Below are positions 1-64,000 of a stretch of DNA of 64,000 bases, piece after piece. Position 1 is the first letter of the stretch. Each line of letters starts with the position of its first letter. Below the pieces are notes generated by a model. It worked only from the letters and a program-made list of their open reading frames with translations, searched no databases and was not told the origin of the DNA. The position numbers and the translations under genes are program-made. This DNA comes from Eledone cirrhosa (Eukaryota), in the NCBI GenBank assembly GCA_964016885.1, contig OZ024755.1, forward strand, positions 28,830,001-28,894,000, in the 5' to 3' direction.

Positions 1-364
<364 letters not shown>

Positions 365-1267
365 AGGGATATGGGCTTGTTTGTGTGTTTGTCTGAATCT
401 GACGTGAATCTTTTGCCTGAAGGTGCTTGCTTCATACACATTTGAGTAACATACTTACCCAACATATGTTTGAAGTCTGAAAATAAAAGTATAATAATTA
501 TACTGATAAAGTGATTCCTTTATTCAACATAAGCCCGTTGTTTTTATCCAGAAAATGTACAAATAATGATCCATAGATTTAAACATAAAGATGTCTGATC
601 ATAGAAATTCTAAAGAGACACCCACGAACATACATTCACAGACACATACATATACGCCTAATTATATTCCTACATGTATAAATAAATACTTTGATATGCG
701 AAGGTGGAAAACCTGACTGGATTAGTAATGATTCTCAAAGGAATCATTATTCTGTGAAATTCAAGATAATAAATTATGAAAATCGATAAAAGTAAGGATT
801 CAACTGTGATTCCTTTGATGTTACCTACTATACCGTCCGATATCTTCCTTAGAAACAACCCGAAGCATGCCGATATTCATTGAGATGTAATTGCTGTGAA
901 TTTGCAATGTAATGACTGTGCAAGTGTTCATATTGTCGTGCTGAGGTTTCTCAATATTTTAAATTGTTGACTTCCAAAGGACAATGATAAAAACTACGTA
1001 ACTGGAGAGTAAATATTCCTGTATTTCCGTTTCTATATCTTGGATGTTAACCTCGAGATAGTTAGTAATTTAATATATCGAGTATCGGTCTTCAAATTAA
1101 GTATTAATAGGCCAGTACGTTTCGATTTTGTTAATGCGCTTTTAACCTGAGAATTATAGAAACATTTAAGCAGAAAATAATATGTACGATTATTGTTCCT
1201 GTTAGCGTTTAGTTAAATATCTGCTTTGATCCTGTAGTTGGTTATATTCAATATATAATAACAAAAT

Positions 1268-1474
1268 CAGTATCGGTTAGACGTTGGACAACATGCTTTG
1301 CGGCATAGAGTTACGGTCTTTTTTACGTTCTGAGTTCAAATTCCGCCGGGGTTAGCTTTGCCTTTCATCTTTAGGGTGTCGATAAATAAGTACCAGTAAT
1401 TCGCTGGTATGCATTTAATCGACTTTCCCCTGACCCCACACTTGTTGGTTTCGTGCCTAAATCAGAAATCATTA
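1268..1474 (+). mobile_element. tRNA-derived SINE, diverged subfamily
   Basis: Box-B-like GAGTTCAAATTCC and central GCCTTTCATC...GTCGATAAATAAGTACCAG, shared with the main SINE family. Confidence 0.8.
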
Positions 1475-2264
1475 TATGCAGTACATCGAACAAATACATT
1501 CCTGTTCGCTCTACATATATACATGTATTGTGATTTATTTCAAACCCTGCCAACCATTATTGAGCAGATATTCAAGACAATCCTACTTTGAACCTAACGC
1601 TTCATTAACCAACGATCTCTGCAATTTTTAAAGGGTGCAGTGATGATATAACTGGTGTTTCCAACAATCATATTTAACGGTTCCTTAACTCGCATAGACA
1701 TACCAATCGAGTTTGTATAGCAGCTAAATTACAGTCTTCTGCCAATATGCTAATGTCACAACATTCTGAAACGAAATGCGACAAGTAACGGTAAACATAT
1801 AGAAAAATAGATTCTGTTTCTTGTGAATATTGTTAGAGATCTTGATCAGACATGTTGACATTCCGAACGATAAACGGATGTTCATATTTTTGGTTAAAAT
1901 ACGAAAAAGCTAGCTTGGTTTCAAAATTATTACAGTTTACGTGTTTTGAACTGTTTGTATCATTTTATCTCATTGTGTACTCTGTAAAAATATGTAAATT
2001 TTATACCTATTTTATATGAGTTGAATAATTGTCCGATGAATTCTGTTTGACAATATCGTATTTCCACCACAATATACCGTATATTTTGTATACAACATGG
2101 ACAAATGTATTAACCACGCTCCATCATCCACTTTTCTAAAACAATATATCATACACAAAACGCCAGCATCAACAGTTTTTCAACAGATGGCAACATGAAT
2201 GGATCTGTTGTTTTTATCTAAAGAGATGTTTTCCCATTCCTTCAATCTATCTAATTTCTAATTC

Positions 2265-2300
2265 TCTTCTGATGAAGGACTAGAGTCCGAAACGTTAAGA
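2265..2300 (+). ncRNA. minimal type I hammerhead ribozyme
   Basis: TCTT-CTGATGA-A-GGAC-TAGA-GTCC-GAAAC-GTT-AAGA; stem III is the palindrome AACGTT (dimer-type HHR as in PLEs). Confidence 0.75.
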
Positions 2301-2513
2301 CCCTCTTCCTGCTATTTCAAGCGTTAACCTAATATATTCCTTCCATATTTTGTACCGATTGTGTTGTTATTTTTGTTTACCTTGGTTCAAACTGAATTGG
2401 TCTGTCCCAGTCATTCATTGAGCAACATCGGTGAAGTTGGCACCCTTAACTCGCAGTTGGGTGCGGATGCATTCATGTATATATGTGTGTGTCCGCATGT
2501 ATCTGTCTGTTTC

Positions 2514-2580
<67 letters not shown>

Positions 2581-2654
2581 GTAATCTGAGTTTTTCGAAT
2601 ATTAATAATATTCGATTCGTTTGCATTTATTGTATTCATCCATGTACAGCGAAA

Positions 2655-2733
<79 letters not shown>

Positions 2734-2837
2734 AGGATTTCTCTTCAAGCATAGCTTTATACAGATATATATATAGACATTTCGTATTACTAAAAAAACA
2801 CGGTATGTTTATATATTTATTTGTTTATATATTTATT

Positions 2838-2868
<31 letters not shown>

Positions 2869-3084
2869 TTGAAAAAAGGAAAAGAATGACTTCACTTGTA
2901 GATCCAAACAATTTAATTTTATAACATTACAATTTTACAATTTAGCTATCAACATTATTTTCCTTTTTTTCAAATATACCTAATTGTACCAAGGATTTCA
3001 CACATTTTCCAATACACACACACACACACACACATATATCCTGGTAAAACTATCCAGGTAAAACTTGAACCGTGAAGGTCTCGG

Positions 3085-3225
3085 TCCTAGATATGTCAAT
3101 ATTTATAAAACAAACTGTGTATTTTATCTGATGAGGGCGTACCAAAGTTTTGATACCCTTGAAATATATATAATAGAATAAATATGGTTTTATAAATATA
3201 GTTTCCATTTATTAATATCATTGAT
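3085..3225 (+). mobile_element. solo PLE pLTR fragment (family C) with hammerhead at 3120-3180
   Basis: TATTTTAT-CTGATGA-GGGCGTACCAAA...TGATACCCTT-GAAA-TATATA-TA-ATAGAATA. The downstream AAATATGGTTTTATAAATATAGTTTCCATTT is identical to the pLTRs at 23040, 56850 and 59980. Confidence 0.85.
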
Positions 3226-3369
3226 ATATATATAAAGGAACCAAATAAATATATATATTTAAAAAAAAAATAAGGCTCCAGTTGCATTTTCGATTTCATC
3301 TCTTTTTCTTTATACTTTCACTCGTGTAGGACACCTCGGTTATTTTTCATTTTGTAAAAAAAACTTCAC

Positions 3370-3453
<84 letters not shown>

Positions 3454-4013
3454 TTACAAGAACGTATGAATATGCAGATGTGTAAGATACAAGGCGGTAC
3501 GATTATATAGTGAGAGAAATTATTCATCGTTATTGCAGTTCTCGGTGAATGCAATAGGATATCTGAAGACAGTATATTTTACCTTTCCACAGAAAATATT
3601 TATAAAGAGGGCAATTGTTTGAGAAAAAAAGGTTGCTACAACTAGAAAAGTCTTTGTTATTAATGTTGAAGAAATCCTGGAAATATAATGATTAACTTAG
3701 CTTACTACATACTACAGGCGAATTGCTTTTATAATTCTTATGTTATATTTTATTTATCGGAATATACCATAAAATGTTTATGCGTCTATTTCTTACGCTT
3801 GGGGATATTAGTGTGTGCTATCTATCGTATTTTTTCTTCACAATCAAATAGTACGTAGGACTTCATTACACTAATGACAAACACTAATGAACCTGGCCTC
3901 ATTTGAATGTAACGGCATCATACGTCTATTAATATTAGTATCTACTTCCACCAGGTAGAGGTTGGAATTATTATCATTATTATATTCATACATACATAAA
4001 TACACACATGCGC

Positions 4014-4050
<37 letters not shown>

Positions 4051-4179
4051 CGCACACAAACACACACACACACACACTTACACACACATACATGCACACA
4101 TGTATAATTACACACACGCGCATATATGTTATATATATATATTTTTTTTCACTTCATTACAATAAATTGAAGTGAAAAC

Positions 4180-4232
<53 letters not shown>

Positions 4233-4258
4233 TATATATATATAAATATGAAAATATA

Positions 4259-4530
<272 letters not shown>

Positions 4531-4870
4531 TTTTCGTAAAATCCATATTTAACTTAGATTCACTAACGTGCACAGAGGCAACTGACTAATCTATAATGAA
4601 TTTAATTGATGGTATATACTAAATATTCTATTTGAAATAGAAAGTATGAAAGAAATAGAAAGAAAATGGATTCTCCGGGCTAACAAAACCTTGCTCCAAA
4701 CTGATCTTGAACAGATGATTTAGACTGTCAGGAAATAAATTGCAAGCGTGCGACTAAATATTTTGACACTCACCAATAAACTGTTAGGAACGTATGTTAC
4801 CAGAAACAGGATATACTAGAAAATGTATCATCATAAATATTGAAAATGACCCTTGCGTGATGTAACTCTG

Positions 4871-5240
4871 AAAGAAGGAAAACTCTGATATAACACCTGC
4901 AACCCTGATGGTATCCAATGATGTCGACTTGTTCTTCTTTTTGGTAAATATCATCTTGGTTAAGAGAGTGGGACTGGCTTTGTGCAGTGCCTTTGATCAC
5001 TATAAAAGCTTCACGGCACAGGCATTGCTTTATATCTGGAGATCTCTCTGCACTTGTCGTCACATGGTACCATCGGCCCAGCACTATGTGTCAATAATTG
5101 TCACAAGTGTAGTCTTCGTACCAGAGTTTTTAAGTCGCTGGCTGGACTAAAAAGTCACACTCGTTCAGCGCATCGGTAGGGGTTCTCCTACATGGATATA
5201 AAGTAGTGGCCGTACTCGAAAACGAGTTGGCAGCCACCAT
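4871..5240 (+). mobile_element. bipartite non-autonomous RTE-derived element, copy 1
   Basis: RTE 5'UTR-like AGAAGGAAAACTCTGA joined to an RTE ORF2 C-terminal zinc-finger remnant ([22 protein letters not shown]) and a 3' CTCG-AAAA-CGAG stem-loop, ending in (TA)n. Confidence 0.8.
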
Positions 5241-5247
5241 ATATATG

Positions 5248-5308
<61 letters not shown>

Positions 5309-5313
5309 GTATG

Positions 5314-5350
<37 letters not shown>

Positions 5351-5417
5351 GTATGTATATATATATGTATGTGTATATATATACATATGTATGTATATAT
5401 ATATATATTTTTTTTTT

Positions 5418-5617
5418 GGAACGATCGACGTTCGTCAAATCGGACCGAGGAAACAATCTTTCCGTTGGTCTTTCGAATTGCTAGTACTATCTATCGGTCG
5501 CAACTCCAGGTGGAAGGAGCAACGTGAAATAAAGTGTCTTGCTCAAGTACATAACGCATCGCCTGGTCCAGGAATCGAACTCACAACCTTACGATTGCGA
5601 ATCTAATTCTCTAAACA

Positions 5618-5620
<3 letters not shown>
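5418..5620 (-). mobile_element. tRNA-headed SINE family 2, copy 1
   Basis: Box B GTTCGATTCC and central CTTGAGCAAGACACTT; matches 26856-27075. Confidence 0.85.
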
Positions 5621-5692
<72 letters not shown>

Positions 5693-6462
5693 GTGTGTGT
5701 TGGTTTACCTTTCGGTAATATTGTAACGTCATTGCTTGATTGTTTATAAAAGAAAACACATGTTGTTAAGAAAAAATTGCGTTAGATTGTGAGATTGAAA
5801 TCATGAATTGACATAAAAATTGCCCTATGGTACGCATTAAATAAAATTATGATATTTTATGGAGCTGAAAGATAAATGGTCACCACAGGAAAAAAAGAAT
5901 AAAATGAAGAAAAAAAAAACTATTGCTAATATGAAGAATTATTAGCCCGCGAAATATATATTTCCATCTAACCCCTTCTCGTGTCTTTGTGAATAATATT
6001 GTCTAAAATATTGTATACTTAATTTACAATCAGGAATTTGTAATCTGCCATCTTTGCAGGCGCCAGAAGCTAAAATTAGAAGTGAAACTATGTAGAGATA
6101 TATTTCATTATTAAAAACATTTTAATGTCATTTCTTAACGAGTGTAAACTTTGTGACAAAATATAATAGCTCTGATAGAGAAAACATATTACAGGCTTTT
6201 CCCCTACCCACACACGCAGACAAATGAAACACGACACAGAGCCTAAACAAAAATTGTTATAGAAAGCGAAAGTTTAAAAAAACAAATAATCATGAAAAAT
6301 GATACTCTAGTGAATGTTTATTTAAAGTTTATGTTGCTCTTTCACATATTCAGGTTTAGAAAATAGGAATTTTTTTAATAAGTTTAAAAGAGGTCAAAAG
6401 GAAGTAAATTGTATCTGTACACATATTTACATTTATACCTACACACATGTTTGTTTATGCCT

Positions 6463-6502
<40 letters not shown>

Positions 6503-6519
6503 GTAAATATATATATATG

Positions 6520-6728
6520 TATTTCCACCGTCACCCCCCCCTTTTTTTTCTAAATGTCTCTCCTCCACTCCCCTACACACCATCGGACTCTTTTCCCACC
6601 CACCTTTCGCCTGAAGAAGGGCTTATGCCAGAAACGTTTTCCCCTCCCCCACACACTCTCAAGAGCGTGAAACTAATAAACTTTTGTTCGTACTGCCTCT
6701 CTGTTTTGTTCCCGTTCCATTTTTCACT
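6520..6728 (+). mobile_element. PLE pLTR-like mini-element (family E) with hammerhead core at 6611-6638
   Basis: CTGAAGA-AGGGC-TTAT-GCCA-GAAAC-GTT; homologous to 54915-55108 and 55310-55442; flanked by TA repeats. Confidence 0.7.
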
Positions 6729-6885
6729 ATATATATATTTATACATACATATATATCCTCATCTATCTATATCTCTACATCTATTTATATATATATATAT
6801 ATATAACAATATATACACACATATATACATATATATATACATACATGCATATATATATCTACATCTATCTATCTATCTATCTCTC

Positions 6886-7143
<258 letters not shown>

Positions 7144-7147
7144 ATAT

Positions 7148-7181
<34 letters not shown>

Positions 7182-7183
<2 letters not shown>

Positions 7184-7593
7184 GGTGGCTGCCATTTCGT
7201 TTTCAAGTACGGCCACTACTTTATATCCATGGAGGAGAACTCCTACCGATACGCTGGACAAGTGTGACTTTTTAGTCCAGCCAGCGACTTGAAAACTCTG
7301 GTACAAACACTACACCTGTGACAATTATTGACACATAGTGCTGGGCCCATGGTACCATGTGACGACAAGTGCAGGGAGATCTGCAGATATAAAGCAATGC
7401 CTGTGCCGTGAAGCTTTTACAGTGAGCAAAGGCACTGCACAAAGCCAGTCCTACTCTCTTAACCAAGATGATATTTACCAAAAAGAAGAACAAGTCAACA
7501 TCATTGGATACCATCAGAGTTGCAGGTGTTATATCAGAGTTTTCCTTCTCCTAGAATTCTGCCTTGACAAAGGCTAAGGGGTCATCTCTCCCG
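7182..7593 (-). mobile_element. bipartite RTE-derived element, copy 2
   Basis: Reverse complement of 4871-5240 plus additional 5' sequence. Confidence 0.85.
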
Positions 7594-7594
7594 A

Positions 7595-7702
7595 ATCGAT
7601 CGCAATTTACATTATGTAAGAACTATATATAAGCGTGTCTGTGTGTGTATGCAATGAAAGAACGCTCCCGGCAGTTCTTACATAATGTAAATGGCGATCG
7701 AT
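7595..7702. repeat. 30 bp inverted repeat, MITE-like
   Basis: ATCGATCGCAATTTACATTATGTAAGAACT (7595-7624) pairs with 7673-7702. Confidence 0.75.
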
Positions 7703-7790
7703 CTAAGAGAGAGAGAGAGTTGACAGCGTTTCTGTATGTATTGACAAAGTCAAGATACATAGTACCAAGTCATAGTCGATTGACATTGAC

Positions 7791-8066
7791 GGGGCGTGGG
7801 ATTGGCAGTATCGATGGGTAATTGCTGGCCTTGTGCCTAAAGTAGAAACAATTATTATTATTATTATTTAGGGCGGTGGATTGGCAGTATGAGTAGAAAG
7901 TCGGACGCCACGCTCTGCAGCATAGAGTTACGCCCCTTTATAATCTGAGCTCAAATCCCGCCGAGATTAACTTTACCTTTCATCCTTACGGGGTCGAAAA
8001 CATAAATCAGCAGTAATGTACCGGGGTAATTGCTGGCCTTGTGCCAAAAGTAGAAACAATTATTAG
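7791..8066 (+). mobile_element. main SINE: internally deleted copy (7791-7860) followed by a full copy (7871-8066)
   Basis: GGCGGTGGATTGGCAG head, box B, GCCTTTCATCCTTACGGGGTCGA-type core and CCTTGTGCCAAAAGTAGAAACAATT tail. The core resembles Nin-domain SINEs (from memory). Confidence 0.9.
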
Positions 8067-8144
<78 letters not shown>

Positions 8145-8171
8145 ATGGATATATATATATATATATATGCA

Positions 8172-8527
8172 AAAGTTTTATTTAAGATTGTTGGGTTAAC
8201 AACGAGTAAATATTTTATAACTGATATAAAAGCACTCAACAGTTTCTGGAGTAGGTTTACGATATTAAACAAATGGAAACTATATTTATAAAACCATATT
8301 TATTTCGTTATATATATTTCTGGGATATCATATTAAAAATATGGTATGCCTTCCTCAGACAAAATACAATACATAAGCTGTTTTATAAATAATTAGTGAC
8401 ATACCTTGTAATAATGCAACTTCCTTTTAAAAAGTTGATTTGGTATTTTTAATATGATATCCCAGAAATATATATAACGAAATAAATATGGTTTTATAAA
8501 TATAGTTTCCATTTGTTTAATATCGTA
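8172..8527 (-). mobile_element. solo PLE pLTR (family C) with hammerhead and inverted 5' duplication
   Basis: Minus strand: AAG/GTATGT...TTTTGT-CTGAGGA...GAAA-TATATA-TA-ACGAAA (8301-8366). 8443-8527 is an inverted copy of about 8258-8341. Confidence 0.85.
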
Positions 8528-8543
8528 TATATATATATATATA

Positions 8544-8651
8544 TTTGAAGGAGCACTAAGATAGCGTTAAGCGTATTTGGCTGTATATGACAGCCTACAC
8601 TATAAATCTATAAATAATAAACATGAGATCCTCAGTATCAAAATTATTAGT

Positions 8652-8682
<31 letters not shown>

Positions 8683-8695
8683 GCGTATGTATATG

Positions 8696-8726
<31 letters not shown>

Positions 8727-8845
8727 ATGTATATATATATATTTGAAGGAGCACTAAGATAGCGTTAAGCGTATTTGGCTGTATATGACAGCCTACAATA
8801 TAAATCTATAAATAATAAACATATGAGATCCTCAGTATCAAATTA
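8544..8845. repeat. about 100 bp direct repeat separated by microsatellite
   Basis: TTTGAAGGAGCACTAAGATAGCG...GATCCTCAGTATCAAA at about 8544-8642 and 8742-8843. Confidence 0.9.
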
Positions 8846-9027
8846 ACAATATTTCCATACAAACATTTTGTTCACTAATGCTTTTGGCTTTCCTGTATTA
8901 TTATTATTCTGTATGGTTTACCCTGAAATTAGTAATAACACACAGTTATTGGTGTTCATATTGCGGTATATACGAAAGCGTATGCGATATATTCGTGCAC
9001 AATAAACATGAAAGCTTAAGCTGTAAT

Positions 9028-9219
9028 AATTATTTCTACTTTTTGACACAAGGCCAGCAATTACCACAATTGCATTACTGGTACTTATTTTATCGACCCC
9101 GTAATGATGAAAGGTAAAGTTAACCTCGATCGGATATGAATTCAGACCGTAAAGGGCCATAACTCTATGCTGCAAAGCATGGCGTCTGACGCTCTACCGA
9201 TACTGCCAATCTACCACTG
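9028..9219 (-). mobile_element. main SINE copy
   Basis: Family consensus; target-site duplication (TSD) AGCTGTAATAAT. Confidence 0.9.
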
Positions 9220-9328
9220 TTAGCTGTAATAATATCATTGTTAATTCACACATTGAAAATCAAATATTGGAATTCGCACTATAATCAAATGTACACTTCC
9301 ATCAAATGTTTCAAACGCCGAAAAGAAT

Positions 9329-9420
9329 ATACCGTATTTCCCGGCGTAGAAGACGTTACTTTATTCCTAAAATAAGTCTCAAAATCTACCGTGCGTCCTG
9401 AAGGTCGAAAGATGTTTATT
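9329..9420 (+). mobile_element. Tc1/mariner-pogo (Tc2-like) transposon end remnant
   Basis: TA-CCGTATTTCCCGGCGTAGAAGACG resembles pogo/Tc2-type TIRs; no partner TIR seen. Confidence 0.5.
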
Positions 9421-9685
9421 ATTTTTTACCAAATTTTTGGTTGTTAACATTAGGGTTTTTTTTTCTCGAGGACGAGCGTTTTCGTCGCTGGGAAACTCAG
9501 TATCAAGTGAGTAAATGTCCCCGATGATAGATAATGATCTAGAAACTCACTTCTGCTATTCCCAACAACTACTAATGATAGCAGCGAAATGATCACAGCT
9601 TAAAAGAATCATAAAGTAATATCCATAGGATTAGTGCGCCTAAACCTATCGCATATGTCCCCATATACAACTCTACCATGAACCA

Positions 9686-9797
9686 TGCTATATTGCTGTT
9701 ACGGAAGTCTGATATATTACTGCTACGGAACCCTGCTATATTACTGTTACGGAAGTCTGATATATTACTGTTACGGAAGTATTATATATTACTGTTA
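9686..9797. repeat. 24 bp minisatellite
   Basis: About five units of TATATTACTGTTACGGAAGTCTGA. Confidence 0.9.
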
Positions 9798-9987
9798 GGG
9801 CAGTGGATTGGCAGTATCGGTAGAGGGTCGGACGCCATGCTTTCCAGCATAGTTACGTCCCTTTACGATCTGAGTTCAAATCCCGCCGAGGTTGACTTTG
9901 CCTTTCATCCTTACGGGGTCGATAAAATAAAGTACCAGTAATGCACTGGGTAATTTGCTGGCCTTGTGCCTAAAGTAGAAACAATTA
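9798..9987 (+). mobile_element. main SINE copy inserted into the minisatellite
   Basis: Family consensus; TSD TATATATTACTGTTA. Confidence 0.92.
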
Positions 9988-10871
9988 TATATTACTGTTA
10001 CGCAAGACCGAACAGGAATCATGCCTGACCTTGAATTGAAAATAATCACAAACTAGAGATTGCCAAAACCACAACACTCGTGTTAACAACAAACCATATT
10101 CATATAATCTTGTAGCAATATAGAAAATGACTTATATGAGTTGTAAGCTTTAGGAATACAGCTGTTACGTTGGTCATACTAATACATCACTTCCTTTGTT
10201 TTCCGTGCACTACAGTCAGGAAGCAATACATACACCCCCGCCTAAAAGGAAATGCAAAGCACTTCTAAAATGAATACGCAAACAGCTTACTACACACGCC
10301 AAAATTTAAATAAATATTTGGGTAATTGAGTGCCGACCAAACTTCACGTTCACTCCCGTAATACTAACTAGAAAGACATTAAATCTTAAACAAACCACGT
10401 TCACTCGTTATAAATATAGATAGAAACAACTCTTCGCATGCTTTAAGGTCTGAAGTATTAGAAGACGCGTAAATGATTTTTTTTCTTTTCCAGATGAAGC
10501 ATCATTGATCGAAATATTAAAGGAAAATATTTTCCAGAAATGGTGTAAATATGTACCCGAAAACCTATGCATTCTTCTTAGAACATTTGGATCCCTCGTG
10601 CATTCAGATCGAATAGCAAATTAGAAACAGTCCTGTTGGCTCGTAACATATGTAGGTTGAAATAAATGCTGAAGAGAAGTAACTATTTAGACATACGATA
10701 GAAATGCCCGATTTTTTTTGAAGGAATAATTTCAACACTAATATCTACGTTATCCTATTAAACATATTTCTATATGTATTTTTGTCCTATTCTTTCTGCC
10801 GATAAGTAGATTTTTTCTAACAATTCTAAGAAATGATAATACTGATTTAGACTGAATTACCTTTCTTAATA

Positions 10872-11060
10872 TAATTGTTTCTAATGTTGGCACAAGGCCA
10901 GCAATTAGCCAGTTCATTACTGGTACTTTATTTTATCGACCTGGTAAGGATGAAAGGCAAAGTTAACCTCAACGGAATTTGAACTCAGACCGTAAAGGGT
11001 CGTAACTATGCTGGAAAGCATGGCGTCTGACCCTCTACCGATACTGCCAATTCACCGCCC
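10872..11060 (-). mobile_element. main SINE copy
   Basis: Family consensus; TSD CTTAATATAAT. Confidence 0.92.
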
Positions 11061-11796
11061 TTAATATAATATCTATATACCGGTTTCTATATATAATTCT
11101 TATAACGTTTGTTTCATTACATCAGTCTATTAACTTGGCAAGCAAATAGAGTGTGTGAGAATATTACTAAAGTTGTAGCGTATATGATATATTAGAAATG
11201 TATGCGGGATTAAAGAGGATATTTTTGGGGTCAATATTCGTGATAGCTTCCGTAAATATTCATGCGTTTCTCAAAAGTTCAGGGTTGTATTTGAACCGGA
11301 TATAATTGGGCATCGAAAGCAAATTTTCTCCACTGTACACTTAATGCTTGTCATTTTTAGTTCACGAAACTTGTTACGCTATATAGTTCCACAAGTGGTT
11401 TGCCAAATTCTGTCACACGAACACTCTTTTTTCTCATGATAAATCTCTACTTATGTTTCGTTTGTTACTGTTGAATACATCTAGCTGATGACAGTTCAGC
11501 AAACGGAAATGATGATGTAATCCGTAAAAAATCTGATTTTGGTCTACTTATGTAGGCGGAAGGGTAAATGACAATTCCAAGCTCTCGCATCATGTTAATT
11601 AGATTTTAAACCAATTTCCTGTCTGCCAAAGGTATTATACCTTCCTTTATACACTTCACAGAAGGCAGTATATCTCACATCTTAAAACTACTATAATATG
11701 AAACAATGAAAGACGAGAAAAAGAAAGAAAGATGGAAAGTGAAACAGATAGAAAAACAGTCACACACTCGCACACTCATATATATATTTGTGTGTG

Positions 11797-11863
<67 letters not shown>

Positions 11864-11952
11864 AGACGTAAGATAAGAAAATTATAAAATTAACTTACTT
11901 AATATATATATATTTATTTATTTATATATATGTATATTTATTTATGAATGAA

Positions 11953-12235
11953 GTAATTCCGTCGGAAAAGTCCAGAAAAAAAGAGTGCTCTATGTAGGTA
12001 ACAGAGCATAATAGTTATGTAATAAACAACATATTTCTTACAAGCAAAAAATGTTGCTTTCAATCATCAGAATGAAAAAATCCTGGTGTATTTATTGATA
12101 TTGGATTCTTTAGAATCCAATATCAAAAATACACCAGGATTTTTTCATTCTGATGATTGAAAGCAACATTTTTTGCTTTTAAGAAACCACTGGTAAATGG
12201 ATAATTGCCTTATGTTGTTTATTACATAACTATAT
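11953..12235 (-). mobile_element. fold-back mini-element (family D) with stem-II-less hammerhead-like core
   Basis: About 100 bp arms centred at 12110 (GGATTCT-TT-AGAATCC). CTGATGA-TT-GAAA-GCAA...TTGC-TT on both arms. Tail shared with 56441-56502. Confidence 0.7.
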
Positions 12236-12290
12236 TTATTTATATATATATACATATATTTATTTATATATATATTTATATATATATATA

Positions 12291-12478
12291 GGAACGAGTA
12301 GGACCCCGACCGCTGAGCTCAATCCGTTTCGACGGCTAAGTCCAGAATTAGCCGTCGAAACGGCTTGAGCTCAGCCGTCGGGGTCCTACTTGTTCCTATT
12401 ACCCAATCTACTACCCTAAGTATTGAGTACTTTGGTGCGTTATGGTCCACCTGGTTCCTTACCAAATTTCCTTCGTTA
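12291..12478 (+). mobile_element. fold-back mini-element family A (hammerhead 3' half)
   Basis: 49 bp arms around GTCCAGAA; right arm GAAAC-GGCT-TGAGCTC-AGCC-GTC; fixed tail ...GGTGCGTTATGGTCCACCTGGTTCCTTACC; within (TA)n. Confidence 0.85.
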
Positions 12479-12530
12479 TATATATATATATAAGAAATAC
12501 TCTATATATTTTATCTAATGATTCTATGGA

Positions 12531-12572
<42 letters not shown>

Positions 12573-13426
12573 TATTTACACTAGACGGTAGCATATATTA
12601 GAAAATTGAAGTTATCATTAATATTGTGTAGACAGATAAATTAAGATTTTATCTTTTATTTTCTGTTTAATTAGGTGTCGCTTTCAAAGGAATGATGTAC
12701 AGACATTTTCAATTATTCTTCTGTACACATAAGAATTAATATACATTTGAATTTAAGCATTCGGTAGTATTGTACACATAATTGTGTATGTAGCATATTA
12801 TACGTATAACTGCGATGTATTATACGTATAACAGCTATACACGGGATGTGTATAGATGCGATATATATTTCATAAATGGTTAGACTACTTTGATTGATGT
12901 GCATACATTTGATGACGTAATTATCTTATCTATAATACAGAAAGCAGTGCGGGACTGCGTCCAGAATATATTTGTTTTACCCTGTTTCTAAAATGAGTTG
13001 GATTACTTTGAATATATAATGATTGAATATTACATAATTTATGTAATACATTTCGTAACACATGATTAAATATATTTTATTGCTTATTTAAAGATTCACA
13101 TTTTTTAAATTTTCAAACTCGACACTTCCGGTTAGCGGCCGTTATATTATAACACTTGTAAAAACATAGCATATATTTCCGTCGTTAATTTTCTCCTAAT
13201 GCAGTTTATATATGATATCGTCTTTTTTAAATGTATCATGGATTACGTTACTGATTACATAAGAGAGTGTAACGCAGTCTTCGTTCAACTTCTGTGCATA
13301 TTGTTAATTATGATTTTATTTGATGTATCATATCTACATGCGTGTATATTTGCGTATAATATCAATATACACACTACACATGCTAGCAAACAAACACCCT
13401 TCGTGTGGTGTTTCTGTTAGTTTAAA

Positions 13427-13535
13427 TAATGGTTTCTAGTATAGGCACAAGGACAGCAATTTTGGGAGAGGGGAAAGTCGATTAAATCGGCCTCAGTACG
13501 TTACTGGTACTTTATTTTATCAACCCCGTAAGGAT
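13427..13535 (-). mobile_element. partial SINE of the 1268-type subfamily
   Basis: GGCACAAGG...GGGGAAAGTCGATT...CTGGTACTTTATTTTATC. Confidence 0.75.
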
Positions 13536-13611
13536 TCCATCCCTGTACTCACATGGTAGTCGTGAGTAACGCACACACACACACATACACGCACACACAC
13601 TCATACACACA

Positions 13612-13932
<321 letters not shown>

Positions 13933-14049
13933 TTTCGGCCAGTCTTGACCCAGGCCATGTCGACCTCAATAGTACCACTCGGTGAAGTCTTTCAAATTAT
14001 TTCCAAAGTGAATTAATTCAAAGTTACCCAGTTTCAGTTGCATATTGAT

Positions 14050-14265
14050 TTTTACCTCCCATTTGATAACGGCAAGTAGATCCGATTGAAGGCCTGTCGG
14101 GTCTCAGAGTTCATTAATGATCTTCTGGAGCTTGGAATCATCTGCGAAGCTTTTATGTTACTCTGCTTGATGATATCAATAATGTTATTGATATAAATAA
14201 TGAAGATAGTTAGCCCCAACACAATGTTTTGTGGGATGCTAATACTGACTTTGACTGATAATAAT
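14050..14265 (-). pseudogene. CR1/L2-group LINE reverse transcriptase fragment
   Basis: VSISIPQNIVLGLTIFIIYINNI resembles the [23 protein letters not shown] RT motif. Confidence 0.75.
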
Positions 14266-14291
14266 TGTATTCCTTTGCCCACAGCATGTTT

Positions 14292-14330
<39 letters not shown>

Positions 14331-15392
14331 TTTCAATAACAAGAAAGATTGACAATAACTTAATTTGTACATCAGAGTAGTCCATTAAATCTAGAAATGA
14401 AATTTAGATAAAATTGGACTTGAACATTTGAGGTAAGATATGAACTGTGAAATATGCTTATTTCATTTTGTTTTCATCATATGCTTGCGCCCTCCCCGTT
14501 CCTAATTATTTATGTTTCCGAGTCTCCTACAATATATTTTGTTGTTCTAAAAGGATGGGTTTGTTGTTGTGTTTGCAGCTGAATACCTGACATTATGGAA
14601 AATGTAAATAGATAGAAATTGCGTCAGTTTATAAGTTAGTGAGGTATTTCGTCTTTATGATGACCCCCAAAATTCCCTACAAGGAATATTAACACACCAA
14701 CATGTAGTTGCAAAGATATGAGGAAACATAAGTATTTACATGTCGTCCTAAAAATATTTGCGTAAAAGAAAAAACCTTGGGAAAGAGTAACTCAATGATG
14801 GGAAGGAAAGGAATGTGGTTGACTGATACAAGATACAAAAAAAAGAAAAGAACAATGTATTTAAATAAATGAATCACTCATTGAAAACGAGAAGAAAAAA
14901 CTAGAGATACATTACAATGATAAAGATTAAGAAGTTAATAAATTCAACCGTCCAATGAGCTGTCAAGTGAAATTATTATTGAAAACGCTAAGAAGTGGAA
15001 TGAAGAGCTCTTATACTGTGGAGATATGGATCAGAGACGTCTGACAAGAGAAATGTTTAGATGCGTAGTAATATAACTGCCGGGTCAACATGATAGATTA
15101 TATTTCTGAAAAATAAATGTAAAAAGTGTAGCTTAATACAGGCTGAAAGCTAAATACGTCTGATGGGAAATACTCAAACTGCTATAGTCATGAGTGAGAG
15201 AAATATTTCAGGGCATTATGGTATTTTTAACATATTTGTCTTTCTTACATCAATCGTTTTCATATTTGTCAAGAATATAATCTAAACATTAGAATTTCTA
15301 ATAATTTTAAATACAAAGGAATCATAACAAGCTATCAAGCTAGGCGTGAGGGTCCTTTCGTGAATAAACGATTTCAAAGCAAATACTTATAT

Positions 15393-15580
15393 AATTGTTT
15401 CTATTTTTGGCACAAGGCCAGCAATTATCCCAATGCATTACAGGTACTTTATTTTATCGACCCCGTAAGGATGAAAGACAAAGTTAAACTTGGCAGGATT
15501 TCAGCTCAGACCCTAAAGGGACGAAATTCTATGCTGCAAAACATGGTATCCGACCCTCTAGTGATGCTGCCAATCCACCT
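15393..15580 (-). mobile_element. main SINE copy
   Basis: Family consensus; flanking AAATACTTATATAAT duplicated. Confidence 0.9.
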
Positions 15581-16529
15581 TATATAAATACTTATATAAT
15601 GCAGTTTAATTCTATCATGTTACTATTGACCCACAGTTTTTAGGCGTGATTTAAACTCAGAACACACAGAGCCGGATCATATACCACGTTATACCCGTAA
15701 GAAGTGCTAACGTTTCCATCAACGCTGGTACTATGTTTATCGAACCAAAGGGAATGAAAAGCAATGTTTACTTTGATGGGATTTCAAATGAAGGAGCGGA
15801 TAGCTGGAACAATTACAGCAATGCATTTAATTGGACGCTGTCAATGAATCTACCAGTTTACCCCATAAACCTTATTATACTTTACTTTTTATACAGGCAG
15901 TGACCCTGGATATTTTCGGGACCAACGTGCCGTGTGAAGAAGAAAGGAAAACATCCATTAACCGCAGACATGGTACGAACTATTGCAACATTTGTGCTAT
16001 ACCAAATTCCCGAAAAGGAACCAGAACAAAAACGTCTACTCAGACTCAATCTTCCCTGCCTTTAAAATCACCTAAGACTGATTCTTCATCTTATAACTGA
16101 GTGGATGAAATCCAAGTTTAACTTCGGTGCTATTTGACTCAAATCAAAGAAAATGACCACAAAAACAATTTGTACTACCTTCTTTACTACTCAGCTCAGA
16201 CGTCACTATATAAATAAATCAATATTTGTCTTAATACCTGTAAAATGAAAATGAGCAGCATTGTTTAAATTGAATATATGGTTATAGAAATATTAATTAA
16301 ATTCTTATATGTTCTCTAAAAATCTATTCACAATATATATATAAATATAGTATAAAGAAAACGAAAAATCAGTGATGCATCTGGACTTAATTTATTTCGT
16401 GTTACAAATGTTTCGCCGGCATGTAGCTCGAGACAAGGTCCTTGTATGGATCTGGCTGATTCTACTTCTGCGGGTTCTTTCAGACACGGGTGTTTCGTCC
16501 GGAGCAAATTTTATCACTGATAATAATCT

Positions 16530-16592
<63 letters not shown>

Positions 16593-16597
<5 letters not shown>

Positions 16598-16820
16598 TTC
16601 AAAATATTAACAAAAATACATTCGTGTGATCAAGTATATTTTATTATACATATTTCAGAGGTACAGAGCTATCTTCAACAGTACGTCCTCATCAGATAAA
16701 ATAAGATGATGCATGACATACCCTGACTAAGTAGATGGTTAAGATTCAGTCATGCTTCCAATCTATTGTAAAACTCATTCTTTGATTTATTCATGGAACC
16801 TTGTTTAACCTAAAAATATA
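16593..16820 (-). mobile_element. PLE pLTR-like mini-element (family I) with hammerhead at 16638-16702
   Basis: Minus strand: AGG/GTATGT...ATTTTAT-CTGATGA-GGACGTAC...GTACCTCT-GAAA-TATGTA-TA-ATAAAAT; near-identical to 40298-40575. Confidence 0.88.
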
Positions 16821-16984
16821 TGGATATATATGTGTGTGTGTATGTGTGTGTGTATATATCCATATATATATAAATATATATATATATGCATATATATATA
16901 TATATAAATATATATATATGCATAACTATGCATATAGATATACATAAATATGTACATATATATACATATATAAATATACATATA

Positions 16985-17535
16985 TGGTGGCTGCCAACTC
17001 GTTTTCGAGTACGGCCACTACTTTATATCCATGTAGGAGAACCCCTACCGATGCGCTGAACGAGTGTGACTTTTTAGTCCAGCCAGTGACTTAAAAACTC
17101 TGGTACGAACACTACACTTGTGACAATTATTGACACATAGTGCTGGGCCTATGGTACCATGTGACGACAAGTGCAGAGAGATCTCCAGATATAAAGCAAT
17201 GCCTGTGCCGTGAAGCTTTTATAGTGAGCAAAGGCACTGCACAAAGCCAGTCCCACTCTCTTAACCAAGATGATATTTACCAAAAAGAATAACAAGTCAA
17301 CATCATTGGATACCATCAGGGTTGCAGGTGCTATATCAGAGTTTTCCTTCTCCTAGAATTCTGCCTTGACAAAGAGTAAGGGGTCATCTCTCCCGGTGAT
17401 TTTGGATGGCCATTCGGGTCGTTGGCGACTAAACTGGCAACCCCCACCAAGGTTTCTTGGTGAGGAGGCTGACTTTGGACATCCTGCAGGACTAAAAACA
17501 AAACCTGTCAAAGGACAAAGGTGCTCTTAAGAGTC
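16985..17535 (-). mobile_element. bipartite RTE-derived element, copy 3, with 5' inversion
   Basis: Matches the other copies; about 17412-17535 is inverted relative to 25543-25665. Confidence 0.85.
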
Positions 17536-18548
17536 ATATACATATATATATACATATATGTGTACGTATGTTTGTATATGTGTACGAGTGTGTACGTATG
17601 TGTGTATATGTTTGTGTATGTGTATGTATGTGTGTATGGTTGGATGTATTATATATGGATAGAATGAGAGAGAGTGGGGCATAGGAAGGAGCAAAAAGAA
17701 AATTAATTATATATATATATATATATGAATACTCAACCATACAACTAAAATCCCCGTGATACTCTCTCTCTCTCTTGGATATATGTTTTCAGACTTTCAA
17801 CAATCTGAATAAACACTATACATATTGACGATTAATATGTAACCAATATGTTGTGTCATAACATTTTATATTATAGTGTATTAAAATACAAACTTGGGAG
17901 AAATTATGTCTATCTGGGGACACTATATTTACTTCTCCAGATGATAGCTTGTAAATTAAGTACAAGAAATATTACAGTGTTTATATAAAGGATCTGTATT
18001 CTTACTGGGCAGAAATTCGGTTAAGCCACCACGTCATAAAAATAACAGACATTAAAGACAAATATTATAATATTTACATTAAAAATGAACAAATATTTCA
18101 TAATTCTCTCCTGCTGGAAAGATTCTATGGTTTGCAATTCATATTTCACACATAATAAATCTACGTTTATATATATTAGTATCGACAATAACCTTACGTT
18201 TGGGCATTGGAATTCTGCAAGGTAAATGAGTGCATTTGTTGTTTTTCAGAACGTTAAAGAACGACTACGTACATGAAATTTAGCCTTGATATATTTAGCC
18301 TTAATGCTGTGGTTTCGTGAGAACAAGTGCAGCACCGTTTACTGTTGGTAATGTCATCGAGGAGAAATGATGAAATGAAACATGAGGAAACAGCAGTGAC
18401 ATGATTTTGCCACAGAGAGGACACTGTTAAGGCAAGCAAACGGCTAGGCCACCGTTTTAAATGAAAAATATCCGCTACAATTTAGCTGGATTCTCTTGAA
18501 TACTGCTTTCTTTGATACGTAACAGATTTCAAATTTGGGTTTAGGAAT

Positions 18549-18970
18549 CTCTCGCTCTCTCTGTCTCTCTCTCTCTCGCACAGACACACACACACACACA
18601 CACTTTCTCTCTCTCTGGCTCTCTCTCGCACACACACACACACATACTCTCTCTCTCCCTGTCCCTCTCCAACACACACACACACTCCCTCTCTCTCTCA
18701 GACACACACACTCTCTCCCTCTCTCACACACACCCTCTTTCTCTCTCCCTCTCACACACACACACGCACTCTCTATCTCTCTCTCACACACACTCTCTCC
18801 CCCCTCTCTCTCTCTCACACACACACTTTCTCCCTCTCCCTCTCTCTCTTTTACACACACACTCTGTCTCTCTCCCTCACACACACACACACACACTCTC
18901 GCTCTCTCTTTTTCTCTCTCTCACACACACACACACACTCTCTCTATGTCTCTCTTTCCTTCTCTCTCTT
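18549..18970. repeat. complex (CT)/(CA) microsatellite
   Basis: Direct reading. Confidence 0.95.
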
Positions 18971-19599
18971 ATATATATTATATTACATTTTTATTACAGC
19001 TCTTTAACGTACTATATAGACAATTAGACCAACCCCCGTGCATATCAGGTACGTTAATCTATCGCCATCAGAAAGATGATATGTAAAACTAATATTGAAA
19101 TAGGAACTACATACCATTCTTTTGTCAGTTATGCCCGGCCATAGTAATAAATATGACTTGAATATAAATGTCTAAAGATATTTATATCGATCACTGTACT
19201 TTGCTTGATCCTTAAATTAATATTAACTAAAACATTTCATATGTGAATTCGATTGGATAAAGAGAAAAATATCATTCACACTTACTGTATAAAAACCAAA
19301 TCAATAAACATTCACATCGATTCTATATAAAACTGAGACACATAATATTGTAATATATGTTGTAGTGAACCAAAACAATGGCCTCTTTTTTTTAACAAAG
19401 TTTATGTTTCGTGTACACTCTTACTATCATTTCAACATTTCCCCTCCATAATTCAGGGCGTCGGAATGGCGGACATTTTAGAACATCTGACAGAATTCAG
19501 ATTCGTTTTTATAATTATTCTTTTCAGATGTTCAGATAGATATTGCTGAGGTCATTTTTGCTGTTTTAATATTTTAGAACCCCCTAAAATATAAGATAT

Positions 19600-20105
19600 A
19601 TATCTCCAAGTACCGGTCGAACTCCGACAGGTTTGGGGTCGTGCCCTTGGCATGTGGAGACTTCTGGTGTCCTTAGCGCTAGGGATACCACCATACTAAC
19701 CACCACAAGCGCTGAGCTGGCCAGCCGCAAGTGTGAGCCTACAGCTGATCTGTGAAAACATGTAATGAGACACTAATAGGCACACAATCATATTGCTTCG
19801 ACAATAGGTGAAGTGAAACACCGTTTAAAACCACTGACGTCACGTCAGAGTTATCAATCAGCAGAGTCAACGGCCATCAAAATAGTACTTTTTTTTCATC
19901 TGAGAGTGAAAGGCCCCCATTTGTTGTCCAAAACACCTTTCTAAGTGAGGGAATTTCTGAAAAAAACCTGCGGCTTCGGAAGCATCCGATGATGTTGACC
20001 AGTGCGCTTTTTTGAGTAGTGTTTTCGTTGCTCATGGTGTGGGATTGGTCGAGTGCAACGCCTTTCTCCACTTAAAAAACCTTGAAAGCGCAGTCATTGC
20101 TTGTT
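19600..20105 (+). mobile_element. possible RTE-type 5'UTR remnant
   Basis: GC-richer block; AGAGTCAACGGCCATCAAAAT resembles AAGAGTCAATGGCCATCCAAAAT in the RTE-derived family. Confidence 0.35.
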
Positions 20106-20420
20106 CAGGATATGTTATTTATAAAAAGCCCCACATGATCCGTTATTTGGGCGGAATCAGATGACCCCATAGTGATATCGAAATTATTATCTCTATCTGC
20201 TCTAGGCCAGAGGTGGTTGTTAAATTTAATTAATGTTTTCCGTGCTGTTACGATAATGTGCATTTCATTACTAGTTAAGTCTGTATGCTTAAATGCATAT
20301 TTAAGTAGATTAGGAGTGATGGATGAGTAATAATTAGCAATATCCAATTGAATAAACTTATTATTATAGTTATATTAAATGTCTTTAAACCATTCGATAA
20401 CTTCGTTAGTTCCTTTAGAA

Positions 20421-21932
20421 CTAACGAAGTTATCGAATGGTTTAAAGACATTAAATATAACTATAATAAGTTTATTCAATTGGATATTGCTAATTACTCA
20501 TCCATCACTCCTAATCTACTTAATAAAGCACTGACATGTGCATTTAAACATACAGACTTAACTAGTAATGAAATGCACATTATCCTAACGGTACGGAAAA
20601 CATTAATTAAATTTAACAACCACCTCTGCACTAGAGCAGATAGAGATAATGATTTCGATATCACTATGGGGTCATCTGATTCCGCCCAAATAACGGATCT
20701 CGTGGGGCTTTTTATAAAAATACTCTACATAGAAAAATACCGGAGATGACCGGAGGTTTGTATCGCGACGATATGTTATTACTTATCGAAAATAATAACT
20801 GTGAATTAGTATAGGAAAAGAAAAGAAATTATACAATTTTTTAATTACCTTAATCTTAAAGTAGAAATAGAGAATAATTATAAAATAGTTAACTTTCTAG
20901 ATGTAACCTTAAACCTTAACACATGTCTTTATTATCCATTTTACAAATTAAACGAGAACTTAAACTACGTTAATTTTAACTCCAATCACCCCAGATCCGT
21001 TAAAAATACTATAGTAAATTATGTACAGCAACGCATTTCTAGAATTTCAGCTAATAAGAATATTTTTGATGATAAAGCACAGTATTACAAGCGAAGCGTT
21101 AGGGAGGGCTGGATATAGTAATAAAATTAAATACATTGATAATAATAATATAACAACTAACCATAATTTTAACAACTATATTAGAAAACCTTACAATAAT
21201 TCGAAAAACAAAAAAAGAAATAGAACTAGGAATATATTATGGTTCGCTCCTCCTTTCTCATTAAATATTAAAACTCCTATTGCTAAACTACTCTTTAAAG
21301 CTCTTGACAAATGCTTCCCTAGAACACATAGATATTACTCAATATTTAATAGACACACTATAAAATTAACTTATTCAACCACCAGTAATTTAGCGCAGAA
21401 CATTTATAGAATTAATAATGGAAACTTAAACCCTAACCAGAATACCATTAACAACCCCAGCAATATCCAATTTAATAATACGGCTCCTAGTAACTTGAAT
21501 TTTGATAAATGTAACTGTAGAAATAAATCTAACTGCCCGTTAAATAACAATTGTTTAGCTAAAAATATAGTATATAATTGTAATGTAAAAACTAATTTAA
21601 ATTCATTTAATTATGTAGATTCTACTTCCACAGTCTTTAAATCTCGTTTTAATAACCATAAATGCTCTTTTACGAATATAAATAAAAAATCCTCAACTGC
21701 TCTATCTAGCTTACTATGGGACCTAAAATCAAAGAACATTAACTATTCTTTACTTCGGAATATTATCTCCAAAGCTCCTCCATTCAATGTTTATTCTGAA
21801 AATTGTTCTCTTTGTATAGAGGAAATATTCTTTATATTAAAAAGCAAAAATTCTGTGAATTTAAGGAACAATCTTTACAGTTGCTGCAAACATAGATTAA
21901 ATTCAACGATTAAATATAAATTTAAAATGTAA
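20421..21932 (+). pseudogene. PLE RT plus GIY-YIG endonuclease ORF, frameshifted
   Basis: ORFs 20348-20749 and 21021-21932 with intervening RT motifs broken by stops and frameshifts. Confidence 0.9.
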
Positions 21933-23034
21933 TATATAACTCATCGTATTAAACCTATCGATAAATCATTAGATTCCTTCATACCACTGCCTAAAACTCT
22001 CTTAAATGAAAAATATTTTCCTTAAAACGTTTTCCTTGAAAATTCTTCTAGATAAACATAAAAAGGCTTTGTTATAAAAGTTTTTTACGGTTTATGCTTT
22101 AGATATATTCTTATGAAAAACTTTAAACATTAAGACGTTATAGTAAACAAACTTATATTTTAACAGTCACAACTGTATAACAGGTGGATTTATAAAATAT
22201 ATAAAATTTATAAAATTATAACTTGCTATAAAATAATATAAGATCTTTTTATAATCTTAACTTTTTTTATCATCTTAACCTTTATAACATTTAATCCTTA
22301 GAGCTAACTAAATTACAAATAAATCACTTAATTTCCTTCACGCTGTATTGCTATTACGAAGAAGAGATTATTCTTCGGTAAAATCTCTGAATTTCCATGG
22401 GTTTAGAAACATTCCTATATTTTAAACATAACATTTTTTATTTTCTATTGATAATTAATTGAAAAATTAATAATTAATTGTTGGTTGATGATTAATAATA
22501 AATTTATATATGGTTATGTAATAATAACATATATTTTAATAATACTTTTTAATAATATATATATATATTCTTTTAATAATATATAGATCTCAATAATTTA
22601 ACTGACATATTTAATTGATAAATTAAACATTTAATCAAATTTAAACATTAGATAAAATTCTACGGTTATTATTATTTATTTATTTATTTATTTATCCACG
22701 CTCTATTTATTCCACGTAATTCATCCACTATATATTTATTTTTTCGCTTCATCATCTCATAAATTACGTTAATACAACACTCTCTCACTTAGGGTTTTCT
22801 CTTTCTCTTTCTTTTGTTTTCCTTCTTTGGGTTGGCTCTTTCTTTTTCTTTTTCATTTTTTCCCTAGTCCAACGGCTTAATTTAAATGTCCTGGGATTTA
22901 AACCCCTCCGACACTAATTTGCATTATAGACCAATAATAAAATTAGTAACCCCACTATCCGGGAGCCCCCAACCGACATGGCCGGATTCTTTAAGGGTAT
23001 GTCAATATTTGTTTATAAAACTGTTCTATATTAT

Positions 23035-23098
23035 ATTTTATGTGATGAAAGCGCACCATAATTTGCTTTGGTGTCCTTGAAATATGTATAATGAAATA
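23035..23098 (+). ncRNA. pLTR hammerhead (core mutated to GTGATGA)
   Basis: TTTTAT-GTGATGA-AAGCGCACCA...TGGTGTCCTT-GAAA-TATGTA-TA-ATGAAA. Confidence 0.75.
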
Positions 23099-23227
23099 AA
23101 TATGGTTTTATAAATATAGTTTCCATTTGTTAATATATTGTATATTTACTCCAATAATTTGTTGAGTGCTTTATATCAGTTATAAAAATATTTGCTTGTT
23201 GTATTCCAACAAATTAAATATAACTTC

Positions 23228-23320
<93 letters not shown>

Positions 23321-24331
23321 ATATTTAAGGTGTTTGCTCTAACATAACTGTATACATATAAGTATGAGTAATTTGTATATCAAAGATATATGGTATGTTT
23401 ATGAATAAACATTTGAAAGCCTTCAGCTATGAATTTCGGAAACTGATGGTGTAGCGGCAACTAGCGGATTCCAGCAGAATCAAGGCGGGGTAACTGTCGA
23501 CGACGGTCATCGTTTCTGACTCTCATCGTTATCAAAACAGTGCTCCCTTACCATGCTCTCTGTTGAAACGCAATATAGGCGAAAACATATAGATTTGACA
23601 CCTATGTTACATGGGCTGATTATCCTCATTTTCATATAGAGCTGCATTAAATCGACAAAATATTAGACACAAACCGTTTAGGGTATTTTAGATTAAATTC
23701 TCAGGCATTAATAACATCAAGGGGTTTATATACCAACCTAAATATCTGTCTATCTACACATCTACATCACATACTGTAAACCAGACAACACATTCTATAC
23801 AGTCCTTTTCTTTTCTACCTGTCTTCTCTTATCAACTGTTTACGCAGGCGAAGCAGGGTACGGCAGCTAGTAATACACCAAGTGAAAAACAATTATATTT
23901 TTCGATGAGTTCATTATATAGTATCATAACGGATGGAAATAGAAGATACATAGGCATCTTCGAGAAGAAATAAGTAAATAAATTTAAATGTGTTTTCACG
24001 AACGTGTCTTTAAATACAGTTTCTTCGTGAGAGAAAAGCAACTAACGTAATAATATATCGTAATGAAGGGTAAGAAAGATGAGGTATATACTTTCGGGTT
24101 ATTTTAACTGTACAAATATTAGATTATGTTGACGCTTCTGGAAACGCTGACGAAATTTAATGTTGCAAAGGAAAAATGAAGAAAACAATATATTTAATTA
24201 TGCGAAGTGAATATGAAAATCTCCAATGAACGAAGATTGATATCAGGATAGAAATTGTACAATGCACTTGTTTACAGAGAGAGATTAAAAACGAAAATAT
24301 ATATATTTTGCTGACATTCAAGAGTTAGCAG

Positions 24332-25116
<785 letters not shown>

Positions 25117-25120
<4 letters not shown>

Positions 25121-25725
25121 TGGCGGCCAACTCGTTTTCGAGTACGGCCACTACTTTATATCCATGTAGGAGAACCCCTACCGATGCGCTGAACGAGTGT
25201 GACTTTTTATTCCAGCCAGCGACTTGAAAACTCTGGTACAAACACTACACTTGTGACAATTATTGACACGTAGCGCTGGGCCCATGGTACCTTGTGACGA
25301 CAAGTGGAGAGAGATCTCCAGATATAAAGCAATTCCTGTGCCGTGAAGCTTTTATAGTGAGCAAAGGCACTGCACAAAGCCAGTCCCACTCTCTTAAACA
25401 AGATGATATTTACCAAAAAGAATATCAAGTCAACATCATTGGATACCATCAGGGTTGCAGGTGTTATATCAGAGTTTTCCTTCTAGAATTTTGCATTGAC
25501 AAAGGCTAAGGGGTCATCTCTCCCGGTGATTTTGGATGGCCATTGACTCTTAAGAGCTCCTTTGCCCTTTGACATGTTTTGTTTTTAGTCCTGCAGGATG
25601 TCCAATGTCACCCTACTCACCAAGAAACATTGGTGGGGTTGCCAGTTTAGTCGCCAACAGCCCGACCTTGAGACAGGTTGAACTGGGATACATGTTACCA
25701 GTAGCACCAACTGGTGACCTGACAT
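25117..25725 (-). mobile_element. bipartite RTE-derived element, copy 4 (longest)
   Basis: Matches copies 1-3 and extends furthest 5'; TA tracts on both sides. Confidence 0.85.
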
Positions 25726-25759
25726 AATATATATATATATACATACATTCAGATATATA

Positions 25760-25823
<64 letters not shown>

Positions 25824-25949
25824 CATATATACATATATATATTAATATATATATATATTTCGTTTCTGAATTTGTTTAGCAAATTCTTTATCTGAAAACG
25901 TGTATTGAAACCGATATTGTTATACCATGGGAGGGACAATGTAGAGATA

Positions 25950-26520
25950 AGAATATAGTGTACATAGGTCAGACAGCTCGTAGTATAGGGGAACGGATAA
26001 ATGAACACTGGCGAGACCTTCAAGATAGTAAAGAATCATCTGTACTCCACCAACATGCTAAAATAGAACATAAGGGTAAATTAGAGAACATAGAAATAAA
26101 AATAGAATCTACACACAGAAAAGACGCAATGTTTAGACAAATCACAGAGGCAATAAACATAAATGAACTCCAACCAAAATTAAATAGAAAACATGAATGG
26201 AACAGCAACATCACAACTTACAATTAAGGACAAAATGAAAACACACACGTACATAGAACAAACAACCAACCAGTAACATGTAAAAAAACAAATAAATAAA
26301 CAAATATAAACACACACAGACACCCGGATGTAACACAAACGCAAACTAAGCGCACAACACACACAGAAACAAAATGGCGTAGGACAGAACAAAGTAGAGG
26401 CACGAAAAAACAAAGAAAATAATCCCCAGTCACTGAAGAGGTTACAGAATGTGTGACGAAAGAACTTTGACAATATATAAACAATCATCTGGTTGTGGAA
26501 CCAACTAACCAACCCGAAAT
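25950..26520 (+). mobile_element. 3' fragment of a second PLE family: GIY-YIG C-terminus plus hammerhead
   Basis: YIGQTARSIGERINEH...HQHAKIEH...RQITEAINI...LNRKHEW. HHR GTCA-CTGAAGA-GGTTACA-GAATG-TGTGAC-GAAA-GAAC-TT-TGAC at 26429-26471. Confidence 0.85.
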
Positions 26521-26549
26521 TTATAAATTCCTAAATTTATAAATTTATT

Positions 26550-27075
<526 letters not shown>

Positions 27076-27097
27076 TATATATATATATATATAATAT

Positions 27098-27260
27098 AAC
27101 GAAGGAGTTGTGGTAAGGAACCAGATGAACCATAATACACCAGAGTAATCAATACTTAGGGTAGTAGAGTGGGTAATAGGAGAAAGTATGACCCCGACGG
27201 CAGAGCTCAAGCCGTTTCGACGACTATTTCTGGACTATTTAGTCCAGAAATAGCCGCCGA
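27098..27260 (-). mobile_element. family A mini-element
   Basis: Tail and arm match 12291-12478; centre CTGGACTA-TT-TAGTCCAG. Confidence 0.85.
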
Positions 27261-27288
27261 ATATATATATATAGAATATTATGATATA

Positions 27289-27448
27289 AGACGCCATGCT
27301 TTGACGCATAGAATTATGGCCCTTGCCATTCTGAGTTCAAATCCCGCCGAGGTTAACTTTGCCTTTCATCCTTACGGGGTCGATAAAATAAAGTACCAGT
27401 AATGTACTAGGTAATTGCTGGCCTTGTGCCAATAGTAGAAACAATTAT
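27289..27448 (+). mobile_element. main SINE, 5'-truncated
   Basis: Family consensus. Confidence 0.9.
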
Positions 27449-28446
27449 GATATGCTCTATAGTGAGCATAACTATTTATGATTTAATTAAACATGTCGCA
27501 AACTAATGAACGGTATGCTAATTAGACTGCAGTTTTCATCTGTTTACTGCTATGTGGTTGTTTTAGATAAATATTTGCTTTCTTTCACCAAGCGGACATA
27601 AGGCGATAAAGCTATAAACATTGAAATATGTAAAAGCAATTCCAATATGTTTGAGTGTACGAAGAGAATAAAATGTGTTAACGTTTTCACAACTGCACTT
27701 GTAATCAAATGAATGAATTTCTCAGTTTAGCACATATGAAACTTGCCATTGAGTGTTTATATCATGCCAACACGGAACATTAAAATCTTTAAAATTTTAC
27801 AACCCAGTAAATTATCTTTAACACAAAATAGAAAGAGAGAGAATAGCATGGTATATGAACATGTCTATTTTAGATTTTTTTCATCGGGAGATTTCTCTTC
27901 AATAGAGCAATCCATTTTTCACGTAATATTTTAATACTTTTCCATCTACATTTTGTCGATTTAATGCAACTGTTAAATGCCAAACTCCTACTTAACATTT
28001 TATCATCTAGTGCTAATTTCAAACGAGCTACGCTTATATTTTAGTATCATTTTTGTTTTACGTTGGAATTATTGAAATGTATTCATTTCACAATAATCCA
28101 ATTGGGAATTATCTCTTTATATTTAAATACCTAAACTTACATAGTTTATAAACAGTTCTATTATTTTCTTACTCAATACGAACATTTTAGTACAAACATT
28201 CCAATAATATTAACACTATTTTGTTTTCTTCTAAGATTTCTCGGCATTTCTATCAGATTCCTATCTCCTTAAGATCAATTTAAACTATTTTCTGAATGTG
28301 TATCTTATTGTGCAATATATTGAAACAAATATGGAAGCCGGCATGAGTGAATGTATCAAGAGATTTGTCTGTTCAATCTTAACTATTTTCTTTTTTACTA
28401 ATTTCTTTTTACTTGAAAAAAGTGGCTCACGAAGGCTTTTTTTTAA

Positions 28447-28720
28447 AAATGTAATTTGATTGGTTATAGATGAAATTATGACTGTCACATGAACAAGTAC
28501 ATTAAATTTCGCGCCCGTATTCTGGAATTTTTTTGTAGCCATTTAGAGAATTTTGTGCCAAACAAAAGATAATAGTCAAGAAAAAAGGGATGGGGAGAAT
28601 TGTTCTGGTTCAGTGAGTATGGCTGATGTACTGAAATGTAATTTGTTTGGTTATAAATGAAATTATGACTGTTACGTGAACAAGTACATTAAATTTCGCG
28701 CCCGTATTTGGTAATTTCTT
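28447..28720. repeat. about 85 bp direct repeat
   Basis: AAATGTAATTTG...AAATTTCGCGCCCGTATT at about 28447 and 28634. Confidence 0.85.
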
Positions 28721-29102
28721 TTGACGCAAAAGAACTGCAAATCCGGTAAAGGAACCAAATACATATATATATATATTTTTTAAAAGACTCCAGTTGCATT
28801 TTCTCTCGTGTGGGATATAATATATATATATATATATTGAAATAACAGATTAAAGTTGAAGCAAGGAATCGCTGCTTTCACCCTTCACGGAATCTTCCGG
28901 GGTGAGAGGAATCCTAAGGAACGACGCACTAATAAATGCCCCCAACGGATTCCGTCTCATATGACCTCTAACCAACTTGGCGAAAATATTTAGATCTGAA
29001 AGGGTGAAGTGACAAAGGCGAGTTTCGGGCATCTTAAATGCATTTGGTCTGGGTAGAGAACATGACCATCCAAAGCCTGCTATTGGGTTTGTAGAACAGA
29101 AT

Positions 29103-29285
29103 AATTGTTTCTACTTTTGGCACAAGGCCATCAATTACCCAGTACATTACTAGTACTTTATTTTATCGACCCCGTAAGGATGAAAGGCAAAGTTAACCTC
29201 GGCGGGATTTGAACTCAGACCGTAAAGGGACGTAACCAAGCTGGAAAGCATGGCGTCCGACCCTCTACCAATACTGCCAATCCAC
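29103..29285 (-). mobile_element. main SINE copy
   Basis: Family consensus; TSD ACAGAATAAT. Confidence 0.92.
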
Positions 29286-29513
29286 AGAATAATAACAAGG
29301 AAAGTATTGTGCATATTGCTTCACCCTGAGTCTACAGGGCGAATGAGAATGAATTTGAGAAACACCATGGGCTGAAGAGAGTTATCAAGAAACTGTGGAG
29401 AATCAGATACATATAAGTTGACGTATTACGAAGAGTTCGAAGAAAAAAGAGGAGAAGAAGGAGGGGGAGGAGGAGCAAAAGGAGGATACATATATATATA
29501 TATATATATATAT

Positions 29514-29601
<88 letters not shown>

Positions 29602-29686
29602 GTATATAAATATACCAATTTCTTTGACACGTTTTTGTTTTTATGTGCTAAACCTGATAAACATATTCTTATATATATATAACCAC

Positions 29687-29754
<68 letters not shown>

Positions 29755-29907
29755 TGTGTTAATACATGTGTATATTAATACATATATATATATATGCATA
29801 TATATATATATATCATACATATAAAAAAGGTCAGGCAAATAGTCACATTTGCGAATAATACATAGAAATGCTGTACGTAATGGGAAGAAGTGAATGTGAG
29901 AGGGGAG

Positions 29908-30042
<135 letters not shown>

Positions 30043-30467
30043 AAATCCTCTGGACCCCCGAGAAAGAAGGTTAACTATGTTGAGCAAAAACGCTGTTGAT
30101 GTTTGTAGTGAAATCCTTAAAGAATTAACACGAGGCATGAATAAATATTAAAATGTATTTCTGCTATTTTTATTTAAAGCTAATAAAACAACTACTTGCT
30201 GATTGACAAACAGATACTACTCTGGAGCAACAGTTTTTGAAGCGATACTACCTCGTGCGCCATCTTACATAAATACTGCAGCACCGATTTTGTAGCTCAC
30301 ATTAAATCAAACATATGTACGACTAGCTAAACAGGGAGAACATACATACATACATACATACATACATACATACATACATACATACATACATACATACATA
30401 CATACATACATACATACATACAAATCTATATGTATTTCTCCGTCTTTATCCATCACTCTCTCTCCCC

Positions 30468-30499
<32 letters not shown>

Positions 30500-30575
30500 T
30501 ATCATTATTGTTATTATTATAAAATAAAACCTGATATTTACACTCACGCAGATATACATATATACATCTGACTTT

Positions 30576-30629
<54 letters not shown>

Positions 30630-30671
30630 GCATGTGGGTGTGTGTATATATATAAATCTGACTTTCAATAT

Positions 30672-30761
<90 letters not shown>

Positions 30762-30814
30762 GCATGTGGGTGTGTGTATATATATAAATCTGACTTTCAA
30801 TACATACATATATA

Positions 30815-30856
<42 letters not shown>

Positions 30857-31129
30857 ATGAGAGGTCTATTTTTTAGGATTATTTTACATATTCCAACTGA
30901 GAGGGGCAGCACAGATGATGCGGTGGAGGAAAATGTCAAGATCATATATAATACAATAATAAAGCTTAAATATACACATCATTAATACAGAAAGTAAATG
31001 CACTCAGTTAACTGCAAACCGTTCCACATAAACTTAAATACACCACACAAACTGCCATCTATACACATATAATATATTCGTACAGACTTTCACAAACTGA
31101 AAAAAAATTAATTTTAACCCAATGCAATA

Positions 31130-31318
31130 CTTGTTTCTACTTTAGGCACAGGGCCAGCAATTACCCAGTGCATTACTGGTATTTTATTTTATCGACCCCG
31201 TAAGGATGAAAGGCAAAGTCAACCTCGGCGGGATATGAACTCAGATCGTAAAGGGACGTAACTATGCTTGAAAGCATGGCGTCCTGACCCTCTACCGATA
31301 CTGCTAATCCACCGCCCT
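31130..31318 (-). mobile_element. main SINE copy
   Basis: Family consensus; TSD TTAACCCAATG(C/A)AATAC. Confidence 0.92.
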
Positions 31319-32199
31319 TAACCCAATGAAATACTGTTATGCAGATTGCATAACGTGATCCAAAGATCAGAGACGTAACTAGGGTATAGCAAGTATGGCA
31401 TTTGCCATGGGCTCCACGACATGAACGGGACGCCATTTGGACTAGAAGCCCATTCTATTAAAGTAATATAAGCCTAGTCGGTGAGTGAAAAAATAAACTG
31501 TCTCTGATTAGCACGGGTGAGAATACTATGGTGGCTGGATCATTAAACCATTTATATAAATTATTAGGTCCATAGGAAAAAAATATAGTGCTGCGCAGGG
31601 GCGTAAATCCCCTGCTTGCTATAGGCGCTATTTTCCATAGTTGTGCATCTATCGAAGACACTATATGTATACATACACGTATACGTACATTAGTTTTCGG
31701 AGGCATATGCAAGAAACACGCCTAATGAAATATAAACATTGGAATTTAATTAATGAAACAATGTAAACTATAATGTGTTTCAATTCTTTGCCTAAAATAT
31801 GAGAATATATTATAACTTTTGTTCATAAACAACAAACACCGTTGGTAAATGTCAAGTCATTATCCTTTGAGACAGTCGCATAATAGCATAACTCCAACAA
31901 AGACTGAACAGTCCAAACTCTTTGTCGTGACAACAGCTCTTCTTCAAACATTGTTCTCTCTCTTTTTTTTTTGTGTGTTTTAGTTGCTTTTCGTGTAGCT
32001 CGTATCAATAGTTTATTTGTTAGTAATCAGACTGGAATACGTTTATTCTTTACACTCAATATGTCTACTCAATCAACAATAGAAGCTCATTAATCAAGAG
32101 ATATATGCTAGATCGATAGAGACATAGAAAAGAGGGGGAAGAGGGAATGAGAGTAGATTAGAGTGGGGCAGTAGAAAATGGAAATAATTGGCGTTAATA

Positions 32200-32530
32200 A
32201 TTGGGATATGATACGTGCTGTTCATAGAGGTACGAGACTTATTGTAATAATTATTGAAGCAGACTTCGTTAGAATATTCTCTAGAAATGCTAACCCTAGA
32301 TAAGCCTTGAATGATACGATTCATTTCCACAAGGGGTGACCATATTTCTAGTACTAGGGACATATGTTTGGATTGGCTGAGGAAAGAATAGATAAACATA
32401 TTTTACGGGCAGGAGACCCAGAGGTAGACCAAGAGGAAGATTGTTGAATAAATTCTAGAAGCATGTTTCACTTCGTTTGGGGATACAATTGGGTCATTTA
32501 GAGAGGGTTTCCTCTGATAGAACCCCCAAG
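32200..32530 (+). pseudogene. RTE LINE ORF2 C-terminal remnant
   Basis: GHMFGLAEERIDKHIFTGRRPRGRPRGR resembles the RTE motif GHVxRMxEER...GRRPRGRPR. Confidence 0.65.
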
Positions 32531-32746
32531 AAGGAACATCATAGAACCCAGCCCACACTACCCTGATTGAAAATCAATGCCGTTAAGATCCAGTGCCGGC
32601 ACTACCGAAGTGGAGACACATAGAGTAGAATGATATGCTGAGAGTCATCACGTCCGATAATCTAATAATTTCACAAGGTATACATACACACACACACACA
32701 TACACACACATATATGTATATGTATATATATATATAGAGAGAGAGA

Positions 32747-32915
32747 GAAATGGCTTCTACAGGAATAGAACTGTTTCATTCGAAGGAAATCATCAGATAA
32801 GCTGTGATGATTTCCTTCGAATGAAACAGTTCTAGTCCTGCAGAAGCCATTTCTATATTAAATATTTATACTCTGCTATGTATTGAGTACCTTACTTACT
32901 GTGGTTACCCCCGAG
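32747..32915 (+). mobile_element. fold-back mini-element family B with hammerhead
   Basis: Arms 32747-32796 and 32804-32853; (C/G)TGATGA-TTTC-CTTC-GAAT-GAAAC-AGTTCTA-GTC. Confidence 0.82.
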
Positions 32916-33750
32916 TGAATCCGGGATACACACATATATATTTCAATATATATATATATAGTATTAAGGATACTATTTATGGTTATGTATATACTAAAAC
33001 CTTTTATAGTTACATATATTTTAAACCCTAAATAGTGAAAGACAGTAATTTATTAAAACAATTAACACATTTCAAATCATGTTATAAATATCTACACACG
33101 TTTCAACTTATATTAGCATAATCGGGTCATTATGGCAGGATTCGGATGATAAAAGTAAAAAACAAACAAAATAACCATAAGCAATAGATCAAAGGAATTA
33201 AAGATGGTTTTTTTAATTCTAAAAAAAGGCGTTTTAAAGAAATACAGAAAATGGTATTTTATTTTATTGAAAGCACAAACAAAGTAGTTGCTTAATTGTG
33301 CTAAATAAGCCTGAAATGTTTTTCAGAAATAAAAAATAAAAAGGTTTTTTGAAGAATTTGTTTAAAAAGAAGAATGTTATGTTTATCCGGAAAAGCACAT
33401 GCAGACTAGTTGATTAATTGCGTATAAACGTCTTGCATAACGAATGCAACACTGCTCGCATATCACAATTAATGCCATAGAAATATCTCTTAAAACATTG
33501 TTTTTATATGTAAGCATGCGTTTAATATTCCTCTTAAAAATAATCTATTATTTAAATCTGCTTTTATTCATAACTAATCGCTTGTTGGCGAAAAAACCTT
33601 TTTGGTTGTCAATTGTTTTAAAACAAATTATTTAAAGTTGACAAGAATATATTATGTGGTTAATACATACACACACACTCACACATACATACATACATAC
33701 ATACATACATACATACATACATACATACATACATACATACATACATACAT

Positions 33751-33834
<84 letters not shown>

Positions 33835-34108
33835 TCTTTTACTCTTTTACCTGTTTCAGCCATCCGGCTGAGGCCATGCTGGGGCACCGCCCTTGTTGCT
33901 ACACATTTTATCGAGGGAGTTTGTTGCTGCTGCCCTTAGGTTTCCCTCGTGTCTTGCTGTGGGCTCATCCGGGATCCTGGATAACAAGGTGTCGAGATGT
34001 TTCTTAAAGACATCCACCTCCACGTCATGCAAGTCTCGCAGATGCCTCGGCAGCCTGTTGAAGAGTTGAGGGCCCTTGAATCCCAGGCTATTGCAATACC
34101 TGCTCCTT
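33835..34108 (-). mobile_element. 3' end of a CR1-group (Zenon-like) LINE
   Basis: Minus strand reads CNSLGFKGPQLFNRLPRHLR...FKKHLDTLLSRIPDEP...RAAATNSL, then GGCGGTGCCCCAGCATGGCC and a (GTAAAAGA)n tail. Confidence 0.8.
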
Positions 34109-34203
34109 ATTCTAGTTTATATATATATATAAAGAACCAAGATTTTCTTAAAACATCTTTATTCTACATATTTATCAGTATAGAGCGGTTGACCCAACCA
34201 GTC

Positions 34204-34241
<38 letters not shown>

Positions 34242-34557
34242 ATGAAGTCATTGTTTCTATGTCAACCGGAAGTTTGACAGATCAGTAGAGAGTTTTTATT
34301 TTATTATCAGAAAATAAATATATATATATACGGAGATAGTTATCTGCTTCTGACAATCATTGGATATATCATGTCATCACTGTGTGTCTCGAAGTGTGTA
34401 TTTGTGTATGTACGTGTTTGTGTGTGTGTGTGAGAGAGAGAGAGAGAAGTACTGAGAAATATGTAAAAGAGCAAAATGACACCTAGCTAAAGCTTTCGCT
34501 TAGCATCTGAGAGATGCGGTGTTCGATTTCTCACAAGTTTCTCCCACCATCTTTTTC

Positions 34558-35078
34558 ATTGCTCTAATAATTGTTTCTACTTTTGGCACAAGGCCCGCAA
34601 TTATCCAAGTGCATTACTGGTACTTTATTATATCGACACTGTACGGATGAAAGGCAAAGTTAACCTCGGCGGGATTTGAACTCAGACCGTCAAAGCATAA
34701 TAATTGTTACTACTTTTGGCACAAGGCCATCAAATACCCAGTTCATTACTGGTACTTTATTTTATCGATCCCGTAAGGATGAAAGGCAAAGTTAACTTCG
34801 GCGGGATTTGAACTCAGACCAGAAAGGGACGTAACTATGCTGGAAAGCATGGCGTCCGACCCTCTACCAATACAGCCAATCCAATAATGGCGTCTGTGCA
34901 GTCATCAATGTGAACCTTTCTTCTAAACGACGTGAAGGGAACACATTTAATACGGTTTCAATATGTCGAGTAGTTTTGTAGTTTTAGGCGGACACACAAT
35001 CTATAACTATGCTGGAAAGCATGGCGTCCGACAGTCTACTGATGCAGCCACTCCACCTTGCTCGTTGCTCTAATAATG
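34558..35078 (-). mobile_element. nested main SINEs
   Basis: Outer copy split into 34568-34695 and 35005-35060 with TSD TTGCTCTAATAAT; inner full copy at 34700-34885. Confidence 0.85.
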
Positions 35079-35518
35079 TAATCCCAAAACATATTCAATC
35101 TGGTTATGGAAGGCAACACATTTAACCAATGCAAGTGAAATATTTTTATGGAGACTGCTTCATCTCTTGATATTCTCTAGAACTATACTTTCTTTATGTA
35201 GCTATATATGCTGCCTAGGTTTCCTTTACTGTAGATATTCAACAATTCTCATTCATCATTCAGAATATTAGAGTGTTCTACGTTAACATTTAGAATTACA
35301 GACAGTTTGTAATATTGCTGGTGTTCTCGAGCGGATTAGATGTTCCGTTGTTGTTAAGTATGAACATATCCGACTGCTATATATTTGAGAAAGCACAATA
35401 GTTTGCATTGTATTTAAGAGATAAATGAAATATATTCGTAATTCCCTAGCTAACCGCCTTCTTTTAAAGAATCATGCAATATGTTATATACACATACATC
35501 TACATATATATATGTGCG

Positions 35519-35555
<37 letters not shown>

Positions 35556-35697
35556 GTGTATATATATATATATATACATTTATATATATATAATATATAT
35601 ATAAATTTATATATATATATACTACATGATATATACATTTATATATACATGATATATACATGATATATATATATATATATATACATTTATATATACA

Positions 35698-35784
<87 letters not shown>

Positions 35785-35871
35785 TATATATACATGTGTA
35801 TATATATAAAGCGTCGACGCATTCAATTTGTAACGGATTAGTTAGCAGACTCCAATATATATATATATATA

Positions 35872-35930
35872 TTGATGATTTCTAATGAATGAAACAGTTC
35901 TAGTCCTGTAGAATCTCATCTATATTAAAT
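35872..35930 (+). mobile_element. family B hammerhead fragment
   Basis: TTGATGA-TTTC-TAAT-GAAT-GAAAC-AGTTCTA-GTC-CTGTAG within TA repeats. Confidence 0.7.
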
Positions 35931-35993
35931 ATATATATATTATATATATATGTATACACACACAAACATATACACATATATATACATATATAT

Positions 35994-36025
<32 letters not shown>

Positions 36026-36032
36026 TATATAT

Positions 36033-36067
<35 letters not shown>

Positions 36068-36154
36068 GTCGATGGATTCTATTTGTAATGGATTAGTTAG
36101 CATCAGACTCCAATATCCCGCATCAATTTCGAAAGTTAATATTTACATCAACCT

Positions 36155-36203
36155 CGATACGATACGATACGATACGATACGATACGATACGATACGATAC
36201 GAT
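36155..36203. repeat. (CGATA)n pentanucleotide repeat
   Basis: Direct reading. Confidence 0.95.
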
Positions 36204-36699
36204 ATATATACCTGAAGTATATTTGTATTCATTTCAAACCTGATATAATATGAAACTGCTACAATTTTGGAGAATTAGCAACTGCATTATAAGTATTCAA
36301 AGTAAATATAGTATGGAAAAAAAAGGATCTCTGGAACATAATTAACAATAACCATGTTACTTAATAAATAACGGAATATTAAGCAAAGGCGAATAGAAAA
36401 TTAAAAGACATATACTTGTCACACAATGTTAACAATCTTTTGTCTTCTAAATAGGCTGACAATCACATGTGCTGTTAATTAATCTCATTTAATGATATTG
36501 TAAGTGTAGAATTTCTTTTAATCATTCACCAAAAACAAGTAGATATTAAATATTTTCCAATTACTAGTTGATAAAAAGCGGAATATGTTGCTTATGCTTT
36601 CTCACAGAACAACTTTAATTGACACACGGCGTTAATAATTAGTGTTCATGACTTAATTAACTTTGTTTATGCTTCTGCTTAAAGATTTGACGGAGTTTT

Positions 36700-36870
36700 A
36701 TATCATCACATGGTTGGAAGATGGTAAGGGAGATGCACTGGAAAAGCCATTCTAGTTCGCGGGGCTCAGACCTGCAGGTAGCCAACTCTGTGCCGATGGT
36801 GGTGAGCAGGGACATAGTCCTAGGGCCAATGATACCAGAAGTTCCAATTACACAATTCATATTGAAGATG
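36700..36870 (-). pseudogene. CRE-like non-LTR element RLE C-terminal remnant
   Basis: GTSGIIGPRTMSLLTTIGTELATCRSEPRELEWLFQCISLTI resembles ETLGxWGP...LGRRL...GDPR...LxQRLSIAI. Confidence 0.65.
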
Positions 36871-38187
36871 GTGCTGGGTTGATCAATTTATAATTAGAGA
36901 TTAGCATTTTCTCCAGGAATGCGAAAAATGTGTCTTTCAATATTTCAACTTTTATTTCCTAGCCCATTGTTTTGCCTGATCAAAGCACACCAAACGCTTC
37001 GTTGCAATGTTATGAAAATGAAGATAAAACATACAACTAGTCAATAAGTCTGCTTGGTTCCAGTGAGGACATTAGCGGGATCATTTCCGCAATTTTTATG
37101 TGCCTTCTAAATGCTTACTAGGTTGAAGTATCAAATGTGTACAAGGCCTATTAACATGTTAACACACACACACCACGTATTCTTCTTCTTCATCTTCTTC
37201 TTCTTCTTCTAAATTTCTAATAAACCTCTTATTACTAAGTATTTCAATATATGCTATTTGCTATGATTATTTCTCGTGCGTACGAAAGGTACAACATCAT
37301 TACACATTACAGGTGCAATGATATTTTATCCAATAACCAAAGTACAGCCGAGGGCAATAAATGAACAGCTGTAACATATTCCGCCACAAATATATTCCAC
37401 ATATACAAGCAAGTAAACAGAACACCACAATACACTCTACTATATAAAAAATATATTACAAAGCTTTACTCCCTTAAGACTCATATACCGAAGAGTGTTT
37501 CTGTACTTTAGAGATTTGACGAACTACATTTATATATTATGAGATTCAAAAACTAGTGTCAAATATATTATATATTAGAAATTCTAGGATTTTTTTTCTT
37601 TTTCTAGCTGCAAAATCATTGTCTATAAATGTCGAAAGAAATACAATGACTAAATAAGTATTCTTCCACAATATAATTTATGAGTAAAGTAAAATACAAT
37701 AATTCACGTTGTGAAAAACGATACATATAAATTTCATCATCCATATAAATCAAACAAAACATTGCATAATTTTTTTGTGTCACATGATCAAGAGACATTA
37801 TTTTAAATCTTAGTTACCGTGATAGCTTCATGGAAAGTGTCTGTTGTGAACATATAATACAATGCGATGTTTAGATTTCGGTATGTTTTATTTTTATAGG
37901 TTCGACATTATTTAATATTTTCTTGGTGTGAACTTCAAGTGGTTTATTGCAGATAGCATCATAGAAAAAATGAATAAAGTTATGTTTAGTCACTCGATTT
38001 GCTACAAATTATTTAGTATTTTCTTGGTGAGAACTTCCAAGTGGTTTATTGCATAGAGCATCATAGAAAAATGAAATGAATTAACTTGTATTTAGTCGCT
38101 CTATTTGCTACAAACTACAAAGATTCTTTTTTTTTTTTACAAATCGCATCTTATTCTCTGTACGTTACGCTGTAAAACTGATATGTT

Positions 38188-38375
38188 CGCGGTTGACAGT
38201 ATCAGTAGAGCGTCAGACACCATGCTTGGATGCATAGAGTTATGGCCCTTTACGTTCTGAGTTCAAATCCCGCCGAGGTTAACTTTGCCTTTCATCCTAA
38301 AGGGGTCGACAAAATAAAGTACCAGTAATGCACTGAGATAATTGCAGGCCTTGTGCAAAAAGTAGAAACAATTAT
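38188..38375 (+). mobile_element. main SINE copy
   Basis: Family consensus; upstream flank shared with the 42566 copy. Confidence 0.9.
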
Positions 38376-38659
38376 TTTAAAAAACATATGTAATTTAATA
38401 AAGCACCACAAAAATATGTTTCTTACGTATCAGCGAGAACGTTTCCACGCAGTTGATCAATCTACTAAGAAAAACAAAGCGAACCGCCCTCAAATTAACC
38501 CAAATACACAATCGCCATTTTTAATAGTCATACGTACAACTAAAATGCACTCTCAGAATGCAGTTGATTATACGTCATCTTAACCTGTGACTAATCAATA
38601 GTAGCAGCAATAAGCCCAACGACTACAACAACATTGTCAAAATATGATCAAACGATACA

Positions 38660-38965
38660 ATCCATACTTCCAAAGATGATATCCGTGAACGCTGGACTAA
38701 GTTCTATGATGAACTGTATTTTAGCAACTCAGAACAAACAACCATTCATGATTCGACATCAGATGCCATTCCATCTATCTTAGCTAGTGAGATATCTCAT
38801 GCCATCAAGCATTTGAAGAGAGGAAAAAGCACTGAACTGGACAACATATACTCAGAATACATCAAAGCTGGAGGTGAACCAATTATCAAAGCACTTCAAC
38901 ATCTCTTTAACTGTATTATCACTACAGGAAAAAGTCCAGACATGTTCAAGAAAGCATTGATAGTC
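38660..38965 (+). pseudogene. RTE LINE ORF2 fragment (RT N-terminal region)
   Basis: IRERWTKFYDELY...IPSILASEISHAIKHLKRGKSTELDNIYSEYIKAGG...LFN. Confidence 0.8.
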
Positions 38966-39206
38966 GAAAGTAACTTAGTTTCAATTAGTTTATTACATTT
39001 ACCATAATTTAGTGTTTATGAAAATAATGTGAGGATCATGATCATTTCACCCATTCTAACAAAGCATATAGGTCGCCAAGGCTGTGAATTTAAAACTTTC
39101 TATATACATCAACGTAGCACACACACACACACACAACGACATACGTATTTACATCTACCTATCTATCTATCTCCTCTCACTCTCTCTCTTTCTCTCCCTT
39201 TCTCTC

Positions 39207-39270
<64 letters not shown>

Positions 39271-39522
39271 AATACATAAACGGAGAAAGCTATTAGCGAT
39301 ACTCCGACCAATTTTTGATATATATATATATATATATATATATATCAAGCTGAAAGGTTATTGAAAGACAGTGTTTACTGTTATATAAAACCTACAATAA
39401 CAACATAAACCAAACAGTGAATGTATTTTATTATTATTTCTGGCAATATTATAACAATATGAACCTCCCCAAATATAACAATATACACACACACATGAAT
39501 ATATATATATATATATATGAAT

Positions 39523-39710
39523 AATTGTTTCTACTTTAGGCACAAGGCCAGCAATTACCCAGTGCATTACTGGTACTTTATTTTATCGACCCCGTAAGGA
39601 TGAAAGGCAAATTCAACCTCGGCGGGATTTGAACTCAGATCGTAAAGGGACGTAACTATGCTGGAACGCATGGCGTCCGACCCTCTACTGATACTGCCAA
39701 TCCACCACCC
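39523..39710 (-). mobile_element. main SINE copy
   Basis: Family consensus; TSD ATATATGAATAAT. Confidence 0.92.
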
Positions 39711-40138
39711 TTACATATATGAATAATGGGCAAATTATATTGCAGTACTAGTTCAAAGACACCTCATACTGAAGAGAATCTGGTTCTTGGTGTTTTGAAA
39801 TGCATTAATTCAAACTTGTTTATTTTAATTGAGTTTTTCTCTGAGATTCAAAACAGCCATATAGGTTTAGATTATTTATAAGAAGTAATAATTTCATATT
39901 CTGATTGCTTTTGTATCTTGTCATGTGTATTACAATATATAATTAATTTGTCCAGGCACTAACATTTAACTCTCTCTCTTTCTCTCGTTATATATATATA
40001 TATATATATACAGTATATATACAGTATATATATGTTCCTCATGAAATAACAACCCAACAAGGAACTGGGCATATCAGAGTATTGACAATATTATACACCT
40101 CAACAACATATGTACTTGGCTATACCATACTAATTCAA

Positions 40139-40193
40139 ACTGCCTGAAGAGGTCACAGCCAAAGATGGCTGTCACTGAAATATATATAGCAGT
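40139..40193 (+). ncRNA. type I hammerhead ribozyme (family H mini-element, about 40033-40248)
   Basis: ACTGC-CTGAAGA-GGTCACAGCC-AAAGAT-GGCTGTCACT-GAAA-TATATA-TA-GCAGT with a perfect stem I. Confidence 0.88.
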
Positions 40194-40242
40194 AATAAAC
40201 GAAGCTAAATTTTAATCATTTGACTTTTATTTAACTTTATTT

Positions 40243-40297
<55 letters not shown>

Positions 40298-40300
<3 letters not shown>

Positions 40301-40575
40301 AAGGTTAAACAAGGTTCAATGAATAAATCAGAGAATGAGTTTTACAATAGATTGGAAGCATTCAACTGTTGCAATCTGTATTATATGTAATATATGTAAT
40401 TCTTTTCATGTCCCAATCTTAAGGTATATAAATATTGAGTCTTGTCATATCATGCATCATATTAGTTTATCTGATGAGGACGTACTGTTGAAGATAGCTC
40501 AGTACCTCTGAAATATGTATAATAAAATATACTTGATCACACGAATGTCTATTTTTGTTAATATTTTGAATTAAT
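40298..40575 (+). mobile_element. family I mini-element with hammerhead at 40466-40526
   Basis: TTTAT-CTGATGA-GGACGTACTG...CAGTACCTCT-GAAA-TATGTA-TA-ATAAA. Confidence 0.88.
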
Positions 40576-40646
40576 ATATATATATATATATATATAGTAA
40601 TAATAATAAAATTGATTCTTTGCTTAAACTTTAATCTGTTATTTTA

Positions 40647-40688
<42 letters not shown>

Positions 40689-41069
40689 AAAGCTTATTTC
40701 TCATCACACTAAATATACGAAGCAATATGTAACATGATGTAAGTATATCTATATTATATTGAATTTAAGAGTTGTTGCATAATAAAGACAAATCTAAATG
40801 AATGTTGATATTTCAGTAGAAATGGACTTCCTTAGAGAGGTTTCTTATCTATGGACTTCCCGAGAGAAGTTTATTATCTATGACTACTTCTATTTCACTT
40901 TGTAGACATGAAACCTACCAGGCAAATGTAAATATATTTAATATCCATGCAGCAATATATAAATATATCCACGCACCAATATATACATATACGTCAAATT
41001 TTGCAGGATAGAGATGAAAATTAAACGCAAAACTTATATTAAGTGTTTTAGCTTATATATACACGTATA

Positions 41070-41350
41070 CCCAAATTCCATGACTATAGTTAAGGGTTGG
41101 CACAAATACCGAATTGAAGACAGCAAGTTTGGCGTTTACACCTACCCCTTTCTGATGACCGACTGCACTCATTCAGCCTCATGTCTACCATTTCTCATTA
41201 AGACAGCCCCGATACACTTGAAATGTTCCACCGTTCCTGTGGAACTCCACTCACATGCAGAGTGCAATGTACAAGCTTCTATGAAGGGACCAGTGTATCA
41301 GTCTTCGCAGCAGTGATTTTCATTCCAGCCTTGCAGCGTTCGCAGCAAAC
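41070..41350 (-). pseudogene. RTE (Expander/Rex3-like) RT fragment
   Basis: Minus strand GMKITAAKT...VEHFKCIGAVL...AKLAVFNSVFVPTLNYSHGIW. Confidence 0.75.
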
Positions 41351-41699
41351 ATATCAAATGTATGTTGATGAATGAATGAAATGTGTATATATGTAGGCAT
41401 AAAATGTTGTTCTCTACTACGTCCGTGGCTTAGTGTGATGTGAAAGAAAGTCATAACTTTCTACCAAAGTTATGGCTGACGGCTGTGGGATTTGAAAATG
41501 TCAAAGCAGTGTTTGTGTTAGGCTTGTGGTGGGTAATTTGACATGGTGAGTCGTTTAAGGGATTTTGATTATTTTGTGTATTTAAATTGTTTTATCTTTC
41601 ATTCGTGAGTCTTGTTTCAATGGTGGAATTCTGTGGCTGTGTTCTGATGAAAAATATAACATTGGGTATGTTTGAAGTGTATTTATTTTGTTGAACTTG

Positions 41700-41960
41700 A
41701 ATATGTTTTGATTAAACGCATTAACATCCGTTATCTAATAGAATTCACAAGTACTGTCATTAACATAGTGTTTGTTTTCATTCTTGAGGACTTTTATTCC
41801 GAGTTTCAGGATTTGAAGCAATTTTGCAGACTGTTATTGACAGATTAAATGGAATATTTGCTCTTGTATATATTGGGTGGCTTGAGATGAATAGCAAATC
41901 ATTTCTAGATTCTGATGTTTTATAGTGGTTGTTGGTATCAATGTTTCAGCCTTTATTAAT
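41700..41960 (-). pseudogene. PLE (Neptune-like) RT thumb remnant
   Basis: Minus strand IDTNNHYKTSESRNDLLFISSHPIYTRANIPFNL...CKI resembles TDIYYKPTD...LxFxSxHP...NIPxNLAxRICxI. Confidence 0.7.
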
Positions 41961-42565
41961 TATTTGAATGTTTGAGAATGGTACGTGTTTCTGACTATAT
42001 TACGTTGTGATATTGATGTTATTTTTAAGCTGTTAATTACGGTTTTGGTATCATTAAGTTTGTCGAAAGTGCACGACCAGCATAACAGTTATCTAGGTAA
42101 CGATTCCAATTTTCTAGCTAATATATATGGAAGCATATATACAAGAAAAAAAACGATGATATTTGGTTTACATGTTTGTATGTATTATTGAATACCGACC
42201 GACCTGCTACGTGCGTTCCAACGATGATTGGCTCAACATCGATCTGATCACCAGACTGGTGAATCGTTTTTTAATATTATTTACACTGCCTGTGCATCTA
42301 GTGTTCATACTGGTAAGACCACTAGTAATTCACTGTATAATTTACACCTTATATATTACATACACATATATACATGTATGCGTATGTAATATATATACAT
42401 GTATGTACATATATACATGTATGTATGTTTGCGTGTGTGCGTTTGGTTTGGAAATGAATAAACTTGTATTTAGTCATTCTATTTGCTACAAATTATAAAC
42501 ATTCTTTTTTTTTCATAAATCGCATCTTATTCTCTGCACGTTACGCATAAAAAAATGATTTTTCT

Positions 42566-42750
42566 GCGGTTGGCAGTATCAGTAGAGCGTCAGACACAAT
42601 GCTTTGCAGCATAGAGTTATGGCCATTTACGTTCTGAGTTCAAATCCCGCCGAGATTAACTTTGCTTTTCATCCTTACGGGGTCGATAAAATAAAGTACC
42701 AGTAATGCATTGGGTAATTGCTGCCTTGTGCCAAAAGTAGAAACAATAAT
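42566..42750 (+). mobile_element. main SINE copy
   Basis: Family consensus. Confidence 0.9.
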
Positions 42751-43149
42751 TTTACATAGCCGAACAAACGGACAACGATAAAATTACGAATAATGTAAGA
42801 AAAAGACCCACTAAATGGCAAAACGATGTCACAATATTCTAAAGTCTGGTGGCTAATTTTGTCATTTATGTAGAATGATATATTGTGAAAGCAAATGGAT
42901 GTTTAATGATCTGGAGAGGATGTAGCACAAATTAGTTTAAAATTCTTTATTGTTGGCAGAATTTAGAATATTCACAATTAATTATGTATCTTATGTCTAC
43001 TAATGCAACAGAATTGTGTCCTACGTTGTCAAACACGAAGTTTAAGATTTCAATCAATAACCTACTCGTTGTAACGTCGTAACATTGCACTATGTTGTAG
43101 ATGGGAAAGAAGCAGAGGCGCCGCTCTGTCGAACAAGATGTCTTCCTTT

Positions 43150-43318
43150 AGAGATATATTTGATATATCTCATATGAAATGATATAGCCAATCTTCCACA
43201 CAATACAATTAGTTAGCACCCCGAACGTTTAATTAGGAATATACTCAGTTATTTCCTAATGTTTGTTGAGTGAGTTGGGATTTGGCCGGAGTATCGCTAT
43301 TAGCTTTTTACGATTATG
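43150..43318 (-). repeat. unclassified dispersed repeat
   Basis: Reverse complement of 62265-62432; its start also occurs at 39275-39312. Confidence 0.8.
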
Positions 43319-43350
43319 TATGTATATATATATATAATGTGTATGTGTGT

Positions 43351-43395
<45 letters not shown>

Positions 43396-43461
43396 TATGT
43401 CCCAAGGCTCTGATACCATCAACACTATAAACACAGAGCTGGCATATCTAAAAACTGACTA

Positions 43462-43517
43462 ACTGCCTGATGAGGTCATAACCATTCAATGGCTATCATC
43501 GAAATATATATAGCAGT
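43462..43517 (+). ncRNA. type I hammerhead ribozyme (family H, second copy)
   Basis: ACTGC-CTGATGA-GGTCATAACCATT-C-AATGGCTATCATC-GAAA-TATATA-TA-GCAGT. Confidence 0.85.
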
Positions 43518-44189
43518 AAATAAAGGATTATGAGTTCATGCAATTGACTTATGTTTCGTCACTATATGTATATATCATATATAATTTATGTGGGATGCTT
43601 AAAGCGTCCGTAAGCGGTAGGCCGTTTGAGCACTCGATACTCTTACAGAGCAGAGTATGATATCACATAAGAAACGGAGAATCAGTGTTGCGTCGAATAA
43701 CATTTATTAGACATATTACAATCGTTTCTCTGGCGACCAGCTCGAGGCACGATCGATGTAATGATCGAACCTGACTCTGAAATCGCAAGATCCTCAGATA
43801 CGTCTCGATTCTACGAACCAGAGTTTCCAAATGTCCAGTTACAGCCGCGGCCCTCACTCGGCAGCTTAGATCCTGTTGTTGTCACTCTATGAGTGGTCAA
43901 GAATTGTACACGTAATCGTTATTTTGGGCCACTCATGGCCGTCCTATATTTCGTTCCTTTCATTCGCCACCTGTCAATCAAAGTTGTTTCTTAAATCGGA
44001 ATTACTACTGTAGGAGGTAAGGGGCTGTATGATTGAACCGCTCGCGCCCTGTCGCCGCCTTCTCAACCTGCAGGTGCCCTAACTCATGTCCATGTTTCGC
44101 GCAGGCGTGATACATACGGGCACTTATACACCCACAGCGATTACGTACTCACTCGCAACTGTATTATATGTGACAATTATATGTGACAT

Positions 44190-44380
44190 TGGCGGTGGAT
44201 TGGCAGTATCGGTAGAGGGTCGGACGCCATGCTTTGATGCATAGAGTTACGGCCCTTGCTATTCTGAGTTCAAATCCCGCCGAGGTTAACTTTGCCTTTC
44301 ATCCTTACGGGGTCGATAAAATAAAGTACCAGTAATGTACTGGGTAATTTCTGGCCTTGTGCCAATAGTAGAAACAATTA
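44190..44380 (+). mobile_element. main SINE copy
   Basis: Family consensus; TSD ATTATATGTGACA. Confidence 0.92.
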
Positions 44381-45419
44381 TATGTGACAATCACAGTAAA
44401 TATTAAATGTCCAGCGAATACTTAGACGGAATTTTTTTTAAATAGAAAAACATTTAACAGAATGTTTCAGAAAAAAATCACCCTCAAAATATTTAAAAAA
44501 CACACATTTCAAAAAGAAAAATCTTGTGAAAAAACTTTTTAAAAAATGCTTGAAATAGCCTTTCAAAAAAGTTAATTCAAAGGTATTTTTGATACATATA
44601 CACATATCTACACACACACACACACTGTACTCAGGGAAGCGTATATAGTTAAGACGCTGCACATATATACAGATGAAAAAATGGAAAATCTACACATACA
44701 CAAGCATACACTTACACAGACATGTTCCTACAAATACATCCACCCACACATGTATGTATATGTGCGTGGACACACATACATGTACCCACGCATGGGTATG
44801 CTTATACATCTAAAAAAAGCACATACTTGATGAATACCTACACATCCACATACACACGCAACTGTGTACATGGCGCATAAAATATTATATGAGACAACAT
44901 TCTTGAGGCTTGGACCCAACCAATTCATGTGGCGATGTTAGCCTGAAAGTGCATGCACAATATGCATAAATGTAATAGCTACATAGTAGCCATGCCCTAA
45001 TCACAGATAACATGGGTGGCACCCATTGGCGAACATGTTTTTAAAATTGAGTGACTCAACTTCAAGTGATTAGCAATTTTTAAACACCCTAATCAATGAA
45101 ACAATTGTTAATGCTGTAAATAAAACCCTTTTTGTACTGTTGACCATGTTATTCTTCACTCTTTCACTATTATTACTCCAAGATTAAACTGCATAGGAAT
45201 TCCCGGAAACTCGCCACCTAACTAAGGAAACCTCTTGTTGAGTCAAACAACGCCGTACGTTAAAACTATACACAATTCGGAGCACTCACAACCTCTAACT
45301 GGATTACCTATAACGATAATTTGTTATTCCATATATATATATATAATTAGATTATTATATTACAAAAGATAATGATAATTACACTCAGCCCATGGTGTAA
45401 ACAGTAGGGCTGCGAGAAA

Positions 45420-46035
45420 TGATAATAACGCTTGGATATGGGTACGAAGATGTCACTTAAGAAGGAGACATGGGATTTGACCATGGCAGTCTTGAACCAG
45501 GCAATAAGAACTAATTGAATCAAATATAATTTTTTTCTACTTTTGGCACAAGGCCAGCAATCACCCAGTGCATTACTGGTACTTTATTTTATCGACCACG
45601 TAAGGATGAAAGGCAAAGTTAACCTCGGCGGTATTTGAACTCAGAATGGCAAGAGTTATGGTGTCCGACCCTCTACCGATACTGCCAAGGTATTCACATC
45701 ACCTCTGTGTAGGATGTGTAGAAAGGTAAATGAGACAATTAGTCACATTGTATCAGGATGCTGACAATTGACGCAAAATGAACACAAATCTTGGTGACAT
45801 GATAAAGTGACGGCAGTAATACATTGGCAATTATGTAAAATGTTTTGGTTGAACTGTAATGAAAAATGGTATGACTTCCATTGTAACAAAAGAGATGAAA
45901 CTAATGGAAAATGATGAAGCCAAGATTCTGTGGGATATTTTACAATAAAAATGGAAACAAATATTGATCACAACAAACTGGACATAGTACTGATACTCAA
46001 TAAATTAAAGAAATGTTTTGTGATAAATGTGGCAG
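45420..46035 (+). pseudogene. R4/Dong-like RLE non-LTR fragment interrupted by a SINE (45527-45689, minus strand)
   Basis: LKKET...QAIRTN; CRMC...ETISHIVSGC knuckle; HDKVTAVIHWQLC; ENDEAKILWD; HNKLDIV...KCFVINVA. Confidence 0.85.
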
Positions 46036-46128
46036 ACGCCATGCATTGCAGCATAGAGTTATGGTCCTTTATGCAGCATGCATCTAAAGTCCAAATATTC
46101 GTGCTTCACACAAAATGTTTGTTTATAG

Positions 46129-46221
<93 letters not shown>

Positions 46222-47532
46222 TTATATATGCATGTTTGTGTGTGTATGTGTGTGTGCGTGTTATACAATCTAATAAGTTTACTATGATGGTTACATTTCA
46301 ACATTCAACTTCTTTGCTTTTCTTAAACAAAGCTACCATCATGCATATTTGCTATAAATTAATCAAATAAATCGGCTAAAAGATATTTTTTGACGGGAAA
46401 GAGGAAAGCGAGAGGCTTTTGGGAACGAACCACTTATATGCTATATGAAGGACAACTGCTTAGATCGTTAATCAATATCAAAATTCTAAGATATTGCGAA
46501 AAATTGAAAATATGGAATTCATTTTCATTTATAGTGAAACGCTCTCTGAATCCATATATGTATTATACAAAATGCTGTCTGTAACTTACTGGGCGGAATC
46601 CTGTGAGTTACATGTAGAAGTCTCTTTGATATGCATGTCAAACTCCCTCAATCATCAGTAGTTAAACAAGGAAGAGGTTTAGAGAAAATGTAACAAAATA
46701 CCAGTGTGAGAATTTGTCAACAGCGCACCTACGTATGGTTGTTTTAGTGGGCCTGTTAGTGTGTCTGTGTGGGAGGCGCGTGTGGATGTATTTCTGTATG
46801 ATTATCCAACATCGCAGTTTTTCATGTGAATAAATTTGTTGAAATAACTATTGTCATATTGCAGAGATTCTTTCGTCAATATAATGAATATTTTACATTT
46901 AAGTTTCTAAACATTCAACTTATTTCTCTTTTCACTGTATCGTCAACAAACATTAGTCACTTGCACCTTTTGCTTGCTGTGATTACATTAACCTAGTTTG
47001 TGATATATATTCATGATATGTATGAAATATTTATCACGAAAACGATACATTCCATAAATATGCTAATATCATATCGTACATTGAATTTCATATAGGTGAT
47101 AGCTTTACGTAAATCTGATATATAGCACGAATAGAATACTATGTTAAACGAAAGGAGACTGTTAAATTATATATGTTCAAGTGATAAATTGTATTTTACT
47201 TTTAGATTTTGAATAATAGTAATGCGAAATCAAAGTGGCTTTATCCATACTTAAAATGTGTGAATGAAGAAAATAGTAGATAAGTAATCATTCCAGCAGA
47301 TTATCTAAATGTATTCAAAGGGAGTATGTAGAATGTCTCCCATTAAAAAGGATTTATTATTACGGAAGATAAATTATGAATAAGTCAATGACCGATTTAA
47401 GATTCACTCCTATAAGACATGAACATTTGATATAATATATGTAATTAAATGTGTCAGATAAATACACGTTTCCTATATCATTATTACAATTGATATCCTG
47501 TCAGTGACGATGTTGTCATACACACACTTATA

Positions 47533-47614
<82 letters not shown>

Positions 47615-48295
47615 TATAGTAAGGTGTATTATTGGTTGTGTAAAACTGTCCAATAAATTGATGTTAGCAATACTAAGTTCTCCACGCTTTTGTATATCTC
47701 CAATTCCATTCAAGGGAACAGCTAGATGATGTAAAACGAGTATCAAAATGAAAATCTGAAGGCAAGGTAAAATCCCAATCATTTTCATCACAATACATGT
47801 TCCAATAAGAGATAGATCGATCGTAAAGCCATGATCAATTATCACTGATCTCATCAGATGAAAATGAATTGTCTTCAAATTCTTGATGTGAGAGAGAAAA
47901 TTAGCAATGTTCACTGACAGAGTTTATTCCCTCATATGAAGATCCAGTAGTCAGACATACGGCGACTGCTATCGGCTTCAGTTAGGGTCATAAAACTGTC
48001 AAATCTCCATAGTTGCAAAGGACGCTGGACATTAATCAGATCTGGAGAAATACAGTCGGTCACAGTTAATGTGAGTGGGTACACACACACTCAACACCCA
48101 TACACAGGCTCGAGGTCAAAGAAAAAAAAAATATACACATATCAACACAGCATCAAACCTGTAGAACTATAGACGGTCACAATTACTGTGAGTGGGTACA
48201 CACACACTCTCACACACACCGAAGCGATGTCATAGAAAAAAAACAACAAATATAAGAATAAGAATATACCAACACAGCATTCACCGAAAGTTCGT

Positions 48296-49640
48296 TTACA
48301 AAACAACAAATGCTACATTAGTCAAATCTTGTCTGATGGTGGTGGTGTTAGTGTGGTGGTTGTTGGAGGTGACGGCGGTGTCGTTGCTGCGAGTCGCCTT
48401 TCTTCTTTTACCCCTCGTTGGTTGCCTTCGCTTTCGGAGGGTGAAGCTAAGGGTTTTTTTTTGTTTTTTTTTTTGTTTTTTGTGGCAGACCGTTTGCCAC
48501 TTCACTCCCACCTCATACTCCATGTCGAATTCCATGGCGTCTGGGAGGGGTATGAGCTCCACTGCTGTTGATGGTGGTAGTGGAGCCCGCTCCGGCGATT
48601 TTGCCGCCGGTGTAGCTACTGCAACTGTTGGTGTTGCCGTCTCTACTGCCGCTATTTTAGTTATCCGTGACCTACTCATCAAGGAAGGGTCATCTGCCTC
48701 TGTTGACTGCCCTGCTCTTGGTAACAGCGGATCAGGCGTCGGAGGGAGGGGACCCTCTTCTTGCCTGTCTTCTGCCAGCAGAAGGCCCTGAGGTGACCCT
48801 TCTGCCCACAGAGATAGTAATTTTGGCGCCTTCCCTCCACGTTTATAGGGAGTTGGAGTCCTTCCTCGAGGTCTATGATATCTGGGATGGCCTCGATGCA
48901 CTCCTGGTCAGTTTGTATTAGCATTTACATGCCTATACCTGACCAGTTCTCTTTTCCTATTCTCTGCATTTGCAGTATGGTTGTCCTGTCCTCGATTCCA
49001 GCAAGTGCAGACGCGGCCAGCCAAGGTATGTGCACGTCTGGCGTGACCTGGGTCACTTTGACCCTCACAATTTTTTGCCCGCATTAGGAGGGCACCAAGA
49101 CTATCTCTTCACTCTTTAGGGTTTCCAAAGAGTGAGACTTGGTTCTTGGGGGTGGCAAAAAGTACGTCTACTGTGGCGTACCTTTTGCTTCGGGTGATGT
49201 GGGATTTGCGCGCCTTTGGGATTTGAGCCTCCGTGGCTCTCTCCACCCGACGTGACATTTTGCTTACGGCGTGGTAAGTCTGCGTGCGCAGGTACTGGTC
49301 CTTGAAGAAATCGGGTGGAGGTTTCAGAGAAACTCTATTGTCATTTCTTGTCACCATGGCTCTTGCGACTGACGAGCACTCTTTCTACTTTCGGCGCAGG
49401 GCCTGCGAAAGAAGTGGCCCCTTTTTCAGCGGCACCATTATTGCTGCCGCTACTGCTGCTACTAGTCTTGTTGTTGGTGCTGTTGGTGTTGTTGCTGTTA
49501 TCACTGTTGTAGTTGGTTGTGTTTTTGGTGCCACCGATGTTGTTCTTTTCGGTGCAATTTGTATTGTTGCTGTTGGTGTTGTCGTTGTTTATTTTCTTGT
49601 TAGTGGTGTTAATATGGTTGTTGCATTTGTTGTCATTATT
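48296..49640 (-). pseudogene. decayed LINE ORF1 (gag-like; L1/Tx1-type)
   Basis: GC-richer coding-like block with VEGRRQNYYLCGQKGHLRAFC, a degenerate CX2CX4HX4C knuckle; frameshifted across several ORFs. Confidence 0.65.
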
Positions 49641-49989
49641 TTCTGTTGCCTGTAATGATTATAATAATAAAACATGACATACATACATACGTACATACAT
49701 GCCTACATACGTATGTACATACACCCGTACATACATGCGTACATACATCCGTACATACATGCATACATACGTACGTACATACATGCATACATACGTACGT
49801 ACATACATCCGTACATACATGCGTACATACATAATATATGCGTACATATATACATGCGTACATACATACGTACATATATACATCCGTACATACATGCGTA
49901 CACACATAATATATGCGTACATACATACATGCGCACATACATACATACGTACGTACATACACATACATACACGCACACATACATACACG

Positions 49990-50078
<89 letters not shown>

Positions 50079-50774
50079 CTCACACTCAGACGAAGACATT
50101 GCTTTGAAAATGCAGATGAGAGAAATTGTAAGCTCTACGATTTCCAAGTAAGAAGTTAAAATTACATTTAAAGACCTTACGTTATGAATACGTAATTTTC
50201 CCCCTTCTATTTGTCTGCTGCTAAAAATGTTTGATAGTAGAACAGAATAAAACAAAAATGTCTGAATGAGTGAGAAAGCAAAGTCTACATAAGGTTTTGA
50301 AAGTAGGATTTAGAATGGTGTTGGATTTTCTGATGTCGCCATTAACTGCTAAAGACGCTAGATAATGGGTGTGGGGCAGAATAATATTGTGTTGCGATAT
50401 GGTGTGTATGTTTTTGGACTGGCGTGTTACATTGTGGCGTGGCCCCATGTCGTATGATGTGGATTTAGAGTATAGTTTAGAGTGTAGTGTGTAAGGACGG
50501 TGAGTAGGGTGTCGCCGCCATAGTTTACTACACATTCTTTACTTCCTTTCTCCCTCATTACCCTCTCTCATTCTCTCTTTCTCTCTCATTCTCCCTCTCT
50601 CTCTCGCTATCTCTCTCTCTCTCTCTCTTCCTGTCCCTCTATCCACCCACGCCTTAGAAAGTCATATCGTGTTCCAGCTTCCTTTTTCACTCACACACAG
50701 TCACATTTAGAATGTAAGTATATGAAAACATACAATGTACATCATACACGTACACGCAGATACACACGTAAGTA

Positions 50775-50860
<86 letters not shown>

Positions 50861-50933
50861 CATATTTATTTATATATATATATATACATATATATTATGT
50901 ATATATATATTTATATATATATGTGTGTGTGTG

Positions 50934-51008
<75 letters not shown>

Positions 51009-51130
51009 ATATATATATAAATATATATTTATATACGTATACATACATATGTATATATATATATTTATTTATATATATACAAATATATGTACGTATATAT
51101 TTATTTAATTATATATATAAATATATATAT

Positions 51131-51267
<137 letters not shown>

Positions 51268-51606
51268 CAGTATGCGTGAGTGTTTGTATGTGTATATTTC
51301 TTTGTCTGATTAAGAGAGTGTGTATGGGCGTGAGTTAGTACATCACTCTTGTTCCTACAATTTTCTCCATCTCTACCACACTTCTATATGTATCACTTTA
51401 TTTATTTCTTTGTCGCTAACTATCCATCCCAGCCTCGCTATCACAGCCTTTCTTCCTTCCCTAACTTCAATGTAACTAAATCTTCTTTGCTTTGGCAGTG
51501 TGTCCCAAAGTATTACATAAAATTCCTCTCCCGGCACACACTCACAGACAAACACACACGCACACAGACAAACAAACCCAGGCGTACACATATAGACACA
51601 TTTCAC

Positions 51607-51644
<38 letters not shown>

Positions 51645-51648
<4 letters not shown>

Positions 51649-51791
51649 GAGGAAGACCAAGGTTAACATATGTTGATGCCCTAGGGACAGACACTGGTCT
51701 GTTGGAGATGCAGGATATGGCAGCGATAATGAGGGACAGAGACCGCTGGAGAGAACTCGTCCATGGATCTCGGGAATTTTACCCGCCTTAG
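51645..51791 (+). mobile_element. RTE LINE extreme 3' end in (TA)n
   Basis: RRGRPRLTYVDALGTDTG...MRDRDRWR; same family as 61470-61795. Confidence 0.8.
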
Positions 51792-51817
51792 ATATATATA
51801 TATATATATATATATAT

Positions 51818-51995
51818 AACAAAGGAGTTGTGGTAAGGAACCAGATGGACCATAACGCACCAGAGTACTCAATACTTAGGGTAGTAGAATGGGAAATATG
51901 AACAGGTATGACCCCAACGGTTATTTCTGGACATATTTCAGTCCAGAATTAGACGTCGAAACGGCTTGAGCTCTGCCATCGGGGTCATACTTTTT

Positions 51996-51998
<3 letters not shown>
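51818..51998 (-). mobile_element. family A fold-back mini-element
   Basis: Tail and arms; centre CTGGAC-ATATTTCA-GTCCAG. Confidence 0.85.
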
Positions 51999-52057
<59 letters not shown>

Positions 52058-52259
52058 AATACACACACAGACATATATATATATACATATATATATATAC
52101 ATATATATATATATAATATTAAGGATACTATTTATAGTTATGTATATTTTAAACCTTAAACAGTGAAGGTCAGTAATTTATTACTACCTTATTACCAGTA
52201 AGATAAATAGCTCAATGTAATAACATCAGTTGTTCTACAGAGCAGTTTATATAGAATTA

Positions 52260-52309
<50 letters not shown>

Positions 52310-52460
52310 TATATATATATATTAAATTAACAAATTAAAGTTTAAGCAAAGATATCGCAGCTGCTTTCACCCTTAACGGCATCTTCAGATTTTGGTCGTT
52401 ATTATTACTATATATTATAAATATATGTGTGTGTGTGTGTGGGGGGGGGGGGTAAGTGTG

Positions 52461-52523
<63 letters not shown>

Positions 52524-52616
52524 GCATTGCCACAATAAAGAATATAATAATAATAGGGTTGTCTTATAATCTCATAGAAACTGTATTATATATATATATA
52601 TAATTTTATATATATA

Positions 52617-52684
<68 letters not shown>

Positions 52685-52686
<2 letters not shown>

Positions 52687-52861
52687 AATGATATTAAATA
52701 AATGGAAACTATATTTATAAAACCATATTTATTCTATAAATATACTTTTCATTTATTTAATATCATTGAATATTATTCTCCAGAAGCTTGTCGAGTGCTC
52801 TGAATTAGCTCTAAACATTTATATTTGTTGAATTACCAACAAATCGAATATCCCTTTTGCT

Positions 52862-52862
<1 letters not shown>
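52685..52862 (+). mobile_element. family C pLTR tail with fold-back
   Basis: AATGATATTAAATAAATGGAAACTATATTTATA pairs with TATAAATATACTTTTCATTTATTTAATATCATT; then CTCC...TGTCGAGTGC tail. Confidence 0.75.
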
Positions 52863-52909
<47 letters not shown>

Positions 52910-52911
<2 letters not shown>

Positions 52912-52966
52912 AACAAGTAAGACCCCGACGGCTGAGCTCAAGCCGTTTCGACGGCTAATTCTGGAC
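52910..52966 (-). mobile_element. family A single arm
   Basis: GGAACAAGTAAGACCCCGACGGCTGAGCTCAAGCCGTTTCGACGGCTAATTCTGGAC between TA tracts. Confidence 0.8.
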
Positions 52967-53499
52967 ATATATATATATATATATATGTTTGTGTGTTTGT
53001 GTTTGTGTGTGTGTGTCTTTGTATGTATGTATGTTAATATATACGTATATATATGTGTATTAGACCGTTCGCAACTATATGATAGTTAGGTAAACCTATC
53101 ACATCACAAGATAATTTTTGTTTCACATAATCGATAAATTACATCGCCAAATACAATCCATGTGTATTTCAAAATTATTTGGTGTCAAATTTGTTATAGA
53201 TGCTTAATGATGTATCGTAGGTTGTACCATTATATACTTCTGCCACTTTGGCTTTCATAATAAACCTGTTTGATTCTAGATGTAGACAGAGGCGGGCATT
53301 CGCGGTCTAGCTTAACAACATATACAGTTGTATATAGACACACAGACACAAACCTATACCCAAGAGGGGTGGGTAACACCACCTCGTACTATTCCCCCTA
53401 TATGCCTTTTCTTCCCTCCTTCTTTATTTACTTACTTGTTCCTGTCTACAGGCATTCTACTTCAAATGCACACATACATGCACACAAACACATACACAC

Positions 53500-53557
<58 letters not shown>

Positions 53558-53642
53558 TCACACACATATATATATATATACTCACACACATATATATATA
53601 CACACACACATATATATATATATATATTAAATATACACGTAT

Positions 53643-53703
<61 letters not shown>

Positions 53704-53709
53704 CCAGTA

Positions 53710-53749
<40 letters not shown>

Positions 53750-53752
<3 letters not shown>

Positions 53753-53863
53753 CCAGTAAGACCCCATGGGGTCTTACTGGTTCCTATTACCCACTCCACT
53801 ACCTCAAGTATTGAGTACTTTGGTGCGTTATGGTCCACCTGGTTCCTTACCACATTTCCTTCG

Positions 53864-53865
<2 letters not shown>
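53750..53865 (+). mobile_element. family A mini-element folded at the cleavage site
   Basis: GAACCAGTAAGACCCC-AT-GGGGTCTTACTGGTTC followed by the family tail. Confidence 0.8.
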
Positions 53866-53916
<51 letters not shown>

Positions 53917-54217
53917 CATATATAAATATATATATATATCATGTATATATATATACATATATATACACACATATATATATATATATACACATATATATAT
54001 GTATATATATATATATGCATATATATGTGCATATATATACATATATATATATGCATATATATATATATATGTATATATATATACATATATAAATATATAT
54101 ATATATGTGTGTGTGTATATCTATATATCTATGTATATATATATATGTGTGTATATATATATATACATATATATATGTATATATATGTGTATTTATATAT
54201 ATACATACATATGTGTG

Positions 54218-54296
<79 letters not shown>

Positions 54297-54386
54297 GTTT
54301 CCTGCTACATTTCCGTACTTCCTACTGCCACATGTCTTCGTTACCCGGACATTTACCTATCTGCTTTGCAGAGGCTTCCCAAATTA

Positions 54387-54458
<72 letters not shown>

Positions 54459-54914
54459 TATGTCTGTGTGTGTTTGTGTGCGTGTGTACGTGTGTGCCTG
54501 TGTGTGTAGAAATGTTCATATACACATATATATGTATGTATATATGTGCATTTTTACACACACGCACACACGTACACAAACACACAGACACATATGTATA
54601 TACGCAGACTCACACACACACACACACATACATAAATTACCGTATTTTGAGCTGCTTTAACCTCATCACCTACTTCTTTCCAGTTTTATATATATATATA
54701 TATATGCATATATATATATATATATGCATATATGTGTTGGTATGTGCCTGAATTAATCTGCCATTTCACGTGCATATAACCACATTTATATACGCGCAAC
54801 TATATATATATATATATATACAAATGTATATAATATATATAATATATCTATATATATATATATGTATTTTGATCATGCTTTATTTTTACTTTTATTTTTA
54901 ATTTCATTCGCACC

Positions 54915-55107
54915 GTTTCCTTTCGCTATATGTCTCTCCACCACTCCCCTACACACCCTTTGAACTCTGTTCCCACACACTTCTCACCTGAGGAAGGGCT
55001 TATGCCCGAAACGTCGTTCCCCACCACCACGCCACTCTCCAGAGCGTGAAATTAATAAACATTCGTTGTACTGCCTCTCTGTTTTGTTCCTGTTCAAAGT
55101 TTTCCAT

Positions 55108-55141
<34 letters not shown>

Positions 55142-55442
55142 AATAGAGTCAGGGCCCGGACGGCTGAGCACCCGCGGCCGTTTCGACAGCTATCTCTGAT
55201 AGATAGATATCGTACGGCCGGAGCTCAGCCGTCGGGGTCCTGACTCCTTTCCTATTACCCACTCTATTACCTACAGTAAGTAGTACTCTGGTGCGTTATG
55301 GTCCACCATACTTCCTCACCTGAGGAAGGGCTTATGCCCGAAACGTCGTTCCCCACCAACACCCCACTCTCCAGAGCGTGAAATTAATAAACATTCGTTG
55401 TACTGCCTCTCTGTTTTGTTCCTGTTCAAATTTTTCCATCCT
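54915..55442 (+). mobile_element. two family E hammerhead units flanking a family A element (55139-55308)
   Basis: CTGAGGA-AGGGC-TTAT-GCCC-GAAAC-GTC at 54988 and 55320, with nearly identical tails. Confidence 0.82.
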
Positions 55443-55864
55443 ATATATATATATATGTGTATATATATGTCTATACATAAATAAATGTCGCCATGTGATG
55501 TATAACCGTGCTCAAGATCTTCATATGGTGAATTAATCCTTATATATTTACACTTTACATATTTTGCAAGGATATTTGTAAGCCGAGTAGAGACAAAACA
55601 TCTGACGTACACACACTCACACGCGCATGCGCGTAAGGACAGTATCATGCGTATATTGCCGCTCGCATATGAACTTTCTACAACTCAGACATTATCTAAC
55701 AGATGGACAAACACAAATATTAACGTGTAGTACACGCCTAGAGAGACCTTGTTTGATATATAGCCATTGGCTATACATCTACACATATTTAGAAGATAAA
55801 CAAATACAACCAAAGAAGGGTCATTATTCAGCGTGTGTGTTTCTGTATGAATACGTACATGTAT

Positions 55865-55910
<46 letters not shown>

Positions 55911-55911
55911 G

Positions 55912-55982
<71 letters not shown>

Positions 55983-55984
<2 letters not shown>

Positions 55985-56157
55985 AAAATGTATGACCCCG
56001 ACGGCAGAGTTCAAGCCGTTTCGACGGCTATTCCTGCGTCCAGAAATAGCCGTCGAAACGGCTTGAGCTCTGCCGTCGAGGTCATACATTTTCCTATTAG
56101 CCACTTGAGTACTCTGGTGCGTTAAGGTCCATCTGGTTCCTTACCACAATTCCTTTG

Positions 56158-56159
<2 letters not shown>
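55983..56159 (+). mobile_element. family A fold-back mini-element
   Basis: About 50 bp arms with GAAACGGCTTGAGCTCTGCCGTC and the family tail. Confidence 0.85.
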
Positions 56160-56244
<85 letters not shown>

Positions 56245-56248
<4 letters not shown>

Positions 56249-56499
56249 ATTAGAAAGTAAACAACACTAAATATAACTACTCCACTACTGCCAAAGGTTT
56301 CTGGATCCCAAACAATATAAATACACGTCTGGATCGATCATCAGACAGAGATCGATCGAGACGTATATTAATATTGTCTGGGATCCAGAAACCTTTGGTA
56401 ATGGAGTAGTTATATTTTGTGTTGTTCACTTTCTAATTAAATAGCTCTGTTCTATACAAAGAGCACTCTTTTTTCCTTTGCTTTTTCTTCGGAATTACG

Positions 56500-56502
<3 letters not shown>
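56245..56502 (+). mobile_element. family D-related fold-back mini-element
   Basis: About 95 bp arms centred near 56345. Composite core CTGATGA-TCGATC-GAGAC...ATATTAATATT-GTC. Tail homologous to the reverse complement of 11953-12010. Confidence 0.75.
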
Positions 56503-56542
<40 letters not shown>

Positions 56543-56546
<4 letters not shown>

Positions 56547-58774
56547 AAAGTTCTATTTAAATTGTTGGGATACAACAAGATAAATCAACAACCTATCACT
56601 TAGAGCTTTCGCTCTCTCTTCTCTTTCTCTTTTCTCTCTATCTTTTTTCTTTTTTTTTCTCTCTTGTTCTTCTCTCTCTCTCTCTCTCTCTCTATCTCCG
56701 TAACCCAACGGCTTATTTTCAAATATCCAATACTAATTTACATAATAGTATAAATAAAGTTATAACCCCACTATCCGGGAGCTTCCAACAGTAATGGTTG
56801 CATTCTTTAAGGGTATGTCAATACTTATTTATAAAACTGCTCTATATTATATTTTATCTGATGACAGCACACCATAATTTAACTTGGTGTCCTTGAAATG
56901 TGTATAATGAAATAAATATGGTTTTATAAATATAGTTTCCATTTGTTTATATAGTATTTTTACTCCAATTATTTGTTGAGTGCTTTATATCAGTTATAAA
57001 AATATTTGCTTGTTGTATCCCAACAACTTAAATAGAACTTTTACATATATTCTGCTCCTTCATTGTCGAGTGCTTTATATTATAACTGAAAAATGGAATT
57101 CTTTAAGACCTCTTCTTCTCTAAAGGACATACCTTTACCTAGGAATAAAGATTTTATTAAGCAATTAATAGAAAAATCAGACTCTTTTATAAGAAGAATC
57201 AGTTGGCGTGCTTTCCACTTCGATAAATCTAATCTAAATGAAAATGTCTCCAATCTTGATAAAATATTCAAATCTAAAAAAATAAACTACGTTAATTTTA
57301 ACTCTAATCACCCCAAATCCGTTTAAAATACTATAGTAAACTCTGTACAGCAACGCATTTCGAGAATTTCAGCTAATAAGAATATATTTGATGAAAAAGC
57401 ACATTATTACAACGAAGCGTTAGGTAGAGCTGGGTATAGAAATAAAATTAAATACATTGATAATAATAATATAACAACTAACCATAATCTTAACAATTTT
57501 AACTATTTTAACAATTTTAACAACTATAATAGAAAACCTTACAATAATTCGGAAACAAAAAAAGAAATAGAGCTAGGAATATATTATGCTTCGCTCCTCC
57601 TTTCTCATTAAATATTAAAACCCCTATTGCTAAACTCTTTTTTAAAGCTCTTGACAAATGCTTCCCTAGAACACATAGATATTACTCAATTTTTAATAGA
57701 CATACTATTCAATTAAATTATTCATACACCAAAAATTTAGCGCAAAATATTAATAGAATTAATAATAGAAATTTAAAACCTAACCAAAATACTACTAATA
57801 ACCCAAGCAATATCCAATTTGATAAATGTAACTGTAGAAATAAATCTAACTGTCCGTTAAATAACAATTGCTTAGCTAAAAATATAGTATATAATTGTAA
57901 TGTAAAAACTAATTTAAATTCATTTAATTATGTGGGATCCACTTCCACAGAGTTTAAATCCCGTTTCAATAATCATAAAAATTATTTTACTAATCCAAAC
58001 AAAAAATCTTCAACTTCTCTATCTAGCTTATTATGGGACCTCAAATTAAAGAACGTTAAATATTCGTTGCTTTGGAATATTATTTCAAAGCTACTCCTTT
58101 TAACTCCTCTTCTGAAAATTGTGATCTTTGTATAGAGGAAATATTCTTTATATTAAAGACGAAAAATTCCCTGAACCGAAGGAACAATTTATTCAGTTGC
58201 TGCAGATATAGATTGAACTCAACGTTTAAATATAAATTTAAAATGTAATATATAATTAATTAATTAATTCTATTAATATATTGAACCTATAGATAAATCA
58301 TTAGATTCCTTCATTTTGACTGCTTAAACTCTCAAGTAAAAAAACTTTTCTTCCTAAATATAAATAGATATAAAATCTCTTCTAGAGAAACATACTGAAA
58401 GCTCTTAAAAGGGGAAATATTATTTGATAGTTTCTCCTATTTTGAAAGTTTCTCTTTTGAAAGTTTCTCTTTCTTTCTCTTATGGATATAAAATTAAGTT
58501 AAATATACGAAGAAAATGTTTATACTAAATCTATTAAACATATTATTATTTTAAAATTATAACTTGAAATATTCTATAATTTTTTAAAATTATTTTGATC
58601 GTAATATAATTATTTTTTTATTTTATTTATTTTTTATTTCATTTCATTTCATTTCATTTCATTTCATTTTATTTTATTATTTTTTTTATTTTATTTTATT
58701 TTATTTTATTTTATATCATATATATTATGTACTTCAATTATACTATGTACTGTATTTATATATCTATCTCTCTC

Positions 58775-58825
<51 letters not shown>

Positions 58826-59759
58826 TATATTTATATGCATGTATATATATTTATGTGTGTGTATGTATGTGTATATACATATATATGTGTGATGAATATC
58901 TACCTATATGTTGTAGGTACGTCTATGTGTATATATGTGGGAATTGAGTATATATATGTGTATATGCATACAATTCGATTGCACTCGTTTATAAGGCTTC
59001 TCTTAAGGTTCGTGATAAATAAACCGTCACATAAATAACAGTCACAACTACATAACAGGTAGATTTATTAGATATAAAACTTATATATATAAAAAAATTG
59101 TATAATAACATAAAGTGTGTATAACATAAAATTTCCTTTAATATCTTAACAATTGTAACATTTATATAACTAAATAACATAATCTCCTTCACGCTGCTTT
59201 GATATTACATAGAAATGATTTTCTCTGTTTTTCTAAGATTTTCTATGAACAATCTATAAGCTTATGAACATTCTTATATCTTAAATTAAAAATCCTTTAT
59301 ACTTTGTATGTATATATTATGTACGTGGGTATATATATGTATATGTATTTGTATGTATATATATTTATATGTATATATATCTGTGTGTGTGTGTGTATAT
59401 ATATATGAATATATTCTTTTAATAATATATAGATTTTTTAATAATATATAGTCTTAATAATAATATATAGATTTCTTAATATATAGATCTCAATTTTTAA
59501 TGTATAGATCTCAATAATTTAAATGATAAACTAAACATTTAATCATATTTAAACAATGGTTAAAATTCTCATGTTATATATGTATCTTCCATTCACGATT
59601 ATTTACATTTCTCTATTCATCCATAAAAAATAAATATTTATTTATTCTTTCATTTCATCTCAAATGTTAAGATAACTCAACAACCTATCACTTAGAGCTT
59701 TCGCTCTCTCTTCTCTTTCTCTTTTCTCTCTATTTTTTTTATTTTTTTCTCTCTCTTGT

Positions 59760-59843
<84 letters not shown>

Positions 59844-60081
59844 GTAACCCAACGGCTTATTTAAAAATACCCAATACTAATTTACATAATAGTATAAATA
59901 AAGTTATAACCCCACTATCCGGGAGCTTCCAACAGTAATGGTATGTCAATATTTATTTATAAAACTGCTCTATATTATATTTTATCTGATGAAAGCACAC
60001 CATAATTTAACTTGGTGTCTTTGAAATATGTATAATGAAATAAATATGGTTTTATAAATATAATTTCCATTTGTTAATATC

Positions 60082-60083
<2 letters not shown>
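56543..60083 (+). mobile_element. internally deleted PLE with both pLTRs (same family as 20118-23232)
   Basis: pLTRs at 56585-57046 and 59678-60083, each with an HHR (56858, 59986). Inverted cap at 56543-56580. The ORF start MEFFK...SLKDIP...IRRISWRAFHF is fused to NYVNFNSNHP; GIY-YIG runs to 58248. Confidence 0.9.
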
Positions 60084-60154
<71 letters not shown>

Positions 60155-61469
60155 ATTGAACATTTTAGAAAACGATATTCTTTAAAATGGTCTAAAATAC
60201 TTGAGGGCGCTTCCGGCTGGGGAGAGTCCTGTATGTGCAGTCTGTTTGAGTCAAACGCTGCTGATTCTTATACGTAGACCGCAGTTAATTAAGAGAAGGG
60301 TTGAGGTTTTCGGTGTTTGTCGAATCCTGGGAATATCGTACTTTCCTCAAACGATAATATTGCAATTATACTTGCAGTATTAACAAAAAATAATTAAGAA
60401 AACACCCATAAAATATAGTGCAGAAGATCAATATCAGTGCATATCTTAGGACATCACCATAAGCCCTTGTAGTGTTTATCCTACACACCTCGAGCACATA
60501 GATACAGATGCACGTGAAACATACCCTTCAATATTAGACATAACATTACAAACCCTCGGTTTCTCTAGACGTTATACCATCGATAGTATTACACATAGTT
60601 CTCACTCCTTACATTAAATTACTTCTTGTATACATTCATATGTTTATACCCTACTCTTATAGCAATGTATTTTATATATATTCTGTCTTTTATTTTTATT
60701 GTCATTCTTATTATAATTATATACACATCCATTCATATCAATTGTTATGTCCGTACCACTCTAAAATTGTATTTGGTGACACGCAAGATACTTAATCTAA
60801 AATACGATCGAATAAAAATGTCCTTCTCGTGTTTCTCGTGCTTTTTCATCAGCCCACTATTGCTGGTGTTGTAGTTGTTGTTATCAATACTGTTACTGTT
60901 TATTGTAGTTGTCGGCCTTGCTGATATTATTCTATATCAAACATCATCAACTCATATCCACCCCCCACCACCAACGTGGTTTTATATCGCACTTGTGTTT
61001 GTCCTGTCAGGTTCCTCAAACCATGACACACATTTAACACCCACCTCCACCGACGAAGAAGATTACAACTACCAGGGTACTGGAAATGGCGTCCATTTCT
61101 TAGAACAGGTTTCAATAAGTCATAACGCTCACCATCTGAGGGATGTCTAGTAATAAACTTTAAATAAAATGTCAAATAATAATTAATTATAATTAATTAG
61201 TTATTTGACATTTTATAGGTATTTAAAGTTTTGTTATATTTGAGGAGGATCAGTTTGTTCTAATATTGCCATAACAAATATAGTAAAACACACTCACTTT
61301 TCTACTATATTATATTATATTTTTATCGTAATATTAGAACAGCATGGCCTTTCCCTAAATATAACAATGTCTATTTCAACAGACGATCTCATATAGAAAA
61401 CCTTTCAAAACAAATACATAGTATTTAAAGTTTATTATATCTTTTAGCACCTTATTAACGATTATTAAT

Positions 61470-61795
61470 TGGATGGTTGATAGGTGCTACACGAGAATGC
61501 TGAGAATGGGTCTGAACATTAATCAATATACACTGACGATGAAGAAGTCGGAGCTGTACGGGAGCCTCCCAAAAGTCAGCTCGAAAGTAACAAAGAAGAG
61601 ATGGATGTTAGCTGGACATGCTCACCGATATTCACAGTTGACACTGCACTAAGTGCTCCTGTGGGTGACCCTACACTGACACAGTGGAAGAGGGAGACCG
61701 AGGTTGACATATGTTCATGCCCTAAGAACAGACACAGGTCTTTTGGAGACGCAGGACATGGTAGCGATGGTGACGGACAGAGTCCACTGTGCTAA
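61470..61795 (+). pseudogene. RTE LINE ORF2 C-terminal fragment
   Basis: CYTRMLRMGLNI...ELYGSLPKVS...LAGHAHR...RGRPRLTYV...DTG. Confidence 0.82.
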
Positions 61796-62209
61796 AGAGT
61801 CTTTTACTGAGATACATATGTCAAACTGGCTCATATAAAATATATATGATAGCTGTATGATGAGATCGTGTGTATTGCATAATTTATACAATCAATATGT
61901 GTATAGCAACAATAACTTATATATAAAATTATGTAAGTTTCCAACATATCGCCTCATACTTTATTATTGTAGGTAAACACCGTCGTACATATAGCTGACT
62001 GGTTACATCAAAGTCTGGAATGTATAATACGTCGATAACTCATAAAAACCTACTACTGAGAAACAATAACGCATTGACGCACACCAACGTACTTTATACA
62101 CAGAGAGGCATATATACATATATATAAATATGTATGTATATATATATATAAATATATATATATGTATAGTCTTCAAATTTATTATTATTACTATATTTAG
62201 ATATGTATA

Positions 62210-62263
<54 letters not shown>

Positions 62264-62264
62264 C

Positions 62265-62432
62265 ATAATCGGAGAAAGCTAATAGCGATTCTCCGGCCAA
62301 ATTCCAACTCACCCAACAAACATTAGGAAATACCTGAGTATATTCCTAATTAAACGTTCAGGGTGCTAACTAATTGCATTGTGTGGACAATTGGCTGTAT
62401 TATTTCATATGAGATATATCAAATATATCTCT
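62265..62432 (+). repeat. unclassified dispersed repeat
   Basis: Matches 43150-43318 in reverse; starts with a CGGAG...CTCCG hairpin next to (TA)n. Confidence 0.8.
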
Positions 62433-62807
62433 TCTCAGACGACTCGTTTCATTATAAGATTTCTACAAGTTGGGTGAAATTATACCAATTTATGTAGAAG
62501 CTTGTATAAGATCAACAGATACTTATTCAAGTGGGCTCTTATAATTCTTCAGTGGGTGCCCAATAATATTAATATTGATAACCAAATCAACATCAATATT
62601 TAGCGATAATCACCAGCAGTGCTTGAGGGAGTTGCTAGCTCGTTAGTCCAGCAGTTCTATAGAAAATCTCACACTGTCACCAAAATAGGAGGAAGGAGAT
62701 TATATTACCGCCAAAAAACAATACATGCGCAGGTCATTGAACTCTGAAAAGAATTCAAGCCACGTGCTAGAACTGAATTGGATATGAAAAAATAACCATA
62801 TGTGCGC

Positions 62808-63716
<909 letters not shown>

Positions 63717-64000
63717 TAAGTATGTATGTATACGTACATGCACACACATATATATATATGCACGTATCGGTTTACCGAATATTTATTATAATGCTCGGTT
63801 TGGTTTTTTGTAAACAAACAAACATCCCGAATTACGCCGTCAGTGTTTAGGCAACCACGTCAACTTTTTGTTCAACACTGACACAGGAACGATGTACTAG
63901 TTTCAAGCTTATTAGCTATCGTCAGCATTGTATACCTTCCTGCCGGATTGTTGAACGTCTGAAAGTACATAATTCTTATGCATATTAACGGCTGAGCAGC

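Follow-up and report, generated by a model that had tools for sequence, protein, structure and literature searches.

How does a truncated PLE come to carry an inverted copy of its own 5' end, joined to it head to head? The question is raised by a locus in a 64,000-nt stretch of the Eledone cirrhosa assembly (contig OZ024755.1), referred to here as the window. Its core is a hairpin made up of three features:

20118..20412, minus strand: inverted arm, a 295-nt copy of PLE RT coding sequence
20413..20417, no strand: spacer of 5 nt, CTTTA
20418..20718, plus strand: direct arm, the 5' end of the truncated PLE

Local alignment within the 64-kb window identifies 20118-20412 as the reverse complement of 20418-20718, with 278 of 289 aligned positions identical; 11 substitutions and three indels (3, 3 and 12 nt) separate the arms. 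The stem is perfect over 35 bp at the apex, and the mirror symmetry ends after 295 nt, in unique flank. With microsatellites masked, this is the top self-inverted match of the whole window, and folded as a single strand it reaches -300 kcal/mol, whereas shuffles average -53 (z -63, equalled by 0/20 shuffles). PLE RT is encoded in both arms, as seen from tblastn matches on both strands at 57-60% identity to the best homologues, and the inverted arm spans the surroundings of the motifs DIANYYSSI and TMGSSDS. A first-pass annotation had described a duplication where a PLE is truncated on its 5' side; alignment and tblastn show it to be genuine, and the coordinates and 5-nt loop given there are exact by alignment and folding. 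Its statement that NYYSS is kept in the left arm and NKALT in the right was likewise borne out, and a third indel (NYNN versus NYN), absent from that account, can be added.

The decay of the two arms was read against the first 40 homologue segments covering the region, taken from 150 proteins. The right, direct arm has two 3-nt deletions (N and Y lost) and the changes W>C, Y>C and A>V, and the left, inverted arm has its own stop codon, a 12-nt deletion, L>V and L>H. Judged by these 40 homologues, the left arm alone kept the ancestral Y, W and NYNN length, and the right arm alone kept NKAL, L and an open frame. Each arm thus retains ancestral residues that the other lost, which marks the hairpin as old genomic DNA and not an assembly fold-back. 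The same comparison agrees with the earlier claim of independent arm indels, two of which arose on the right and one on the left. About 3/11 of the arm differences are synonymous by an eye count, in which one codon with two changes is ambiguous, and the neutral expectation is 21% (p 0.71). Between the two PLE family copies in the window, single-change codons number 37 synonymous and 24 non-synonymous (~3/11 versus 37/61, Fisher p 0.052). The near-neutral substitutions between the arms therefore fit a single template with neutral decay afterwards. An origin from two templates of different active lineages, suggested by the three in-frame indels, was rejected on this neutral pattern and on the deletion of a residue found in 40/40 homologues. 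The inner 106 of 289 nt, nearest the apex, carry 1/11 substitutions (p 0.048), and conversion between the arms may explain this scarcity.

Behind the hairpin lies the remainder of the element, with the following parts:

20420..21932, plus strand: broken ORF with RT core, thumb, CxCX5C linker and degenerate GIY-YIG endonuclease with CxxC and CxH
21933..22794, plus strand: AT-rich 3' untranslated region (UTR)
22795..23231, plus strand: pseudo-LTR (pLTR) with tail
23232..23316, no strand: (TA)n microsatellite at the 3' junction

The ORF is split into the frame segments 20420-20716, 20704-20793, 20813-21103 and 21093-21914 by three frameshifts, and its stop codon is at 21930-21932; the PLE, previously called coding, is not coding-competent. 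The tblastn matches are co-linear from RT through to the C-terminus, with RT followed by a C-terminal GIY-YIG. No PLE protein or segment from the window has a Pfam match above cut-off, and the homologues P0001 and P0003 match GIY-YIG below cut-off only; the GIY-YIG call thus rests on alignment. The linker CNCRNKSNC (CxCX5C) is found in both window copies of the family. CCHH is absent, the endonuclease core having a single C, and CSLC and CKH are present near the C-terminus. The N-terminal RWK/DKT region was lost from the 20420 copy with the 5' truncation, and the second copy of the family has RRISWR and no DKT region; in the 6/7 aligned homologues that cover the N-terminus, RWR/RWK occurs in four and DKT in five. 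A type I hammerhead motif at 23034-23098 has the core GTGATGA, its first C changed, and an intact predicted motif is present in the second copy (59978-60042). TATA adjoins the 3' end of the pLTR in the family sequence, and the (TA)n at 23232..23316 is likely the target. The region 22161-22821 resembles 59036-59726 of the second copy at 66%, a weak similarity on the 3' UTR side. Hydra-clade elements are defined by CxCX5C, CxxC, CxH, the absence of CCHH, a hammerhead and (TA)n (PMC8557442, excerpt). The PLE at 20420 is assigned to this clade by its motifs and (TA)n target, as read from sequence, and not by a tree.

Searches for relatives returned 671 matches in the full protein library (best 60%), and one match from 30 candidates among longer proteins (57%). 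A search at near-equal protein length gave zero candidates, and two scans of bacterial and archaeal genome contigs gave 62 and 201 pattern matches, none of them confirmed as relatives. A close relative spanning the hairpin apex was not found in the protein searches, the bacterial and archaeal contigs or the second window copy. An Rfam scan had no hammerhead among the matches listed (150 of 272). These listed matches were to miRNA-type models driven by microsatellites or hairpins, all below gathering score, and mir-3524 over the apex (two matches, 41 bits versus 99) was rejected as a generic hairpin. The hairpin is without evident present function.

At the outer end of the inverted arm, the hairpin abuts an older repeat:

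19880..20117, plus strand: left flank, older sequence related at 64% to a ~400-bp repeat family and cut off at the arm or just before it

This repeat family is presumably RTE-like. The 20117/20118 junction has neither microsatellite nor target-site duplication, and the 3' part of the flank repeat was not found to the right of the PLE (score 10, shuffled mean 10.4). DNA was therefore lost at the outer junction, during insertion or later. The cut in this older repeat makes it less plausible that the left junction simply marks the left margin of the (TA)n target. The outer arm end lies inside RT (20718-equivalent), not at the element 3' end or pLTR. When an inverted remnant of 20719-23230 was sought in 9000-20117, short low-scoring matches only were obtained, the best candidate being a 21-nt match to a pLTR-equivalent region. 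Pfam gave nothing above cut-off in either flank.

Other insertions of the same kind are present in the window, among them a second copy and two related pLTR pieces:

56544..60081, plus strand: second copy of the PLE family, with pLTR, ORF start at 57093, RT deleted, endonuclease and pLTR
8168..8527, minus strand: solo pLTR from a related subfamily; inverted arm of 84 nt, 84/84 identical
52684..52862, plus strand: solo pLTR fragment, with an inverted arm reaching 18 nt further 5' than the body

The second copy carries a 36-nt inverted tail (56544-56579), so that the tail sits on the inverted arm and is missing from the 3' end. As a side observation, its N-terminus continues in frame into the thumb region, with RT deleted near 57282. 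The solo pLTR at 8168..8527 has a 102-nt body-strand spacer and (TA)n on both sides, and the inverted arm of 52684..52862 extends up to the predicted hammerhead cleavage site. Multiple short non-coding hairpin elements were also found, starting at these positions:

12291, 13720, 27099, 51819, 52910, 53748, 55138 and 55981: family A
26560 and 32747: family B
56245: family C
11975: family D

Elements of families A-D were seen between microsatellites with head-to-head 5' arms. A tail motif like GAGTAC/GAGCAC/GAGTGC is common to several mini-families and the PLE pLTR, and the apex at 53753 coincides with GTC/GGGGTC, where a hammerhead would cleave, provided that the upstream core, missing here, exists.

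Altogether, 24 PLE-type insertions were listed by hand from a hairpin search, a hammerhead scan and shared tails, so that the list is partly ascertained on hairpins, and they were compared with 16 SINE-like and 5 RTE-like copies. The inverted pairs at 7595-7702 and 4258-4531 were left out of the PLE list, since neither showed a hammerhead or PLE tail; they are inverted pairs of ~35 and 59 bp around simple-sequence spacers and are possibly MITE-like. Inverted 5' arms were found in 15/24 PLE-type insertions and in 0/21 SINE- or RTE-like copies. Four of the 15 arms scored low at first, owing to microsatellite masking or internal deletion, and were confirmed in unmasked sequence. The ~190-bp SINE-like repeat, none of whose 16 copies has an inverted arm, occurs at these positions:

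1268, 7847, 9026, 9779, 10867, 15389, 27290 and 29097: SINE-like copies 1-8
31123, 34565, 34696, 38193, 39530, 42570, 44191 and 45523: SINE-like copies 9-16

A microsatellite lies beside the arm start in 14/14 other hairpins, to which the 20118 arm is the exception. By eye, arms start at a fixed family position in 3/3 cases in the PLE family, 6/7 in one mini-family and 2/2 in another. In 4/14 other hairpins, the inverted arm, itself without a tail, has element sequence missing from the tail-bearing body:

52685: 18 nt of arm-only sequence
12034: 24 nt of arm-only sequence (arms otherwise 97/98)
51997: 23 nt of arm-only sequence
56252: arm-only hammerhead core plus stem I

Five hairpins have a body longer than the arm, and elsewhere the comparison is ambiguous or leaves 0-2 extra bases. 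In 5/7 mini-family hairpins, the inverted arm resembles its own body most (the remaining two being one with a 21-nt arm and one with a mis-aligned deleted body), so hairpins look as if made per insertion. The apices of several mini-elements cluster at one position.

Strong type I hammerhead-like motifs number eight in the window and 0-1 in each of 20 shuffles:

3120, 12144, 16703, 40139, 40466, 43462, 59978 and 41358: hammerhead-like motifs, the one at 41358 perhaps by chance

Most of these motifs were seen in short (TA)n-ended elements, several without an inverted arm. A minimal CTGAGGA...GAAAC hammerhead-like motif was also seen by eye in elements 54926-55107, 55299-55439 and 6550-6724, one of which is fused behind the hairpin element at 55146. 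A GC-rich segment at 48192-48907 has open frames of ~200 aa on both strands. The 20118 hairpin had been proposed to link the mini-element hairpins to the PLE mechanism. One half of this stands, since short hairpin elements are PLE-related (three are pLTR pieces of the family or close relatives, and hammerhead motifs are present); the other half does not, the 20118 copy being the worst bridge, with an outer end unlike all 14 others.

The five spacer bases can be read on either strand. Before TNEV they give K-G on the inverted strand and F-R on the body strand. Among the residues before the conserved T in 99 homologues, W is found in 86, K in 38 (K/R in 62) and F in 0, and G at -1 in 0/99. The body-strand apex S-F-R-T is GTTCCTTTAGAAC; the inverted-strand apex ends K-G-T, and W-K-G-T would be AAAGGAACT. 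A random loop would give K on either strand with a chance of 0.086, and K/R with 0.14; these values replaced a stricter loop statistic (p 0.018), which was over-fitted. This is modest evidence that the spacer, read on the inverted strand, would match the family protein, which the body-strand reading would not, and given G in 0/99 the inverted-strand reading is half-supported. The nearest relatives are only 57-60% identical, so that the source sequence at the apex is not fixed by them. Spacers can be rewritten after insertion through deletion at palindrome centres. By eye, the spacer is body-strand element sequence in five other hairpins (12291, 55983, 26738, 8525 and 56545), which fits a model of two cDNAs as well as one of snap-back.

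With a probability of about one half, the hairpin represents two independently primed cDNAs of one 5'-broken RNA, joined end to end. The first cDNA would have been primed at the pLTR tail beside the (TA)n and copied over 2.8 kb. The second would have started from the other target end on the same RNA and extended past the end of the first by 4 nt, as far as AAAG, probably with the addition of one untemplated A. The polymerase on the first cDNA may then have jumped to the 3' end of the second cDNA and copied back to the flank, giving CTTTA. Spacer polarity and the arm-only sequence in 4/14 hairpins are the reasons for favoring two cDNAs over snap-back: arm-only sequence cannot be supplied by copying of the first cDNA, unless each body was deleted later. 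The reading is also favored by the microsatellite beside all 14 other arms and their mostly fixed starts, by the tail placed on the inverted arm at 56544, by the one-template pattern and by the arm counts of 15/24 and 0/21. In vitro, both strands of the target are nicked and extended by a purified PLE protein, which starts RT at two sites that delimit the tail and is predicted to be dimeric (PMC11167929, excerpt). By analogy, the fixed arm starts in the window may behave like these two start sites. Nicking and extension of both strands in vitro, taken with the spacer and arm evidence, led us to infer two cDNAs and a template jump. Jumps of R2 from one end to another are referred to in PMC11204384 (excerpt), and a jump at the 20118 hairpin would be analogous. 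The length of the arm may have either of two causes, each rather doubtful and neither ahead of the other. Priming may have occurred internally at UAUA, with TTTATA microhomology and a resected target end, or a longer classical inverted copy may have been trimmed later, together with the left (TA)n and flank.

Further points weigh against the joining of two cDNAs. Ends within 4 nt of each other mid-ORF would need reuse of the RNA with strand displacement, and an outer end with no microsatellite or target-site duplication and with lost flank fits snap-back better. For L1, twin priming preserves target-site duplications, and target deletions accompany end-joined truncations (PMC11702581, excerpt). 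In snap-back, a single first-strand cDNA would have left the RNA, primed itself, been copied over ~295 nt and joined to resected upstream DNA via TTTATA microhomology. We consider this the less probable of the two, at clearly below even odds. It would account in one step for the common end point of the arms, an arm that is internal, the loss of flank and the absence of a microsatellite; snap-back followed by upstream joining is an observed class of R2 5' junctions (PMC11204384, excerpt), and self-priming has been proposed for PLE palindromes (PMC3846280, excerpt). However, a templated loop would need an S-F-R source, in a family in which the homologues have W in 86/99, K/R in 62/99 and F in 0/99; otherwise, 7-9 untemplated bases with a stem of 1-2 bp would be required, and the arm-only sequence in 4/14 hairpins is left unexplained. 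The fold-back mechanism of the first-pass annotation is not the best supported, as its loop would misfit the family on the body strand.

Host repair unrelated to retrotransposition, in which a longer PLE copy broke and the break was closed through fold-back synthesis and joining at microhomology, is improbable. Flank DNA is missing at the outer junction, as this would predict, and there are precedents in human inverted duplications, whose median length is 284 bp and whose junctions show microhomology (PMC12350158, excerpt), and in 52-220 bp fold-back duplications of target DNA at L1 insertions (PMC10191854, excerpt). However, head-to-head arms in the window are confined to PLE-type insertions, at 15/24 against 0/21, and the spacer problem of snap-back is shared. 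A similarly low likelihood is given to self-priming of an antisense transcript, proposed for head-to-head PLE palindromes in PMC3846280 (excerpt), or to the copying of a donor locus that already had a hairpin; the clustering of several mini-element apices at one position agrees with it, whereas hairpins that look made per insertion (5/7 arms closest to their own body) and the lack of a second copy of the 20118 hairpin within the window do not. Assemblies are known to have difficulty with inverted structures of PLEs (PMC8557442, excerpt), but a fold-back chimera from assembly or library is very improbable here, with 11 substitutions and 3 non-homopolymer indels separating arms that kept complementary ancestral residues.

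More generally, and only tentatively, PLE head-to-head repeats may arise from twin target priming, with one RNA reused and a jump between the 3' ends of both cDNAs, without self-priming; starts of the second primer at an internal UAUA could then give fully duplicated mid-ORF hairpins. If this is true, spacer polarity and arm-only sequence at (TA)n-anchored PLE junctions would be a genomic read-out of the inversion step. A cheap discriminator of mechanism is suggested by the window, namely the strand of the spacer and arm sequence missing from the body. For the locus itself, the source sense sequence upstream of GAACTAACGAAG is the relevant datum: AAAG would favor two cDNAs and CCTTTA snap-back. 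Given that 64 kb contain 15 arms, junctions sufficient for the test can be expected genome-wide. In the literature covered, which left out most subscription papers, no study was found in which PLE models were tested by spacer polarity or by arm-only sequence, and one may exist. The origin of the tandem and inverted structures of PLEs is stated as open in the available parts of PMC8557442 and PMC11167929. If transcribed, such hairpins could by analogy yield double-stranded RNA and siRNAs, as long inverted repeats within the Penelope body do in Drosophila transformants (PMC3681739, excerpt).

Among known systems, the closest likeness is to Hydra-clade PLEs of the C-terminal EN+ type, with which the element shares CxCX5C, CxxC and CxH, the lack of CCHH, the pLTR hammerhead and (TA)n; at ~1.3 kb with pLTR, its 3' UTR is long for this clade. 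The clade includes Penelope-13_HM and Hydra-1_Obim, the latter from Octopus bimaculoides (Craig et al. 2021, PMC8557442, excerpt). An inverted 5'-truncated copy adjoining the 5' end is typical of PLEs in the available part of the same source, and Penelope-13_HM has a 966-nt copy of this type at its 5' end (excerpt of the supplement). The head-to-head position beside the 5' end is shared, with a 5-nt spacer at 20413, but the classical inverted copy starts at the element 3' end and target junction, and in Penelope-13_HM it includes the hammerhead region at the 3' end, whereas the 20118 arm is internal RT only. Adineta vaga Penelope elements have head-to-head inverted repeats and palindromic junctions, including one 304-bp inverted non-pLTR segment (PMC3846280, excerpt). 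An inverted segment beside the 5' end and a palindromic junction are common to the Adineta vaga and Drosophila cases and the 20118 hairpin, but those cases mostly involve the pLTR and have target-site duplications of 8-10 bp, whereas the 20118 hairpin is mid-ORF with no duplication. Hammerhead-bearing short elements like those in the window have been argued to derive from PLE pLTRs (bioRxiv 10.64898/2026.07.22.740005, excerpt). R2 snap-back (PMC11204384, excerpt) likewise leaves the cDNA end in inverted copy at the 5' end, whether full-length or truncated, and then joins it to upstream DNA; R2 is a different retroelement class, and the 20118 spacer, read on the body strand, conflicts with the conservation among homologues, none of which is a close full-length relative.

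Twin priming of the L1 type was reportedly described by Ostertag and Kazazian. It resembles the proposed mechanism in that the other target end primes a second cDNA at an internal site through microhomology, and the two cDNA ends are joined (PMC11702581 and PMC12350158, excerpts). In L1 inversions, no more than about 1-10 bp is duplicated or deleted at the internal breakpoint, and the target-site duplication survives (PMC11702581, excerpt), whereas the 20118 hairpin duplicates the full 295-nt inverted segment, has no target-site duplication and has a deleted flank. L1-type geometry is present in the window in an RTE-like copy at 16986-17535 (compared with 25122-25665), which has a 123-nt 5' inversion with a flush, non-duplicating breakpoint. 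The contrast with L1 twin priming drawn in the earlier reading therefore holds, with a full 295-nt overlap at 20118 and the non-duplicating type in the RTE-like copy. That inverted 5' segments are known for Penelope was also correctly stated there (PMC3846280 and PMC8557442, excerpts), but the clean hairpin geometry is not the novelty it was taken for, having already been described (PMC3846280, the PMC8557442 supplement and PMC11204384, excerpts). With palindromic PLE junctions and the R2 snap-back class both published, the geometry is not new, and the 20118 hairpin, which matters little alone, is one decayed insertion of a known junction type.
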